Of a stretch of DNA of 51,466 nucleotides, positions 1-51,466 are shown one piece after another. The stretch spans positions 1-51,466 of the forward strand of contig CAYPFT010000004.1 of assembly GCA_964410165.1 (NCBI GenBank), in the 5' to 3' direction. Within the stretch, counting starts at the first letter, position 1. Each line of letters opens with the position of its first letter. The notes below the pieces were generated by a model, which was not told where the DNA came from, did no database searches, and saw nothing but the letters and a program-made list of their open reading frames with translations. Both the position numbers and the translations under genes were made by a program. The DNA comes from an uncultured Candidatus Saccharibacteria bacterium (GTDB lineage: Bacteria > Patescibacteriota > Minisyncoccia > Phycocordibacterales > CAIJYI01).

Positions 1-88
1 TTCTTGAGCGAAGCGATTAGAAAATGGAAGTACCCGTGTGGCAGACTCACCGACCGCATCTTTCATCGGTGCGTAAGTCCTAATAAAA
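1..88 (-). mobile_element. Partial copy of palindromic miniature element family (truncated by window start)
   Basis: 1-33 is the exact reverse complement of 26440-26472; 44-88 is the reverse complement of 51406-51450 (44/45). Confidence 0.8.
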
Positions 89-113
89 ACCCCCGTGAAC
101 GGGGGCATATTAT

Positions 114-479
114 TTACGGGCTTATTACCGTCATGGCTACAGCCAAAACCTCTTCCCAAGAGTTACCAGAGCGTCTATATGATGGGAAAAATCCCTCTTT
201 GAAAAATCCCTCTTTTTCGATTATAGTCGCAAAGTAACAGTTTTCGTCAAGATATTTAGCGCATTCGAATACCACTTGCGCACCTTTTTGTTTGCCTGCT
301 ACGAAATCCAGCAATTCGCCGAGTGAGGGGTGGTACACTCCATGAGAGACACCCAGCCCTTCTCCTGATGTGTTGGGGCAGGTCACGTACATTCCTTCAT
401 AGTCCGTGCCTTCGGGTTGGGGCAAACCAAGCGCACGAAGCTGGACGAGCATTTCGGTCGAAATCTTTTGTGTTTTCAT
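114..479 (-). CDS. Hypothetical protein
   Basis: ORF with GGGAG Shine-Dalgarno (SD) before MKTQK start at 479; hairpin CCCCCGTGAACGGGGG downstream. Confidence 0.65.
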   Translation of the reverse strand: MKTQKISTEMLVQLRALGLPQPEGTDYEGMYVTCPNTSGEGLGVSHGVYHPSLGELLDFVAGKQKGAQVVFECAKYLDENCYFATIIEKEGFFKEGFFPSYRRSGNSWEEVLAVAMTVISP

Positions 480-549
480 TGCATACTCCCGTTGTTTATC
501 ACTACTTGCATATGTACACCAGAATAGCGAGAAAGTCAATGTAGAGGAC

Positions 550-589
550 GCCGAACGCCGTGCCTCCTCCCCTCTTTAGAGGGTGAGGA
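550..589. repeat. REP-like short palindrome (second family)
   Basis: CGTGCCTCCTCCCCTCTTTAGAGGGTGAGGA nearly identical to 42620-42649. Confidence 0.65.
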
Positions 590-666
590 ACAGGGAGCCG
601 TTCCTTTTGCATAAAAACAGGTTTTGTGATTAAATGAAATCAGGTCACTACCTCATGGAGGTTTTT

Positions 667-1056
667 ATGGATATGTCTCACGCGGAGTTTAGTTTGTTTT
701 TTGTTAAAATGGCTCTGATACTCGGGGTTGCCTACGGGATTGGATGGATTGTCCGGTTCAAGTTTCCCGATGTTGATTTCATTGTCTTCAGGCGGTGCGC
801 GCTCGGTTTTATGATACTGAATGCCATTTTGGTTATCGTGGCGGAAAATGCCGGTATCTCTTTTTTCGGCGGCACGTATTGGTTTTTAGAGATTATAAAG
901 TTTTTGATCGGTTATTTTGCCGCTTGGGCTTCTCTTTGCGGTCTCGAAAGACGAGAACTTGGTTTTCACGAGCTTCTTATGCCGTCGTTTTATTGGACGG
1001 GAAATAAAAAGCAAAAGAAAAAGACCGGCGGGAAACCGCACGGAAGAGAGTTTTAA
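667..1056 (+). CDS. Hypothetical membrane protein (~3 TM)
   Basis: GGAGG SD before ATG 667; hydrophobic segments, basic C-tail. Confidence 0.7.
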   Translation: MDMSHAEFSLFFVKMALILGVAYGIGWIVRFKFPDVDFIVFRRCALGFMILNAILVIVAENAGISFFGGTYWFLEIIKFLIGYFAAWASLCGLERRELGFHELLMPSFYWTGNKKQKKKTGGKPHGREF

Positions 1057-1076
1057 GATATTCGGTCCGCTTTTCA

Positions 1077-1796
1077 CTAAGCGGGCAGAATTTTTAATGC
1101 GCGGAGGAATGTTTTCAGCTCTTCTCCTTTGATGGTGCGGAATTGTCTCGGCCCAAGCGAGCCGATGGCGATATTCATAACGCGCACGCGCTTGATGTCG
1201 CGGACGACGTAACCTTCCGCGGCGCACATCCGGCGTATTTGATGCTTTTTCCCCTCGGTGAGAATAATGGAAAATTTCCGTTCGCCGGCGCTTTCCGCGT
1301 ACGCGGGCTTGGTCTCGTACCCTTCAATGTTCACGCCCCGTTTGAGGTGTTTCAGGAACCTTTCCGTTATCGGCTTGTCCACCGCGACGACATATTCTTT
1401 TTCATGCTCTTTGTCCGGCGACAAAAGTTTTTCTGTAATGCGCCCGTCGTTCGTGAGAATGATGAGCCCCCTTGAATCTTTATCAAGACGCCCAACCGGG
1501 AACACACGCTCATCGATCTTTTCCCGGAGCGTATCTTCAATATCTTTCTCCCCATCCTCCGGGCTGTGAGTGATGATGCCATGCGGTTTATGGTATGCCA
1601 AGTACAGATATTTTCTCGGCGCCGCATGAGCAATTTTTACCGCATCGCCTTTTTGCACCATATCGCCCAAAACGGCAATACGTCCGTTTATGGATACTTT
1701 CCTCTCTTCAATAAGCGTATCCGCCCCGCGCCGGGTAGCTTCGCCCATGAGGGCAAGGTAGCGGTTGATGCGGACCGGATAGGGTATGTTTTCCAT
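1077..1796 (-). CDS. rRNA pseudouridine synthase, RsuA/RluB/RluF family
   Basis: N-terminal S4 domain, GRLDKDSRGL catalytic motif, EGKKHQIRRM. Confidence 0.93.
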   Translation of the reverse strand: MENIPYPVRINRYLALMGEATRRGADTLIEERKVSINGRIAVLGDMVQKGDAVKIAHAAPRKYLYLAYHKPHGIITHSPEDGEKDIEDTLREKIDERVFPVGRLDKDSRGLIILTNDGRITEKLLSPDKEHEKEYVVAVDKPITERFLKHLKRGVNIEGYETKPAYAESAGERKFSIILTEGKKHQIRRMCAAEGYVVRDIKRVRVMNIAIGSLGPRQFRTIKGEELKTFLRALKILPA

Positions 1797-1946
1797 TTCC
1801 TCACTCTACGTGAATTTCAGGTTTTTGAAAAGAAGTGGTATAATTCCCGCATGAACCGAAGCGTCGAGAAAAAGATCGTGTCGCTTTAATTTTCGCGCCG
1901 CGCACATATTTTCCACTTTTGCCGTTTTTTGTTATATACTGGAAAC

Positions 1947-3029
1947 ATGATCATCATTGATGCCGTAAAGATATTCGTACCGACCGCCATCGCCTTTTTT
2001 GTGGGCATCGCTCTTACTCCGTTTCTGACCAATTACTTATACGAGCGCAAAATGTGGAAAAAGAAACCGGGCAAAGTGGCGCTCGACGGGAAAGACACGC
2101 CTATACGCAACGCGCTCCATAAAGAGAGAGACGTGGGAACGCCGATGATGGGAGGCGTTATTATTTGGGGAAGCGTTCTTATCACCGTTGTCATTATCTG
2201 GCTTCTCGCTCATTTTTTCCCGAACGGTACGACCGAAAAACTCAATTTCCTCCATCGGAGCCAGACATGGCTTCCGCTTTTTACTCTTGTTGCCGGTTCC
2301 CTCATCGGGCTTTTGGACGACTTTTTTGAAATTATGGGAAATGGGGGACACATCGCCGGCGGGTTATCTCTCAAAAAGCGCCTTGCGGTCGTGTCCCTCA
2401 TTTCTCTCGTCGGCGCGTGGTGGTTTTTCACAAAGCTCGGCGTTTCGTCCGTTTCAATTCCTTTTGACGGTGTGGTGGACATCGGAATATGGTTCATCCC
2501 GTTCTTCGTTCTTGTCGTACTTGCCGTGTACGCGAGCGGGGTGATTGACGGCATTGACGGATTGGCCGGAGGGGTATTCGCGTCAATTTTTTCCGCGTAT
2601 GCCATGGTCGCGTTTTACCAGCAACAGATTGATCTTGCGGCGTTCTGCACGGTTATCGTCGGAGCGATACTTGCTTTTTTATGGTTCAACATTCCGCCCG
2701 CAAGGTTTTATATGTCTGAAACGGGTACGATGGGATTGACGATCACGCTTGCGGTCGTGGCGTTTCTCACTGATGCGCATGTCGGGGGGAAAGGCGTCGC
2801 GGTACTCCCGCTCATCGCATTTCCGCTTTTCGTAACCGTACTCTCCAATATCATACAAGTCGTTTCAAAAAGATTCCGGCATGGCAAGAAAGTCTTTCTC
2901 GTCGCTCCGATACATCATCACTTCGAAGCCCTCGGCTGGCCGGCGTATAAGGTAACGATGCGCTATTGGGTCATTTCCATTATCTTCGCCATTATAGGAG
3001 TGATTGTGGCGCTCTTTAGCGGAGGGTAA
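1947..3029 (+). CDS. mraY: Phospho-N-acetylmuramoyl-pentapeptide transferase
   Basis: TPMMGG, GLLDD, DGIDGL, APIHHHFE motifs; multi-TM; next to ftsW. Confidence 0.93.
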   Translation: MIIIDAVKIFVPTAIAFFVGIALTPFLTNYLYERKMWKKKPGKVALDGKDTPIRNALHKERDVGTPMMGGVIIWGSVLITVVIIWLLAHFFPNGTTEKLNFLHRSQTWLPLFTLVAGSLIGLLDDFFEIMGNGGHIAGGLSLKKRLAVVSLISLVGAWWFFTKLGVSSVSIPFDGVVDIGIWFIPFFVLVVLAVYASGVIDGIDGLAGGVFASIFSAYAMVAFYQQQIDLAAFCTVIVGAILAFLWFNIPPARFYMSETGTMGLTITLAVVAFLTDAHVGGKGVAVLPLIAFPLFVTVLSNIIQVVSKRFRHGKKVFLVAPIHHHFEALGWPAYKVTMRYWVISIIFAIIGVIVALFSGG

Positions 3030-3047
3030 AAACTCATTGATATTTCC

Positions 3048-4142
3048 ATGAAAGTAAAACCGTTGGATAAAATTTTTCTCTGGATTGTTCTCCTGCTTGC
3101 TTTTGGCGGATTTTTTTTGTTTACTTCGGCGTCGCTCGGACTTCTTGCCCGCGTCGGGGGCGCCGACTTCAGCAGCGTTTTTTTTAATCAAGCCGTTTTC
3201 GGGCTTTTCTTCGGGCTTATCGCGCTCGTTTGCTTGTCGCACCTTCACCATAAACATCTCCGGAAGTTCTCTTTTTATTTTTTTCTCGGCGCCATAGTTC
3301 TTTCACTGTTCGTATTTGTTCCCGGAATAGGAATGGAGCATGGGGGCGCGAAACGATGGATTAACCTCGGGTTCGTGTCGTTTCAGCCATCCGAATTCCT
3401 GAAGCTCGGGTTTGTGCTCTATTTTGCGACGTGGCTTTCCGCCGCGAAAGACCGTGTCCGCACCTTTCGATACGGAACCGGGCCGTTTCTCGCCATGATA
3501 GGGATTACGGCATTGCTTCTTTTTTTTGAACCTGATGCCGGAACATTCGGCATTCTCGCCATCGCGGGTTTCGGCATGTTTTTTATCGCTGGCGGAAGAA
3601 TGACGCATATTCTTTGGCTCGTCATCCTTTCAGTGCTTTCTTTCGGGGCACTGCTTTATTTTCAGCCTTATGCCAAGGAGCGCGTCCTCACTTTCCTTGA
3701 GCCGGAACGCGATCCGTACGGCGCCGGTTACCAGCTGAATCAATCCTTGATTGCTGTGGGGTCCGGCGGCGCGTTCGGACGCGGTTTCGGGCAAAGCATT
3801 CAAAAATTCAACTTTCTTCCGGAACCGACCAACGATGCCGTTTACGCGGTTGTTTCCGAAGAATTCGGCTTCGTCGGAAGCACGGGGATTATTCTCATGT
3901 TTTTGTTTTTTGCGATGCGCGGCTTTCATATTGCGGCAAGAGCGCCGGATGCATGGAGCCGCTTCGTTGTGTTCGGCATCGTTTTTTTGATTATTTCTCA
4001 ATCATTCATCAATATCGCTTCCATGCTGGGAATTTTTCCGCTTACCGGGGTCCCGCTTCTTTTTATCAGCCACGGAGGTACGGCGCTTTTCTTCGTCCTT
4101 GCCGAAGCGGGAATAATTCTGAATATCTCGCGGTCGCGGTAG
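3048..4142 (+). CDS. ftsW: SEDS peptidoglycan glycosyltransferase FtsW
   Basis: GAKRWI, FQPSEFLK, GYQ, LPEPTND, EEFG, TGVPL motifs. Confidence 0.9.
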   Translation: MKVKPLDKIFLWIVLLLAFGGFFLFTSASLGLLARVGGADFSSVFFNQAVFGLFFGLIALVCLSHLHHKHLRKFSFYFFLGAIVLSLFVFVPGIGMEHGGAKRWINLGFVSFQPSEFLKLGFVLYFATWLSAAKDRVRTFRYGTGPFLAMIGITALLLFFEPDAGTFGILAIAGFGMFFIAGGRMTHILWLVILSVLSFGALLYFQPYAKERVLTFLEPERDPYGAGYQLNQSLIAVGSGGAFGRGFGQSIQKFNFLPEPTNDAVYAVVSEEFGFVGSTGIILMFLFFAMRGFHIAARAPDAWSRFVVFGIVFLIISQSFINIASMLGIFPLTGVPLLFISHGGTALFFVLAEAGIILNISRSR

Positions 4143-4155
4143 AGGAGCGACTGAT

Positions 4156-4554
4156 TTATTTCACGCACGCCCCATTGATGCATTGTTTCATGCAAGAAAT
4201 GGTTTTCTTTTCAGGGACGGCTGCGAGGCTCCAGAAAGAAACTTTTCGGCACGTCATTTCATAGACGGCTTTTTCCGTCGGGGCGCAGAAATCTTCGTCC
4301 ACATGCTTGCCGTTTTCATCCGTATAGGTAACCGCTCCTTTGATGCGCGCGTTTGAGCCGTCAGAGTCGCGGCAGGTAAATTTGACCGGCGTTTTTTCCG
4401 CTGTTTTCGGCGAAGCGCCGTCATTGGTGAAAAATAAGATAATCCCGCCAAGCAGTAAAACGATAATGGCTCCGCCGATAATGCCAAGCCTTCGTCTTTC
4501 ATGCACGTGTAATCCGGCGAGGAAATGTTTGATGCGGCGAGAAAGAGTACTCAT
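4156..4554 (-). CDS. Single-TM protein with Cys-rich CxDSDG...GAC extracellular module
   Basis: TM helix then CRDSDG..KG..DFC..EMTC..CMKQCINGAC. Confidence 0.75.
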   Translation of the reverse strand: MSTLSRRIKHFLAGLHVHERRRLGIIGGAIIVLLLGGIILFFTNDGASPKTAEKTPVKFTCRDSDGSNARIKGAVTYTDENGKHVDEDFCAPTEKAVYEMTCRKVSFWSLAAVPEKKTISCMKQCINGACVK

Positions 4555-4721
4555 GAAGTTAAGTGTATCCTTTCCTTTTTCGGATGTAAATATCAACCCC
4601 GCTTTTTTTAGTTTTTGTGGATAACCTCTTTAAGGTTTGTTTGAATATGCGGTATCATAAACATAAGGGTCTGCCCGAAATTATTACGAACAGATTCTCC
4701 GTAAACGGTACGGTTTTCGGT

Positions 4722-6266
4722 ATGCTTCGCATAAAAACAATACAAAAAGAAAACAAGGCGCGTGCCGGGTACGCGGTGGTTGTTCCTTTGCGATCCAAAG
4801 AAGATACGGAAACGAAAAAAAGTTTTTTGGGAGGTCATTTCGGCATCTTTTCTCGCTCCGCGTCCGTCTTACTCATCGGACTATTCTTCTTCAGTCCCGT
4901 TCTTGATGCGTACGCCGATGAAATCCCCTCGGTTGTAGAGAGTGATGGCGCCGCCGAGCAAACGGCGGGAGAACAAACGGTTTCTCCGGACGAAGCGCCG
5001 AAAGCCGCGCAAAGTGAGCCAGCAGAAAAGGACGAACAAGAAACGCCAATCCTTACCGAGGCCGCACTATCGGCCGAAGATACAGAAGATCCCCCTTCGG
5101 GTATTTCGGTTTCTGGCGAGACCGCTTCAACTGAAACGCCAGATGGAAGCACACCGATACTTGAAGCCGTAACCGAAATGATTATTCCGGCGGAAACGGC
5201 GACCGCTACCGAGCCCGTTATTGAAACCGAAACAATCCCAGTCGAAGCTGCGGAGAACGTCGTTCCCGCTGACGAAAAAGAAGATGCCGCCGAAGAGTCA
5301 GAGACGGCGGAAATCTCAGAAATTCCGCCGGAAACCCCCGCGATGGAAATCGTGCGAGAAGATGCGGGAGAAGCGATCGCCAAGCAGGAAGAAACGCATC
5401 TACCGAATTCAGTGGCGAATATCATTGAAGAGAAATATCTTTTCAGAGAGAATGAATGCACGCGCCTTGATGACGGGGGATTTTATTGCGCGCCGAGGAA
5501 TGAAGCGAGTACAACCGCCGCATCAAGCGCTTCGCTGTCGCGAGTCTTCGTTGAGAATGACGGCGATAAAGAGATATTTTTTGAAGATGAACGGGGGAAA
5601 AGGCGGATTACCGACAATGATTTTGACGACGATGCGCCATCCTACGATAAACAGAGCGGTTTCATCGCGTGGCACTCGCTCGTGAAAGGCCGCTTTCAAA
5701 TAATGCTTTATGATTTTTATTCAAGCACTACGAAACAGCTTACCGACGCGCCCTCCAACAGCACCGATCCGAAAGTGCGCGGCAAAAGCGTTGTATGGCA
5801 AGGGTGGGGAGAAAACAACTGGGAGATTTTTTACATACAAGACGTTACCGCACCACAGCGCGTCATAGAGCAGATTACCGCGAACGAAAACCCGGACATG
5901 TTTCCGATTATTTCCGACAATTTCATCACGTGGCAATCGTTTTTCGGCGACTCGTGGCATGTTTCGGTGTATAATATCGCAAGCGGAGAAACATCGCGGA
6001 TAAACAGACCTGAAGGAGGGAGGTATGAGAATCCGCGGTTCGCGCTTCTTTTCGAGAAGCAAAATGAGGACGGCGGGGTGGAAACAGTCGGCTATGATGT
6101 TTTGACCGGAAAAGAAATACCGATCCGCGCGCCGCACAGCATCCCTTCCGACTCACTGCCGGAACAAAAAGAAAAAGACCAAGCGGTTCCCGTCCCAGCG
6201 GGACAAAGCGGTGCAAGCACGACGCCGATGAAGAATCCCGGGAAGGATGATGAAGGAGAGGGGTAA
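4722..6266 (+). CDS. Exported protein with long acidic low-complexity stalk and TolB-like propeller repeats
   Basis: Hydrophobic segment ending AYA; E/A/T/P-rich region; repeated QLT/QIT..P..VVWQ..WEIF units; start uncertain. Confidence 0.7.
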
Positions 6267-6280
6267 GCGATAAGGCATTT

Positions 6281-7429
6281 ATGAAACAAACATATTTTAT
6301 GTACACTATCATTTTCATCATTCTCGCTCTCGGGGTTTATTTTTTCGTTTTTCGGAAAGACAGGACAGTGCACCAGGAACCGGCGGGGAGCATTCCGGCG
6401 GGTTCTTCCGTTGCGTATTTCGCGGGCGGATGCTTTTGGTGTACGGAATCGGATTTTGAAAAGATTCCCGGCGTTACGTCAGTTATTTCCGGATACATGG
6501 GCGGAAACGAGCCGAATCCGACTTACGAACAGGTATCCGCGCACGTAACGGGACATCGCGAGTCTATCAAAGTGTATTATGATCCCGAATCCGTTTCCTA
6601 TCGGACACTCGTGGAGTATTTCTTCAAACATCATGACCCAACCGATGCGGGGGGTTCGTTCCACGACCGGGGGCATTCATACACGTCCGCGATTTATTAC
6701 TCCACGCCGGAAGAGAAGACCATTGCCGAGAATGCGGTAAAAGACCTGGACGCGCGGCATATTTTTCCGAAACCTATCGTAACAAGCATCGAGCCGGCAC
6801 AGACGTTTTGGAATGCCGAAGAATATCATCAGGATTATTACAAGAAAAATCCCCTGCGGTATGAGTATTACCGAAAAGGCTCGGGGCGGGATGCGTATAT
6901 TGAGAGTATTTGGGGAAAGGCGACAGACGGGTATCAGGGGACAGTGGCAGTATCGGGGACGACGACGGTTGCCGCCAAGTGGCGCATATTTGTGAAGCCG
7001 AGCGCTGCGGAATTACAAAAAATGCTCACGCCTCTCCAGTATAAAGTTACTCAAAAAGAGGGGACGGAACCGGCGTTCCGAAATGAATATCACGATAATA
7101 AAAAAGAGGGGATTTATGTTGATGTTGTCTCAGGCGAGCCGCTCTTCTCCTCCGTGCAAAAGTATGATTCCGGCACCGGCTGGCCGAGTTTCTGGGACAC
7201 CATAGCGCCGGAAAATATCGTGAAGCAAGAGGATTTTCTCCTCATTCTTCCGCGAACGGAGATTCGTTCAAAACACGCCGGCTCGCATCTGGGGCATGTT
7301 TTCAACGATGGTCCCGCGCCGACCGGTCTGCGCTACTGCATGAATTCCGCCGCGCTTCGTTTCATACCGAAAGAGAATATGGAAGCGGATGGGTATGGAG
7401 AGTACCTCAATCTTTTTCTGAAACCGTAA
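6281..7429 (+). CDS. msrAB: Peptide methionine sulfoxide reductase MsrA/MsrB fusion with N-terminal anchor
   Basis: [14 protein letters not shown]; [20 protein letters not shown]. Confidence 0.96.
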
Positions 7430-7563
7430 CAGGACTTATGCGCTTGGCGGTATACTTGCCAAAATCTGCGATACTCGCTCACCGTATTTATATACGCCTC
7501 GCTCCGTTTCTCTCCGCCAGCTGGCGGATTGGCGGCGTATCTCATCCAAGCGCATAAGTCCTA
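7430..7563. mobile_element. Miniature inverted-repeat element
   Basis: Perfect 17-bp TIR AGGACTTATGCGCTTGG (7431-7447/7546-7562); CGTAA direct repeat at 7425-7429 and 7564-7568; internal TCCGCCAGCTGGCGGA palindrome. Confidence 0.8.
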
Positions 7564-7664
7564 CGTAAAATAGTTTATCGCTTATCCACTTTGTTGTTTG
7601 CGTTCATTTGGTATAATGAAAGTATACTGAAGTAAAATTTTTCTCAATTCTTCATAAAAACACC

Positions 7665-8180
7665 ATGAATTCTTTTTTGCGAAAATTAAAACGAGAGGGA
7701 ATCGTCAAGCAGGAAGAAACGCATCTGCCGAATCCGTCCGTGGCGAAGCCCGGATCCGCCACCATTCTTTCCGGCGTTACCCAGCTTCCCGTTGATGTTT
7801 TCCAGTCGGATCGCCACATTATCGTTTACGCCCAAGTTCCGGGACTCAATCTTGACAAGCTTGATATTTCCATTGAAGGAGACAATGACGTCATCACCAT
7901 TCAGGGCGAGTATAAAAGACCGGAAGAGATAGTTTCCGAACATCAAGGAGAAGGCGGAGAATTTTCGCTCGAGGAATGCGGCTGGGGGCAGTATTTTCGG
8001 CAGATTATTTTGCCGCAAGAGATAGATTCTACCGTCGCCGACGCAAAGGTGAAAGACGGGGTGCTGGTTTTAGTGCTTCCTCTTAAAAACTCCATATCAA
8101 AAAAAGTAAAAATGCGCGTAACGAAGATAGGAGATGAACAGAAAGAAGAGCCTCGGCATGCGGAGGAAGTGCATGCGTAA
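7665..8180 (+). CDS. Hsp20/alpha-crystallin small heat shock protein
   Basis: PVDVFQ..AQVPG..ITIQGE..WGQYFRQIILP..DGVLVLVLP. Confidence 0.9.
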   Translation: MNSFLRKLKREGIVKQEETHLPNPSVAKPGSATILSGVTQLPVDVFQSDRHIIVYAQVPGLNLDKLDISIEGDNDVITIQGEYKRPEEIVSEHQGEGGEFSLEECGWGQYFRQIILPQEIDSTVADAKVKDGVLVLVLPLKNSISKKVKMRVTKIGDEQKEEPRHAEEVHA

Positions 8181-8240
8181 AACTTTCCTCTTCATCCCGT
8201 TTTATGTTGTATACAGTAAATTAAAAATTGAAAATGAAAA

Positions 8241-9737
8241 ATGAAAAGCGACAATGTAAAAGTAAAAGTTGCCGGAACTTTTAGATTTTTTCTTGCCGTT
8301 TTTATCTTCTCGGCTTTCTTTTTTAATTTCCCTTCTCTTTCTTTCGCCGCCATCCTCTCAATTACTCCGGCGACAGGCGCTTATGAGCAAGGGAAAACCA
8401 TTGTCGCTTCCGTCCTCGTTGAGAGCGCCGACACGGATGTGAACGTCGCGGAGTCGGAGATTGTTTTTGACAAGGCCGTCCTTTCGGTACAGAGCGTTTC
8501 CAAAGACGGTTCCGCTTTTAGTTTGTGGACGGTTGAGCCGAAATTCTCGAATGCGGACGGAACGGTGTCTTTCGGCGGCGGGTCGCCCTCGCCGTTTACC
8601 GGCAAAAAAACCATTCTCTCCATTACGTTCAAGGCGCTGAAGGAAGGAGAAGGGACCATCGCTTTTTCCAAAGACAAATCAAGCGTTCTCGCGGCCGATG
8701 GGGAAGGAACGGACGCGCTCGCCGACACCAAAGGAGCGACCTATACAATCGGAAAGGCGGAAGCAAAGACGGCTTTGCCCGCCCAAGAAATCTCCGCAAA
8801 AGAACTGCCGGGTATCCCGACGGTGAATTCCGCGACGCATCTGGATCCGGAAAAATGGTACAAGGAAAACACCGTTACGTTTGCGTGGGACGTGCCGGCG
8901 ACGGTTGATTCCATCAAAACTCTCTTTGACGAGAGTCCTCGTTCCGCTCCGACCGTATCGCATAATCCGCCGACCATAGACGAGGAATTCAAAGATGTTT
9001 CTGACGGCGTGCATTACTTTCATATTGTGTTTCGTAATTCTGCCGGATCAGGGACGGCGGCGCACCGCAAGGTGATGGTGGACAAAACGCCGCCCGAAAA
9101 ATTCTCGGTCGTACAAAAAGAAGATTCGTCCGGAAGTGGCGAAGTCGTCATTCTTTTTAACGCGACCGACACGGCGTCCGGCATAGACCGATATGAAGTT
9201 GCCGTTGACGGAGGGAAGGCTGTTCCGGTGGCGCTCGGAGATGTTACCGCCGCCGGATACGCGCTCCCGCTGCAAAACCCTGGCGAACACAGTGCCAAGG
9301 TGCTGGCATACGACAGAGCCGGAAACATTGCCGCAGGGGAATTGAAGTTCAGCGTTGCGGGAGAGATTCCCGCTCCGGTAAAAAAAGCGGATGAAGAAGT
9401 TCCCGTTAAATCGGGGGTCGGGGCGATGTATTGGATCGTACTCCTGTGTTTGGTGGCAGTCGCCGTGTTTTTCGGAGCGCGCATGTTTTCCGAGAGAAGG
9501 CGGTATATAAGCGAGAGGGAATTACTCAAACACGAAACGGACGAAGCGGGGGAGAAACTCGGCAAAGTATTCGGCGTGTTGCGCGATGAGATTGAAGAAC
9601 AAGTGCACACGCTTTCCAATAAACCGAATTTAAGCGACACCGAGCGGGAAATTTTGGAAAAAATCAAAGACGCCCTTGATATATCGGAAGAAATTCTTGA
9701 TAAAGAGGTGGAAGATATACGGAAATTGTTGCGATAG
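8241..9737 (+). CDS. Surface protein: cohesin-like domain, Ig-like domains, C-terminal TM and cytoplasmic coiled coil
   Basis: Signal peptide; SITFKA...VLAADG cohesin-like pattern; VDKTPP, AYDRAGN Ig motifs. Confidence 0.75.
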   Translation: MKSDNVKVKVAGTFRFFLAVFIFSAFFFNFPSLSFAAILSITPATGAYEQGKTIVASVLVESADTDVNVAESEIVFDKAVLSVQSVSKDGSAFSLWTVEPKFSNADGTVSFGGGSPSPFTGKKTILSITFKALKEGEGTIAFSKDKSSVLAADGEGTDALADTKGATYTIGKAEAKTALPAQEISAKELPGIPTVNSATHLDPEKWYKENTVTFAWDVPATVDSIKTLFDESPRSAPTVSHNPPTIDEEFKDVSDGVHYFHIVFRNSAGSGTAAHRKVMVDKTPPEKFSVVQKEDSSGSGEVVILFNATDTASGIDRYEVAVDGGKAVPVALGDVTAAGYALPLQNPGEHSAKVLAYDRAGNIAAGELKFSVAGEIPAPVKKADEEVPVKSGVGAMYWIVLLCLVAVAVFFGARMFSERRRYISERELLKHETDEAGEKLGKVFGVLRDEIEEQVHTLSNKPNLSDTEREILEKIKDALDISEEILDKEVEDIRKLLR

Positions 9738-9823
9738 TTCGTATCCGCAAAAAACATCACACCACGAAAGACGCGCTTCGTACACTTTCCCTCCAGTACC
9801 CCCCATGCTACGATAGCGCCACC

Positions 9824-12800
9824 ATGAAAACAGCCATCCCTCTCCTCGCCGCGCTTTTCTTCATCTTTCCCCCATCCGTCTCCGCCCTCACCCTCGACTC
9901 TCTCGGCGGCGATTGCAGAGAGTCCGGCATCTGGGACGCCTCCTCCCTCACCTGCACGCTCACGGAAGACTTCTCCGGATCCGTTTCAATCATCGCGGAC
10001 TCCATCACCTTAGACGGCGCCGGCCACACGATCACGGGTACCGGCTCCGGCATCAGCGCTTCCGGAAGAAACTTCCTTACCGTCAAAAACCTCACCCTCG
10101 CCGGATTCGGCGCCGGCATGAAATTCTCCCTCGTAGGGCATTCAACCATCTCAGGAAACACCATTCGCACGGGAGAAAACGGCATCGGACTCTCCCTTTC
10201 CGCCAACACCTCTTCCAACACCATACAAGACAACATCATCGAAGGCTCCGGAAACATCGGCATCTTCGTTTCGGACGCCAATTTCAACGTATTCCGCCGC
10301 AACACGATCAGGAATTTCAAATCCGGCCTCCTCTTCACCTACTGCTCAGGCCAAAATACGTTCAGAGAAAACACCATTGAAGGAAACGACATCGGCGCTT
10401 CCTTCGCCGGATCCTGGGGTACCTTCACCCGCAACAACTTCAAGAATAACGGAGGAGACTTCCAGAACGGACTTGCCACCTGCGGCAATGGTATTGAAAC
10501 TCTCTCGAAACCCCTCCCGGAAGGAGGAAACCACTGGAGCAAAAACACCGCCTGCCGTGATGAAAACGGCGACCATCTCTGCGATGCCCCCTATGCCGCC
10601 GCGACGAGTACCGACAATTCCACAAACCTCCCCGTTACGTTTTTCGACAACTTCCCCTGGACGGCGGAGAATGGCTGGAACGCTCCAACAACATCGCCCC
10701 CCGCTCTCTCCAACCCGACCGAAACCGAAGACGACGGCAATCAAGACGCGAAAGGAACGGCGGACAAGACGAACTTTACCTTCGCCATTTCCTACGCCGG
10801 AGCAGCCACCCCGAGCGATGTGACCCTCTGGACGAACGACGGCGCCATCGTGAGCCAATACCCGCTTCTTACACAGGGTAGTCCTGTGTATTCCATGACC
10901 TCGACTTTCCCGAAAGGACGCTACGGCTACCACTTCGAAGCGAACGGCGGCGCGCAGAGATTCCCGGCGAGCGGGGAGCTTGCTTTCACCGCCGGATACT
11001 CGAACGTCGCTTTCCTGCCGGGGCTCGAGGCATCGCGGCTCTACGATGCGGGCGGGAACAAATTGTGGGAGCCGTACGGCGATGCGGACGCGGCGGTTCT
11101 CTCCCTTGACGCAGACGGCAAAAGTGTGAGAAACGATATTTATACCAAGGACGTTATTGATAACGCCTATGTTCCGATCATCGGAAATGTCTACAAATCT
11201 TTCCTTGAGCAATTGGATGAAATGAAAAACACGGAGCATGTCATCGCGGATTATTCCGTCATGCCGTACGACTGGAGATTGTCGCTTGATGATATCCTCA
11301 CGAGCGGAAAAAAGGACGGCGAAAATATCTCCTATCTTCAATCCACTTCGTCCCCGTACATTATTCAAGAATTGCGCCGCCTCGCCGAATCTTCCGACAC
11401 GGGCAAGGTTACTGTCGTCGCCCACTCAAACGGAGGACTCGTCGCAAAAGCGCTCACGAACAAACTCGGACTCGCCGGATCAAAACTCCTCGACCAAATG
11501 ATATTCGTCGCATCACCCCAAGCGGGAACGCCGAAAGCCATCGGCGCGATACTTCACGGATTCGAGCAGGAATTGCCGACAACATTGCTCGCTTTCGGCA
11601 TAACGCCTCAGGCGGCGCGCGAACTCGCAAAAAATATGCCTTCGGCGTACAATTTGCTTCCGTCGGCGCAGTACTTCACGTACACTGACGATTATGTTGT
11701 CACCTTCGCCACAAGCTCGGCATTCCTTGCGCCATGGGTTGAGAAATACGGCGACATCATTCATTCAAGCGAACGCTTGCATAATTTCCTTGCCGACCAA
11801 ACGAGAGCGTCTTCATCGCCCGATTTGTATTACCCCATTGCCGGAAACCCAAACCTCTTGAATCGCGCGGAATTGCTTCATGCAACGCTTGACAACTGGA
11901 CACCGCCCGAAGGCGTCACCCTCACAGAAATTGCCGGTTGGGGAGAAGAGACTATCTCAACAATCGAATACCAAGAAGGCGTAAAGGGAGAATATGATGA
12001 ACACGGCGAACTGAAATTTTCTCCATCCATCCAGTATGACGTAAAAGAAGTTCTCGACGGCGACGGGACGGTGGTGGTGCCGAGCGCCTTGTGGACACCC
12101 GGGGCGGGGAAGTATTGGGTGGATTTGAATGATTATAACAATACGCGACCGCAAAGTTTATTGCACCCCGACCGAGAACATTCAAGTATTCTCGAAGTCC
12201 CGAAACTTCTTGACTTCATTCAAAACCTCATCACAAGAAACGGAAACCCATTACCTCAATATATCTCCGCAACTCAGCCACCAAATCCAGAATCCGAAAA
12301 ACGCCTCAACTTCACCCTCCATTCGCCACTCGCCCTCGACCTCTACGACGACCTCGGCAATCACACCGGCATTTCCACTACTACGAACACCGTGGAAGAA
12401 AATATCCCCGGCAGCCGTTACAATACTTTCGGCGAACTCAAATACATCAGAGTCCTGGCAGGAGTCCCGCTCCATCTTTCTCTGCGCGGGTACGCCGCCG
12501 GTTCATTTACGCTCGATATGAAAGAATTTCTCGGCGACACAGTAACCGCTTCCGCCACGTTTGCCGGCATCCCATCATTTGTCGGCACTACCGCCGCGAT
12601 AGACATTCCGAATGGCAACATCGCCAGTTCCTCGCCTCTCTCTGTGGATGAAAACGGCGACGGCATTGCGGATTTTTCTCTTGCGCCAAAACTCGGCGAG
12701 ATTATCACTCCGCCAAAGTATCGTTTCGACGGCTTCCTCCAACCCATCAATGACATCGCGTACCACCCCACACAAACACCGAGCGTCTTCAAAGGCGGAA

Positions 12801-13090
12801 GCACGATTCCCGTAAAATTTCAGATCAAAAAATCCGACGGCACGCCAATCCAAGCAAGCACCATGCCGCTCTTTCTTATCCCGCAAAATGGCGGAGCAAT
12901 GACGGCATCCGTAGATGAGTCCGCTTATTCCGACACCGCATCAACCGGAAACGCTTTCCGATGGGACAATACGAGCCAGCAATATATTTACAATTGGAGT
13001 ACGAAAGGATTTGCTTCGGGGTATTGGTACAAACTTTCCGCGAAGCTTGACGACGGGAAAATTTATTCTGTAACGGTGGGGTTGAGGTAG
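9824..13090 (+). CDS. Secreted multidomain protein: parallel beta-helix (NosD-like) + LCAT-like alpha/beta lipase + C-terminal PxKF-type domain
   Basis: Signal peptide; ITLDGAGH/NTI repeats; FLPGLEASRL, PYDWRL, AHSNGG nucleophile elbow, GDGTV, EH; GSTIPVKF. Confidence 0.85.
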   Translation: MKTAIPLLAALFFIFPPSVSALTLDSLGGDCRESGIWDASSLTCTLTEDFSGSVSIIADSITLDGAGHTITGTGSGISASGRNFLTVKNLTLAGFGAGMKFSLVGHSTISGNTIRTGENGIGLSLSANTSSNTIQDNIIEGSGNIGIFVSDANFNVFRRNTIRNFKSGLLFTYCSGQNTFRENTIEGNDIGASFAGSWGTFTRNNFKNNGGDFQNGLATCGNGIETLSKPLPEGGNHWSKNTACRDENGDHLCDAPYAAATSTDNSTNLPVTFFDNFPWTAENGWNAPTTSPPALSNPTETEDDGNQDAKGTADKTNFTFAISYAGAATPSDVTLWTNDGAIVSQYPLLTQGSPVYSMTSTFPKGRYGYHFEANGGAQRFPASGELAFTAGYSNVAFLPGLEASRLYDAGGNKLWEPYGDADAAVLSLDADGKSVRNDIYTKDVIDNAYVPIIGNVYKSFLEQLDEMKNTEHVIADYSVMPYDWRLSLDDILTSGKKDGENISYLQSTSSPYIIQELRRLAESSDTGKVTVVAHSNGGLVAKALTNKLGLAGSKLLDQMIFVASPQAGTPKAIGAILHGFEQELPTTLLAFGITPQAARELAKNMPSAYNLLPSAQYFTYTDDYVVTFATSSAFLAPWVEKYGDIIHSSERLHNFLADQTRASSSPDLYYPIAGNPNLLNRAELLHATLDNWTPPEGVTLTEIAGWGEETISTIEYQEGVKGEYDEHGELKFSPSIQYDVKEVLDGDGTVVVPSALWTPGAGKYWVDLNDYNNTRPQSLLHPDREHSSILEVPKLLDFIQNLITRNGNPLPQYISATQPPNPESEKRLNFTLHSPLALDLYDDLGNHTGISTTTNTVEENIPGSRYNTFGELKYIRVLAGVPLHLSLRGYAAGSFTLDMKEFLGDTVTASATFAGIPSFVGTTAAIDIPNGNIASSSPLSVDENGDGIADFSLAPKLGEIITPPKYRFDGFLQPINDIAYHPTQTPSVFKGGSTIPVKFQIKKSDGTPIQASTMPLFLIPQNGGAMTASVDESAYSDTASTGNAFRWDNTSQQYIYNWSTKGFASGYWYKLSAKLDDGKIYSVTVGLR

Positions 13091-13141
13091 GATGTATAGA
13101 GCAAGAGTGGTATAATGAAAACTATGAAAATGACAAAGAAA
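12721..13141 (+). repeat. Direct repeat copy 1 (PxKF coding segment through start of membrane gene)
   Basis: Homologous to 20009-20423; core 12795-12968 vs 20083-20256 has 5 differences in 174 nt by manual alignment. Confidence 0.9.
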
Positions 13142-13513
13142 AAAGTGCTATGGATTGGCTTGGTTGGAATATGCACTCCTTTTTTGTTGCAATTTCTTTA
13201 TAGCCATGATTTCTATGTCACCAGAAATATGAATAACTTCGGGGATTCCCTATTTTATATTTCTTTCCCTATCTTCCTTTTCTCTCTCATTACATATAAA
13301 CTCCGCGAAGAAGTTTTCCGATCATGGCTTCACTTTGCTTATTGGTGGATGCCATTCGAAATCCTTTTTGTCCTAGGTTCTATGGGCGGTGGAGGCGGTT
13401 TCGGAATGCATTCCTTCGGCGGGGAAGATGTCGCCATGATTCTTTCCGTTCTTTTCTTTGCCATCTCGCTCGTTATCATTGTCGCAAGGTCGCTTATGTT
13501 GCGAGGGAAGTAG
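13124..13513 (+). CDS. Small membrane protein (~4 TM), lipase partner or immunity candidate
   Basis: LFSLITYKLREEVFRSW..FAYWW.P and GGGG motif; paralog at 20406-20830. Confidence 0.8.
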   Translation: MKMTKKKVLWIGLVGICTPFLLQFLYSHDFYVTRNMNNFGDSLFYISFPIFLFSLITYKLREEVFRSWLHFAYWWMPFEILFVLGSMGGGGGFGMHSFGGEDVAMILSVLFFAISLVIIVARSLMLRGK

Positions 13514-13596
13514 AGAGTAAAATGTAACCCAAACAACGAACATATTTGTAAAAAAGTTCACACATTTTATAAAAAAAATGCTATAATTGTAAGTAT

Positions 13597-14085
13597 ATGA
13601 ATCCTCCTGAATATAATAAAGCAACACTGCTGGCGACGGAAAAGTTATCAGAGTACAAGATTTCTGAGCCAGTCGTCCCCATTTTTGAGATAGCAGAAGC
13701 AGAAGGGCTTTCTGTGAAAATTATTTCTATGCCCGAAAAACTAAAAAGTGTGTCCGGTTTTTTTGATCCAGATACAAGCATTATTTATGTAAATGCGGAA
13801 GATGTGCCAACGCGACAAAGATTTACCGTTGCGCATGAATTAGGGCACTATCTCCTTAAGCATGATCCTGAAAAATATGGGGTATTGCTCAGGTTTCCAG
13901 AATTAAATGGTGAAGATAATATCGAAAAAGAAGCAAATTGTTTTGCGGCGAACATCCTCGTCCCAAAAGAACAGCTTCGGAGTATAATGAAAAAATATTC
14001 TCTTGATGAAAATGATATACCGATAATCGCTCAGCTGTTCGGTGTTTCGAGGTCGGTCATTAAGTTTCGTTTGAAACACCTATAG
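13597..14085 (+). CDS. ImmA/IrrE-family metallopeptidase
   Basis: RQRFTVAHELGH, EKEANCFAANILVP, FGVS; no N-terminal XRE HTH. Confidence 0.92.
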   Translation: MNPPEYNKATLLATEKLSEYKISEPVVPIFEIAEAEGLSVKIISMPEKLKSVSGFFDPDTSIIYVNAEDVPTRQRFTVAHELGHYLLKHDPEKYGVLLRFPELNGEDNIEKEANCFAANILVPKEQLRSIMKKYSLDENDIPIIAQLFGVSRSVIKFRLKHL

Positions 14086-14092
14086 TACAAAC

Positions 14093-14461
14093 ATGGAAGA
14101 AATTGAAAAAAGCGAGGCGATTGAGCTTGTTAAGAAAGTAAAAGAAGCAAGCGCAATAGAAGTAGCGTTTCTTAAAGACAAGCTTGACAGAGATAGCGCA
14201 AAAGGATTTCTGGAACTCAGAGAACATGGTGACCTTATTGAGATGAGAAAAAAATGGTCATCTGGCGTCTTTTGGCTTCTTGTTCTGATTATTTTTTCTG
14301 ACGTAGGCTTCTCTTGGGCATTGGGATTTGGGGCGTTATCGTTTGATAGCGATTGGTCCGTTCCGGCATTTATCGGTGATGGACTTATTAAAACTTTAGG
14401 GCTTGCTTTCATTGTTGTGCATTTCCTTTTTAATAAAGATTCGTTAAAAAATAAATTATAG
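14093..14461 (+). CDS. 2-TM membrane protein
   Basis: Charged helical N-terminus and two hydrophobic segments; 7 nt after peptidase stop. Confidence 0.8.
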   Translation: MEEIEKSEAIELVKKVKEASAIEVAFLKDKLDRDSAKGFLELREHGDLIEMRKKWSSGVFWLLVLIIFSDVGFSWALGFGALSFDSDWSVPAFIGDGLIKTLGLAFIVVHFLFNKDSLKNKL

Positions 14462-14521
14462 AAACGAATGTTGTTGAGTAAAGATAAATCCCGAAGATCT
14501 TATTCTTGAGACAAACGCACC

Positions 14522-14546
14522 CCACCTTTTTTCAGGTGGTTTTTTG
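14522..14546 (+). terminator. Intrinsic terminator of peptidase/2-TM operon
   Basis: CCACCT-6nt-AGGTGG followed by T6. Confidence 0.65.
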
Positions 14547-14650
14547 ATAGTGCGAGTGTTATGGACGGATACACAAACAAAATAAATTTAACATCAGAGA
14601 TGTGGTTTCAGAAAAACTTGCGGAATTGTGGCGGGCTTTTTCGGCTATCC

Positions 14651-14681
14651 ATTTTTACACAGTATAGTCCTGTGTAAAAAT
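14651..14681. promoter_or_regulatory. Operator-like inverted repeat upstream of R-M operon
   Basis: ATTTTTACACAG-TATAGTC-CTGTGTAAAAAT, perfect 12-bp arms. Confidence 0.5.
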
Positions 14682-14803
14682 TTTCGCGTGCATTTTTTTT
14701 GGTTTTTTGGTAGGATGGGGGAGTAGGAAAAAGAAACGCAAAATCAAATCATCTTGCCTAAACTCGCGCGGATTTATTTTCGGCGGGCATGGCTTAAATA
14801 AAA

Positions 14804-14960
14804 GCATCAGCAACAGAAACGGTCCCCCGACCGTCCCTCGTTGCTGATGTCTATGTCCCGAAAGGGCATAGGGTGGTTTCCGAAAGGAGCCATCGGACGC
14901 GTTCGGAGGACCATTTGTGTACCCGAAAAGCGTTTTATAAAAAACATCAGCAACAAAAAC
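14804..14960 (+). ncRNA. Candidate structured 5' leader RNA of mod
   Basis: Two GAAA-tetraloop hairpins with G-U pairs, alternative long-range stems, 11-nt segment complementary to the sequence just before the ATG. Confidence 0.6.
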
Positions 14961-16880
14961 ATGAGCTCATTATTATATGAGCTGCCTCGTATTGTGGACG
15001 AAGGGAAAAAGGAAGTTGATCGGATACTGGAACGTTTGAACGGTTCCGACCGGCTCGCCCTTCAAACCAACGAAATCGTTTTGCCCGCGAAGGATTCGGC
15101 GGAGGCGAAACTTTTTCAGAGCGACGCGACTCAAAATGAAAAAGAATGGATGAATCGCCTTGTGTACGGCGACAATCTTTTGACGATGCAGGCGCTGCTC
15201 TCGGGCGATCGCGAAAGCGGGCTGTCGTCAATGCGCGGGAAAATTGACCTTATTTACATTGACCCGCCGTTTGACAGCAAGGCGGACTATCGTACGAAAG
15301 TTACGCTCCCCGGAATTGACTTGGAACAAAAACCGACCGTCATCGAACAGTTCGCCTATTCCGACACATGGAAAGACGGCACGGTTTCGTATTTGAAAAT
15401 GCTCTATCCACGGCTCGCACTCATGCGCGAGCTTCTTTCCGATAAGGGCTCAATTTATGTCCATATTGATTGGCACGTCGGGCATTATGTGAAAATTTTG
15501 TTGGATGATATTTTTAAAAAACACCATTTTAGAAATGAAATTATTTGGTGGTATCATATGGGTGCGAAATCAAGGTCAGAATTTAGTAATAAACATGATT
15601 CAGTATATCGTTATACAAAATCAGATAATTTTGTATTTAACATTGGTGATGTGAGAACTCCATTTAAGGGAACTTCTGCCGATAATAATTTTTATTTTGT
15701 TGACAAAGACGGGCGAAGGTATCGAGAAAAACCTGACAAAAAAACAGGTAAAAGATACCGCTATTATTTGGACGAAGGACAGCTACCAGACGATGTCTGG
15801 GAAATTGCCACAATACCAGCGATTTCAAATGAAAGGATTGGTTATGCTACACAGAAGCCCGAACAGCTTTTAGAACGAATAATAAAAGCCTCCTCAAACG
15901 AAAATTCCATCGTCGCCGATTTCTTTTCCGGTTCGGGGACGACTGTCGCCGTGGCGGAAAAATTGGGTCGGCGGTGGATTGGTTCCGATATCGGGAAACC
16001 AGCCGCGCTTATCATGCGCAAGCGGCTGATTGATCAGGAAGCGAAACCGTTTTTGTATCAGTCCATCGGCGATTATCAAAAAGAGGCGTTCACGTCTTCG
16101 CGACAGTTTCGGCGCGTGGGGGATTTGGCGCAGGTCGTGTTGCAGCTCTACGGCGCGATTCCTTTTGCGGATGCCGGCAATAATTCTCTGTTGGCAAATC
16201 GCAATATCGGCTATATCAAAGATTCCCGCACGCTCGTCGTCGTGGATTCGCCGAATAAAATGACCGGTCTTCCGACGCTTAAAAAGGCGCAGGAATTGAA
16301 AGCGAGTTTTATGGGCGGGTGGAGCAAGGTCGTCGTGCTCGGCTGGAATTTCACCTACGACATTACGGAGGCGATACAAACGCTCAATGACGACAAATTG
16401 GAAGTGCTAGTTATTCCGCCCGACCTTTTGGATAAGCTGAAAACAAAAGCGAGCTACAAAGATTTGATTCAGAGCAAAAAAATCCGTTTTTCGTCGCTGC
16501 AGTATCTTACCATCAAGCCGATTACCGCGGAAAATATAACCGACACGGAAGAAAGTTTGCGCATTGAGCTTGATAACTACGTACTTCTCTCGCCCGACAA
16601 CATCCCGCTTGACGATAAAGACAAAGAAAAACTGAAAGAACTTATCAAAAAAGATCCGCTCTCGCTCATTGAATACTGGAGCGTTGATCCCGACTACGAC
16701 GGAGTTACTTTTCGCAGTTTGTGGCAGGATTATCGCGAGAACGAAGAGAACGACGGCGATCCGTACCATTGCATAAACCGCGCCATACTGACCGTGTCAA
16801 AAAAATCGGAGCGAACGGTGTGCGTGAAAGCGGTGGATGTTTTCGGTTTTGAGAGTTTTGTAACGGTAAATTTGAAATAA
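14961..16880 (+). CDS. mod: Type III R-M adenine methyltransferase (beta class)
   Basis: [12 protein letters not shown] (motif IV), [14 protein letters not shown] (motif I); adjacent to helicase-nuclease. Confidence 0.9.
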
Positions 16881-16884
16881 ACAT

Positions 16885-19809
16885 ATGCCATCACCCATAA
16901 GCATCGGGACAAAAAGCGTACCGCTTGAGCTCGCAAAAATAATTACGAAAAAAGCGAACGAAAGTTTTGCGGACGGAGAAATGTTTTCGCGCGTGTCTTT
17001 GGTTACTCAGGACTTGCTGAAATTTTGGTTTCTGCCTCCGCATACGGAAACGCGGCTCATCAATTTTCATGAGGGGCAGAGGCAGGCGATTTTGAATACG
17101 ATTTATCTGCATGAAGTTTTGGGGACGAAAAGCGTTCGCGAAGCGTACGAAAATGTCGCGCCGGAACTTTTGACGGAAATGGATTTTTCCGAACTCGCCA
17201 AAGCGAAATACGAGATTCCGAAATATGCGATAAAAATGGCGACGGGAACGGGGAAGACGTGGGTGATGCACGCGCTTCTTTTATGGCAATATTTGAACGC
17301 GCGGCGTGAAACGGAGCGAGAGAAATTTTCCGGAAAATTCACGAAAAACTTTTTGCTCGTCGCGCCCGGAATCATCGTCTACGAACGCTTGCTTGACGCC
17401 TACTTGGGAAAAGAAAACGAGAACGGCGAGCGAGTGTTCGAGCAGTCCGATTTTTACAAATTCAAAGAGCTTTTTCTTCCGCCGAATTACGAAGCGGAGG
17501 CGTTCGGATTCATACAAAACAGCGTGGCGAAGAAAACGGAAATCGGTACGAAATCAACCGGCGATGGACTTATCGCCATCGCGAACTGGCATTTGTTTTT
17601 GGACAGGGAAGAAAAAGAGGAGGAAGAAAGCGGCTCCGCGTATGACGACCCGCAGGCAATAGTGAACGAATTGCGGCCGATAAAACCCGGAGTTTCCGGC
17701 GGAAACTCGCTTGATACTTTGGACGCCGCATATTTGGGCGGGCGGGAAATCGATTACCTGGCGAGCTTGCCGGACTTGATGGCGATAAACGACGAAGCGC
17801 ACCACATTCACGAAAACAAAGTATACGGCGAACTGAAAGAGGTGGAGTGGCAAAAAAGTTTGAATAAAATCGCGGAGAAAAAAGGGAAGCGGTTTATACA
17901 GGCGGACTTTTCCGCAACGCCGTACGATGTAACGGGGAACGGACACAATCGCACGAAACATTTTTTTCCGCATGTCGTGGTGGATTTTGATTTGAAAACG
18001 GCGATACGGAGAGGCTTGGTGAAAACGATAGCGATAGACAAGCGAAAAGAATTTACCGACGAACAAATAGAATTTTCCGCGATCAAAGAAAACGGGAAAA
18101 TCATCGGGCTTTCGGAAGGGCAAAAATTGATGCTCCGCGCCGGACTTCGCCGTCTCAAAATTTTGGAGGAGCATTTTGTGGAATTTACGAAAGACAAAAA
18201 CGGCGTTTCGGGAAAACACCCGAAAATGCTGGTGATGTGTGAAAATACGGAAGTGTCGCCGCTCGTCGTGGATTTTTTGAAAGACGAGGGACTTTCCGAT
18301 GAAGATGTGATTCGCGTGGATTCAAATAAAAAAGGCGAAATTCCGGAAGCGGAATGGCTCTCGCTCAAACAAAAACTTTTCAGCATAGATCGGCACGGCA
18401 AGCCGAAAGTTATCGTTTCGGTTTTGATGCTGCGCGAGGGGTTTGATGTGAACAATGTGTGCGTCATCGTGCCGCTCCGCGCGAGTTCGGCGCCGATTCT
18501 CCTTGAGCAGACCATCGGGCGCGGGCTTCGGCTTATGTGGCGAGAGCCGGAATTTTTGGAAACGAAGCAAGAAAATATCAGAAGAATTATCGCGGAGAAA
18601 AAAGAGCCGTCGCATTATTTGGATATTTTATCCATCGTTGAGCATCCGGCGTTTCTGCAATTTTACGATGATTTGGAAATGGTCGGCGAAACGACGGAGG
18701 AACCGGAAGGCGCGAAAGGCGTGCTCGGCGACATCATCAAAGTCGGACTAAAAGAAAATTATGCGGAATATGATTTGTATTGGCCTTTGATTATCAAGGA
18801 GTCGGAAGAAGACCTCGTTTCGGGAAACGTCGGCGTAGAAAAATTGGAGCCGTTCACGGTGTACCCGCTTTCGGATTTGCAAAAGTTTTTCGGCAAAGAC
18901 GGCGAGCGTTTTGTCGCGGAAGAAATGACGGTCAAAACGAGGTTCGGCGAGTATTTCGTGGACGGCGCGCTTTTCAATTCGCAAAGCTACAACGAGTATT
19001 TGGAAAAACTGCTTAATGTCGTGATAAATCGCACGGCGAAGATCGGCGCGCGGCAGAAAAGAACGTTTCCTGCGATGCAGATAAATCAGCTTGAAGTGGT
19101 GAAAACGATTGACGCATTTATCCGTACGAAACTTTTCGGGATGGAATTCGACCCGCTTGAAGGAAATAATTGGAAAGTTTTGCTGGCGAAAAACGGCGTG
19201 GTAACGGAGCATATCATCAAGGAAATAGGAAAAGTGATTTTGGAAATGCAGAACACAATCGATGTTTCCGAAGCGAAAATTGAGAAGCGGTATTTTTCGG
19301 AAGTTTCGGACTTGCGGATGCGCGAGAATTATTCTGTGCTAATTGTGAAAACGATTTATGAGCGGCTGCCGTATCCGTCAAACAAAGGCGAGTTTGAAAA
19401 AGCGTTTTTGGAATACGCCGACGGCGATGGAAAAACGGAGGCGATTATGAAAGTAAACGAATATTACCACAACTTTGCGAATGTAACCTATATCAGGATG
19501 GACGGATTTTTATCGCTCTATTATCCGGACTTTATCGTGAAAACCGCCGAAAAAGTTTATTTGATTGAAACGAAGGCGGACACGGATTTGCACGATCCGA
19601 ACGTGCGGCAAAAGAAAATCGCCGCGCTTGATTTCGTGAAGCGGATAAACGGCCTCCCACCCGACAACCGCATGGGGCGGGAATGGGAGTATGTTTTGCT
19701 CGGTGAAAATCATTTTTACGGCTTGAGCCGAAACGGCGCGTCGATTGATGAAATTTGCACACTGGCGAAAGTAACGCTTGCGAACGCGGAGGGGCGGTTG
19801 TTCGGGTAA
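16885..19809 (+). CDS. res: Type III restriction endonuclease/helicase subunit
   Basis: MATGTGKT, DEAHH, SAT, LREGFD, EQTIGRGLR; C-terminal YYPDF..IETK PD-(D/E)xK nuclease. Confidence 0.9.
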   Translation: MPSPISIGTKSVPLELAKIITKKANESFADGEMFSRVSLVTQDLLKFWFLPPHTETRLINFHEGQRQAILNTIYLHEVLGTKSVREAYENVAPELLTEMDFSELAKAKYEIPKYAIKMATGTGKTWVMHALLLWQYLNARRETEREKFSGKFTKNFLLVAPGIIVYERLLDAYLGKENENGERVFEQSDFYKFKELFLPPNYEAEAFGFIQNSVAKKTEIGTKSTGDGLIAIANWHLFLDREEKEEEESGSAYDDPQAIVNELRPIKPGVSGGNSLDTLDAAYLGGREIDYLASLPDLMAINDEAHHIHENKVYGELKEVEWQKSLNKIAEKKGKRFIQADFSATPYDVTGNGHNRTKHFFPHVVVDFDLKTAIRRGLVKTIAIDKRKEFTDEQIEFSAIKENGKIIGLSEGQKLMLRAGLRRLKILEEHFVEFTKDKNGVSGKHPKMLVMCENTEVSPLVVDFLKDEGLSDEDVIRVDSNKKGEIPEAEWLSLKQKLFSIDRHGKPKVIVSVLMLREGFDVNNVCVIVPLRASSAPILLEQTIGRGLRLMWREPEFLETKQENIRRIIAEKKEPSHYLDILSIVEHPAFLQFYDDLEMVGETTEEPEGAKGVLGDIIKVGLKENYAEYDLYWPLIIKESEEDLVSGNVGVEKLEPFTVYPLSDLQKFFGKDGERFVAEEMTVKTRFGEYFVDGALFNSQSYNEYLEKLLNVVINRTAKIGARQKRTFPAMQINQLEVVKTIDAFIRTKLFGMEFDPLEGNNWKVLLAKNGVVTEHIIKEIGKVILEMQNTIDVSEAKIEKRYFSEVSDLRMRENYSVLIVKTIYERLPYPSNKGEFEKAFLEYADGDGKTEAIMKVNEYYHNFANVTYIRMDGFLSLYYPDFIVKTAEKVYLIETKADTDLHDPNVRQKKIAALDFVKRINGLPPDNRMGREWEYVLLGENHFYGLSRNGASIDEICTLAKVTLANAEGRLFG

Positions 19810-19811
19810 TA

Positions 19812-20378
19812 CCTCTTTTGCCACTCTCGACGCCTCTCACCGCAAGTTTCAATCCCGCAGTAAACGATGTTACCGGTGCACCAAGTTGTACTACCACCGC
19901 CACAGCAAGCAGTTCTGTCGGCACGTACCCCATCGTCTGCACCATCGGCACACTTACCTCAAATACCTACGACTTCGCTTTTGCCACTGGTACCCTCCCC
20001 ATTTTCTACCGTTTCGACGGCTTTCTCCAGCCGATTAACGATACGGCGTATCACCCCGCGCAAGCACAGAGCGTTTTCAAAAGCGGAAGCACGATTCCCG
20101 TAAAATTTCAGATCAAAAAATCCGACGGCACGCCAATACAAACAAGCACCATGCCGCTCTTTCTTACCCCGCAAAATGGCGGAGCAATGACGGCATCCGT
20201 TGATGAGTCCGCTTATTCCGACATCGCATCAACCGGAAACGCTTTCCGATGGGACAGTACGGCACAGCAGTATATTTACAATTGGAGCACGAAAGGACTC
20301 GCAACCGGATACTGGTACAAACTTTCCGCGAAACTTGATGACGGAAAAACTTACTCAGTGACGGTTGGTTTGCGGTAA
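19812..20378 (+). pseudogene. 5'-truncated surface-protein remnant: partial MBG/Ig-like repeat + PxKF-type domain
   Basis: No credible start or signal peptide, frame abuts res stop; TTATASSSVGTYPI..GTL; C-terminal ~120 aa nearly identical to the end of 9824-13090. Confidence 0.8.
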
Positions 20379-20405
20379 AGTATCGAAAGGTGGTAAAATA
20401 AAAAT

Positions 20406-20830
20406 ATGAAAATGACAAAGAAAATTGTGTTAATTGCCTCACTGGTTGGAATTGCGATGTTTTTTATAATTGCTGGAACTCGCGGTGTCCCTTTTGCTTG
20501 TGTGCAACATGATATCATGTGCATGAAAAAATATGATGCTGTTTCTCAATTATTTTTAGTAGCCCCCCCCTCTTCCTCCTCTCCCTCATAACCTACCGCA
20601 TGCGAGATGAAATCTTCCGCGCATGGTGGAACTTCGCCCGGTGGTGGGTGCCGGTCATCATTCTCGTTGCCTATCTCCAAAGTACTCAAAGCGGTGGCGG
20701 AGGCTTGGGTATCGGCGGAGCGATGTCTTCCGCCTTTGACGCACTCGTACTCGGATTCTTTTACGCCGTTCTCATCATCGTTTCCCTCTGGCGCATCGTG
20801 AGAAAATATCGGCAGATGAAACGGGGATAA
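20406..20830 (+). pseudogene. Frameshifted paralog of 13124-13513 membrane protein
   Basis: MKMTKK start; C8 tract 20563-20570; the other frame continues LFLLSLITYRMRDEIFRAWWNFARWWVP. Confidence 0.85.
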
Positions 20831-20932
20831 TAATGACCGGTGTAAGATTTTTTGTCACGAGCGCGTCGCGTTGCGCTATGCACACCTTGCTGTTGCATGC
20901 ACCACCCGTTCCGCGATACAATGTAGGTATTC

Positions 20933-21781
20933 ATGGAAACGTTTATTTATTTTCTCATTTTTATTTTTGGCGCGATTATCGGCAGTTTTTTGAATGTTGT
21001 CATTTTTCGGTATCATTCGGGGGCGACTTTTCTCGGACGTTCTCTGTGTTTTTCATGCGGCAAAACGCTTTTGTGGCACGATCTTGTTCCCGTCTTGAGT
21101 TTTGCGGCGCTTCGGGGGAAATGCCGTTTTTGCCGAAGCAAAATTTCATTTGAATACGCCGTGGTTGAGATTCTTGCCGGAGCGCTTTTTGCACTGATGT
21201 TCTGGAAAACGGGCGGCGTAGCGGTTTTTTTAAGCGCTTTGAACGGCGGCGGGAGCATGCTCTGGTATCTTTTGGACATCTTTTCTCTTTTTGCAATCGG
21301 AAGCCTGCTTCTCGTCATCGGCGGGTATGATATAAAGCACAAAATTGTTCCGGATGCTTTTGTGTACGGTTTTGCCGGTCTCGCTTTCCTGCGCCTTATT
21401 TTTTTTCCGCTTCTCGTGCCGATCTCTCCGGTTGATTTTCTTGCCGGCCCGATTCTCGCGCTTCCGTTCGCGTTTTTGTGGCATATTTCCGATGGGAAAT
21501 GGATGGGGTTCGGAGATGCGAAAATCGCCCTCGGCATCGGGTGGTTCTTGGGGCTTTCCGCCGGTTTTACGGCGATCGTTCTCGCGTTTTGGATCGGTGC
21601 GGTTTTCGGACTCATCCTTATCGCTTTCGGAAAACTTGCCCGGTCCTCTTTTTTTGAATCGCTCTTTCGCCAGCGCATTACTTTGAAAAGCGAAATTCCG
21701 TTCGCGCCGTTTTTGATCGTCGGACTGTTGCTCACACTTTTTGTTTCTCAAATTATGGTATGGGCGAATGTTTTGTATTAA
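20933..21781 (+). CDS. pilD: Prepilin peptidase A24
   Basis: GSFLNVVI.R, CxxC pairs, YD, MGFGD.K, IPFAPFL. Confidence 0.93.
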   Translation: METFIYFLIFIFGAIIGSFLNVVIFRYHSGATFLGRSLCFSCGKTLLWHDLVPVLSFAALRGKCRFCRSKISFEYAVVEILAGALFALMFWKTGGVAVFLSALNGGGSMLWYLLDIFSLFAIGSLLLVIGGYDIKHKIVPDAFVYGFAGLAFLRLIFFPLLVPISPVDFLAGPILALPFAFLWHISDGKWMGFGDAKIALGIGWFLGLSAGFTAIVLAFWIGAVFGLILIAFGKLARSSFFESLFRQRITLKSEIPFAPFLIVGLLLTLFVSQIMVWANVLY

Positions 21782-21790
21782 AAGTAGGGC

Positions 21791-22405
21791 ATGATACTTC
21801 ATAGAAAAAATGTAAAAGAGAGAAATAACGATGAGGGTTTTACCCTTTTTGAACTTTTGGTAACCATGAGCGTTTTCCTCTTGCTTTCCACGGTAGTGGT
21901 CGCGAATTTCAGATCGGTTGACAATACTCTCGTTTTGCGGAATGTGGCAAACCAAGCCGCCGTCGTTATCAGAAAAGCCCAAATTCAAGGAATTTCCGTA
22001 AAGGGTTTCGTTACCGGAACGGGCGAGGTATTCCCAAGTTACGGAGTAAACTTCGCCATGTCAGACAACACAACTTTCGCCTTGTTTGCCGACATCCCGC
22101 CCTTATTGGGGAATGGTATTTTTGACGGGACGTGTCCGAGTTCCGCCGAATGCGTACAGCGATACACTTTGGCGCGAGGGTATACCATAAAACAGCTCTG
22201 CGGTAACCAAAAAACCGGAGGACCGCTCGCTACGTGCGCTCTGGCATTTCTTGATGTAACGTTCACGCGCCCCGATCCCGAAGCGCTTCTTCTCGGGAAC
22301 CCCGGCGATATTGTATTTTCCGATGCGGAAATAGTTTTGCAATCAAGAAACGGAACAACGAAAACGATTGTTATTTGGGAAACGGGACAAATAACGGTAG
22401 AGTAG
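21791..22405 (+). CDS. Type IV minor pilin (FimU/GspH-like)
   Basis: G|FTLFELLV prepilin motif. Confidence 0.85.
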   Translation: MILHRKNVKERNNDEGFTLFELLVTMSVFLLLSTVVVANFRSVDNTLVLRNVANQAAVVIRKAQIQGISVKGFVTGTGEVFPSYGVNFAMSDNTTFALFADIPPLLGNGIFDGTCPSSAECVQRYTLARGYTIKQLCGNQKTGGPLATCALAFLDVTFTRPDPEALLLGNPGDIVFSDAEIVLQSRNGTTKTIVIWETGQITVE

Positions 22406-22429
22406 AATAGAATAAGAGAAAAAAACAAC

Positions 22430-23074
22430 ATGACAGGCGCGAAGAATAAAAAAAACGAAAAAAGTACAAAATGCCGGCGGAAAGGAGGCGGGTATACCGT
22501 CATTGAACTTATTGTTTCCGTCGGGTTATTTTCGGCGATTGTGCTTTTGGCATCGAGTGCGTTCTTCGGGGTGGTAAGCTCCAACAGAAAAACGCTCGCG
22601 GTGCGCTCGGCGATGGATAATCTGAATTTCGCCGTTGAGAGCATGTCGCGCGACATGAAAACCGGATTTACGTATCATTGCGGTGCGTTCGGACTTATAG
22701 ACGCGGCGCAAGATTGCATTGACGGAGCTTCTTACATTTCATTTGAAGGACAGTATGGAGATATGACCACTCCCGACGATCAGATCGTTTACCGTCGCGG
22801 AGATCCGTCTTTCCCGAATTGTCCGTCGCCGCAACAGATATGCAGATCCGTATTCGGCGGGGCCGCGGATTCTTTTCTCGCCATAACCGCTCCGCCGCCG
22901 GAGCTTTCCATTACCGGACTGGCGTTCCGCGTTTATGGTTCGCGAGAAGGATTCACGAGCGACGTCGATCAGCCGCGCGTTACCATCGTCATTATAGGAA
23001 CGGCGGGAGCGGGAGTTGCCGCGTCAACATTTGACATACAGACGACCGTTTCCCAGAGACTGCCCGATACTTAA
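22430..23074 (+). CDS. Type IV minor pilin (PilW/GspJ-like)
   Basis: G|YTVIELIV; MSRDMK; QTTVSQR. Confidence 0.85.
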   Translation: MTGAKNKKNEKSTKCRRKGGGYTVIELIVSVGLFSAIVLLASSAFFGVVSSNRKTLAVRSAMDNLNFAVESMSRDMKTGFTYHCGAFGLIDAAQDCIDGASYISFEGQYGDMTTPDDQIVYRRGDPSFPNCPSPQQICRSVFGGAADSFLAITAPPPELSITGLAFRVYGSREGFTSDVDQPRVTIVIIGTAGAGVAASTFDIQTTVSQRLPDT

Positions 23075-23085
23075 TCACAGAATTT

Positions 23086-23691
23086 ATGAATACAAAACAT
23101 TTTACAAATTTTACAACGCCGCCGCGAGCCGCTTCCGGTTTTATGCTGATTGAAACCGTTGTCGCCATATCACTGCTCATGCTGGCTCTTCCCGCCGCGC
23201 TTACCGTCGCGTCAAAAAGCATTTCTCTCGCGACGTATTCCCGGGATCAGATCACGGCGATATACTTGGCCCAAGAGGGTATTGAGATTATCCGCAACCT
23301 GCGCGATCAAAATATGTTAAAAATCGTCGGCGGGACGGTGGAATCCAAAAAATGGACGGAAGGGTTTTTCGGGGGAGGGTCATGCAATGCCGGCGCGAAC
23401 GGGTGCCGCGTTGATTATGGCGTTGGAACCATTTACCCCCGCATAGAAAGATGCACCGGAGCTTCATGTTCTTTCGTCTTAAACAAAAGCATTTCCGGTC
23501 CGTATACCGGTACGTATTCTCACACTGTCGGTACGGATTGGGTGCCTACGCCTTTCAGTCGCTTTGTTCGAACGAGCAACGTTCCGGGTACTTCCGATGA
23601 AATTCAGGTGGTTTCCACGGTTACGTATAAATCTCGCGGAATTGCCAAAACGGTGGTGTTGTCGGAGAATTTAACCAAATGGTTGCAATAA
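23086..23691 (+). CDS. Type IV minor pilin (PilV/GspI-like)
   Basis: G|FMLIETVVA; AIYLAQEGIE.IRN.RD. Confidence 0.85.
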   Translation: MNTKHFTNFTTPPRAASGFMLIETVVAISLLMLALPAALTVASKSISLATYSRDQITAIYLAQEGIEIIRNLRDQNMLKIVGGTVESKKWTEGFFGGGSCNAGANGCRVDYGVGTIYPRIERCTGASCSFVLNKSISGPYTGTYSHTVGTDWVPTPFSRFVRTSNVPGTSDEIQVVSTVTYKSRGIAKTVVLSENLTKWLQ

Positions 23692-23713
23692 AGGGAATGT
23701 CCCGCATAAAAAA

Positions 23714-24367
23714 ATGACAGATAGTATATACAAAAGAAAACAAAAGAAGTTCGATGGCGGTTTCGTCATGCTGTACGCTATTCTTATTACGGTGGCCGTT
23801 ATTTCCATCGGTTTAAGTTTGCTCAGTGTTTTAATTGAGCAAGTCCCCATTTCTGGGCTGGAGAGAGAATCGAGCCTGGCGTTTTACTCTGCGGATATCG
23901 GCCTTGAATGCGCGCTGTATTGGGATAATATATCATCGCCAGGCACGTTCGTAAGCGGACCGCCGTGGCCTGTAACTTGCAATAACGCCGCTCCGCTTGG
24001 CCCCGGAGTCGTAAAGACGACGAGTCTGACTCCTCCTCCCCCACCTCCCGATCCGGGTACCACTAGCGGCAAGAAGGGAAGAGGGAGAGGCAAAATCGGC
24101 GGGAGCTGTAAGGGGAGAAAAAGCTGTCCCCCTCCGCCTCCGCCCGGCTCCGTCCCACTCGAGGATTGGAACTATGCTTTTCAGTTCGCCTTGCCTCAAG
24201 GGGGGTGTGCCGATCTCCATGTTATCAAAACGGTTGATCAAACCGACCCGCTCAATTTGGTTATCCTTTACACCTCGGTAGAGTCAAGAGGGTACAATAC
24301 CACTTGTCCGCCGGCCGCTTCAACAAAACCATGGAGGATGGAACGCGGACTTCGGGTTGAGTATTAA
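23714..24367 (+). CDS. Type IV minor pilin (PilX/GspK-like)
   Basis: G|FVMLYA lacking Glu5; AFYSADIGLECALY; ESRGYN. Confidence 0.8.
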   Translation: MTDSIYKRKQKKFDGGFVMLYAILITVAVISIGLSLLSVLIEQVPISGLERESSLAFYSADIGLECALYWDNISSPGTFVSGPPWPVTCNNAAPLGPGVVKTTSLTPPPPPPDPGTTSGKKGRGRGKIGGSCKGRKSCPPPPPPGSVPLEDWNYAFQFALPQGGCADLHVIKTVDQTDPLNLVILYTSVESRGYNTTCPPAASTKPWRMERGLRVEY

Positions 24368-26674
<2,307 letters not shown>

Positions 26675-26718
26675 AAAAATAAGTTTGAAAAACCTTTGAA
26701 ATAGGGTATTATGGACAT

Positions 26719-27006
26719 ATGATAACCAAAGAAGACATCCAAAATCTCGCGGAACTCGCCCGTATTGAGGTTGAAGAAGGAGAGGTGGAGCGTTTCCGTT
26801 CAAGCATTGAGGACATACTGGGGTATGTTTCCGAGATAGGCGCGGTATCCGGTGAAGAAGCGTCAAAAACAGCTCTGTCGGCCGATCTCAGGAATGTCTT
26901 CCGCGAAGATGGCGAACCGCACGAATCGGGGCGGTACACCGAAGGTGTTTTGGCAAACGCTCCGGACAAGGAAGGGGGGTATTTGAAAGTAAAAAAGATT
27001 TTGTAA
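26719..27006 (+). CDS. gatC: Asp/Glu-tRNA amidotransferase subunit C
   Basis: LAELARI, NVFRED, ANAP; precedes gatA. Confidence 0.92.
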   Translation: MITKEDIQNLAELARIEVEEGEVERFRSSIEDILGYVSEIGAVSGEEASKTALSADLRNVFREDGEPHESGRYTEGVLANAPDKEGGYLKVKKIL

Positions 27007-27050
27007 TCGTGAAAAACACAAATTGATTGATTAGCGTGCTTTGTAATTTT

Positions 27051-28472
27051 ATGAATATCAATCTCGCGGAACTCACCATAGCAAAAGCGCAAAAACATCT
27101 TCGCGATGGCGATTTTTCCGCGGTTGAACTCGCCACAGTCTATCTTGAAAATATTGAAAAAAACAATAAGGAGATTTTTGCTTACATTGAAGTATTCAAT
27201 GACGTTTTGGGGCAAGCGCGACAAGCGGACAGGATGCTTAAAACAGGCCATGCTCTCCCGCTTACCGGCATTCCGATTGCCGTTAAAGATATTCTTCTCA
27301 TTGAAGGCAAAGAATCCGCCGCCGCTTCAAAGATCCTCAAAGGACATATCGGCATCTATGATGCGACAGTCGTTAAAAAACTAAAAGAGCAAGGTGCGGT
27401 ATTTTTGGGGCGCGCGAACATGGATGAATTTGCCATGGGCGGTTCGACAGAAACAAGTTGCTATGGCGTAACCCGAAATCCGCGCGATACGTCGCGCGTC
27501 CCGGGAGGATCTTCCGGCGGTTCAGCCGCGGCGGTTGCGGCAGATATGGCGCTTGCCGCGCTTGGTTCCGATACCGGCGGTTCAGTCCGCCAGCCGGCGG
27601 CATTTTGCGGCATCGTCGGATTGAAGCCGACGTACGGCGCCGTTTCGCGCTACGGACTCATGGCAATGGCGTCGTCCCTTGACCAGATCGGACCATTTGC
27701 GAAGACCGCGGAAGACGCGGAAATTCTTTTTGAAGCGATACGCGGGCATGATAGAATGGACAGCACTTCCGCTCCGGATGAAGCGGGGCCGAAAAAGGAA
27801 ACAAAACCAAAACTCACCATCGGCGTTCCGCGGGAATTTTTATCGTCAGGCGGACTCGACCCGAAAGTTCTTCAAAATTTTGAAAGCGCCTTGGATCGGC
27901 TCAAAGAGAAAGGGCATACGGTGCGGGATATTTCGCTTCCGTTCCTTAAATACGCTCTTGCGGCGTACTATATTCTTATGCCGGCGGAAGCGTCTTCAAA
28001 CCTTGCGCGTTTCGACGGCATTCGTTTCGGGCTTTCCGTTTCCGGAGAGAGCGTTTCCGATTCCTACAAAAAAACGCGCCGCTCCGGATTCGGAGAGGAA
28101 GTCCGGCGGCGCATCATGCTCGGCACCTACGTACTCTCGTCCGGGTATTATGATGCGTATTATGGAAAAGCGAATCATGTCCGCGCGCTTATCCGGAAAG
28201 ATTTTGACCGCGCCTTTGCTGAAGCGGACGCCATCGCCACCCCGACCGCGCCGACTCCGGCATGGAAAATCGGAGAAAAGACGAATAATCCGCTTGAAAT
28301 GTACCTCGCCGACATTTTTACCGTACCGGCAAACATCGCCGGTCTGCCCGCCATTTCCGTACCTTCCGGGACGATTGAAGAAGAGGGGAAAAAACTTCCG
28401 CTCGGGCTCCACCTTTTGGCGCCATCTTTTCGAGAAGATGTTTTATTCCGAGCGGCGAGAGATGTTGAATAG
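27051..28472 (+). CDS. gatA: Asp/Glu-tRNA amidotransferase subunit A
   Basis: NMDEFAMG, PGGSSGGSA, SDTGGSVRQP, LSSGYYDAYY. Confidence 0.97.
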   Translation: MNINLAELTIAKAQKHLRDGDFSAVELATVYLENIEKNNKEIFAYIEVFNDVLGQARQADRMLKTGHALPLTGIPIAVKDILLIEGKESAAASKILKGHIGIYDATVVKKLKEQGAVFLGRANMDEFAMGGSTETSCYGVTRNPRDTSRVPGGSSGGSAAAVAADMALAALGSDTGGSVRQPAAFCGIVGLKPTYGAVSRYGLMAMASSLDQIGPFAKTAEDAEILFEAIRGHDRMDSTSAPDEAGPKKETKPKLTIGVPREFLSSGGLDPKVLQNFESALDRLKEKGHTVRDISLPFLKYALAAYYILMPAEASSNLARFDGIRFGLSVSGESVSDSYKKTRRSGFGEEVRRRIMLGTYVLSSGYYDAYYGKANHVRALIRKDFDRAFAEADAIATPTAPTPAWKIGEKTNNPLEMYLADIFTVPANIAGLPAISVPSGTIEEEGKKLPLGLHLLAPSFREDVLFRAARDVE

Positions 28473-28584
28473 GTTATAACCACAAGCGAGAAGAAAGCGA
28501 AAATTTATTTTCATTTTCTTCGAGTGCCGTGGTTGTATACTCAAAAACTTTCGCAAACCTGTGGCTTCTGAGTATATTATTATT

Positions 28585-29175
28585 ATGTTGCAAGTTCCCA
28601 CATTATTTCCTCCTTTTCCCATTGATCTTTCCCCGATTTTTACCGTCCTGGTCAAGATGATAAAAGACCCAAGCGTTTTTTGGCATTTAATGTCAACAAG
28701 CCAGACTTTTATGACAATCCAAGTTTTTCTTTTGTTCATAAGCGCCATCCTTTTTATCGGCATCGCTTTTGTAGTGAAAAAAATAAATGAAACGAATGGA
28801 AAAGTAAACGCGAAACGAAAAAGCGATGCTCTGGCGAAGCGGGAGCAGTATGCGGGCGTAAAGTCCAAGCGTTTCGATACGGCGCAAAAGTACATCGAAA
28901 GCGATAATCCCTCCGAGTGGCGTCTCGCCATCATTGAGGCCGACGCGCTTCTTGAGGAAATGGTGAAGAAAATGGGGTATGAAGGAACGACACTCGGCGA
29001 AATGATGAAGAACATCGAACGCTCCGACTTCACGACGATAGATGAGGCGTGGGAAGCGCACAAAGTGAGAAATCAAATCGCGCACCATGGTTCGTCTTTT
29101 TCTCTCACGAAACGGGAAGCGAAGCGGATTATGCAAATGTATGAAAAAGTTTTTCGCGAGTTCGGTATCATTTAG
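28585..29175 (+). CDS. Single-TM hypothetical protein with HEPN-like RxxxxH motif
   Basis: TM; LAIIEAD..LGE..AHKVRNQIAH. Confidence 0.7.
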   Translation: MLQVPTLFPPFPIDLSPIFTVLVKMIKDPSVFWHLMSTSQTFMTIQVFLLFISAILFIGIAFVVKKINETNGKVNAKRKSDALAKREQYAGVKSKRFDTAQKYIESDNPSEWRLAIIEADALLEEMVKKMGYEGTTLGEMMKNIERSDFTTIDEAWEAHKVRNQIAHHGSSFSLTKREAKRIMQMYEKVFREFGII

Positions 29176-29178
29176 TTA

Positions 29179-29353
29179 CTCACCTTACGCACGACTGGAA
29201 AGATTTGGCGGTGAGTCCTCCTCTTTGGAGGTCTCACCGCCAAATCTCCCGCTTCCGATGCTGAACTTTGGCGGTTCCACCGCCAAGAGGCGGAGAAACC
29301 GACCAAAATTCCTCGCCGAAACCGTATGGCGGTGTAATCATGCGTAAGGTGAG
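29179..29353 (+). mobile_element. Miniature inverted-repeat element, short form
   Basis: Perfect 13-bp TIR CTCACCTTACGCA; 7-bp direct repeat TTAGTTA (29172-29178, 29354-29360); colinear with 26391-26674. Confidence 0.85.
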
Positions 29354-29411
29354 TTAGTTATCCACAGAATTCGTTTTGACCATGTAAAAGTTCGGGGTAT
29401 CATATAAGAGT

Positions 29412-29714
29412 ATGAAGCTCAACGAGAAACAACTTACTCTGATTTTTTGCATACTTTTTGCCGTTTTGATAATCGGGTATTATATTCTTTCCCGACCCTC
29501 GCAAGAACTTGCTCCGCTGACGGATATCAAGCCATCCGGTGGCGTTTTACCTTTGAGTGCGCAGGAACAAGCCCGTGTGGACCAAATGCTTTTGGAAAAG
29601 CCAACCTCATTATCCAAAGAGGATGAATCGGCTGTGGAAAAAATAGCAGAAACTCCGATAAAGCCGCTATCCGAAGTTGACGAGGCGCGGCTTAAACAAA
29701 TGCTTTCAGAGTAA
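29412..29714 (+). CDS. Small single-TM protein with short internal repeats
   Basis: N-terminal TM; three LS..E/D.AR/AV-like units. Confidence 0.7.
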   Translation: MKLNEKQLTLIFCILFAVLIIGYYILSRPSQELAPLTDIKPSGGVLPLSAQEQARVDQMLLEKPTSLSKEDESAVEKIAETPIKPLSEVDEARLKQMLSE

Positions 29715-29753
29715 TACCATCATTAATTAAACGATGGGATAATTTCATTGTCT

Positions 29754-31004
29754 ATGATGCACAATATCAAATTGTTTTCGTTTCGTTCCTTTTTCTCTCT
29801 TCTTTTTTTCTCCGCCGCAGTGTTCTTTGTCGGACCCGGTGCTGTTTTTGCGGAATCGGTTTACGAAGTAACCGGCTGGGGCTGGGGGGCGGACGACAAC
29901 TCCATTCAAGGATTTTGTACCAGCCCTTGCGCCGATCTCGGCGGACTCGGCTGGGTGAGTTTTAGCAATAAAACAGACATGACCGCCATTCCTTATGGCG
30001 TGTTTATTGACGGGACGACAGGAGATTTTAGCGGGTATGCTTGGAGCCCGAATATCGGCTGGATAGCGTTCAGCGCCTTTGATATGAAGAAATGCAGTTC
30101 CAATCCGGGCGACTCTTGCATCGTGCCAAGTCCGAAAGCGAATGTAAATATTATTACGGATCCGACAACCGGCGCAATTACCGGCGGGACGGGCATAGTA
30201 ACCGGTTGGGCTCGCGCTTGTTCCGTTTTTGTTTCCGCTTGCTCAGGCGCTATTCGTCCCGATTTGGAAAGAGGCGGCTGGGACGGGTGGATCAGTCTGC
30301 AAGGTATTTCCTCGCCGCCTTCTCGGCAACCATACGGATTGCGGTTGAATATGGTTGGTTTAGCAACGACGACATTGAAGTTTCAAGGACCGATAAACAC
30401 CGGCGTGTTTGCCGGAACCACGCTGTGCGCGTCATGCTATGCGTGGGGGGGGAGTTTCTCGGGCGCTTCCGGCTTCGGGTGGGGAATAAATGTGGGCGGA
30501 CTGAAGGTTTCTTTGGTAAATAACATCCTCCCGCCACTCCTTTCTTTTTGGGCCGACGAGACAACGCTTGTAAGCGGACAGACGACAAACTTATATTGGG
30601 TAACCAGCTCAAACGTTACCAGCTGTAATGCGACGAGTACCCCGTTTGATTCGGACTGGTCGGGCATGAAGCTCCCTTCGTCGCAAGTGCAATTTCAACC
30701 CATAGGCCCGCTTACTTCAAGCGAAGAATACACCCTTCAATGTACGGGACCATCGGGGACTACTCCGCTTCGGACAGTAAATATCACTCTCACTTCGTCC
30801 GTGTCCGTGAATGGGGCGTGCGGTTCCGCCGCCGGGGTACTTTCCCGTTTGATGCCGGAAACGAATCTTTGCAGTGCGGGTACGGCAGGTTCGGTAAAAC
30901 AAAAAGGAAGTGATTGGGAATGGACGTGTAACGGGACAAACGGAGGCGATTCCGCCGACTGTACGGCTCCGATGAAGAGAAGTTTCCAATTCATTCAATT
31001 TTAA
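29754..31004 (+). CDS. Secreted Cys/Trp/Gly-rich surface protein
   Basis: Signal peptide; GWGW/GYAW..GWI repeats; Ig-like YTLQCTG; C-terminal NGACG..NLC..WTC.G.NGG module. Confidence 0.75.
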   Translation: MMHNIKLFSFRSFFSLLFFSAAVFFVGPGAVFAESVYEVTGWGWGADDNSIQGFCTSPCADLGGLGWVSFSNKTDMTAIPYGVFIDGTTGDFSGYAWSPNIGWIAFSAFDMKKCSSNPGDSCIVPSPKANVNIITDPTTGAITGGTGIVTGWARACSVFVSACSGAIRPDLERGGWDGWISLQGISSPPSRQPYGLRLNMVGLATTTLKFQGPINTGVFAGTTLCASCYAWGGSFSGASGFGWGINVGGLKVSLVNNILPPLLSFWADETTLVSGQTTNLYWVTSSNVTSCNATSTPFDSDWSGMKLPSSQVQFQPIGPLTSSEEYTLQCTGPSGTTPLRTVNITLTSSVSVNGACGSAAGVLSRLMPETNLCSAGTAGSVKQKGSDWEWTCNGTNGGDSADCTAPMKRSFQFIQF

Positions 31005-31093
31005 CCATGAAATATCACAGTTTTGTATCAAGAGATAAGTGTTCCCGAAACTAAACAATCCTACTTTTACTGATGTGAAAATCTTAACTAAAA

Positions 31094-31132
31094 ACAATCA
31101 ACCCCGTGCTGGAACAGCACGGGGTTGATTGT
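31094..31132. terminator. Hairpin between convergent genes
   Basis: 18-bp perfect stem ACAATCAACCCCGTGCTG-GAA-CAGCACGGGGTTGATTGT. Confidence 0.7.
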
Positions 31133-31161
31133 AATCTGGCGACCTTTTTCCCCATATATCC

Positions 31162-33336
31162 CTACACTACTTTGTGCGGATTGTGATTCGGGCAGGCTTT
31201 GTCACTGCATCGTTCGGGAATGGTTTTTGTTCCGAGCATCTGCAGTGCGCCGCAGATCGGGCAGAGGTTTCCTGTGGGTTTGGCTTTGATGGCGTATTTG
31301 CATTTGGGATAATTCGAACAGCCGTAGAAGATGCCGAAGCGTCCTTTTCTTTCCGACATTTCGCCTTCTTTGCACACCGGGCATTTGATTCCGGTACGGC
31401 GCTTGGCTTCTTCTTCCGGCGCTTGCTTGATAAATTTGCATTTTGGATAATTACTGCAAGCGATGAATTTACCGAACCGCCCGTCGCGCTCCATGAGCTT
31501 GCCACCGCATTTCGGGCACTCCTCATCAAGCAGTACCGGGCCTTCGAGCTCCCGTCCGTCCGCCATCCTCGCCCCGTTGCATTCGGGGAATTTCGCACAG
31601 CTCAGAAACTTGCCATTTTTGCCGAGCTTCCACACCATCTCGCCAAGACAAGACGGACAGCGCATTTCTTTCGGCGCATCTCCGAGGGTGCTTATTTTTT
31701 CCAAATTTTTTCCTTTCGCTCTCACTTCTTTTGCGAACGGTTTATAGAAATCGCCAAGCGTTTTGGCATAGTCGCGCTTTCCCTCGGCGATGTCGTCGAG
31801 TTCTTCTTCCATTTCGGCGGTGAAGGTGTCTGAAATGACGTTTGCAAAATTGGCTTCGAGAAATTCGCTGACCACCTCGCCCGTATCGGTCGGTTTCAAT
31901 GCTTTGTTTTCTTTCTCCGCATAGCCGCGATCTTGAATGGTCTTGATAATGGAAGCATAGGTGCTTGGCCGTCCGATGCCGCGTTTTTCGAGTTCTTTCA
32001 CTAAGCCTGCTTCCGAGTAGCGGTTCGGCGGTTCGGTTTGTTTACCTTCGGATTTTGCCTCAAGGAGCGCGAGCGGGTCGTCCGCGGCAACTTTCGGAAG
32101 TTCGGTGTCTTCGTCTCGCGCGGATCGGTCGGCAAGAAGCCAGCCGGGAGAAAGGAGCCGCGAGCCGTTCGCGGAAAAAGCGGGGATGCTTTCTCCGCCA
32201 GCTGGCGGATTCACATTCGCGATAATTTTCGTACGCAAAATTTCCGCGTCTTTCATTTGCGAAGAGATAGTGCGGCGCCAGATGAGTTCATAGAGCGCTT
32301 TTTGCTCGCCGGTTAATCCCAAACTTTTTTTTGCCGGATGCGTCGGACGGATAGCCTCGTGCGCTTCCTGCGCGTTTTTGGATTTGGTTTTATACACGCG
32401 GAGGTCGACCAGTTCTCTTCCGTACTCTTTCACAATGGTAGAGAGAATTTCCGCCACCGCTTCTTTTCCGAGATTGGTCGAGTCCGTTCTCATGTATGAA
32501 ATATGCCCCGCCTCATAAAGCTTCTGGGCGATGCGCATGGTGTTCGCGGGAGAGAGTCCGAGCTGGGTGCTTGCGGTTTGCTGGAGGGTTGAGGTGGTGA
32601 ACGGAGGGCGAGGACTTCGCTTTGCGTTCGTTTCTTTCACATCAACCACTTTCCATTTTTCCGTCCGCGCTTTTTTCAAAATATCTTCCGCGATTTTTTC
32701 ATCGCGCGGTTCTTCTGCGCAAGTAAGGGAAATCTTCTCTTTCTTTTTTGTTTCCACATCCGCCGTAAGCACCCAGTAATTCTCAGGAATGAACGCGCGT
32801 ATCTCCCGCTCCCTCTCGCAGAGAATGCGGAGAGCGGGAGACTGAACGCGCCCGGCGGAAAGCCCGTAGCGGAGTTTCTTCCAGATGAGTCCGGAGAGGT
32901 CGTAGCCCACGAGCCGGTCGAGCACGCGTCGCGCTTCTTGCGCTTTTCGCAGATTTTCGTCTATAAGGCGCGGATGAGTAAGGGCTTCTTTAATGGCATT
33001 TTCGGTAATTTCATGGAAAGCGACGCGCTTTGGTTTTTTTAAGCCAGCGGCTTGCGCGATGTGCCACGCAATGGCTTCGCCCTCGCGGTCGGGGTCGGTC
33101 GCGAGAAGCACCTCGGAGGCTTCTTTGGAAAGGCTTTTTATTTCAGCCACCACCTTTTCCTTTCCCTTGGAAATTTCGTACGTCGGAACAAAACCCGCCT
33201 CGATATTGATGGCGTTTTTATTGCTCTTCGGGAGGTCGCGGATATGCCCCACGGAGGCCACAACCTTATATTCCTTCCCGAGATATTTTGAAATGGTTTT
33301 CGCTTTTGAGGGCGACTCGACGATAAGTAATTTCAT
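31162..33336 (-). CDS. topA: DNA topoisomerase I
   Basis: IVESPSKA, ATDPDREGE, SAGRVQ, YMRTD, GIGRPST, C-terminal Zn ribbons. Confidence 0.97.
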   Translation of the reverse strand: MKLLIVESPSKAKTISKYLGKEYKVVASVGHIRDLPKSNKNAINIEAGFVPTYEISKGKEKVVAEIKSLSKEASEVLLATDPDREGEAIAWHIAQAAGLKKPKRVAFHEITENAIKEALTHPRLIDENLRKAQEARRVLDRLVGYDLSGLIWKKLRYGLSAGRVQSPALRILCEREREIRAFIPENYWVLTADVETKKKEKISLTCAEEPRDEKIAEDILKKARTEKWKVVDVKETNAKRSPRPPFTTSTLQQTASTQLGLSPANTMRIAQKLYEAGHISYMRTDSTNLGKEAVAEILSTIVKEYGRELVDLRVYKTKSKNAQEAHEAIRPTHPAKKSLGLTGEQKALYELIWRRTISSQMKDAEILRTKIIANVNPPAGGESIPAFSANGSRLLSPGWLLADRSARDEDTELPKVAADDPLALLEAKSEGKQTEPPNRYSEAGLVKELEKRGIGRPSTYASIIKTIQDRGYAEKENKALKPTDTGEVVSEFLEANFANVISDTFTAEMEEELDDIAEGKRDYAKTLGDFYKPFAKEVRAKGKNLEKISTLGDAPKEMRCPSCLGEMVWKLGKNGKFLSCAKFPECNGARMADGRELEGPVLLDEECPKCGGKLMERDGRFGKFIACSNYPKCKFIKQAPEEEAKRRTGIKCPVCKEGEMSERKGRFGIFYGCSNYPKCKYAIKAKPTGNLCPICGALQMLGTKTIPERCSDKACPNHNPHKVV

Positions 33337-33475
33337 ATGGTTTTCATTTATACTATAGATAGGGGATTTTTGCAAATCGATAGACTTCCTCTTGTCTATT
33401 GTATACGTTCCCGCGCATTAACAAAAACAAGCCCCGTTGTGGATAAACGGGGTTTTTATGCAGATGATTCGTTTC

Positions 33476-33724
33476 TCATTTTTCCTTCCTTTCTTTTTGG
33501 AATTGGTGTAAAGAAATTTTCCAAGTATCGGCGATGCCTTGAAGATGCTCCCGCTTTGCTTTTTCGAGATCGGGCACCTTGGAAAATCGTTTCGCGAGAG
33601 CGATAAGGTTTCATACTTGCCGGATGTTCGGTTTTTCCTCATGCGACAAAACATCATGGTTTTGCAGTACTTTTCGGTAGCCGAGAACCCCCTGCATACG
33701 GGTATTTTGAGTTTGTGTTTTCAT
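33476..33724 (-). pseudogene. Possible ~82-aa orphan gene interrupted by in-frame TGA
   Basis: GGAGG SD before ATG 33724; TGA at 33611-33613; frame stays open to 33476. Confidence 0.4.
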
Positions 33725-33854
33725 GGCACATACCTCCTCTTTATGTAAAAGTTGAACAATTAACCTATCTTAAGTATGCCGCGAAACGATTCTTTTGTCA
33801 AAAAAAAGCAGCCCCCGATGCGCTTGGGGACTGCGGAAAGTCGTTCAAATTCAT

Positions 33855-34118
33855 TTATACTCCGCACAGAGCGTCATCGTCATTCGTGATTCGATCCGGA
33901 AGAGAACATATTTTTTGCATGTATTCCAGTTCCGGAATAATGACATTGGTCAGTTCATCCATTTCCGCTTGCTCGCCGCCTTCTTCAATTGCTTCCTGCG
34001 CTTCTTTGAGTTTCATTTCAATAGTGGCGCAGTCTGTCCATTTTTCACTTGGGGCGCACTCAGCCTCTCCATGGAGTTTTTCCAAAAAATCATGGAGGTT
34101 TTGTATTTTCTGTTTCAT
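33855..34118 (-). CDS. Small acidic hypothetical protein
   Basis: AGGAG SD before MKQKIQ; terminator-like hairpin at ~33800-33835. Confidence 0.65.
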   Translation of the reverse strand: MKQKIQNLHDFLEKLHGEAECAPSEKWTDCATIEMKLKEAQEAIEEGGEQAEMDELTNVIIPELEYMQKICSLPDRITNDDDALCGV

Positions 34119-34189
34119 TGCTATTCTCCTGTCAAGGTTAGTTACCTTGTAAATAAAGATACCATAGAGAACAAATAAAGTCAAAGAAA

Positions 34190-35053
34190 TTACAAGCGCC
34201 GAAATTCGCCTCCGCGCTCGACGATGAGGCCTTTGATTTCCATTACCGAAAGCAGGGTATTTCCCGAAGAAATATCAAAACCCGAAGCGCGAAGCAATTC
34301 ATCGCGCGGAAGCGGTTCGGAGAGGATCGCGAAAATTTTTTGTTCCTCTTCGGAAAGGTCGGCGAGCGTTTGTTCGGACATTGCCGCCGCCTCTTTCGCG
34401 ATTCCGAAGAGACCAAGAATATCATCGGCGGAAGTTATCGGATACGCGCCTTGTTTTAAAAGTTTATTTGAGCCACGGGACCCCGGGGAAAAAATACCGT
34501 TCGGTATCACATACACATCGCGATTGTATTCCGTGGCGAGGCGCGCGGTGATGAGTGTGCCGCTTCGCTCTTCCGCTTCAATGATAAGCACGGCGCGGGA
34601 GAGTCCCGCCATGATGCGGTTTCTCTGCGGAAATGTCCACAGCGCGGCGGAAAGTTTCGGTTCGAATTCCGAAAGGAGCGTCCCGCCTTTTTCTACAATT
34701 TCTTCCGCAAGAGTTGCGTGCGTGCGAGGGTGTATCACGGAAGGGTGGAGTCCTGAACCGGGAATGGCAACGGTCGGAAGCCCATGCTTCATCGCGGCGC
34801 GGTGGGCAATGGAATCAATCCCGAGCGCGAGCCCGGACACAATGGTTATGGGTTGCCCGGCAAGCCTTTCAATAATTTTCTCGCAGACATCTTTCCCATA
34901 GTTCGTGTACTTGCGCGAGCCGACCACAGAAAGAAAAATTGTTTCCGGCGGCGGAAGGGTACCAGCGATGAAAAGTTTTTCCGGCGGCTGTGGAATTTCC
35001 AAAAGTTGCGGCGGGAATTCTTCATGTGAAAGTTCGCGGATTGAGTAGGACAT
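34190..35053 (-). CDS. dprA: DNA processing protein DprA
   Basis: VVGSR, VSGLALGID..AH, FPQRNRI, SGTLITA; upstream of topA. Confidence 0.95.
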   Translation of the reverse strand: MSYSIRELSHEEFPPQLLEIPQPPEKLFIAGTLPPPETIFLSVVGSRKYTNYGKDVCEKIIERLAGQPITIVSGLALGIDSIAHRAAMKHGLPTVAIPGSGLHPSVIHPRTHATLAEEIVEKGGTLLSEFEPKLSAALWTFPQRNRIMAGLSRAVLIIEAEERSGTLITARLATEYNRDVYVIPNGIFSPGSRGSNKLLKQGAYPITSADDILGLFGIAKEAAAMSEQTLADLSEEEQKIFAILSEPLPRDELLRASGFDISSGNTLLSVMEIKGLIVERGGEFRRL

Positions 35054-35164
35054 GGGGAGTATTGTAACACCCGGCGGGCATTTTGCGCGATATTGACAAA
35101 TGTATAAAATTAGAATACAGTAGCACCAGACAATATGTCTGTTTTTGAAAAAAGAGAGGTTTTT

Positions 35165-35614
35165 ATGAATACTGAAAAGAAGAGAGATATGAAGCTTTCG
35201 GTACATAGGGTGGGCGCGCTTTTGCTCGGTCTTGCGGTAATTATCGGCGTGGCCACGTCATGGCAGGCCTTACAAACAAAAGGTCCGGGTATGCTGATCG
35301 GCGAGGTCTATCAAGTCAGCCTTATCGGAACAAACACGCAAGACTTGGAGTATTCCGGGGTTATCTACGACGAATGGGCGTGGGATGAAAAAACCGCGCG
35401 GAAAATTTATAGCGGCATAGTGGACGGAAGCATTATTGTTATGTGTCCCAAAAATAGCCCGATGTATGTTCGCTTGTCTCGATTCGTAAATGTAAGAAAT
35501 ATGAATCCCGGTACGTTGGCGTCACTTATAAAGGAAGACGGCACGACGATACTGCCTGAGTGGACGCTTCAATTAGTTGAAGCAAAAGAGATTTGCCACT
35601 CGCAGGAATATTAG
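35165..35614 (+). CDS. Hypothetical membrane-anchored protein
   Basis: TTGACA-17-TACAGT promoter at 35093-35121, GAGG SD, N-terminal TM. Confidence 0.65.
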   Translation: MNTEKKRDMKLSVHRVGALLLGLAVIIGVATSWQALQTKGPGMLIGEVYQVSLIGTNTQDLEYSGVIYDEWAWDEKTARKIYSGIVDGSIIVMCPKNSPMYVRLSRFVNVRNMNPGTLASLIKEDGTTILPEWTLQLVEAKEICHSQEY

Positions 35615-35854
35615 ACGGTTTTGACGGGGGGCAAAGTTATGAATAATGACAACGAAAAAGGCTATCTTGTATGGATTGTACCCATTGTGGCTGCTGTCCT
35701 CGTGTTGTTTTATTTTGTGTTGCATGGTGGAAGGGAGCCGCTTGGGTTTTTGGATGCATTTTCAAGGTAGAAAAAGTGTCGCCGTTAAAGTCGCCGGTCT
35801 TTCCGGCGATTTTTTTTGTTTGCCTTTTTTCGCCCGAACGATTATTATTGAAAT

Positions 35855-36160
35855 ATGAAAAAGCCCGCAAAAACAATGAAAATCAAAAAAGTAAAAAAGA
35901 TGACCATTGAGGACTTGGCGCTGATGGTTGCCAAAGGGTTTGACGGCGTAGAGGTAAGGTTTGATGCCGTAGAAGTAAGGTTTGATGGTGTAGCGACAAG
36001 ATTTGAGAGTGTGGCAACAAAAGAGGATATGAATATGGTTATTGGACGATTGGACAGAATCGAGCACCTGCTTATCCGTGCGCTTGATAATCGGGTGACG
36101 AAACTTGAAGATGATAGTCGTGTTGTAAAAACAACCCTTGAAAAAATGTCTCGCGTATAA
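35855..36160 (+). CDS. Small coiled-coil protein with heptad tandem repeats
   Basis: FDGVEVR/FDAVEVR/FDGVATR/FESV encoded by 21-bp repeats; start uncertain. Confidence 0.7.
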   Translation: MKKPAKTMKIKKVKKMTIEDLALMVAKGFDGVEVRFDAVEVRFDGVATRFESVATKEDMNMVIGRLDRIEHLLIRALDNRVTKLEDDSRVVKTTLEKMSRV

Positions 36161-36172
36161 CTTATCACCGCC

Positions 36173-37438
36173 ATGCTCGACATAAAATTCATCCGAGAAA
36201 ACAGCGACCTGATAAAAGAAGCGGCTCGAAAGAAGCATGTGGAGTTTGATGTGGCGAAGTTGCTTGAGGCGGATGACAAGCGCCGCGCGGTACTCTCCGA
36301 ACTTGAGGATATGCGCGCGAAACAGAATGTTATCACCGACAAAATCCCAAGCGCGAACCCCGAAGAAAGGGAGGGACTTATCGTCGAATCCAAAGCGATG
36401 AAGGATGTCATGCAGAAAAAGGAAGAAGAATTGCGCGAACTCATGAAAAATTGGCAGATGCTCATGTTGCAGGTGCCGAACATACCCGATATTTCCGTTC
36501 CGGAAGGGGATTCCGATGAGCAAAATATGGAGGTTTCTGTTTACGGCGAAATCCCGAAATTTGATTTTACCCCGAAGGGCCATCTTGAGCTTTTTGAAAT
36601 GCATGATATGGCGGATTTTGAACGCGGTACGAAAGTTTCCGGTTTCCGCGGATATTTCCTCAAGAACGACGCCGTGCTTTTGAATATCGCGATTTGGAAT
36701 TTGGTTGTTGAAATTTTGACGAAGAAAGGCTTTCAGCCGATGTTCGTGCCGTCGCACGTGAAGCGCGAAACGATGCTCGGTACCGGATATCTTCCGCAGG
36801 GCGAAGAAGATTTGTACCACACTCAGGACGGGACGTACCTCGCGGGGACGGGAGAAGTTGCCGGCATGGCGTACTACATGGACGAAGTTTTGCCGCACGA
36901 AAAGTTGCCGATAAAAATGCTTGCCTTCTCAACATGTTTCCGCCGTGAAGCCGGAGCGCACGGCAAGGACACGAAAGGTCTCATGCGCGTTCACGAATTT
37001 TTCAAATGGGAGCAGATCGTACTCTGCGAAGCGAGCCACCAGGCATCCGTAGAACTCCACGAAGAAGTCCGGCAGAACGCCGAAGAAATCATGCAGGCGC
37101 TTGAAGTGCCGTATCACGTGGTCTTGAACTGCGGCGGAGATCTCGGGCTCGGACAGGTGAAAAAGTATGACATCGAAGCATGGGTGCCGTCGGAAGGGAA
37201 GTACCGCGAGACGCACAGTGCCTCCTACTTCCACGACTTCCAAACCCGCCGCCTGAATATCCGCTACCGCGACGCGGAAGGGAAAATGCGCTTCACCCAC
37301 TCCCTCAACAACACCGCACTCGCTACTCCGCGCGCGCTTATTTCCGTCATAGAAAATCACCAGCAAGCTGACGGCTCTATTAAAATCCCGAAAGCTTTGC
37401 AGAAGTGGATGGGGAAGGAGAGGATAGCGAAGAATTAG
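36173..37438 (+). CDS. serS: Seryl-tRNA synthetase
   Basis: MLDIKFIREN, CFRREAG, GLMRVHEF, KYDIEAW, HSLNNT. Confidence 0.97.
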   Translation: MLDIKFIRENSDLIKEAARKKHVEFDVAKLLEADDKRRAVLSELEDMRAKQNVITDKIPSANPEEREGLIVESKAMKDVMQKKEEELRELMKNWQMLMLQVPNIPDISVPEGDSDEQNMEVSVYGEIPKFDFTPKGHLELFEMHDMADFERGTKVSGFRGYFLKNDAVLLNIAIWNLVVEILTKKGFQPMFVPSHVKRETMLGTGYLPQGEEDLYHTQDGTYLAGTGEVAGMAYYMDEVLPHEKLPIKMLAFSTCFRREAGAHGKDTKGLMRVHEFFKWEQIVLCEASHQASVELHEEVRQNAEEIMQALEVPYHVVLNCGGDLGLGQVKKYDIEAWVPSEGKYRETHSASYFHDFQTRRLNIRYRDAEGKMRFTHSLNNTALATPRALISVIENHQQADGSIKIPKALQKWMGKERIAKN

Positions 37439-37509
37439 GAATCAGGAATAACGACGGATACCACCACATTTTTTTGGTACGTTATGTAATTTGTGTTATA
37501 TTACAGACA

Positions 37510-37827
37510 ATGATCACCGCAGAAAAAATACAAGAAATTGCAGATAAGGTGGCGCGGGAATTTCAGCCGGAGAAGATTATTCTTTTCGGTTCTTTTGCGT
37601 GGGGTACGCCGACCGAGGATAGCGATGTGGATTTGTTTATTGTGAAAGAGGGCGAGGGTAGAAGATGGGAAAAAGAGCGCGCGGTCTATAAGTTTCTTTC
37701 CGGCGCAAAAATTCCGATTGACGTTTTGGTGTACAGCGGAGAGGAAGCGGAACGAAGCCGCGGGAAAGGCAACTTTTTTTTAGAAGATATTTTTACCAAA
37801 GGGCGTACTTTATACTCGGCAACATAA
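37510..37827 (+). CDS. Minimal nucleotidyltransferase (MNT)
   Basis: LFGSFAWG..DSDVDL..IDVL. Confidence 0.9.
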   Translation: MITAEKIQEIADKVAREFQPEKIILFGSFAWGTPTEDSDVDLFIVKEGEGRRWEKERAVYKFLSGAKIPIDVLVYSGEEAERSRGKGNFFLEDIFTKGRTLYSAT

Positions 37828-37833
37828 CCAAAT

Positions 37834-38217
37834 ATGTCCAACGAAGAGATATTTGAAGAATGGGAAGCATACGCGCTTGACGACGAAAAAGTCGCTGAGA
37901 TGATTTTGCGCGAAGATGGTCCCCCTAATCCGCTTTGTTTTCACGCACAGCAGATGGCGGAAAAATATCTGAAGGCTTACTTGCTCCGTTCCGGAAAGCG
38001 ATTTGAGAAAAAACATCAACTCGTGTATCTTCTTGACCTGTGCCGAGAAATCGATGATTCTTTTGTAGAACTTACTGACGATGCCGCTTTGCTTATGGCT
38101 TTTTATATAGAGACTCGTTACCCCGGCGACATCCCGGAGTTTACTCTCGGAGAATGTAAAGACGGACTCGAAGCCGCAAAACGCATAAAATCATTCGTGC
38201 TGAAAAAATTACCGTAG
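37834..38217 (+). CDS. HEPN domain protein (MNT-HEPN pair)
   Basis: CFHAQQMAEKYLKA, H.L..L, TRYP. Confidence 0.88.
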   Translation: MSNEEIFEEWEAYALDDEKVAEMILREDGPPNPLCFHAQQMAEKYLKAYLLRSGKRFEKKHQLVYLLDLCREIDDSFVELTDDAALLMAFYIETRYPGDIPEFTLGECKDGLEAAKRIKSFVLKKLP

Positions 38218-38247
38218 CTTTACAGAAATGGACGGGAAAAGAAAAAC

Positions 38248-38332
38248 TAGTCACTAGTAATTAGTCACTGGTCGGTGGTCAATACCAAAACGATTCCACC
38301 AGCAACCAGTTACCAGTGACTAGCTACCAGAA
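38248..38332. repeat. Inverted arrays of heptamer tandem repeats
   Basis: TAGTCAC/TAGTAAT/TAGTCAC/TGGTCGG ... ACCAGCA/ACCAGTT/ACCAGTG/ACTAGCT/ACCAGAA. Confidence 0.7.
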
Positions 38333-38334
38333 CC

Positions 38335-39201
38335 ATGCCTCGCGTCATTCGTTCCCCGGAAAAACAAATACAGCACAAGAAGAAACGGCGGATGGTGTCC
38401 GTTTTGGTTTTGTTGTGTCTTGGCGGGTTTGCGTGGCTCATCATCTATATTCCGTCACTCCCGTCGCTTCAGATAAAAAACATTCTTGTGCTGGGCAATA
38501 AAGTTTTAACGGAGGAGGAAATAAAACAGCGTGTCGAAGAGGAGCTGTCAGGAAAATATCTGCGCGTGTTTCCGAAAACGAATGTTTTTCTGTATCCCCA
38601 AAAACCGATTGAAGAAAGTTTGCTCCCCGCTTTTCCGCGCGTTGCGAGCGTGTCCGCACATCTTGATACAAAACGAGTTCTCACCATCACTCTCACTGAA
38701 CGCGAGCCGTTCGCGCTTTGGTGCGGGCGGGAAGAGAAAAGCCTGATTCAGGAAGGGCAACGTAATTGCTTCTATCTGGACGATACGGGGTTTGCGTTCT
38801 CTCAAGCGCCGTCTTTCTCCGGGAACGCTTATTTTGAATTTTACGGGAAAGGAGAACTTTCGGACGGCGATCCGACGGGAAGCTATTTTTTGCCGCTTGC
38901 TTCGTATCGGAACATTTTGAAAATAAAGAAGAGTTTGGAGGGCATGGACGCGCATTCTCTTTCGGCATTCGTCGGGGAGGATAATGGCGTTCTTTTGTTC
39001 GAGAGCGCCGGGTATGGCATCCGTTTCAACCTTGATCAGAATGCGGATACCCTTGAGTCGAACATGCAAGCGGTTTTTCACTCAAGTTCGTGGGGAGACA
39101 CGCTTCGTTCCGGGACTCTTGAATATATGGATTTTCGATTCGGGAACAAAGTGTACTATAAGTACTGGAATGAGGAATCAGGGGCAACGAATCAAGAATA
39201 A
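38335..39201 (+). CDS. FtsQ/DivIB-like protein (POTRA)
   Basis: Basic N-tail, TM, I.V.GN, L.I.L.ER.P, YLDDTG, EYMDFRFGNKVY. Confidence 0.75.
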   Translation: MPRVIRSPEKQIQHKKKRRMVSVLVLLCLGGFAWLIIYIPSLPSLQIKNILVLGNKVLTEEEIKQRVEEELSGKYLRVFPKTNVFLYPQKPIEESLLPAFPRVASVSAHLDTKRVLTITLTEREPFALWCGREEKSLIQEGQRNCFYLDDTGFAFSQAPSFSGNAYFEFYGKGELSDGDPTGSYFLPLASYRNILKIKKSLEGMDAHSLSAFVGEDNGVLLFESAGYGIRFNLDQNADTLESNMQAVFHSSSWGDTLRSGTLEYMDFRFGNKVYYKYWNEESGATNQE

Positions 39202-39218
39202 AGATAACCGCAAAGCAC

Positions 39219-39347
39219 CAAATTCAAAATCATAAGTTCCAAATAAACCCAAAACTACAATATAAAAATTCCAAACACCAGTTCCCGTGTTTAAGATTTT
39301 TAATTTTAAACATTGGGATTTATTTGGAACTTGTGCTTTTGAATTTG
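39219..39347. repeat. Long imperfect AT-rich inverted repeat with heptamer periodicity
   Basis: CAAATTCAAAATCATAAGTTCCAAATAAACCCAA ... TTGGGATTTATTTGGAACTTGTGCTTTTGAATTTG. Confidence 0.75.
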
Positions 39348-39418
39348 TAATTTTTATATGGGGGCTCTGGTGCGTAACATGAGTTATCCATTTTTATAAT
39401 TCCTGCTATAATACTCTT

Positions 39419-39814
39419 ATGAAGAAACCTCTCATTCTTATTGAAAGCTATTTTGCGTGGCACTACGGCCGCGCGTTTACGGATATGTTTTATATCTGGA
39501 TGAATTTTCTCTGGTTCGTTTTCAATTTTTTTTCAGTATCCGTTCTCGTTCATACGTTTTTTGATCCGTGGAAACGGATGGGCGAGGCGTATCCGAAAGG
39601 TTTTGATATCGCCGGAGTCGTTTCAACTTTCGTCGTGAATACGCTCATGCGCGCCGTCGGAATCATGGTGCGGCTTATTGTGCTTTCTCTCGGATTCGCC
39701 ATCGCGCTTTTTGTTTTTGTCGCAGGTATTCTTATCGGTATCTTGTGGGCGCTTGCCCCGATTGTTTTCACCGCGCTTGTCATTATCAGCTTTCATCGGA
39801 TCTTTTATGCCTGA
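39419..39814 (+). CDS. Small membrane protein coupled to Clp-type ATPase
   Basis: WHY..FFS..TFF.PWKR; stop overlaps next ATG. Confidence 0.8.
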   Translation: MKKPLILIESYFAWHYGRAFTDMFYIWMNFLWFVFNFFSVSVLVHTFFDPWKRMGEAYPKGFDIAGVVSTFVVNTLMRAVGIMVRLIVLSLGFAIALFVFVAGILIGILWALAPIVFTALVIISFHRIFYA

Positions 39815-42290
39815 AAAAAAAGCACAGCGAGTCGAAGATCTTTCCGTGTATCCTCTTCTCATCATGGAAGAGTATTTCCCGCATGAATTGCGGCATCGAA
39901 TTTTTCATACTTTGTTTCCGGTACTCTCGTTTCTTCTCCTCTTTATCTTCGTCCTTGGTTTCGCCGGGCAATATCTTCCGGCGGACAACGAAGCTCTCTC
40001 AGAGCTTATAGCCGCCATTTTGCCGAAGGTTCAGGGCGTATTTCTGCTCTTTCTTTCATTTTGGCTCATCGTGCACCTCTTTGAGAGTTTTTACAGCGCT
40101 GTTTATTTTCATAATCGCGCCTATAAACTCAATGTTCTGAATGCCGCACGAGGCACGAATTTCCCTTTTGAAATATCTTCGGAAGTCGCGAGCATTTTTT
40201 ACAATACCCGCAAAAATGACATTACCCGGGCATTTGCCGAGTCGCCGCTTGGCGCCGCGATACTGCTTCGATGCGGAATTTTATCGGAGGAAATGCAAGA
40301 ATTTCTTGGCTCGCGGCAATATATACTTGAACTCAGCCTGCACGACATGCATGAAGCGCGCGTCGTCGCCATGGCGGATTTTGCGCTTTTTCTTTTTAAG
40401 AATTATTCGGAATTTTCGGAATACTTGTTCAAAAAAGGAGTTGCGGAAAAAGATTTTATCGGCGCCGTGAAGTGGGTGGCGCGGGTTGATGAGGAAATGC
40501 GTTTTGCGGAACGGTGGTGGAGCCGCGACAATCTCGCGAAATTAGGCTCGCTCGGGCGGGATTTCGCGTACGGACAGACGTATCTTTTGGATAAGTATTC
40601 CCGTGAAATGACGACCGGCAGTACCGCGCCGTTTGAGCGGGAACCCCATTGGAAAAATGAAGTGGATCAAATAGAAGCCGCGCTTGCCAAAGCGAAAGAA
40701 TCGAACGTCATAGTGCTCTCCGACGACGGCGTCGGCGCGATTGACGTTATTTATGAACTTGCGCATGAAATTGACGCACGCGCCGTATCTCCGGTTTTGC
40801 AAGACAAAAGAATGCTTCTCGTTGACACGAATCTTCTTATGGCGGCCGCGAAAGAAAAAGGCATTTTTGAAGAAGAATTTATCAAGATGCTCAACGAAGC
40901 GGTCGCCGCGGGAAACGTGATTCTCGTATTTGATCATTTTACGTCCTTTGTCGGTGGCGCGCGGGCGATCGGATCCGATGTCATTGACATCTTGAATCCT
41001 TACCTCGTTTCTTCCGGCGTTCATGTTATCGCGCTTGCCGCGACGGAAGAGTACCATCGAGTGCTTGCTCCGAGCGGAGAAATGTCGGCGCGATTTGAAA
41101 AAGTTCAAGTAAAAGAGCCCGAGAGTTCAAAAATTCTCACGCTTCTTGAAGACTCCGCGCTCGCTCTTGAGGGCAAGTACGGCGTTTTCTTCACGTATCC
41201 GGCGGTGGCGGAAGTGTTTCGAAGCGCCGAAAACTACTTGACCGAAGGCGTTCTTCTCGATCGTGCCACGGATCTTTTGCTTGAACTTCCGCCTTATATA
41301 CGCCAGCAGGGCGAAAGCATCATAGAAAAAAGCGCCGTGCTTGATTTTATCCGCTTCAAAACCAAGATGCCGGTCGGGGAGATTCGCGGGGAAGAGCGGC
41401 AAAAGCTCGAGCATTTGGAAGAAGAACTTCATAAAAGAATCGTCGGACAGGACGAAGCGATCGTCGCTATTTCAAACGCGATGCGCCGTTCCCGCGCCGG
41501 CGTGCGCGATGAAAAAAAACCGATTGGCTCGTTTCTGTTTTTCGGGCCGACGGGGGTGGGGAAAACGGAAACGGCGAAAGCGCTTGCCGCGGTCTATTTC
41601 AACGATGAAAAGAAGATGATGCGACTTGACATGTCCGAGTATCAAGGGGAAGACGCGCTCCGCCGATTGATTGGCTCCTTTGAACAGGGGAAGCCCGGAA
41701 CATTAACGATGCTCCTCAAAAATTCTCCCTACGGCGTACTGCTTTTGGATGAGTTTGAAAAAACTTCTCTTGACGTGCAGAACCTTTTTTTGCAGGTTTT
41801 GGACGAAGGCTTTTTCTCGGATATGGGCGGGCGTAAAGTGAACGCGCGCAACATCATTTTTATAGCCACGTCAAACGCAGGAAGCGAGATCATGTATGAC
41901 GCGATAACGCACGGTGACAACGTACACGCGCTCAAGCAGTATATTATTGACACGATTATTAAAAAAGGGACGCTCAAGCCGGAACTGCTGAATCGTTTCG
42001 ACGGCGTCGTACTCTTCAAACCGCTTGAAAAAGAAGATTTGCGGCAGATAGCCCGCCTCATGGCGGAAAATCTGAAAATCCGCCTCAAAGAAGAACAACA
42101 GATTAATTTAACGGTGAACGCCGCGCTTATAGACACGCTGATGAAAGAAGGGCAGGACATCGCGTTTGGCGGCCGCCCGATGGCCCGTGCCGTAAAAGAT
42201 AAAATTGAACGCGTGATAGCCGAGAAGATTATCAGCGGGGAAGTGCGGATGGGGGCGACGGTGGAATTGACCGAATCCGATGTGGCGTAA
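39807..42290 (+). CDS. Membrane-anchored Clp/Hsp100-type AAA+ ATPase
   Basis: Two N-terminal TMs; D2 IVGQDEA, GPTGVGKTE, RLDMSEY, LLDEFEK, PELLNRFD. Confidence 0.88.
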   Translation: MPEKKAQRVEDLSVYPLLIMEEYFPHELRHRIFHTLFPVLSFLLLFIFVLGFAGQYLPADNEALSELIAAILPKVQGVFLLFLSFWLIVHLFESFYSAVYFHNRAYKLNVLNAARGTNFPFEISSEVASIFYNTRKNDITRAFAESPLGAAILLRCGILSEEMQEFLGSRQYILELSLHDMHEARVVAMADFALFLFKNYSEFSEYLFKKGVAEKDFIGAVKWVARVDEEMRFAERWWSRDNLAKLGSLGRDFAYGQTYLLDKYSREMTTGSTAPFEREPHWKNEVDQIEAALAKAKESNVIVLSDDGVGAIDVIYELAHEIDARAVSPVLQDKRMLLVDTNLLMAAAKEKGIFEEEFIKMLNEAVAAGNVILVFDHFTSFVGGARAIGSDVIDILNPYLVSSGVHVIALAATEEYHRVLAPSGEMSARFEKVQVKEPESSKILTLLEDSALALEGKYGVFFTYPAVAEVFRSAENYLTEGVLLDRATDLLLELPPYIRQQGESIIEKSAVLDFIRFKTKMPVGEIRGEERQKLEHLEEELHKRIVGQDEAIVAISNAMRRSRAGVRDEKKPIGSFLFFGPTGVGKTETAKALAAVYFNDEKKMMRLDMSEYQGEDALRRLIGSFEQGKPGTLTMLLKNSPYGVLLLDEFEKTSLDVQNLFLQVLDEGFFSDMGGRKVNARNIIFIATSNAGSEIMYDAITHGDNVHALKQYIIDTIIKKGTLKPELLNRFDGVVLFKPLEKEDLRQIARLMAENLKIRLKEEQQINLTVNAALIDTLMKEGQDIAFGGRPMARAVKDKIERVIAEKIISGEVRMGATVELTESDVA

Positions 42291-42384
42291 ATAAAGTCAA
42301 TTTTATACGACCTCATTTTTACAGCCTTGCTAAGCCATTTTTTGGCGTCAGTGCCGAGAAAATTTCAGAAAAGCCAATTTTTGC

Positions 42385-42482
42385 TTGACAAATTGTACAG
42401 CATGGTATACTCTTAAAGAGTTCCTGATCAGGACGCATATATAAGCCCCTTCCCGAACTTATAGTACGGAGGGGCTTTTTTT
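42385..42482 (+). ncRNA. Candidate ~65-nt small RNA (promoter, hairpin, terminator, no ORF)
   Basis: TTGACA 42385, TGGTATACT 42403-42411, TCCTGATCAGGA, AAGCCCCT...AGGGGCTTTTTTT. Confidence 0.45.
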
Positions 42483-42574
42483 ACCACTTCTTTCTTTTTC
42501 TGTCCATACAGTCATTTGTACCTCCTCACACCCTAAAAAATATCTTTATTCTAAAGAAGCGATAGTACACACGA

Positions 42575-42661
42575 ACCCCCTCCCAATCTCCCCCTTTGAA
42601 AAGGGGGAGAGCCGACCGTCGTGCCTCCTCCTCTCTTTAGAGGGGAGGATTGAGGTGGGGT
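42575..42661. repeat. REP/REPIN-like inverted doublet
   Basis: ACCCCCTCCCAATCTCCCCCTTTGAAAAGGGGGAGA ... CTCCTCTCTTTAGAGGGGAGGATTGAGGTGGGGT. Confidence 0.7.
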
Positions 42662-42746
42662 GTGATGGATTACAGTCATTTTCTTGCATATGCGTAATAG
42701 CCGGATTAATTCGGTTGATAAGGAGAATCGCAAATACACCCTATCA

Positions 42747-42790
42747 CGCCTATAGCTTTTTCTAGCATATGCTAGAAAAAGCTATAGGCG
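42747..42790. repeat. Perfect 44-bp palindrome
   Basis: CGCCTATAGCTTTTTCTAGCAT|ATGCTAGAAAAAGCTATAGGCG. Confidence 0.9.
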
Positions 42791-42925
42791 GCAAAACTGA
42801 AATTCAGTTGATGAAATTATGCGAATGGAGGTATTTGCGGCTTGGATTAATAAAAAGAAAAGCGCTTTTGGTTTTTATGCCGTAAGCGCTTTTTTATGGA
42901 AGCGTACAATGAAATTGCTTCATGT

Positions 42926-43312
42926 TTACACTTCCATGTGATCATCTTTATCTCCATAAACTTTTTTGTGATGCTCCAGGCGGCAGTCATGTGCGAAAAC
43001 ATGAAGCCATGTTGTTTTTATCGGTAGGCGGTTTTTCCATCTTCGTTCATTTGGATCTTTTTCGATGCGTTCCAAAACAAAAGACTTAAACTTCGGCCAG
43101 TCGATCTGATACCGCCGGAGAGTGGCGTAGGCTCGTATGGCGGAAATATGCCCCAACGGGGAATATTTTTCCGAGAAAGTTTCGGGGATATTTTTCCGAA
43201 TCCATTCGCGGAAGTTTTTAATGCTTCCTCGGTGCTCAGAGTAAAGCACGGCGAGCCGCCATATTATGATGGCAAGAAAAAAGAGGTTAAGGTACAAAAC
43301 GGCGTGAGTCAT
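42926..43312 (-). CDS. Hypothetical single-TM protein
   Basis: AGGAG SD, N-terminal hydrophobic helix. Confidence 0.65.
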   Translation of the reverse strand: MTHAVLYLNLFFLAIIIWRLAVLYSEHRGSIKNFREWIRKNIPETFSEKYSPLGHISAIRAYATLRRYQIDWPKFKSFVLERIEKDPNERRWKNRLPIKTTWLHVFAHDCRLEHHKKVYGDKDDHMEV

Positions 43313-43367
43313 AATGGCTCTCCTATAAATAAAATGAAAATTGATTTTTTGCTTTGTTTAGTATAGC

Positions 43368-44354
43368 ATGAAATTTATGACAGTGTCAAGGAATTTTTGG
43401 GACGAGCTGAAAAAACCGATTTTCGCACTCGCGCCGATGGCTGATGTGACCGACGCGGCTTTTCGGCGCATCGTTGCGAAGTACGGAAAGCCCGATGTGA
43501 TGTTCACGGAATTCGTTTCCTGCGATGGGTTGATGAGTGACGGTCGTTCGCGGCTTTTGCGCGATCTTGAGTATACTGAAAACGAGCGACCGATAGTGGC
43601 GCAAGTTTTCGGAGCCGTTCCCGAAAATTTTCGAAAGACCGCCGAACTCGTCCGTGAGCTCGGGTTCGACGGTATTGATATCAATATGGGGTGTCCGGAG
43701 AAGAACATCCAAAAGCAAGGGTCGTGCGCCGCGCTTATGAAAACGCCGGAGCTTGCAAAAGAAATAATTTTAGCAACCAAAGAAGGCGCCGGCGGTTTGC
43801 CGGTATCCGTGAAAACGCGCATCGGATACCATAAAAACGAGATTGAAACGTGGCTCCCGACGCTTCTTGAAACGAATCCCGCCGCAGTAATACTTCATGC
43901 TCGCACCAAGAAAGAAATGTCGGATGTTCCTGCGCGGTGGGACGTGGTGGCGCGCGCTGTCGCAATACGCGACGAGTTCAAAAGCGGCACGCTTATTCTC
44001 GGCAACGGCGATGTGAAAAATCTTGCGGACGCGAAACGAAAAGCGGAGGAAACGCGCGTGGACGGCGTGATGATCGGGCGCGCGATTTTCGGCAATCCGT
44101 GGCTTTTTTCGGAAAGGGAGCCGGAACTTTCTTTGGAAGCAAAGTTCCGCATCATGCTTGAACATACCTTTCTTTTTGAAGAGCTGTTTTCGGGCGTCAA
44201 AAACTTCGCCATTCTGAAGAAGCACTATACGGCATACGTTGAAGGGTTTCCCGGCGCGAAAGAACTGCGAACACAACTCATGGCGGCTGAAAATGCCGAT
44301 GAGGTCGGCAAGCTCATCGAAGCGTTCGAGCGACGAAGACGCTCGGGTGCGTAG
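43368..44354 (+). CDS. dus: tRNA-dihydrouridine synthase
   Basis: LAPMADVTD, DINMGCP, VSVKTRIG, HART, GNGD, MIGRA.FGNPW. Confidence 0.95.
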   Translation: MKFMTVSRNFWDELKKPIFALAPMADVTDAAFRRIVAKYGKPDVMFTEFVSCDGLMSDGRSRLLRDLEYTENERPIVAQVFGAVPENFRKTAELVRELGFDGIDINMGCPEKNIQKQGSCAALMKTPELAKEIILATKEGAGGLPVSVKTRIGYHKNEIETWLPTLLETNPAAVILHARTKKEMSDVPARWDVVARAVAIRDEFKSGTLILGNGDVKNLADAKRKAEETRVDGVMIGRAIFGNPWLFSEREPELSLEAKFRIMLEHTFLFEELFSGVKNFAILKKHYTAYVEGFPGAKELRTQLMAAENADEVGKLIEAFERRRRSGA

Positions 44355-44362
44355 GTCATATC

Positions 44363-44878
44363 CTATATTGATTTCACCTTGAGGCGATACTGTTTCTCTT
44401 TATCAATCTTCGGTAACCGAATGATGAGCAGTCCGTGCTTTTCCATCGCCTCGGCTTCTTCGGCGACAATCTCATGAGAGAGAGAAATCGTCCGTGAAAA
44501 CGTTCCCCAATAGAGCTCTCTGCAGAAATAATCTTCATGCGTGACACCGCGCGGAGCCTCGCGCTTGCCGCTGATGAACACTTTTTCCGGCGTAATGGAA
44601 ATAACCAACTCATCGGGGCGGACGCCTGCGGTCATGGTTTGGATGATAATTTCACTTGGCGTATGGTAGACGTCAACCGTAAGCTGTCCGTCTTCTGCTT
44701 CCGCCGCAACGCTCGCTTGCTGTTCGGGAGAAACGAAAGGGTAAGGCGGCGGCAGGGGCTCATGGTATACCATGTTGGTACTGTATACGGCCGGAACGGC
44801 GACATCGTCCGCTTCCTCGTCGCTTATGACGCCGGTAAGTTTTTCAAAAAATGATTTTTTTCGGAATTTGTTAAACAT
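44363..44878 (-). CDS. Hsp20/alpha-crystallin small heat shock protein
   Basis: GQLTVDVY..ISGKR..ELYWGTFSR..GLLIIRLPK. Confidence 0.9.
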   Translation of the reverse strand: MFNKFRKKSFFEKLTGVISDEEADDVAVPAVYSTNMVYHEPLPPPYPFVSPEQQASVAAEAEDGQLTVDVYHTPSEIIIQTMTAGVRPDELVISITPEKVFISGKREAPRGVTHEDYFCRELYWGTFSRTISLSHEIVAEEAEAMEKHGLLIIRLPKIDKEKQYRLKVKSI

Positions 44879-44882
44879 AGAT

Positions 44883-45686
44883 TTATACGCTTTCGGCTTG
44901 CCGCGGCGCCACATCGCACAGCGAGCGTTTGATTTTTTCGAAGAGAAGGATGATGACGATTATTACCCCCCACAGCAATGCAAAAACATTAAAGAGATAC
45001 TCCCCGTTGCTTATCATTATAAGATAATTGAAAACAGTGTGCAAGAAGATGGCGATGCCGAGCCCGGCTCCGTGATACAATAACTTTTTCCATTTTGATT
45101 CGCAAAGACCGAAAGCGATGGAAAAGCCGACGAGCGCGGAACACGCGACATGAAGAAGGGAAGCTCCCACGAAGCGGAGCTGTCCCGTCAGTATTCCGTC
45201 GGCAAAACCGCCGTCCAGTATCGAAGAAAAAACAAAAAAGACATTTTCGAGCGCCGCGAAGCCGAGTGCCGCGGAAATGAGGTACATGACGGCGTCAATC
45301 GGCTCGTCAAAATATTTACTGCGAAGGCCGGAAAGTATGGCGGCGGCGTGCTTCGCGAGCTCTTCAATGGCCGCCCAATAGACAAGAACGAGAAAAGTTA
45401 TCGCACCCGCCGCGTCCATGACCGCTTTTTCCAAAATGACGGCAAGAGGAACGCCGAGCATTCCGAAAGCGAATGCGGCGAAAATAATTTTTTTCGGTTC
45501 AGGGTGGGCTTTGTCTTCCTTGAGCCAAAACCACAGCCACAAAAGTGCGGGAAGAATGCCTCCGAGAAGCGCGGCAATGGCATTGCTCGCATCTTGGGGG
45601 TACTGTACGGCGAGGACGGTTATGGCAAAAAGAACAAAGCCGACGAGGCTTGTTTTCCGTATGCTCACATGATGGTGTATGGCCAT
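44883..45686 (-). CDS. prsW: PrsW-family intramembrane metalloprotease
   Basis: HPEP, EELAK, DEPID, LGFAALEN, LH..FN. Confidence 0.9.
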   Translation of the reverse strand: MAIHHHVSIRKTSLVGFVLFAITVLAVQYPQDASNAIAALLGGILPALLWLWFWLKEDKAHPEPKKIIFAAFAFGMLGVPLAVILEKAVMDAAGAITFLVLVYWAAIEELAKHAAAILSGLRSKYFDEPIDAVMYLISAALGFAALENVFFVFSSILDGGFADGILTGQLRFVGASLLHVACSALVGFSIAFGLCESKWKKLLYHGAGLGIAIFLHTVFNYLIMISNGEYLFNVFALLWGVIIVIILLFEKIKRSLCDVAPRQAESV

Positions 45687-47836
45687 GTTTCAATAAGAAG
45701 CAATTTTTTGTTTTTCTCCGGCGGAAGCATCTCCCAGACTTCTTCCGTGACGAACGGCATGAATGGGTGGAGCGCGCGGAGATTGGTTTCAAGGATTTTC
45801 CAAAGCGTCCATTGCGCGGACTTCTTGCTTGTTTCGTCGGTGCCGGAGAGGCGGGGTTTCGATGCTTCTATTGTAACATCCGCGAGCGTATGCCAGAAGT
45901 AGCTATAGAGTTTTTCGCCGGCCAAGTAGAATCGGTACTTTTCAATATCCTCCGTCACGTCTTGCATAAGCGCGTCAAGTCCCGCGAGTGCCGCTTTGTC
46001 TTCATCCAGAAGTTCCGGCATGGTATTCGGGTCAAGCCCCTCGATATTTGAGAGTACGAACCGCGCGACATTCCAAATTTTGTTTGCAAAGTGTTTGTAG
46101 CCTTTTATCTTGTCTTCATAGAGAGCGGTTGAGGTTCCCGGAGTGTTGCCGATGATAAGCCCCATACGCAACGCATCAGTGCCGTATTTGTCAGAAAGCT
46201 CAAGCGGGCTTATGACATTTCCGCGGCTTTTGCTCATTTTTTGGCCGTCTTTCGCGGTAACAAGACCATGGAGGTATACATCTTTGAAGGGAAGTTTCCC
46301 GGTGCGGTAGATGCCGAACATGATCATCCGCGCAACCCAAAAGAAAATTATTTCTCCGGCAGTTTCCATAACATCGGTCGGATAAAATCGCTTAAAATCT
46401 TCGCCGTCAGGAAATCCGAGCGTTGCGAACGGCCATTGCCCGGATGAGAACCACGTATCAAACGTATCGGTATCTTTTTTGACCGCGCCGCCGCATTTCC
46501 GGCAGGAAGCAATACGGTCTTCGACATCCACAAAACCTTCGTTGCATGCTTCACAGAGTTTCGCCGGAATAGGGATGCCCCACACAATCTGACGCGAAAT
46601 GTTCCAGTCTTGAATGTTTTCAAGCCAGTGAAGCATTATTTTTTTGTATTGATCAGGATAAAATCGCATTTCGTCCTTCTCGACTTTATCTTTTGCCGCA
46701 TCCGCGAGTGGCTTCATGCGTACGAACCACTGATCTTGTATTTGCGGTTCGATGGGTTGTTCGCATTTATAACAGACTTTGACGTTGTGCTTATATTTTT
46801 CCTCCACCTTTGCGAGCAAGCCTTTTTCTTTGAGTTTTTCGACGATTTTCGCCCGCGCTTCATTCGTTTTCATTCCAGCGAACTCTCCGGCAATAGGCAA
46901 AAGCTTCCCGCGCAAATCAATAATCTGCTCGCGGTCGAGACCGTGCCTCTCCGCGATGCCGAAGTCGACGGCATCGTGCCACGGGGTGATGGTCATAACA
47001 CCGGTCCCGAATTCCATATCAATAGCTTCGTCTTTGATGACCGTCGCGGTAATGGGGCCGTTGATCCATTCAAGGTCAATCCTCTGCCCGTCTTTGTATT
47101 CCGCGTATCGCTCGTCCTTCGGGTGCATCACTACATACTTGTCGCCGAATTTCGTTTCCGGACGGGCGGTGCCGATAGTGAACGGTCCGTATTTGAAGTA
47201 ATAAAATTGTCCCTCTTTTTCTTTGAACTCCGTTTCAATGTCAGAGAGGGAAGTCTGGTGTTTGGCGCACCAGTTGATAATACGTTTTCCGCGGTACAGC
47301 AAGCCGTCATCGTCGAGTTGTTTGAATGTACCATAAACTATATTTCGTATGTCATCGTCAAGCGTGAATTTTTCGCGCGACCAGTCACAGGATGCGCCGA
47401 GTTGCCGGAGCTGCCCTTCCATGAAGCTCTTGTTGCCGAGCGTGAAATCCATAATCTCGCGATACAGGTCTCCTCGTTCCATACCAAATCGCGATCGCCC
47501 TTCTTTTTCAAGCTTCTTTTCATACACGACCTGCGTTTCAAATCCCGCATGATCCGCGCCCGGCACCCAGAGCGTTTTGTATCCATTCATGCGCCTATAG
47601 CGAGTTATAAGGTCTTCAATGGCAACAAACACGGCGTGTCCGGCGTGCAAAGAACCGTTCGCGTTCGGCGGTGGCATGATAATGGTAAACGGCTCTTTGT
47701 GCCGCTTTGGAAGATTATCCGGATTGAAATACCCGCTTTTTTCCCAGAGCGTGTAAATTCTTCCTTCGGTTTCTTTCGGGTCGTAGGGGGCCAAAAGTTT
47801 TCCATTGAGCTTTTTCGGCAATTTCTCGTGCGTCAT
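45665..47836 (-). CDS. valS: Valyl-tRNA synthetase (short form without C-terminal coiled coil)
   Basis: PPPNANGSLHAGHA, DWNISRQ..WG, DTWFSSG, KMSKS, LHPFMPF. Confidence 0.95.
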   Translation of the reverse strand: MTHEKLPKKLNGKLLAPYDPKETEGRIYTLWEKSGYFNPDNLPKRHKEPFTIIMPPPNANGSLHAGHAVFVAIEDLITRYRRMNGYKTLWVPGADHAGFETQVVYEKKLEKEGRSRFGMERGDLYREIMDFTLGNKSFMEGQLRQLGASCDWSREKFTLDDDIRNIVYGTFKQLDDDGLLYRGKRIINWCAKHQTSLSDIETEFKEKEGQFYYFKYGPFTIGTARPETKFGDKYVVMHPKDERYAEYKDGQRIDLEWINGPITATVIKDEAIDMEFGTGVMTITPWHDAVDFGIAERHGLDREQIIDLRGKLLPIAGEFAGMKTNEARAKIVEKLKEKGLLAKVEEKYKHNVKVCYKCEQPIEPQIQDQWFVRMKPLADAAKDKVEKDEMRFYPDQYKKIMLHWLENIQDWNISRQIVWGIPIPAKLCEACNEGFVDVEDRIASCRKCGGAVKKDTDTFDTWFSSGQWPFATLGFPDGEDFKRFYPTDVMETAGEIIFFWVARMIMFGIYRTGKLPFKDVYLHGLVTAKDGQKMSKSRGNVISPLELSDKYGTDALRMGLIIGNTPGTSTALYEDKIKGYKHFANKIWNVARFVLSNIEGLDPNTMPELLDEDKAALAGLDALMQDVTEDIEKYRFYLAGEKLYSYFWHTLADVTIEASKPRLSGTDETSKKSAQWTLWKILETNLRALHPFMPFVTEEVWEMLPPEKNKKLLLIETWPYTIM

Positions 47837-47919
47837 AGAGGATACTATAGCACAGAGTTCTTCTTTTTTGGAACACCTTCGGCTTGCGGGCATTCTTTGA
47901 AACGGGTATCATGGTAGGC

Positions 47920-49296
47920 ATGAATGGCGTTACTCTTCTCCCAAAGATTTTTTCAGCCAAAAAGGCGGAAAGTTTCAGTGCGGAAAAAATTACGACGCTT
48001 CAAGAAAAACGTTTCCGGAAACTTTTGCGTCACGTCGTGCGCCACTCGGAATTCTACCGGCGGCTTTACGCCAAGCGCGGGATCACGGAAAGGAACATCG
48101 GCTCGGTCGCGCCAAAGGACATCCCCATCATTGATAAGAAAATTCTGATGGAACATTTTGACGGACTTGTTTGCGACGGCCGGTTGAGGCGGGAATCTTT
48201 GGAAAAATTCATTGAAAAACCGGAGAATCGCGGCAAAAAATATCCGGGCGGCTTTCAAGTCATCCACACTTCCGGCTCAAGCGGTCTTGTCGGGCTTTTT
48301 ACCTACGGGCCCGGCGATTGGACGCAGGCGAAGGCGCTTGCCGTGGCGCGAGTATCCAAGGGTCCGGCTTCTTTTTCGAGAAAAACGCGCCTTGCGTTCA
48401 TCGGGGCGACGGACGGGCATTATGCGGGGGTCAGTCTGGTGAAAGACGCGCCGAAATTCATTTTCGATATTTTGCCGATCTCCATAAACAGTCCTTTTCC
48501 GGAAATTACCAAAAAGATAAACGCTTTTTACCCCGATGTGCTTTCAGGCTACGCTTCCGGCGTGTTTCTTTTGGCGCAGGAAAAGATCCGCGGAAGCGTC
48601 CGCATTTCACCGAAGCGCGTTATCACTTCGGCGGACACGCTCACTTCCGAAATGCGCGCGACCATAGAGAAGGCGTTCGGCGTTTCTCCGACGAATTTTT
48701 ACGCCTCTTCGGAATCGCTTTGCATGGGTGCCGAGTGCGACGCGAAACATTCGCTCCATCTTTTTACGGATTGGCATCGGTTTGAACTTCTCGGAAAAGA
48801 CGGAAACGCCGTGCCGAGAGGGGAGGCGGGGAATCTTGTTCTTACCAATCTCTATAATTATACCGAACCGCTCATTCGATACCGGATGAATGATGAACTC
48901 GTGATAGATGAAGGAACTTGTCCCTGCGGGTCGCCGTTTCCCGTACTCAAGACCATTGCGGGACGATCCGAAGACTTTTTGTGGTTTGAGAACGAGCGCG
49001 GGATGTTAGACTATCTCCACCCGATTCTTTTGGTTGAATTTTTCGTCTCCGGCATTACAAAATTTCAGTTTGTGCAGAGCGGAAAAAATTCTCTTGTCAT
49101 GAAAGCGGTACTGGAAGATCCAAGCCAAAAAGAGAAAATAATCCAAGCCGCCGCATTTCGCATGGGACAGATATTGAAAGAAAAAAAACTTGACGCATCG
49201 GTCGTCTTTACGGTGGAAGAGGCGAGCGATATACCAAATGATCCGAAGACAGGAAAATTCAAACTCATCATCCCCTATAAAATTATCGAGAAATAG
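47920..49296 (+). CDS. Phenylacetate-CoA ligase/CapK-like adenylate-forming enzyme
   Basis: HTSGSSG, YASSE, TNL.N..PLIRY, CPCG..GRSED, TGKFK. Confidence 0.85.
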   Translation: MNGVTLLPKIFSAKKAESFSAEKITTLQEKRFRKLLRHVVRHSEFYRRLYAKRGITERNIGSVAPKDIPIIDKKILMEHFDGLVCDGRLRRESLEKFIEKPENRGKKYPGGFQVIHTSGSSGLVGLFTYGPGDWTQAKALAVARVSKGPASFSRKTRLAFIGATDGHYAGVSLVKDAPKFIFDILPISINSPFPEITKKINAFYPDVLSGYASGVFLLAQEKIRGSVRISPKRVITSADTLTSEMRATIEKAFGVSPTNFYASSESLCMGAECDAKHSLHLFTDWHRFELLGKDGNAVPRGEAGNLVLTNLYNYTEPLIRYRMNDELVIDEGTCPCGSPFPVLKTIAGRSEDFLWFENERGMLDYLHPILLVEFFVSGITKFQFVQSGKNSLVMKAVLEDPSQKEKIIQAAAFRMGQILKEKKLDASVVFTVEEASDIPNDPKTGKFKLIIPYKIIEK

Positions 49297-49354
49297 AGAG
49301 AAGACTTTAGAGAGAGTAGCGCTACGGGAAAGAATAGGGTATACTGGAGCTATT

Positions 49355-50026
49355 ATGAGAAAATATTTTTCTATCTTACTTGGCATACTTCTCGTTTTCG
49401 GGGCGATGGCGTGGTATTTTTCTTCGCAAGAATCGGCCGAGGCGCCTTCTTTGGAAACGATAGGCGCACGAAGCGCCTCGGAGACCGCCGCCGGCGGCGA
49501 ACCGCAAGCGCCGACGAAAACACGAACGGCGTCCGAAAATAATAATCAAAAACACATGAATACCATTACCATAGAAACCAATCACGGCGCTATCGTCTTC
49601 CAAACGTATAATGACGATGCCCCGAAAACGGTAGAAAACTTTATCACGCTTGCCAAAAAAGGCTTTTACGACAATGTCATTTTTCACCGCGTTATCAAAG
49701 GTTTTATGATCCAGGGCGGAGATCCGACCGGCACCGGCGCGGGCGGTCCGGGGTATGCGTTCGCCGATGAACTTGATCCGAATACGCCTTCATACAAAGC
49801 GGGATACAAAAAAGGCGTGGTTGCCATGGCGAATGCCGGTCCAAACACGAATGGCAGTCAATTTTTCATCATGCTCGAGGACTACCCGCTCCCGAATAAC
49901 TACACGATATTCGGCAAAGTCGTATCGGGGCAGGAAACGGTGGATGAAATCGGCGGCGTAAAAACAGGAGCGAACGATAAGCCCATTGAACCGGTCAGTA
50001 TAAAGAAAGTTACGGTATCCGAATAG
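49355..50026 (+). CDS. Membrane-anchored cyclophilin PPIase
   Basis: FHRVIKGFMIQGGDPTG, AMANAGPNTNGSQFF. Confidence 0.95.
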   Translation: MRKYFSILLGILLVFGAMAWYFSSQESAEAPSLETIGARSASETAAGGEPQAPTKTRTASENNNQKHMNTITIETNHGAIVFQTYNDDAPKTVENFITLAKKGFYDNVIFHRVIKGFMIQGGDPTGTGAGGPGYAFADELDPNTPSYKAGYKKGVVAMANAGPNTNGSQFFIMLEDYPLPNNYTIFGKVVSGQETVDEIGGVKTGANDKPIEPVSIKKVTVSE

Positions 50027-50042
50027 AACAATTATTTCAATC

Positions 50043-50366
50043 ATGCAGTTTATTTCAAAGCACAGCAAAAGTCTTTTCTACGGGGCCATCCTCGGTATCC
50101 TTACGTACTTTGTTCATAATCCTTTGTACGATTCTTGCACCTTGAGCGGCTGTAATTACGGCAGAGGCTTTCCGCTTCCGTTCTATTTTGAAAAGTTCTG
50201 TGCGCCGGGCGATGCCAACTGCATTGAAGGATATTTTTCCGGAGCGACTTTTGTTTTTGATTTGGCGTTGCTCATGCTCATATGCGCGGGGCTCGAGTCT
50301 CTCTATGGCATTTTTTTCGGAAACGGGGCCGACCCGGGTGATTCCATGTATAAAATTCGAACGTAA
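50043..50366 (+). CDS. Small 2-TM protein with Cys-rich loop
   Basis: TM-CTLSGC..GFPLPF..C..C-TM. Confidence 0.7.
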   Translation: MQFISKHSKSLFYGAILGILTYFVHNPLYDSCTLSGCNYGRGFPLPFYFEKFCAPGDANCIEGYFSGATFVFDLALLMLICAGLESLYGIFFGNGADPGDSMYKIRT

Positions 50367-50378
50367 TGAAGAGCCTCC

Positions 50379-50831
50379 ATGAATGCCTCACATACCGGCA
50401 CTATAGAAGTTATCGCGCGCGCCATAATCCTTGATGAAACGCGCTCACAAATGCTTTTTTGCGCCCCGAAAAGCGCCAAGTATTTTTATTTGCCCGGCGG
50501 GCATGTCGAGTTCGGCGAAACCGCCACTGCCGCGCTGATACGCGAAATCTACGAAGAGACGGGCGTTGATGTGAGTGAAGCGGAGTTTCGTTTCGCCGGA
50601 GCGGGAGAAAACATCTTCACTCAGGAGAACGAATCGCACCACGAACTCAACATTTACTTTGAACTCCCCGGCGTTTTTTCCGGAAACGAAGAAGTTTTGT
50701 CTGTTGAAGACGAGATACTGTTTCGATGGATACCACTTGCCGGCATCCTTCAGGCGCCGGTATTGCCGGGAGAGATTGCCCGCGCGTTGTCCGAATGGGG
50801 CGCCGCAGGATCGATTAACTGGGAAAAATGA
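50379..50831 (+). CDS. NUDIX hydrolase
   Basis: LPGGHVEFGETATAALIREIYEETG. Confidence 0.93.
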   Translation: MNASHTGTIEVIARAIILDETRSQMLFCAPKSAKYFYLPGGHVEFGETATAALIREIYEETGVDVSEAEFRFAGAGENIFTQENESHHELNIYFELPGVFSGNEEVLSVEDEILFRWIPLAGILQAPVLPGEIARALSEWGAAGSINWEK

Positions 50832-50835
50832 TCCG

Positions 50836-51405
50836 ATGAACCTGCATTTTTTACGAGAGATCAAGAAGCCGCTTATCTTCCTTGGAATTGTTTTCCTGGG
50901 TTCTTTATGGCTCGGGTATTATTCGGGGCAAATCCATAAGACAGAGGCGCTTGACCTTGTGGAAAAACTTTCAAAAGACCTCGGCGCGTTGAAGGATATA
51001 AATGCGGTCGCCATGTTTCTCTTCATCTTCGCGAACAACGCGGTAAAAGCGTTTGCCATGACAATACTCGGGACATTTTTCGGCATCGTTCCGGTACTTT
51101 TTCTTGCGGTGAACGGCTTGCTTATCGGTGTGACTTCTTCGGTTATCATCGCGGGGAAGGGGGTGGAATTCCTCTTCGTCGGCACCGCCCCTCACGGCAT
51201 CATCGAGGTTCCCGCATTTCTCATCGCCGGTGCTTACGGCCTCCGTCTCGGCCGAAAGTATTACCGCCATCTCCGCCACCGCGATCCCTTCAAACCCCTC
51301 TTCTATCGCATTATGCGCGAAATGGTAAAAATAGTCCTCCCGCTTCTCGCGGTAGCGTCATTCATAGAAACTTTCATCACATCGGCGCTTTTGCAATCGC
51401 TGTAA
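50836..51405 (+). CDS. SpoIIM/DUF95-family membrane protein
   Basis: IFANN, NG..IG, PHGIIE.PA, ASFIETFIT. Confidence 0.88.
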   Translation: MNLHFLREIKKPLIFLGIVFLGSLWLGYYSGQIHKTEALDLVEKLSKDLGALKDINAVAMFLFIFANNAVKAFAMTILGTFFGIVPVLFLAVNGLLIGVTSSVIIAGKGVEFLFVGTAPHGIIEVPAFLIAGAYGLRLGRKYYRHLRHRDPFKPLFYRIMREMVKIVLPLLAVASFIETFITSALLQSL

Positions 51406-51466
51406 TTTTATTAGGACTTACGCACCGATGAAAGATGTGGTCGGTGAGTCCGCCCTTTGGCGGTCT
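51406..51466 (+). mobile_element. Partial copy of palindromic miniature element (truncated by window end)
   Basis: TAGGACTTACGCACCGATGAAAGATGTGGTCGGTGAGTCC resembles the left ends at 26391 and 29179. Confidence 0.8.

Follow-up and report, generated by a model that had tools for sequence, protein, structure and literature searches.

The stretch of DNA analysed here (the window, 51,466 nt in full) carries on its + strand mod, a gene coding for a Type III-like DNA methyltransferase (14961 to 16880; PF01555, 1.9e-46) whose homologues align starting at residue 1, and res, which codes for the restriction subunit (16885 to 19809; PF04851). Since res starts 5 nt past the mod stop, the two genes are probably co-transcribed. 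The upstream gene group is closed by a terminator-like hairpin and T-run on the + strand (14522 to 14545; stem 14522 to 14539, then TTTTTTGATA), so that mod, together with the LOOT RNA that precedes it, needs a promoter of its own. By eye, a possible extended -10 element, TGGTAGGAT, can be placed at 14708 to 14716 of the + strand, about 40 nt 5' of LOOT, with TGTTAGTAT in the corresponding position of the orthologue L028. This putative -10 was left unflagged by a consensus promoter scan, the sole flag of which was a weak TTTACA-16-AAAAAT pair within a palindrome at 14651 to 14682.

The LOOT RNA in front of mod

A covariance-model scan against Rfam identified positions 14755 to 14894 of the + strand as a LOOT RNA (RF03000), with a score of 55.1 bits for a cut-off of 46.4, an E-value of 1.2e-9 and a match that covers model positions 1-121 of 121. 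A previous sequence-only reading of the window had described a structured leader that it could assign to no family, and on this point it is corrected by the Rfam match. The match is confined to the + strand, and a permissive scan of 14450 to 15100 returned, beyond LOOT, chance-level matches only.

All six helices of the motif are present in the window, in agreement with the minimum free energy (MFE) fold. On the + strand, the P1/P2 hairpin (14756 to 14793), with internal loop CCUAAAC / GCAUGG, and the inner hairpin P4, ACGGUC-CCCC-GACCGU (14819 to 14834), were placed by model alignment and fold. P4 is nested in the long hairpin P3, whose 5' arm is box1 (14804 to 14816; sequence, model alignment and fold) and whose 3' arm is box2 (14838 to 14850). 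P5 (14851 to 14871) and P6 (14872 to 14894) were placed by alignment to the Rfam model; both carry GNRA loops, in each case GAAA, and P6 contains G-U pairs. According to duplex energies, box2 is the common partner of box1 and of box3, a copy of box1 on the + strand (14944 to 14954) that lies 6 nt 5' of the start codon and was recognised from the sequence and from relatives. The predicted duplexes are nearly equal in the window, at -18.5 kcal/mol for box1:box2 and -18.2 kcal/mol for box2:box3.

Direct reading gives GCATCAGCAAC at 14804-14814, GTTGCTGATGT at 14840-14850 and ACATCAGCAAC at 14944-14954, and the six bases AAAAAC separate the third box from the mod ATG at 14961; the positions previously given for the three boxes, the nested hairpin, both GAAA hairpins and the ATG are exact. 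Three exact copies of the 10-mer CATCAGCAAC, two in direct and one in inverted orientation, lie inside 150 nt and are the only ones of the 51 kb window; the 1.27 Mb genome has five. Right after the AUG, a 7-bp hairpin (AGCUCAU...AUGAGCU; 14964 to 14983, + strand) is visible in the sequence and as an inverted repeat in the scan; it reads AACTCAT...ATGAGTT in L028, with both sides altered, and is the same as the window in L098. The earlier claim of RNA-level structure on the + strand agrees with the predicted folding of 14795-14975, which yields -65 kcal/mol and z = -6.7 (0 of 200 shuffles equal), against z = -4.4 on the - strand. The MFE structure of this region is the fold A of the sequence-only reading, that is, the P3 fold.

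LOOT goes back to Weinberg et al. 2017 (PMC5737381), a survey of 224 motifs, and its Rfam entry is that of an orphan from metagenomes, of type 'Gene; sRNA' with role unassigned. Our literature search met LOOT RNA in Rfam and CaCoFold papers only; it is named in one figure legend of PMC7779021, one sentence of PMC7657543 and one table of PMC11701678. We found in the main text of these four papers no mention of a 3' segment that complements the interior of P3, of the U-run, of the start-codon copy of box1 or of the strict co-orientation with the next gene, some of which the supplement of the 2017 survey may hold.

The family set assembled here comprises 91 LOOT loci over the Rfam cut-off, from small-genome bacteria that are probably Patescibacteria; the window shares with the motif its full-length match, the same six helices and the same kind of host. 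Three loci under the cut-off (L030, L031 and L045) were left out of all counts, and three others lost from the fold-based parses (L012, L051 and L038) were added by eye from the repeat listing. LOOT was carried by 30 of 101 genomes of relatives, 41 of 151 in the order sample and 30 of 151 in the phylum sample, each including the window's own genome (G000), by 29/100 relatives and 29/150 of the phylum sample without it, and by none of 14 control genomes. One copy is the commonest state per genome, with up to 7 in genus g1, and the window's own genome carries a second copy. The sequence difference between these two copies and the single copy found in most genomes speak against a mobile repeat or MITE, for which many near-identical copies per genome, terminal inverted repeats and target duplications would be expected.

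The P5 loop is GAAA in all 87 parsed members, and the P6 loops differ across the family (GAAA 29, GCAA 26, TTCG 13). The strands of the P1 loop are CCTAAA or CCTAAC in 87/91 loci and GCATGG or GTATGG in 70/91. At the sequence level this internal loop (CCUAAC/UAUGG or CCUAAAC/GCAUGG) resembles the 11-nt GAAA-tetraloop receptor, and the P5 GAAA loop may dock in it. Receptor variants CCUAAG_UACGG and CCUAAAG_UAUGG are named in bioRxiv 10.1101/2024.03.11.584472; the LOOT loop differs from the receptor in that the last base of its 5' strand is C instead of G, with an additional A and CAUGG in half the family.

A second pairing beyond the Rfam model

Comparison of the loci shows that the deposited Rfam model of LOOT is truncated and lacks a 3' part with a predicted, covarying second structure, incompatible with the first one. 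In the window, the segment 14821-14836 (+ strand, assigned by folding) pairs with P4', a segment beyond the Rfam model (14895 to 14912, + strand), in a 15-bp duplex of -25.7 kcal/mol that is supported by the family. Across 88 loci, the P3 interior pairs with the roughly 20 nt just past the Rfam 3' end, U-run included, in 86, and the helix, with a median of 18 bp, extends over the loop of P4 as well as the A-rich linker. Native duplexes have a mean of -25.5 kcal/mol, compared with -14.05 (sd 4.9) when partners are swapped between loci, and 86/88 native loci reach -18 kcal/mol or lower, against 21% of the swapped ones. The P3 interiors fall into 18 sequence clusters, and for 14 of the 18 representatives the native partner ranks best of 18.

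In a MAFFT alignment (A3), 88.4% of 1730 cells of the long-range helix are paired, against 71.0% after shuffling, both sides change in 20/20 pairs, and double-change cells number 306 against 93 shuffled; none of 500 shuffles reaches the observed value, and slid registers are 44-54% paired. Covariation on A3 is 0.571 versus 0.552, the long-range helix and the accepted helices being alike, and all these covariation statistics are inflated because the loci are mutually related and the structure tested was derived from the same sequences. The P4 hairpin, which is incompatible with the long-range helix, covaries too. The two competing pairings proposed for the window are therefore no peculiarity of it, both being conserved with covariation across the family. 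The fold B described earlier stands as regards the pairing of 14821-36 with 14895-912 and falls as regards its nested form: since box2 lies within the fold-B helix, fold B combined with box2:box3 is a pseudoknot.

When the core plus 30 nt is folded in 88 loci, 50 have the P3 fold as their MFE structure and 38 the long-range fold. The energy difference between folds averages -2.2 kcal/mol (sd 5.7) and is within 5 kcal/mol in 49/88 loci; for the window, the predicted energies favour fold A over fold B by 7-10 kcal/mol. Mutually exclusive alternative pairings are thus kept downstream of a structured domain, as expected of a riboswitch expression platform.

Past the Rfam 3' end, 67/88 loci have a T-run, compared with 32/88 in a control region. 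The window has at this place a weak U-rich tract, TTTGTGT (14914 to 14920, + strand; read in the sequence), where most relatives have CTTTTTGT, and a consensus terminator scan called none at 14895-14925 in the window. The long-range stem would enclose about 65 nt (box2, P5 and P6), an uncommon arrangement among intrinsic terminators, and the U-run lies partly within the helix.

Box3 and the genes behind LOOT

An exact repeat of at least 9 nt was found in 43/91 native loci, against 43/455 swapped combinations, and binding of box2 to the downstream region at -14 kcal/mol or lower in 33/88 native against 12/880 swapped. The repeat is a copy of the P3 5' arm in 37/91 loci (40%), and box3 is missing in the other 54; a start-site lock would thus not be universal across loci. 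Where box3 could be parsed, an ATG follows it after 1-7 nt in 27/34 loci. The idea that genes lacking box3 carry GGAGG was dropped, Shine-Dalgarno-like words being rare in both groups (1/32 loci with box3 and 5/49 without); this count omits L028, L066, L078 and L046, in which the chosen ORF is not the one adjoining box3.

About 28 distinct, locus-specific box sequences were recorded, as words of 9-15 nt. Orthologous loci carry different versions, CATCAGCAAC in the window, CCTCAGCAAC in L028 and CCTCAGCTAC in L097, with box2 altered to match in each, and the same change recurs in a contig of run X8 (14806 A>C, 14848 T>G, 14946 A>C). In L098, box1 and box2 form a U.G pair, yet both tandem copies of box3 form C-G with box2, which favours pairing over copying. 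When box3 was compared with box1, 346 positions were identical, 8 changes kept pairing and 29 lost it, mostly at box ends; because box3 is nearly always a literal copy of box1, these counts separate pairing from mere duplication only weakly.

The next gene could be scored in 85 loci; it shares the strand of LOOT in 81 of them and runs opposite to it in 4, and its start is found about 30-100 nt past LOOT (median about 57 nt). Such co-orientation and spacing suit a cis-acting leader with alternative folds. Upstream neighbours were scanned in 65 of the 85 loci, short or plainly spurious frames being omitted; 21 are on the same strand as LOOT and 44 on the opposite one. In the window, a Pfam scan of upstream ORFs gave no helix-turn-helix domain of the controller type.

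The first downstream genes belong to 34 Pfam families among the 85, with no common pathway, and include zinc-ribbon membrane proteins, nucleases and superinfection-immunity proteins; DNA methylases account for 6/85. The absence of a shared function among these cargo genes argues against a metabolite riboswitch. It follows from these neighbourhoods that the leader role first proposed for this RNA is upheld in its position, co-oriented and about 30-100 nt 5' of the next gene, and lost in its restriction-modification-specific control. Among the 20 closest homologues of mod, LOOT was found upstream in 3, several others having tRNA genes there, and the candidate of a mod-specific leader was rejected. 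The LOOT leader would be a general device for accessory and mobile genes in these bacteria, and is not a dedicated control of restriction-modification.

A proposed bistable leader and its alternatives

We favour, with a probability of roughly 0.55, a model in which LOOT and the approximately 65 nt past the Rfam model would act as a bistable cis-acting leader of the mod-res transcript, combining a terminator/antiterminator with a start-site lock. In state A, the Rfam fold, box1 and box2 would pair as P3 and enclose P4, and the P5 GAAA loop could dock in the receptor-like P1 loop; P4' and box3 would remain free, the polymerase would read on and the start codon would be open. In state B, the entire P3 interior (the A-rich linker and P4, loop included) would pair with P4' and the U-run in a terminator-stem-like helix of about 18-20 bp that requires P3 to open, and the freed box2 could pair with box3 just before the AUG, so that initiation would be blocked. 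We infer the interconversion of the folds, the termination or translation block in state B and the default state. The balance could be tipped by tertiary stability or Mg2+, by a ligand, by a protein or by transcription kinetics. Points that weigh against this model are the predicted advantage of fold A in the window, the weak U-tract there, the folded RNA that the putative terminator stem would enclose, the inclusion of the U-run in the helix, the loci that lack box3 and the almost literal copying of box1.

It is possible, if doubtful, that LOOT is instead a separate sRNA, as its Rfam type suggests, with the long-range helix and U-run as its terminator or closing stem and with box2 seeding in trans on box3 of a neighbouring mRNA that has its own promoter in the spacer, perhaps also on other targets. 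The enrichment of T-runs past the Rfam 3' end and the loci devoid of a nearby box3 are in keeping with this, as are the multiple copies in genus g1, of which L040, L041 and L043 differ in their P3 boxes and share the same downstream sequence; by eye, a weak internal promoter might be placed at TTGTGT-N15-TATAAA (14915-14941) in the window. However, co-orientation in 81/85 loci at so short a distance is unexpected for a free-standing sRNA gene, the spacer between U-run and box3 is mostly 10-38 nt, too short for a promoter, and box2 is buried within P3 in the Rfam fold. A target search in the window genome with 9-letter P3-arm words of the second LOOT copy stayed at chance level, its one ATG-adjacent match lying inside a longer open frame.

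That LOOT forms one static structure is unlikely. It would then be a stabilising or processing 5' element in which the long-range helix and a shortened P3 form a pseudoknot together, with box3 as a by-product. The covariation of both helices and the putative loop-receptor contact, which suggests a compact and fixed tertiary fold, agree with this reading, and pseudoknots cannot be scored by nested-fold programs. However, the long-range helix takes the whole 20-25 nt P3 interior, with a median of 0-1 nt unpaired per end, so that no linker is left for a closed P3 of 11-13 bp; the covarying P4 hairpin cannot coexist with it; and a by-product would not hold 9-15 nt of identity in about 28 sequence versions.

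Very unlikely is an action of the boxes at the DNA level, as duplication scars or as recombination sites that swap cargo genes behind a conserved platform of serine recombinase, promoter and LOOT: a divergent large serine recombinase does lie about 150 nt upstream of LOOT in 8/65 scanned loci, identical LOOT subtypes and boxes precede unrelated genes (L013 and L098; L012, L055, L178 and L179), one gene family is found behind differing boxes, the run X6 contig has 169 other letters in place of exactly 14804-14956 but remains alignable in P1/P2 and at the N-terminus of mod, and 4/5 IMG/VR pattern matches are LOOT, yet box2, inside the repeated unit, complements the boxes in every version, which target duplication cannot explain, box copies beyond the cargo genes occur in only 2/67 loci (chance level), 57/65 loci have no recombinase beside LOOT, and box3 of L098 fits box2 better than it fits box1.

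The bistable leader can be set against known systems. The Rfam model ends at P6, and the window and family add P4', the U-run, box3 and the co-orientation. Riboswitch and attenuator platforms are alike in having a structured 5' domain, here with a predicted tertiary contact, directly upstream of the gene, and in a serial competition, here a predicted one of box1 and box3 for box2 and of P3/P4 with the candidate stem and U-run. They are unlike LOOT in that the LOOT-associated genes share no function, that LOOT would sequester a locus-specific word of 9-15 nt (about 28 versions) and not a Shine-Dalgarno sequence, and that about 65 nt of folded RNA would lie within its putative terminator stem.

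In hok-type mRNAs and in the IS10 transposase mRNA, where complementary boxes (tac/ucb boxes, fold-back inhibition) shut the start region of a potentially harmful or mobile gene, alternative long-range pairings decide the opening time. The LOOT leader likewise has locus-specific complementary boxes at the start region; it differs by its conserved, putatively tertiary scaffold, by having no antisense partner gene and no toxin requirement, and by showing no homology of sequence or structure to these mRNAs. Known controls of restriction-modification operons include C-protein switches and phase-variable mod genes. Like these, the LOOT of the window sits before a mod-res operon; unlike them, it comes with no controller-type domain by Pfam in the scanned upstream ORFs, and LOOT precedes many genes foreign to restriction-modification.

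As a more speculative extension of the bistable leader, which we regard as rather improbable, LOOT might serve Patescibacteria across the phylum as the sensor and lock of a portable module for the expression of acquired genes. A conserved promoter and the tertiary-folded RNA would sense a cellular or infection signal, and the variable 'address' helix P3, copied before each cargo start codon, would lock its own gene by termination and start-site masking; in some lineages the module would occupy a variable slot next to a large serine recombinase, as an integron-like gene-capture expression platform.

LOOT has stood in Rfam since 2017-2020 with no host or function assigned, and is now placed at the head of a gene in between roughly one fifth and one quarter of the sampled small-genome (CPR-type) bacteria. 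The orphan motif is thereby turned into a hypothesis testable by mutation, that of a bistable leader locking its own gene, which, in a phylum where very few regulators are known, would count among the earliest regulatory RNAs put forward for accessory, defence and mobile genes. For the window, our findings suggest a route by which the mod-res operon may stay low or conditional without a controller protein.

LOOT RNA in the window and among genomes

A scan at Rfam curated thresholds gave a single match in the whole window, the LOOT RNA (RF03000). It spans 14755-14894 (+ strand) and the full model length, and scores 55.1 bits where the cut-off is 46.4. The sequence-only reading had matched this leader to no family; it adds a new member to an orphan family already known. 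LOOT is termed a metagenome-based RNA in a figure legend (PMC7779021), is given about 43 base pairs, six helices and 28 cross-covariations (PMC7657543), and takes up one line of a table in the paper on Rfam 15 (PMC11701678). The discovery paper (PMC5737381) does not name it in its main text, and no host or function was found in the literature searched. As far as these main texts show, two features described here appear to be new: the two-state architecture shared across the family and the start-codon box specific to each locus.

The model takes in the 5' hairpin P1/P2 (14756-93, + strand), which was absent from the earlier description, the hairpin in which P3 encloses P4 (fold A) and the GAAA hairpins P5 (14851-71) and P6 (14872-94). 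All elements of that description were read directly on the + strand at its coordinates: box1 GCATCAGCAAC (14804-14814) and box2 GTTGCTGATGT (14840-14850), the 5' and 3' arms of P3, the inner hairpin ACGGTC-CCCC-GACCGT (14819-34), both GAAA hairpins, and box3 ACATCAGCAAC (14944-14954), a copy of box1 separated by six bases from the ATG at 14961. The exact 10-mer of the boxes occurs at three sites in the 51 kb window, all of them boxes, and at five in the 1.27 Mb genome. Behind the leader lies a DNA methylase ORF (PF01555, mod), followed after 5 nt by the restriction subunit (PF04851, res); homologues of mod align from residue 1, and 14961 is therefore the mod start. A terminator detected by scan (14522-45) closes the upstream genes, and a possible extended -10 (14708-16) was spotted by eye, not flagged by the scan.

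The genome of the window (1.27 Mb, 97% complete, 47% G+C) carries two LOOT copies. Counting this genome each time, LOOT occurred in 30 of 101 relatives, 41 of the 151 genomes of the order sample and 30 of the 151 of the phylum sample, and in 0/14 control genomes. These genomes all measure 0.4-1.4 Mb, and in most there is a single copy. Window DNA is present in groundwater metagenome runs and the nearest mod homologues are in Patescibacteria MAGs, from which the sampled phylum is probably Patescibacteria. Four of five IMG/VR pattern matches were LOOT, with box3. Altogether 94 loci were oriented, and the 91 that exceeded the Rfam cut-off were used.

Gene context and cargo

The longest downstream ORF lay on the LOOT strand at 81 loci, on the opposite strand at 4 and was absent at 3; upstream neighbours were on the same strand at 21 and the opposite at 44, and start codons fell mostly 30-100 nt past P6. 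Judged from this arrangement, LOOT behaves as a leader, not as a free gene. We give a probability of about 0.55 to a two-state leader, a reading that draws on this co-orientation, on the covariation and exclusivity of the pairings and on their energy balance; its switching, direction and trigger we infer. A trans-acting small RNA would use the same box2 as its seed and is, beside the co-orientation, rather unlikely.

The leader had also been taken for a restriction-modification device, an idea that did not hold: of the 20 closest homologues of mod, just 3 have LOOT upstream, and 34 Pfam families were matched among the 85 first downstream genes (cargo). These include zinc-ribbon proteins (6), staphylococcal-nuclease homologues (5), N6_N4 methylases (3: window, L024, L044), D12 methylases (2), T5orf172/MUG113 (3), superinfection-immunity proteins (3), SHOCT (3) and HNH (2). 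One LOOT subtype precedes unrelated genes and one gene family stands behind different boxes; it follows that the leader moves as a module ending at the ATG. In the orthologous locus L028, which belongs to the window's genus, LOOT, box3 and about 24 mod N-terminal codons are kept; the frame is then interrupted, and the next gene is restriction-modification-like but unrelated. L028 is a mod remnant behind an intact leader.

Large serine recombinases accounted for 8 of 65 scanned upstream neighbours, with single AbiEii-like, AbiV, SIR2, reverse-transcriptase and ParB genes. A divergent large serine recombinase (Resolvase + Recombinase + Zn_ribbon_recom) about 150 nt upstream of LOOT was seen at L012, L018, L029, L030, L046, L047, L051, L061, L065 and L070; the cargo varies, the gene past it is conserved again in L012, L018 and L046, and the arrangement resembles a variable slot within a mobile element. 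Just upstream of the window's LOOT-mod-res lie an ImmA/IrrE-type metallopeptidase (PF06114, 13597-14085) and two small ORFs with no Pfam match, which suits an accessory or mobile island. Directly upstream of the closest mod homologues without LOOT (L101, L109, L110, L129), in other Patescibacteria and one gammaproteobacterial MAG, tRNA genes suggest island insertion beside them.

At many loci across the phylum (L004-L027 and others) the word ACAACTGAATA (variants ACAATTGAATA, ACAATTTAATA) follows a -10-like box 10-25 nt ahead of P1 and probably marks the transcript 5' end; in L001, L003, L009, L011, L060 and L065 a small GNRA hairpin lies between it and P1. The window and L028 have neither before P1. 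A conserved block ahead of the LOOT promoter, comprising in order TTGATAAC, CTTCGCAA, TAAGCTAAGGTACA and the palindrome TAGCAAATTTTGCTA, is carried by L008, L009, L014, L017, L020, L022, L033, L060, L064, L070, L175, L178 and L179, with TTATCCACA in its place in L021 and L025; candidate roles for the block are operator, att site or DnaA-box-like word. In the window, an 11-bp perfect palindrome, TTTTTACACAG-TATAGTC-CTGTGTAAAAA (14651-14682), occupies part of the stretch from the upstream terminator to LOOT, with weak hexamers on both strands by promoter scan; it may serve as an operator or as a bidirectional terminator.

Two exclusive pairings

The sequence-only reading had proposed a second fold with a long-range helix, whose 3' strand (P4') lies just past the Rfam 3' end. 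At each locus the P3 interior was compared with the 40 nt past that end, partners swapped between genomes serving as control. Native duplexes averaged -25.5 kcal/mol against -14.05 (sd 4.9) for swapped ones, 86/88 native loci against 21% of swapped pairs reached -18 kcal/mol or lower, and the native partner's median rank was in the best 2.3%. P3 interiors form 18 sequence clusters, in 14 of which the native partner was the best of 18. The helix (median 18 bp) joins the A-rich linker, both P4 strands and the P4 loop to a 3' side that takes in the U-run CTTTTTGT.

Covariation of a 20-pair helix was tested on a plain MAFFT alignment of 88 sequences. Pairing held in 88.4% of 1730 cells against 71.0% when shuffled, all 20 pairs had changes on both sides, double-change cells numbered 306 against 93, and the covariation score was 0.552 against 0.238 (0/500 shuffles reached the observed value), figures favoured by the tested helix being a consensus of per-sequence predictions and by the loci being mutually related. 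Sliding the partner by 1-3 columns left just 44-54% paired. The accepted LOOT helices in the same alignment (77.1% paired, covariation 0.571) score about equally. The proposed pairing is kept in nearly all members.

Because the long-range helix consumes the whole P3 interior (median 0-1 nt left over), it cannot coexist with closed P3 and P4. For RNAs ending 30 nt past P6, the minimum-energy structure was the P3 fold at 50 loci, the long-range fold at 38 and both together at 0, with a mean difference of -2.2 kcal/mol (sd 5.7). A static pseudoknotted leader is, next to this exclusivity, improbable; the long-range helix together with box2:box3 would be a pseudoknot, which the folding programs used cannot score.

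The + strand of the window (14795-14975) folds far better than shuffled sequence, at -65 kcal/mol (z = -6.7, 0/200 shuffles as good), with fold A as minimum, and the minus strand more weakly (z = -4.4). RNA up to 14924 gave -73.6 kcal/mol for fold A and -66.9 for the long-range fold; up to 14975, the values were -80.7 for fold A, -79.6 with box2:box3 and -70.4 for the long-range fold alone. The two partners of box2 are nearly equal (box1 -18.5, box3 -18.2 kcal/mol).

The start-codon box and the proposed switch

The longest exact repeat shared by the LOOT core and the 15-220 nt that follow reached at least 9 nt at 43/91 loci against 43/455 swapped pairs, and at least 10 nt at 33/91 against 17/455. 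At 37/91 loci the repeated stretch corresponds to the 9-15 nt at the base of the P3 5' arm, with its copy 31-60 nt past P6, and an ATG-led ORF begins 1-7 nt after box3 at 27 of 34 parsed loci. Box2 pairs with the box3 region at -14 kcal/mol or lower in 33/88 native loci against 12/880 swapped. With about 28 unrelated box sequences among loci, box3 is, on sequence comparison, conserved as a relation and not as a sequence.

The boxes co-vary within the orthologous series of the window: box1 and box3 are CATCAGCAAC in the window, CCTCAGCAAC in L028 and CCTCAGCTAC in L097 (mod 72% identical), each with a complementary box2. A contig from metagenome run X8, which may be of the same lineage as L028, carries a joint change in all three boxes (14806 A>C, 14848 T>G, 14946 A>C). 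It also pairs 14826 C>T and 14907 A>G, by which a C.A mismatch in the long-range helix becomes U.G. In a related contig from run X6, P1/P2 and the mod N-terminus align, with 169 different letters exactly from box1 start to box3 end (14804-14956); the entire P3-to-box3 unit is replaced or diverged.

Overall, box3 against box1 showed 346 identical positions, 8 changes that keep the pairing and 29 that lose it, the last mostly at box ends; in almost every case box3 repeats box1 literally. In L098, box1 forms a U.G pair with box2 where two tandem box3 copies form C-G, which favours pairing over copying. DNA-level repeats linked to cargo exchange are a very unlikely account.

The two-state leader would work as follows. 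In state A, P3/P4 would be formed, perhaps clamped by the P5 GAAA loop docked in the receptor-like P1 loop; P4' and box3 would be left free, transcription would go on and the AUG would be open. In state B, the long-range helix would resemble a terminator stem with A-tract and U-tract, and with P3 broken, box2 would be available to cover the bases immediately before the AUG. In the window the U-tract is weak (TTTGTGT), so termination may count less here than the start-site lock. A 7-bp hairpin (AGCTCAT...ATGAGCT, 14964-14983) lies directly 3' of the mod AUG, is unchanged in L098 and in L028 has both sides changed with pairing kept (AACTCAT...ATGAGTT); it may add to start-site control. The initial observation stands and its interpretation is supported in part, and the two-state architecture and the start-codon box are directly testable.
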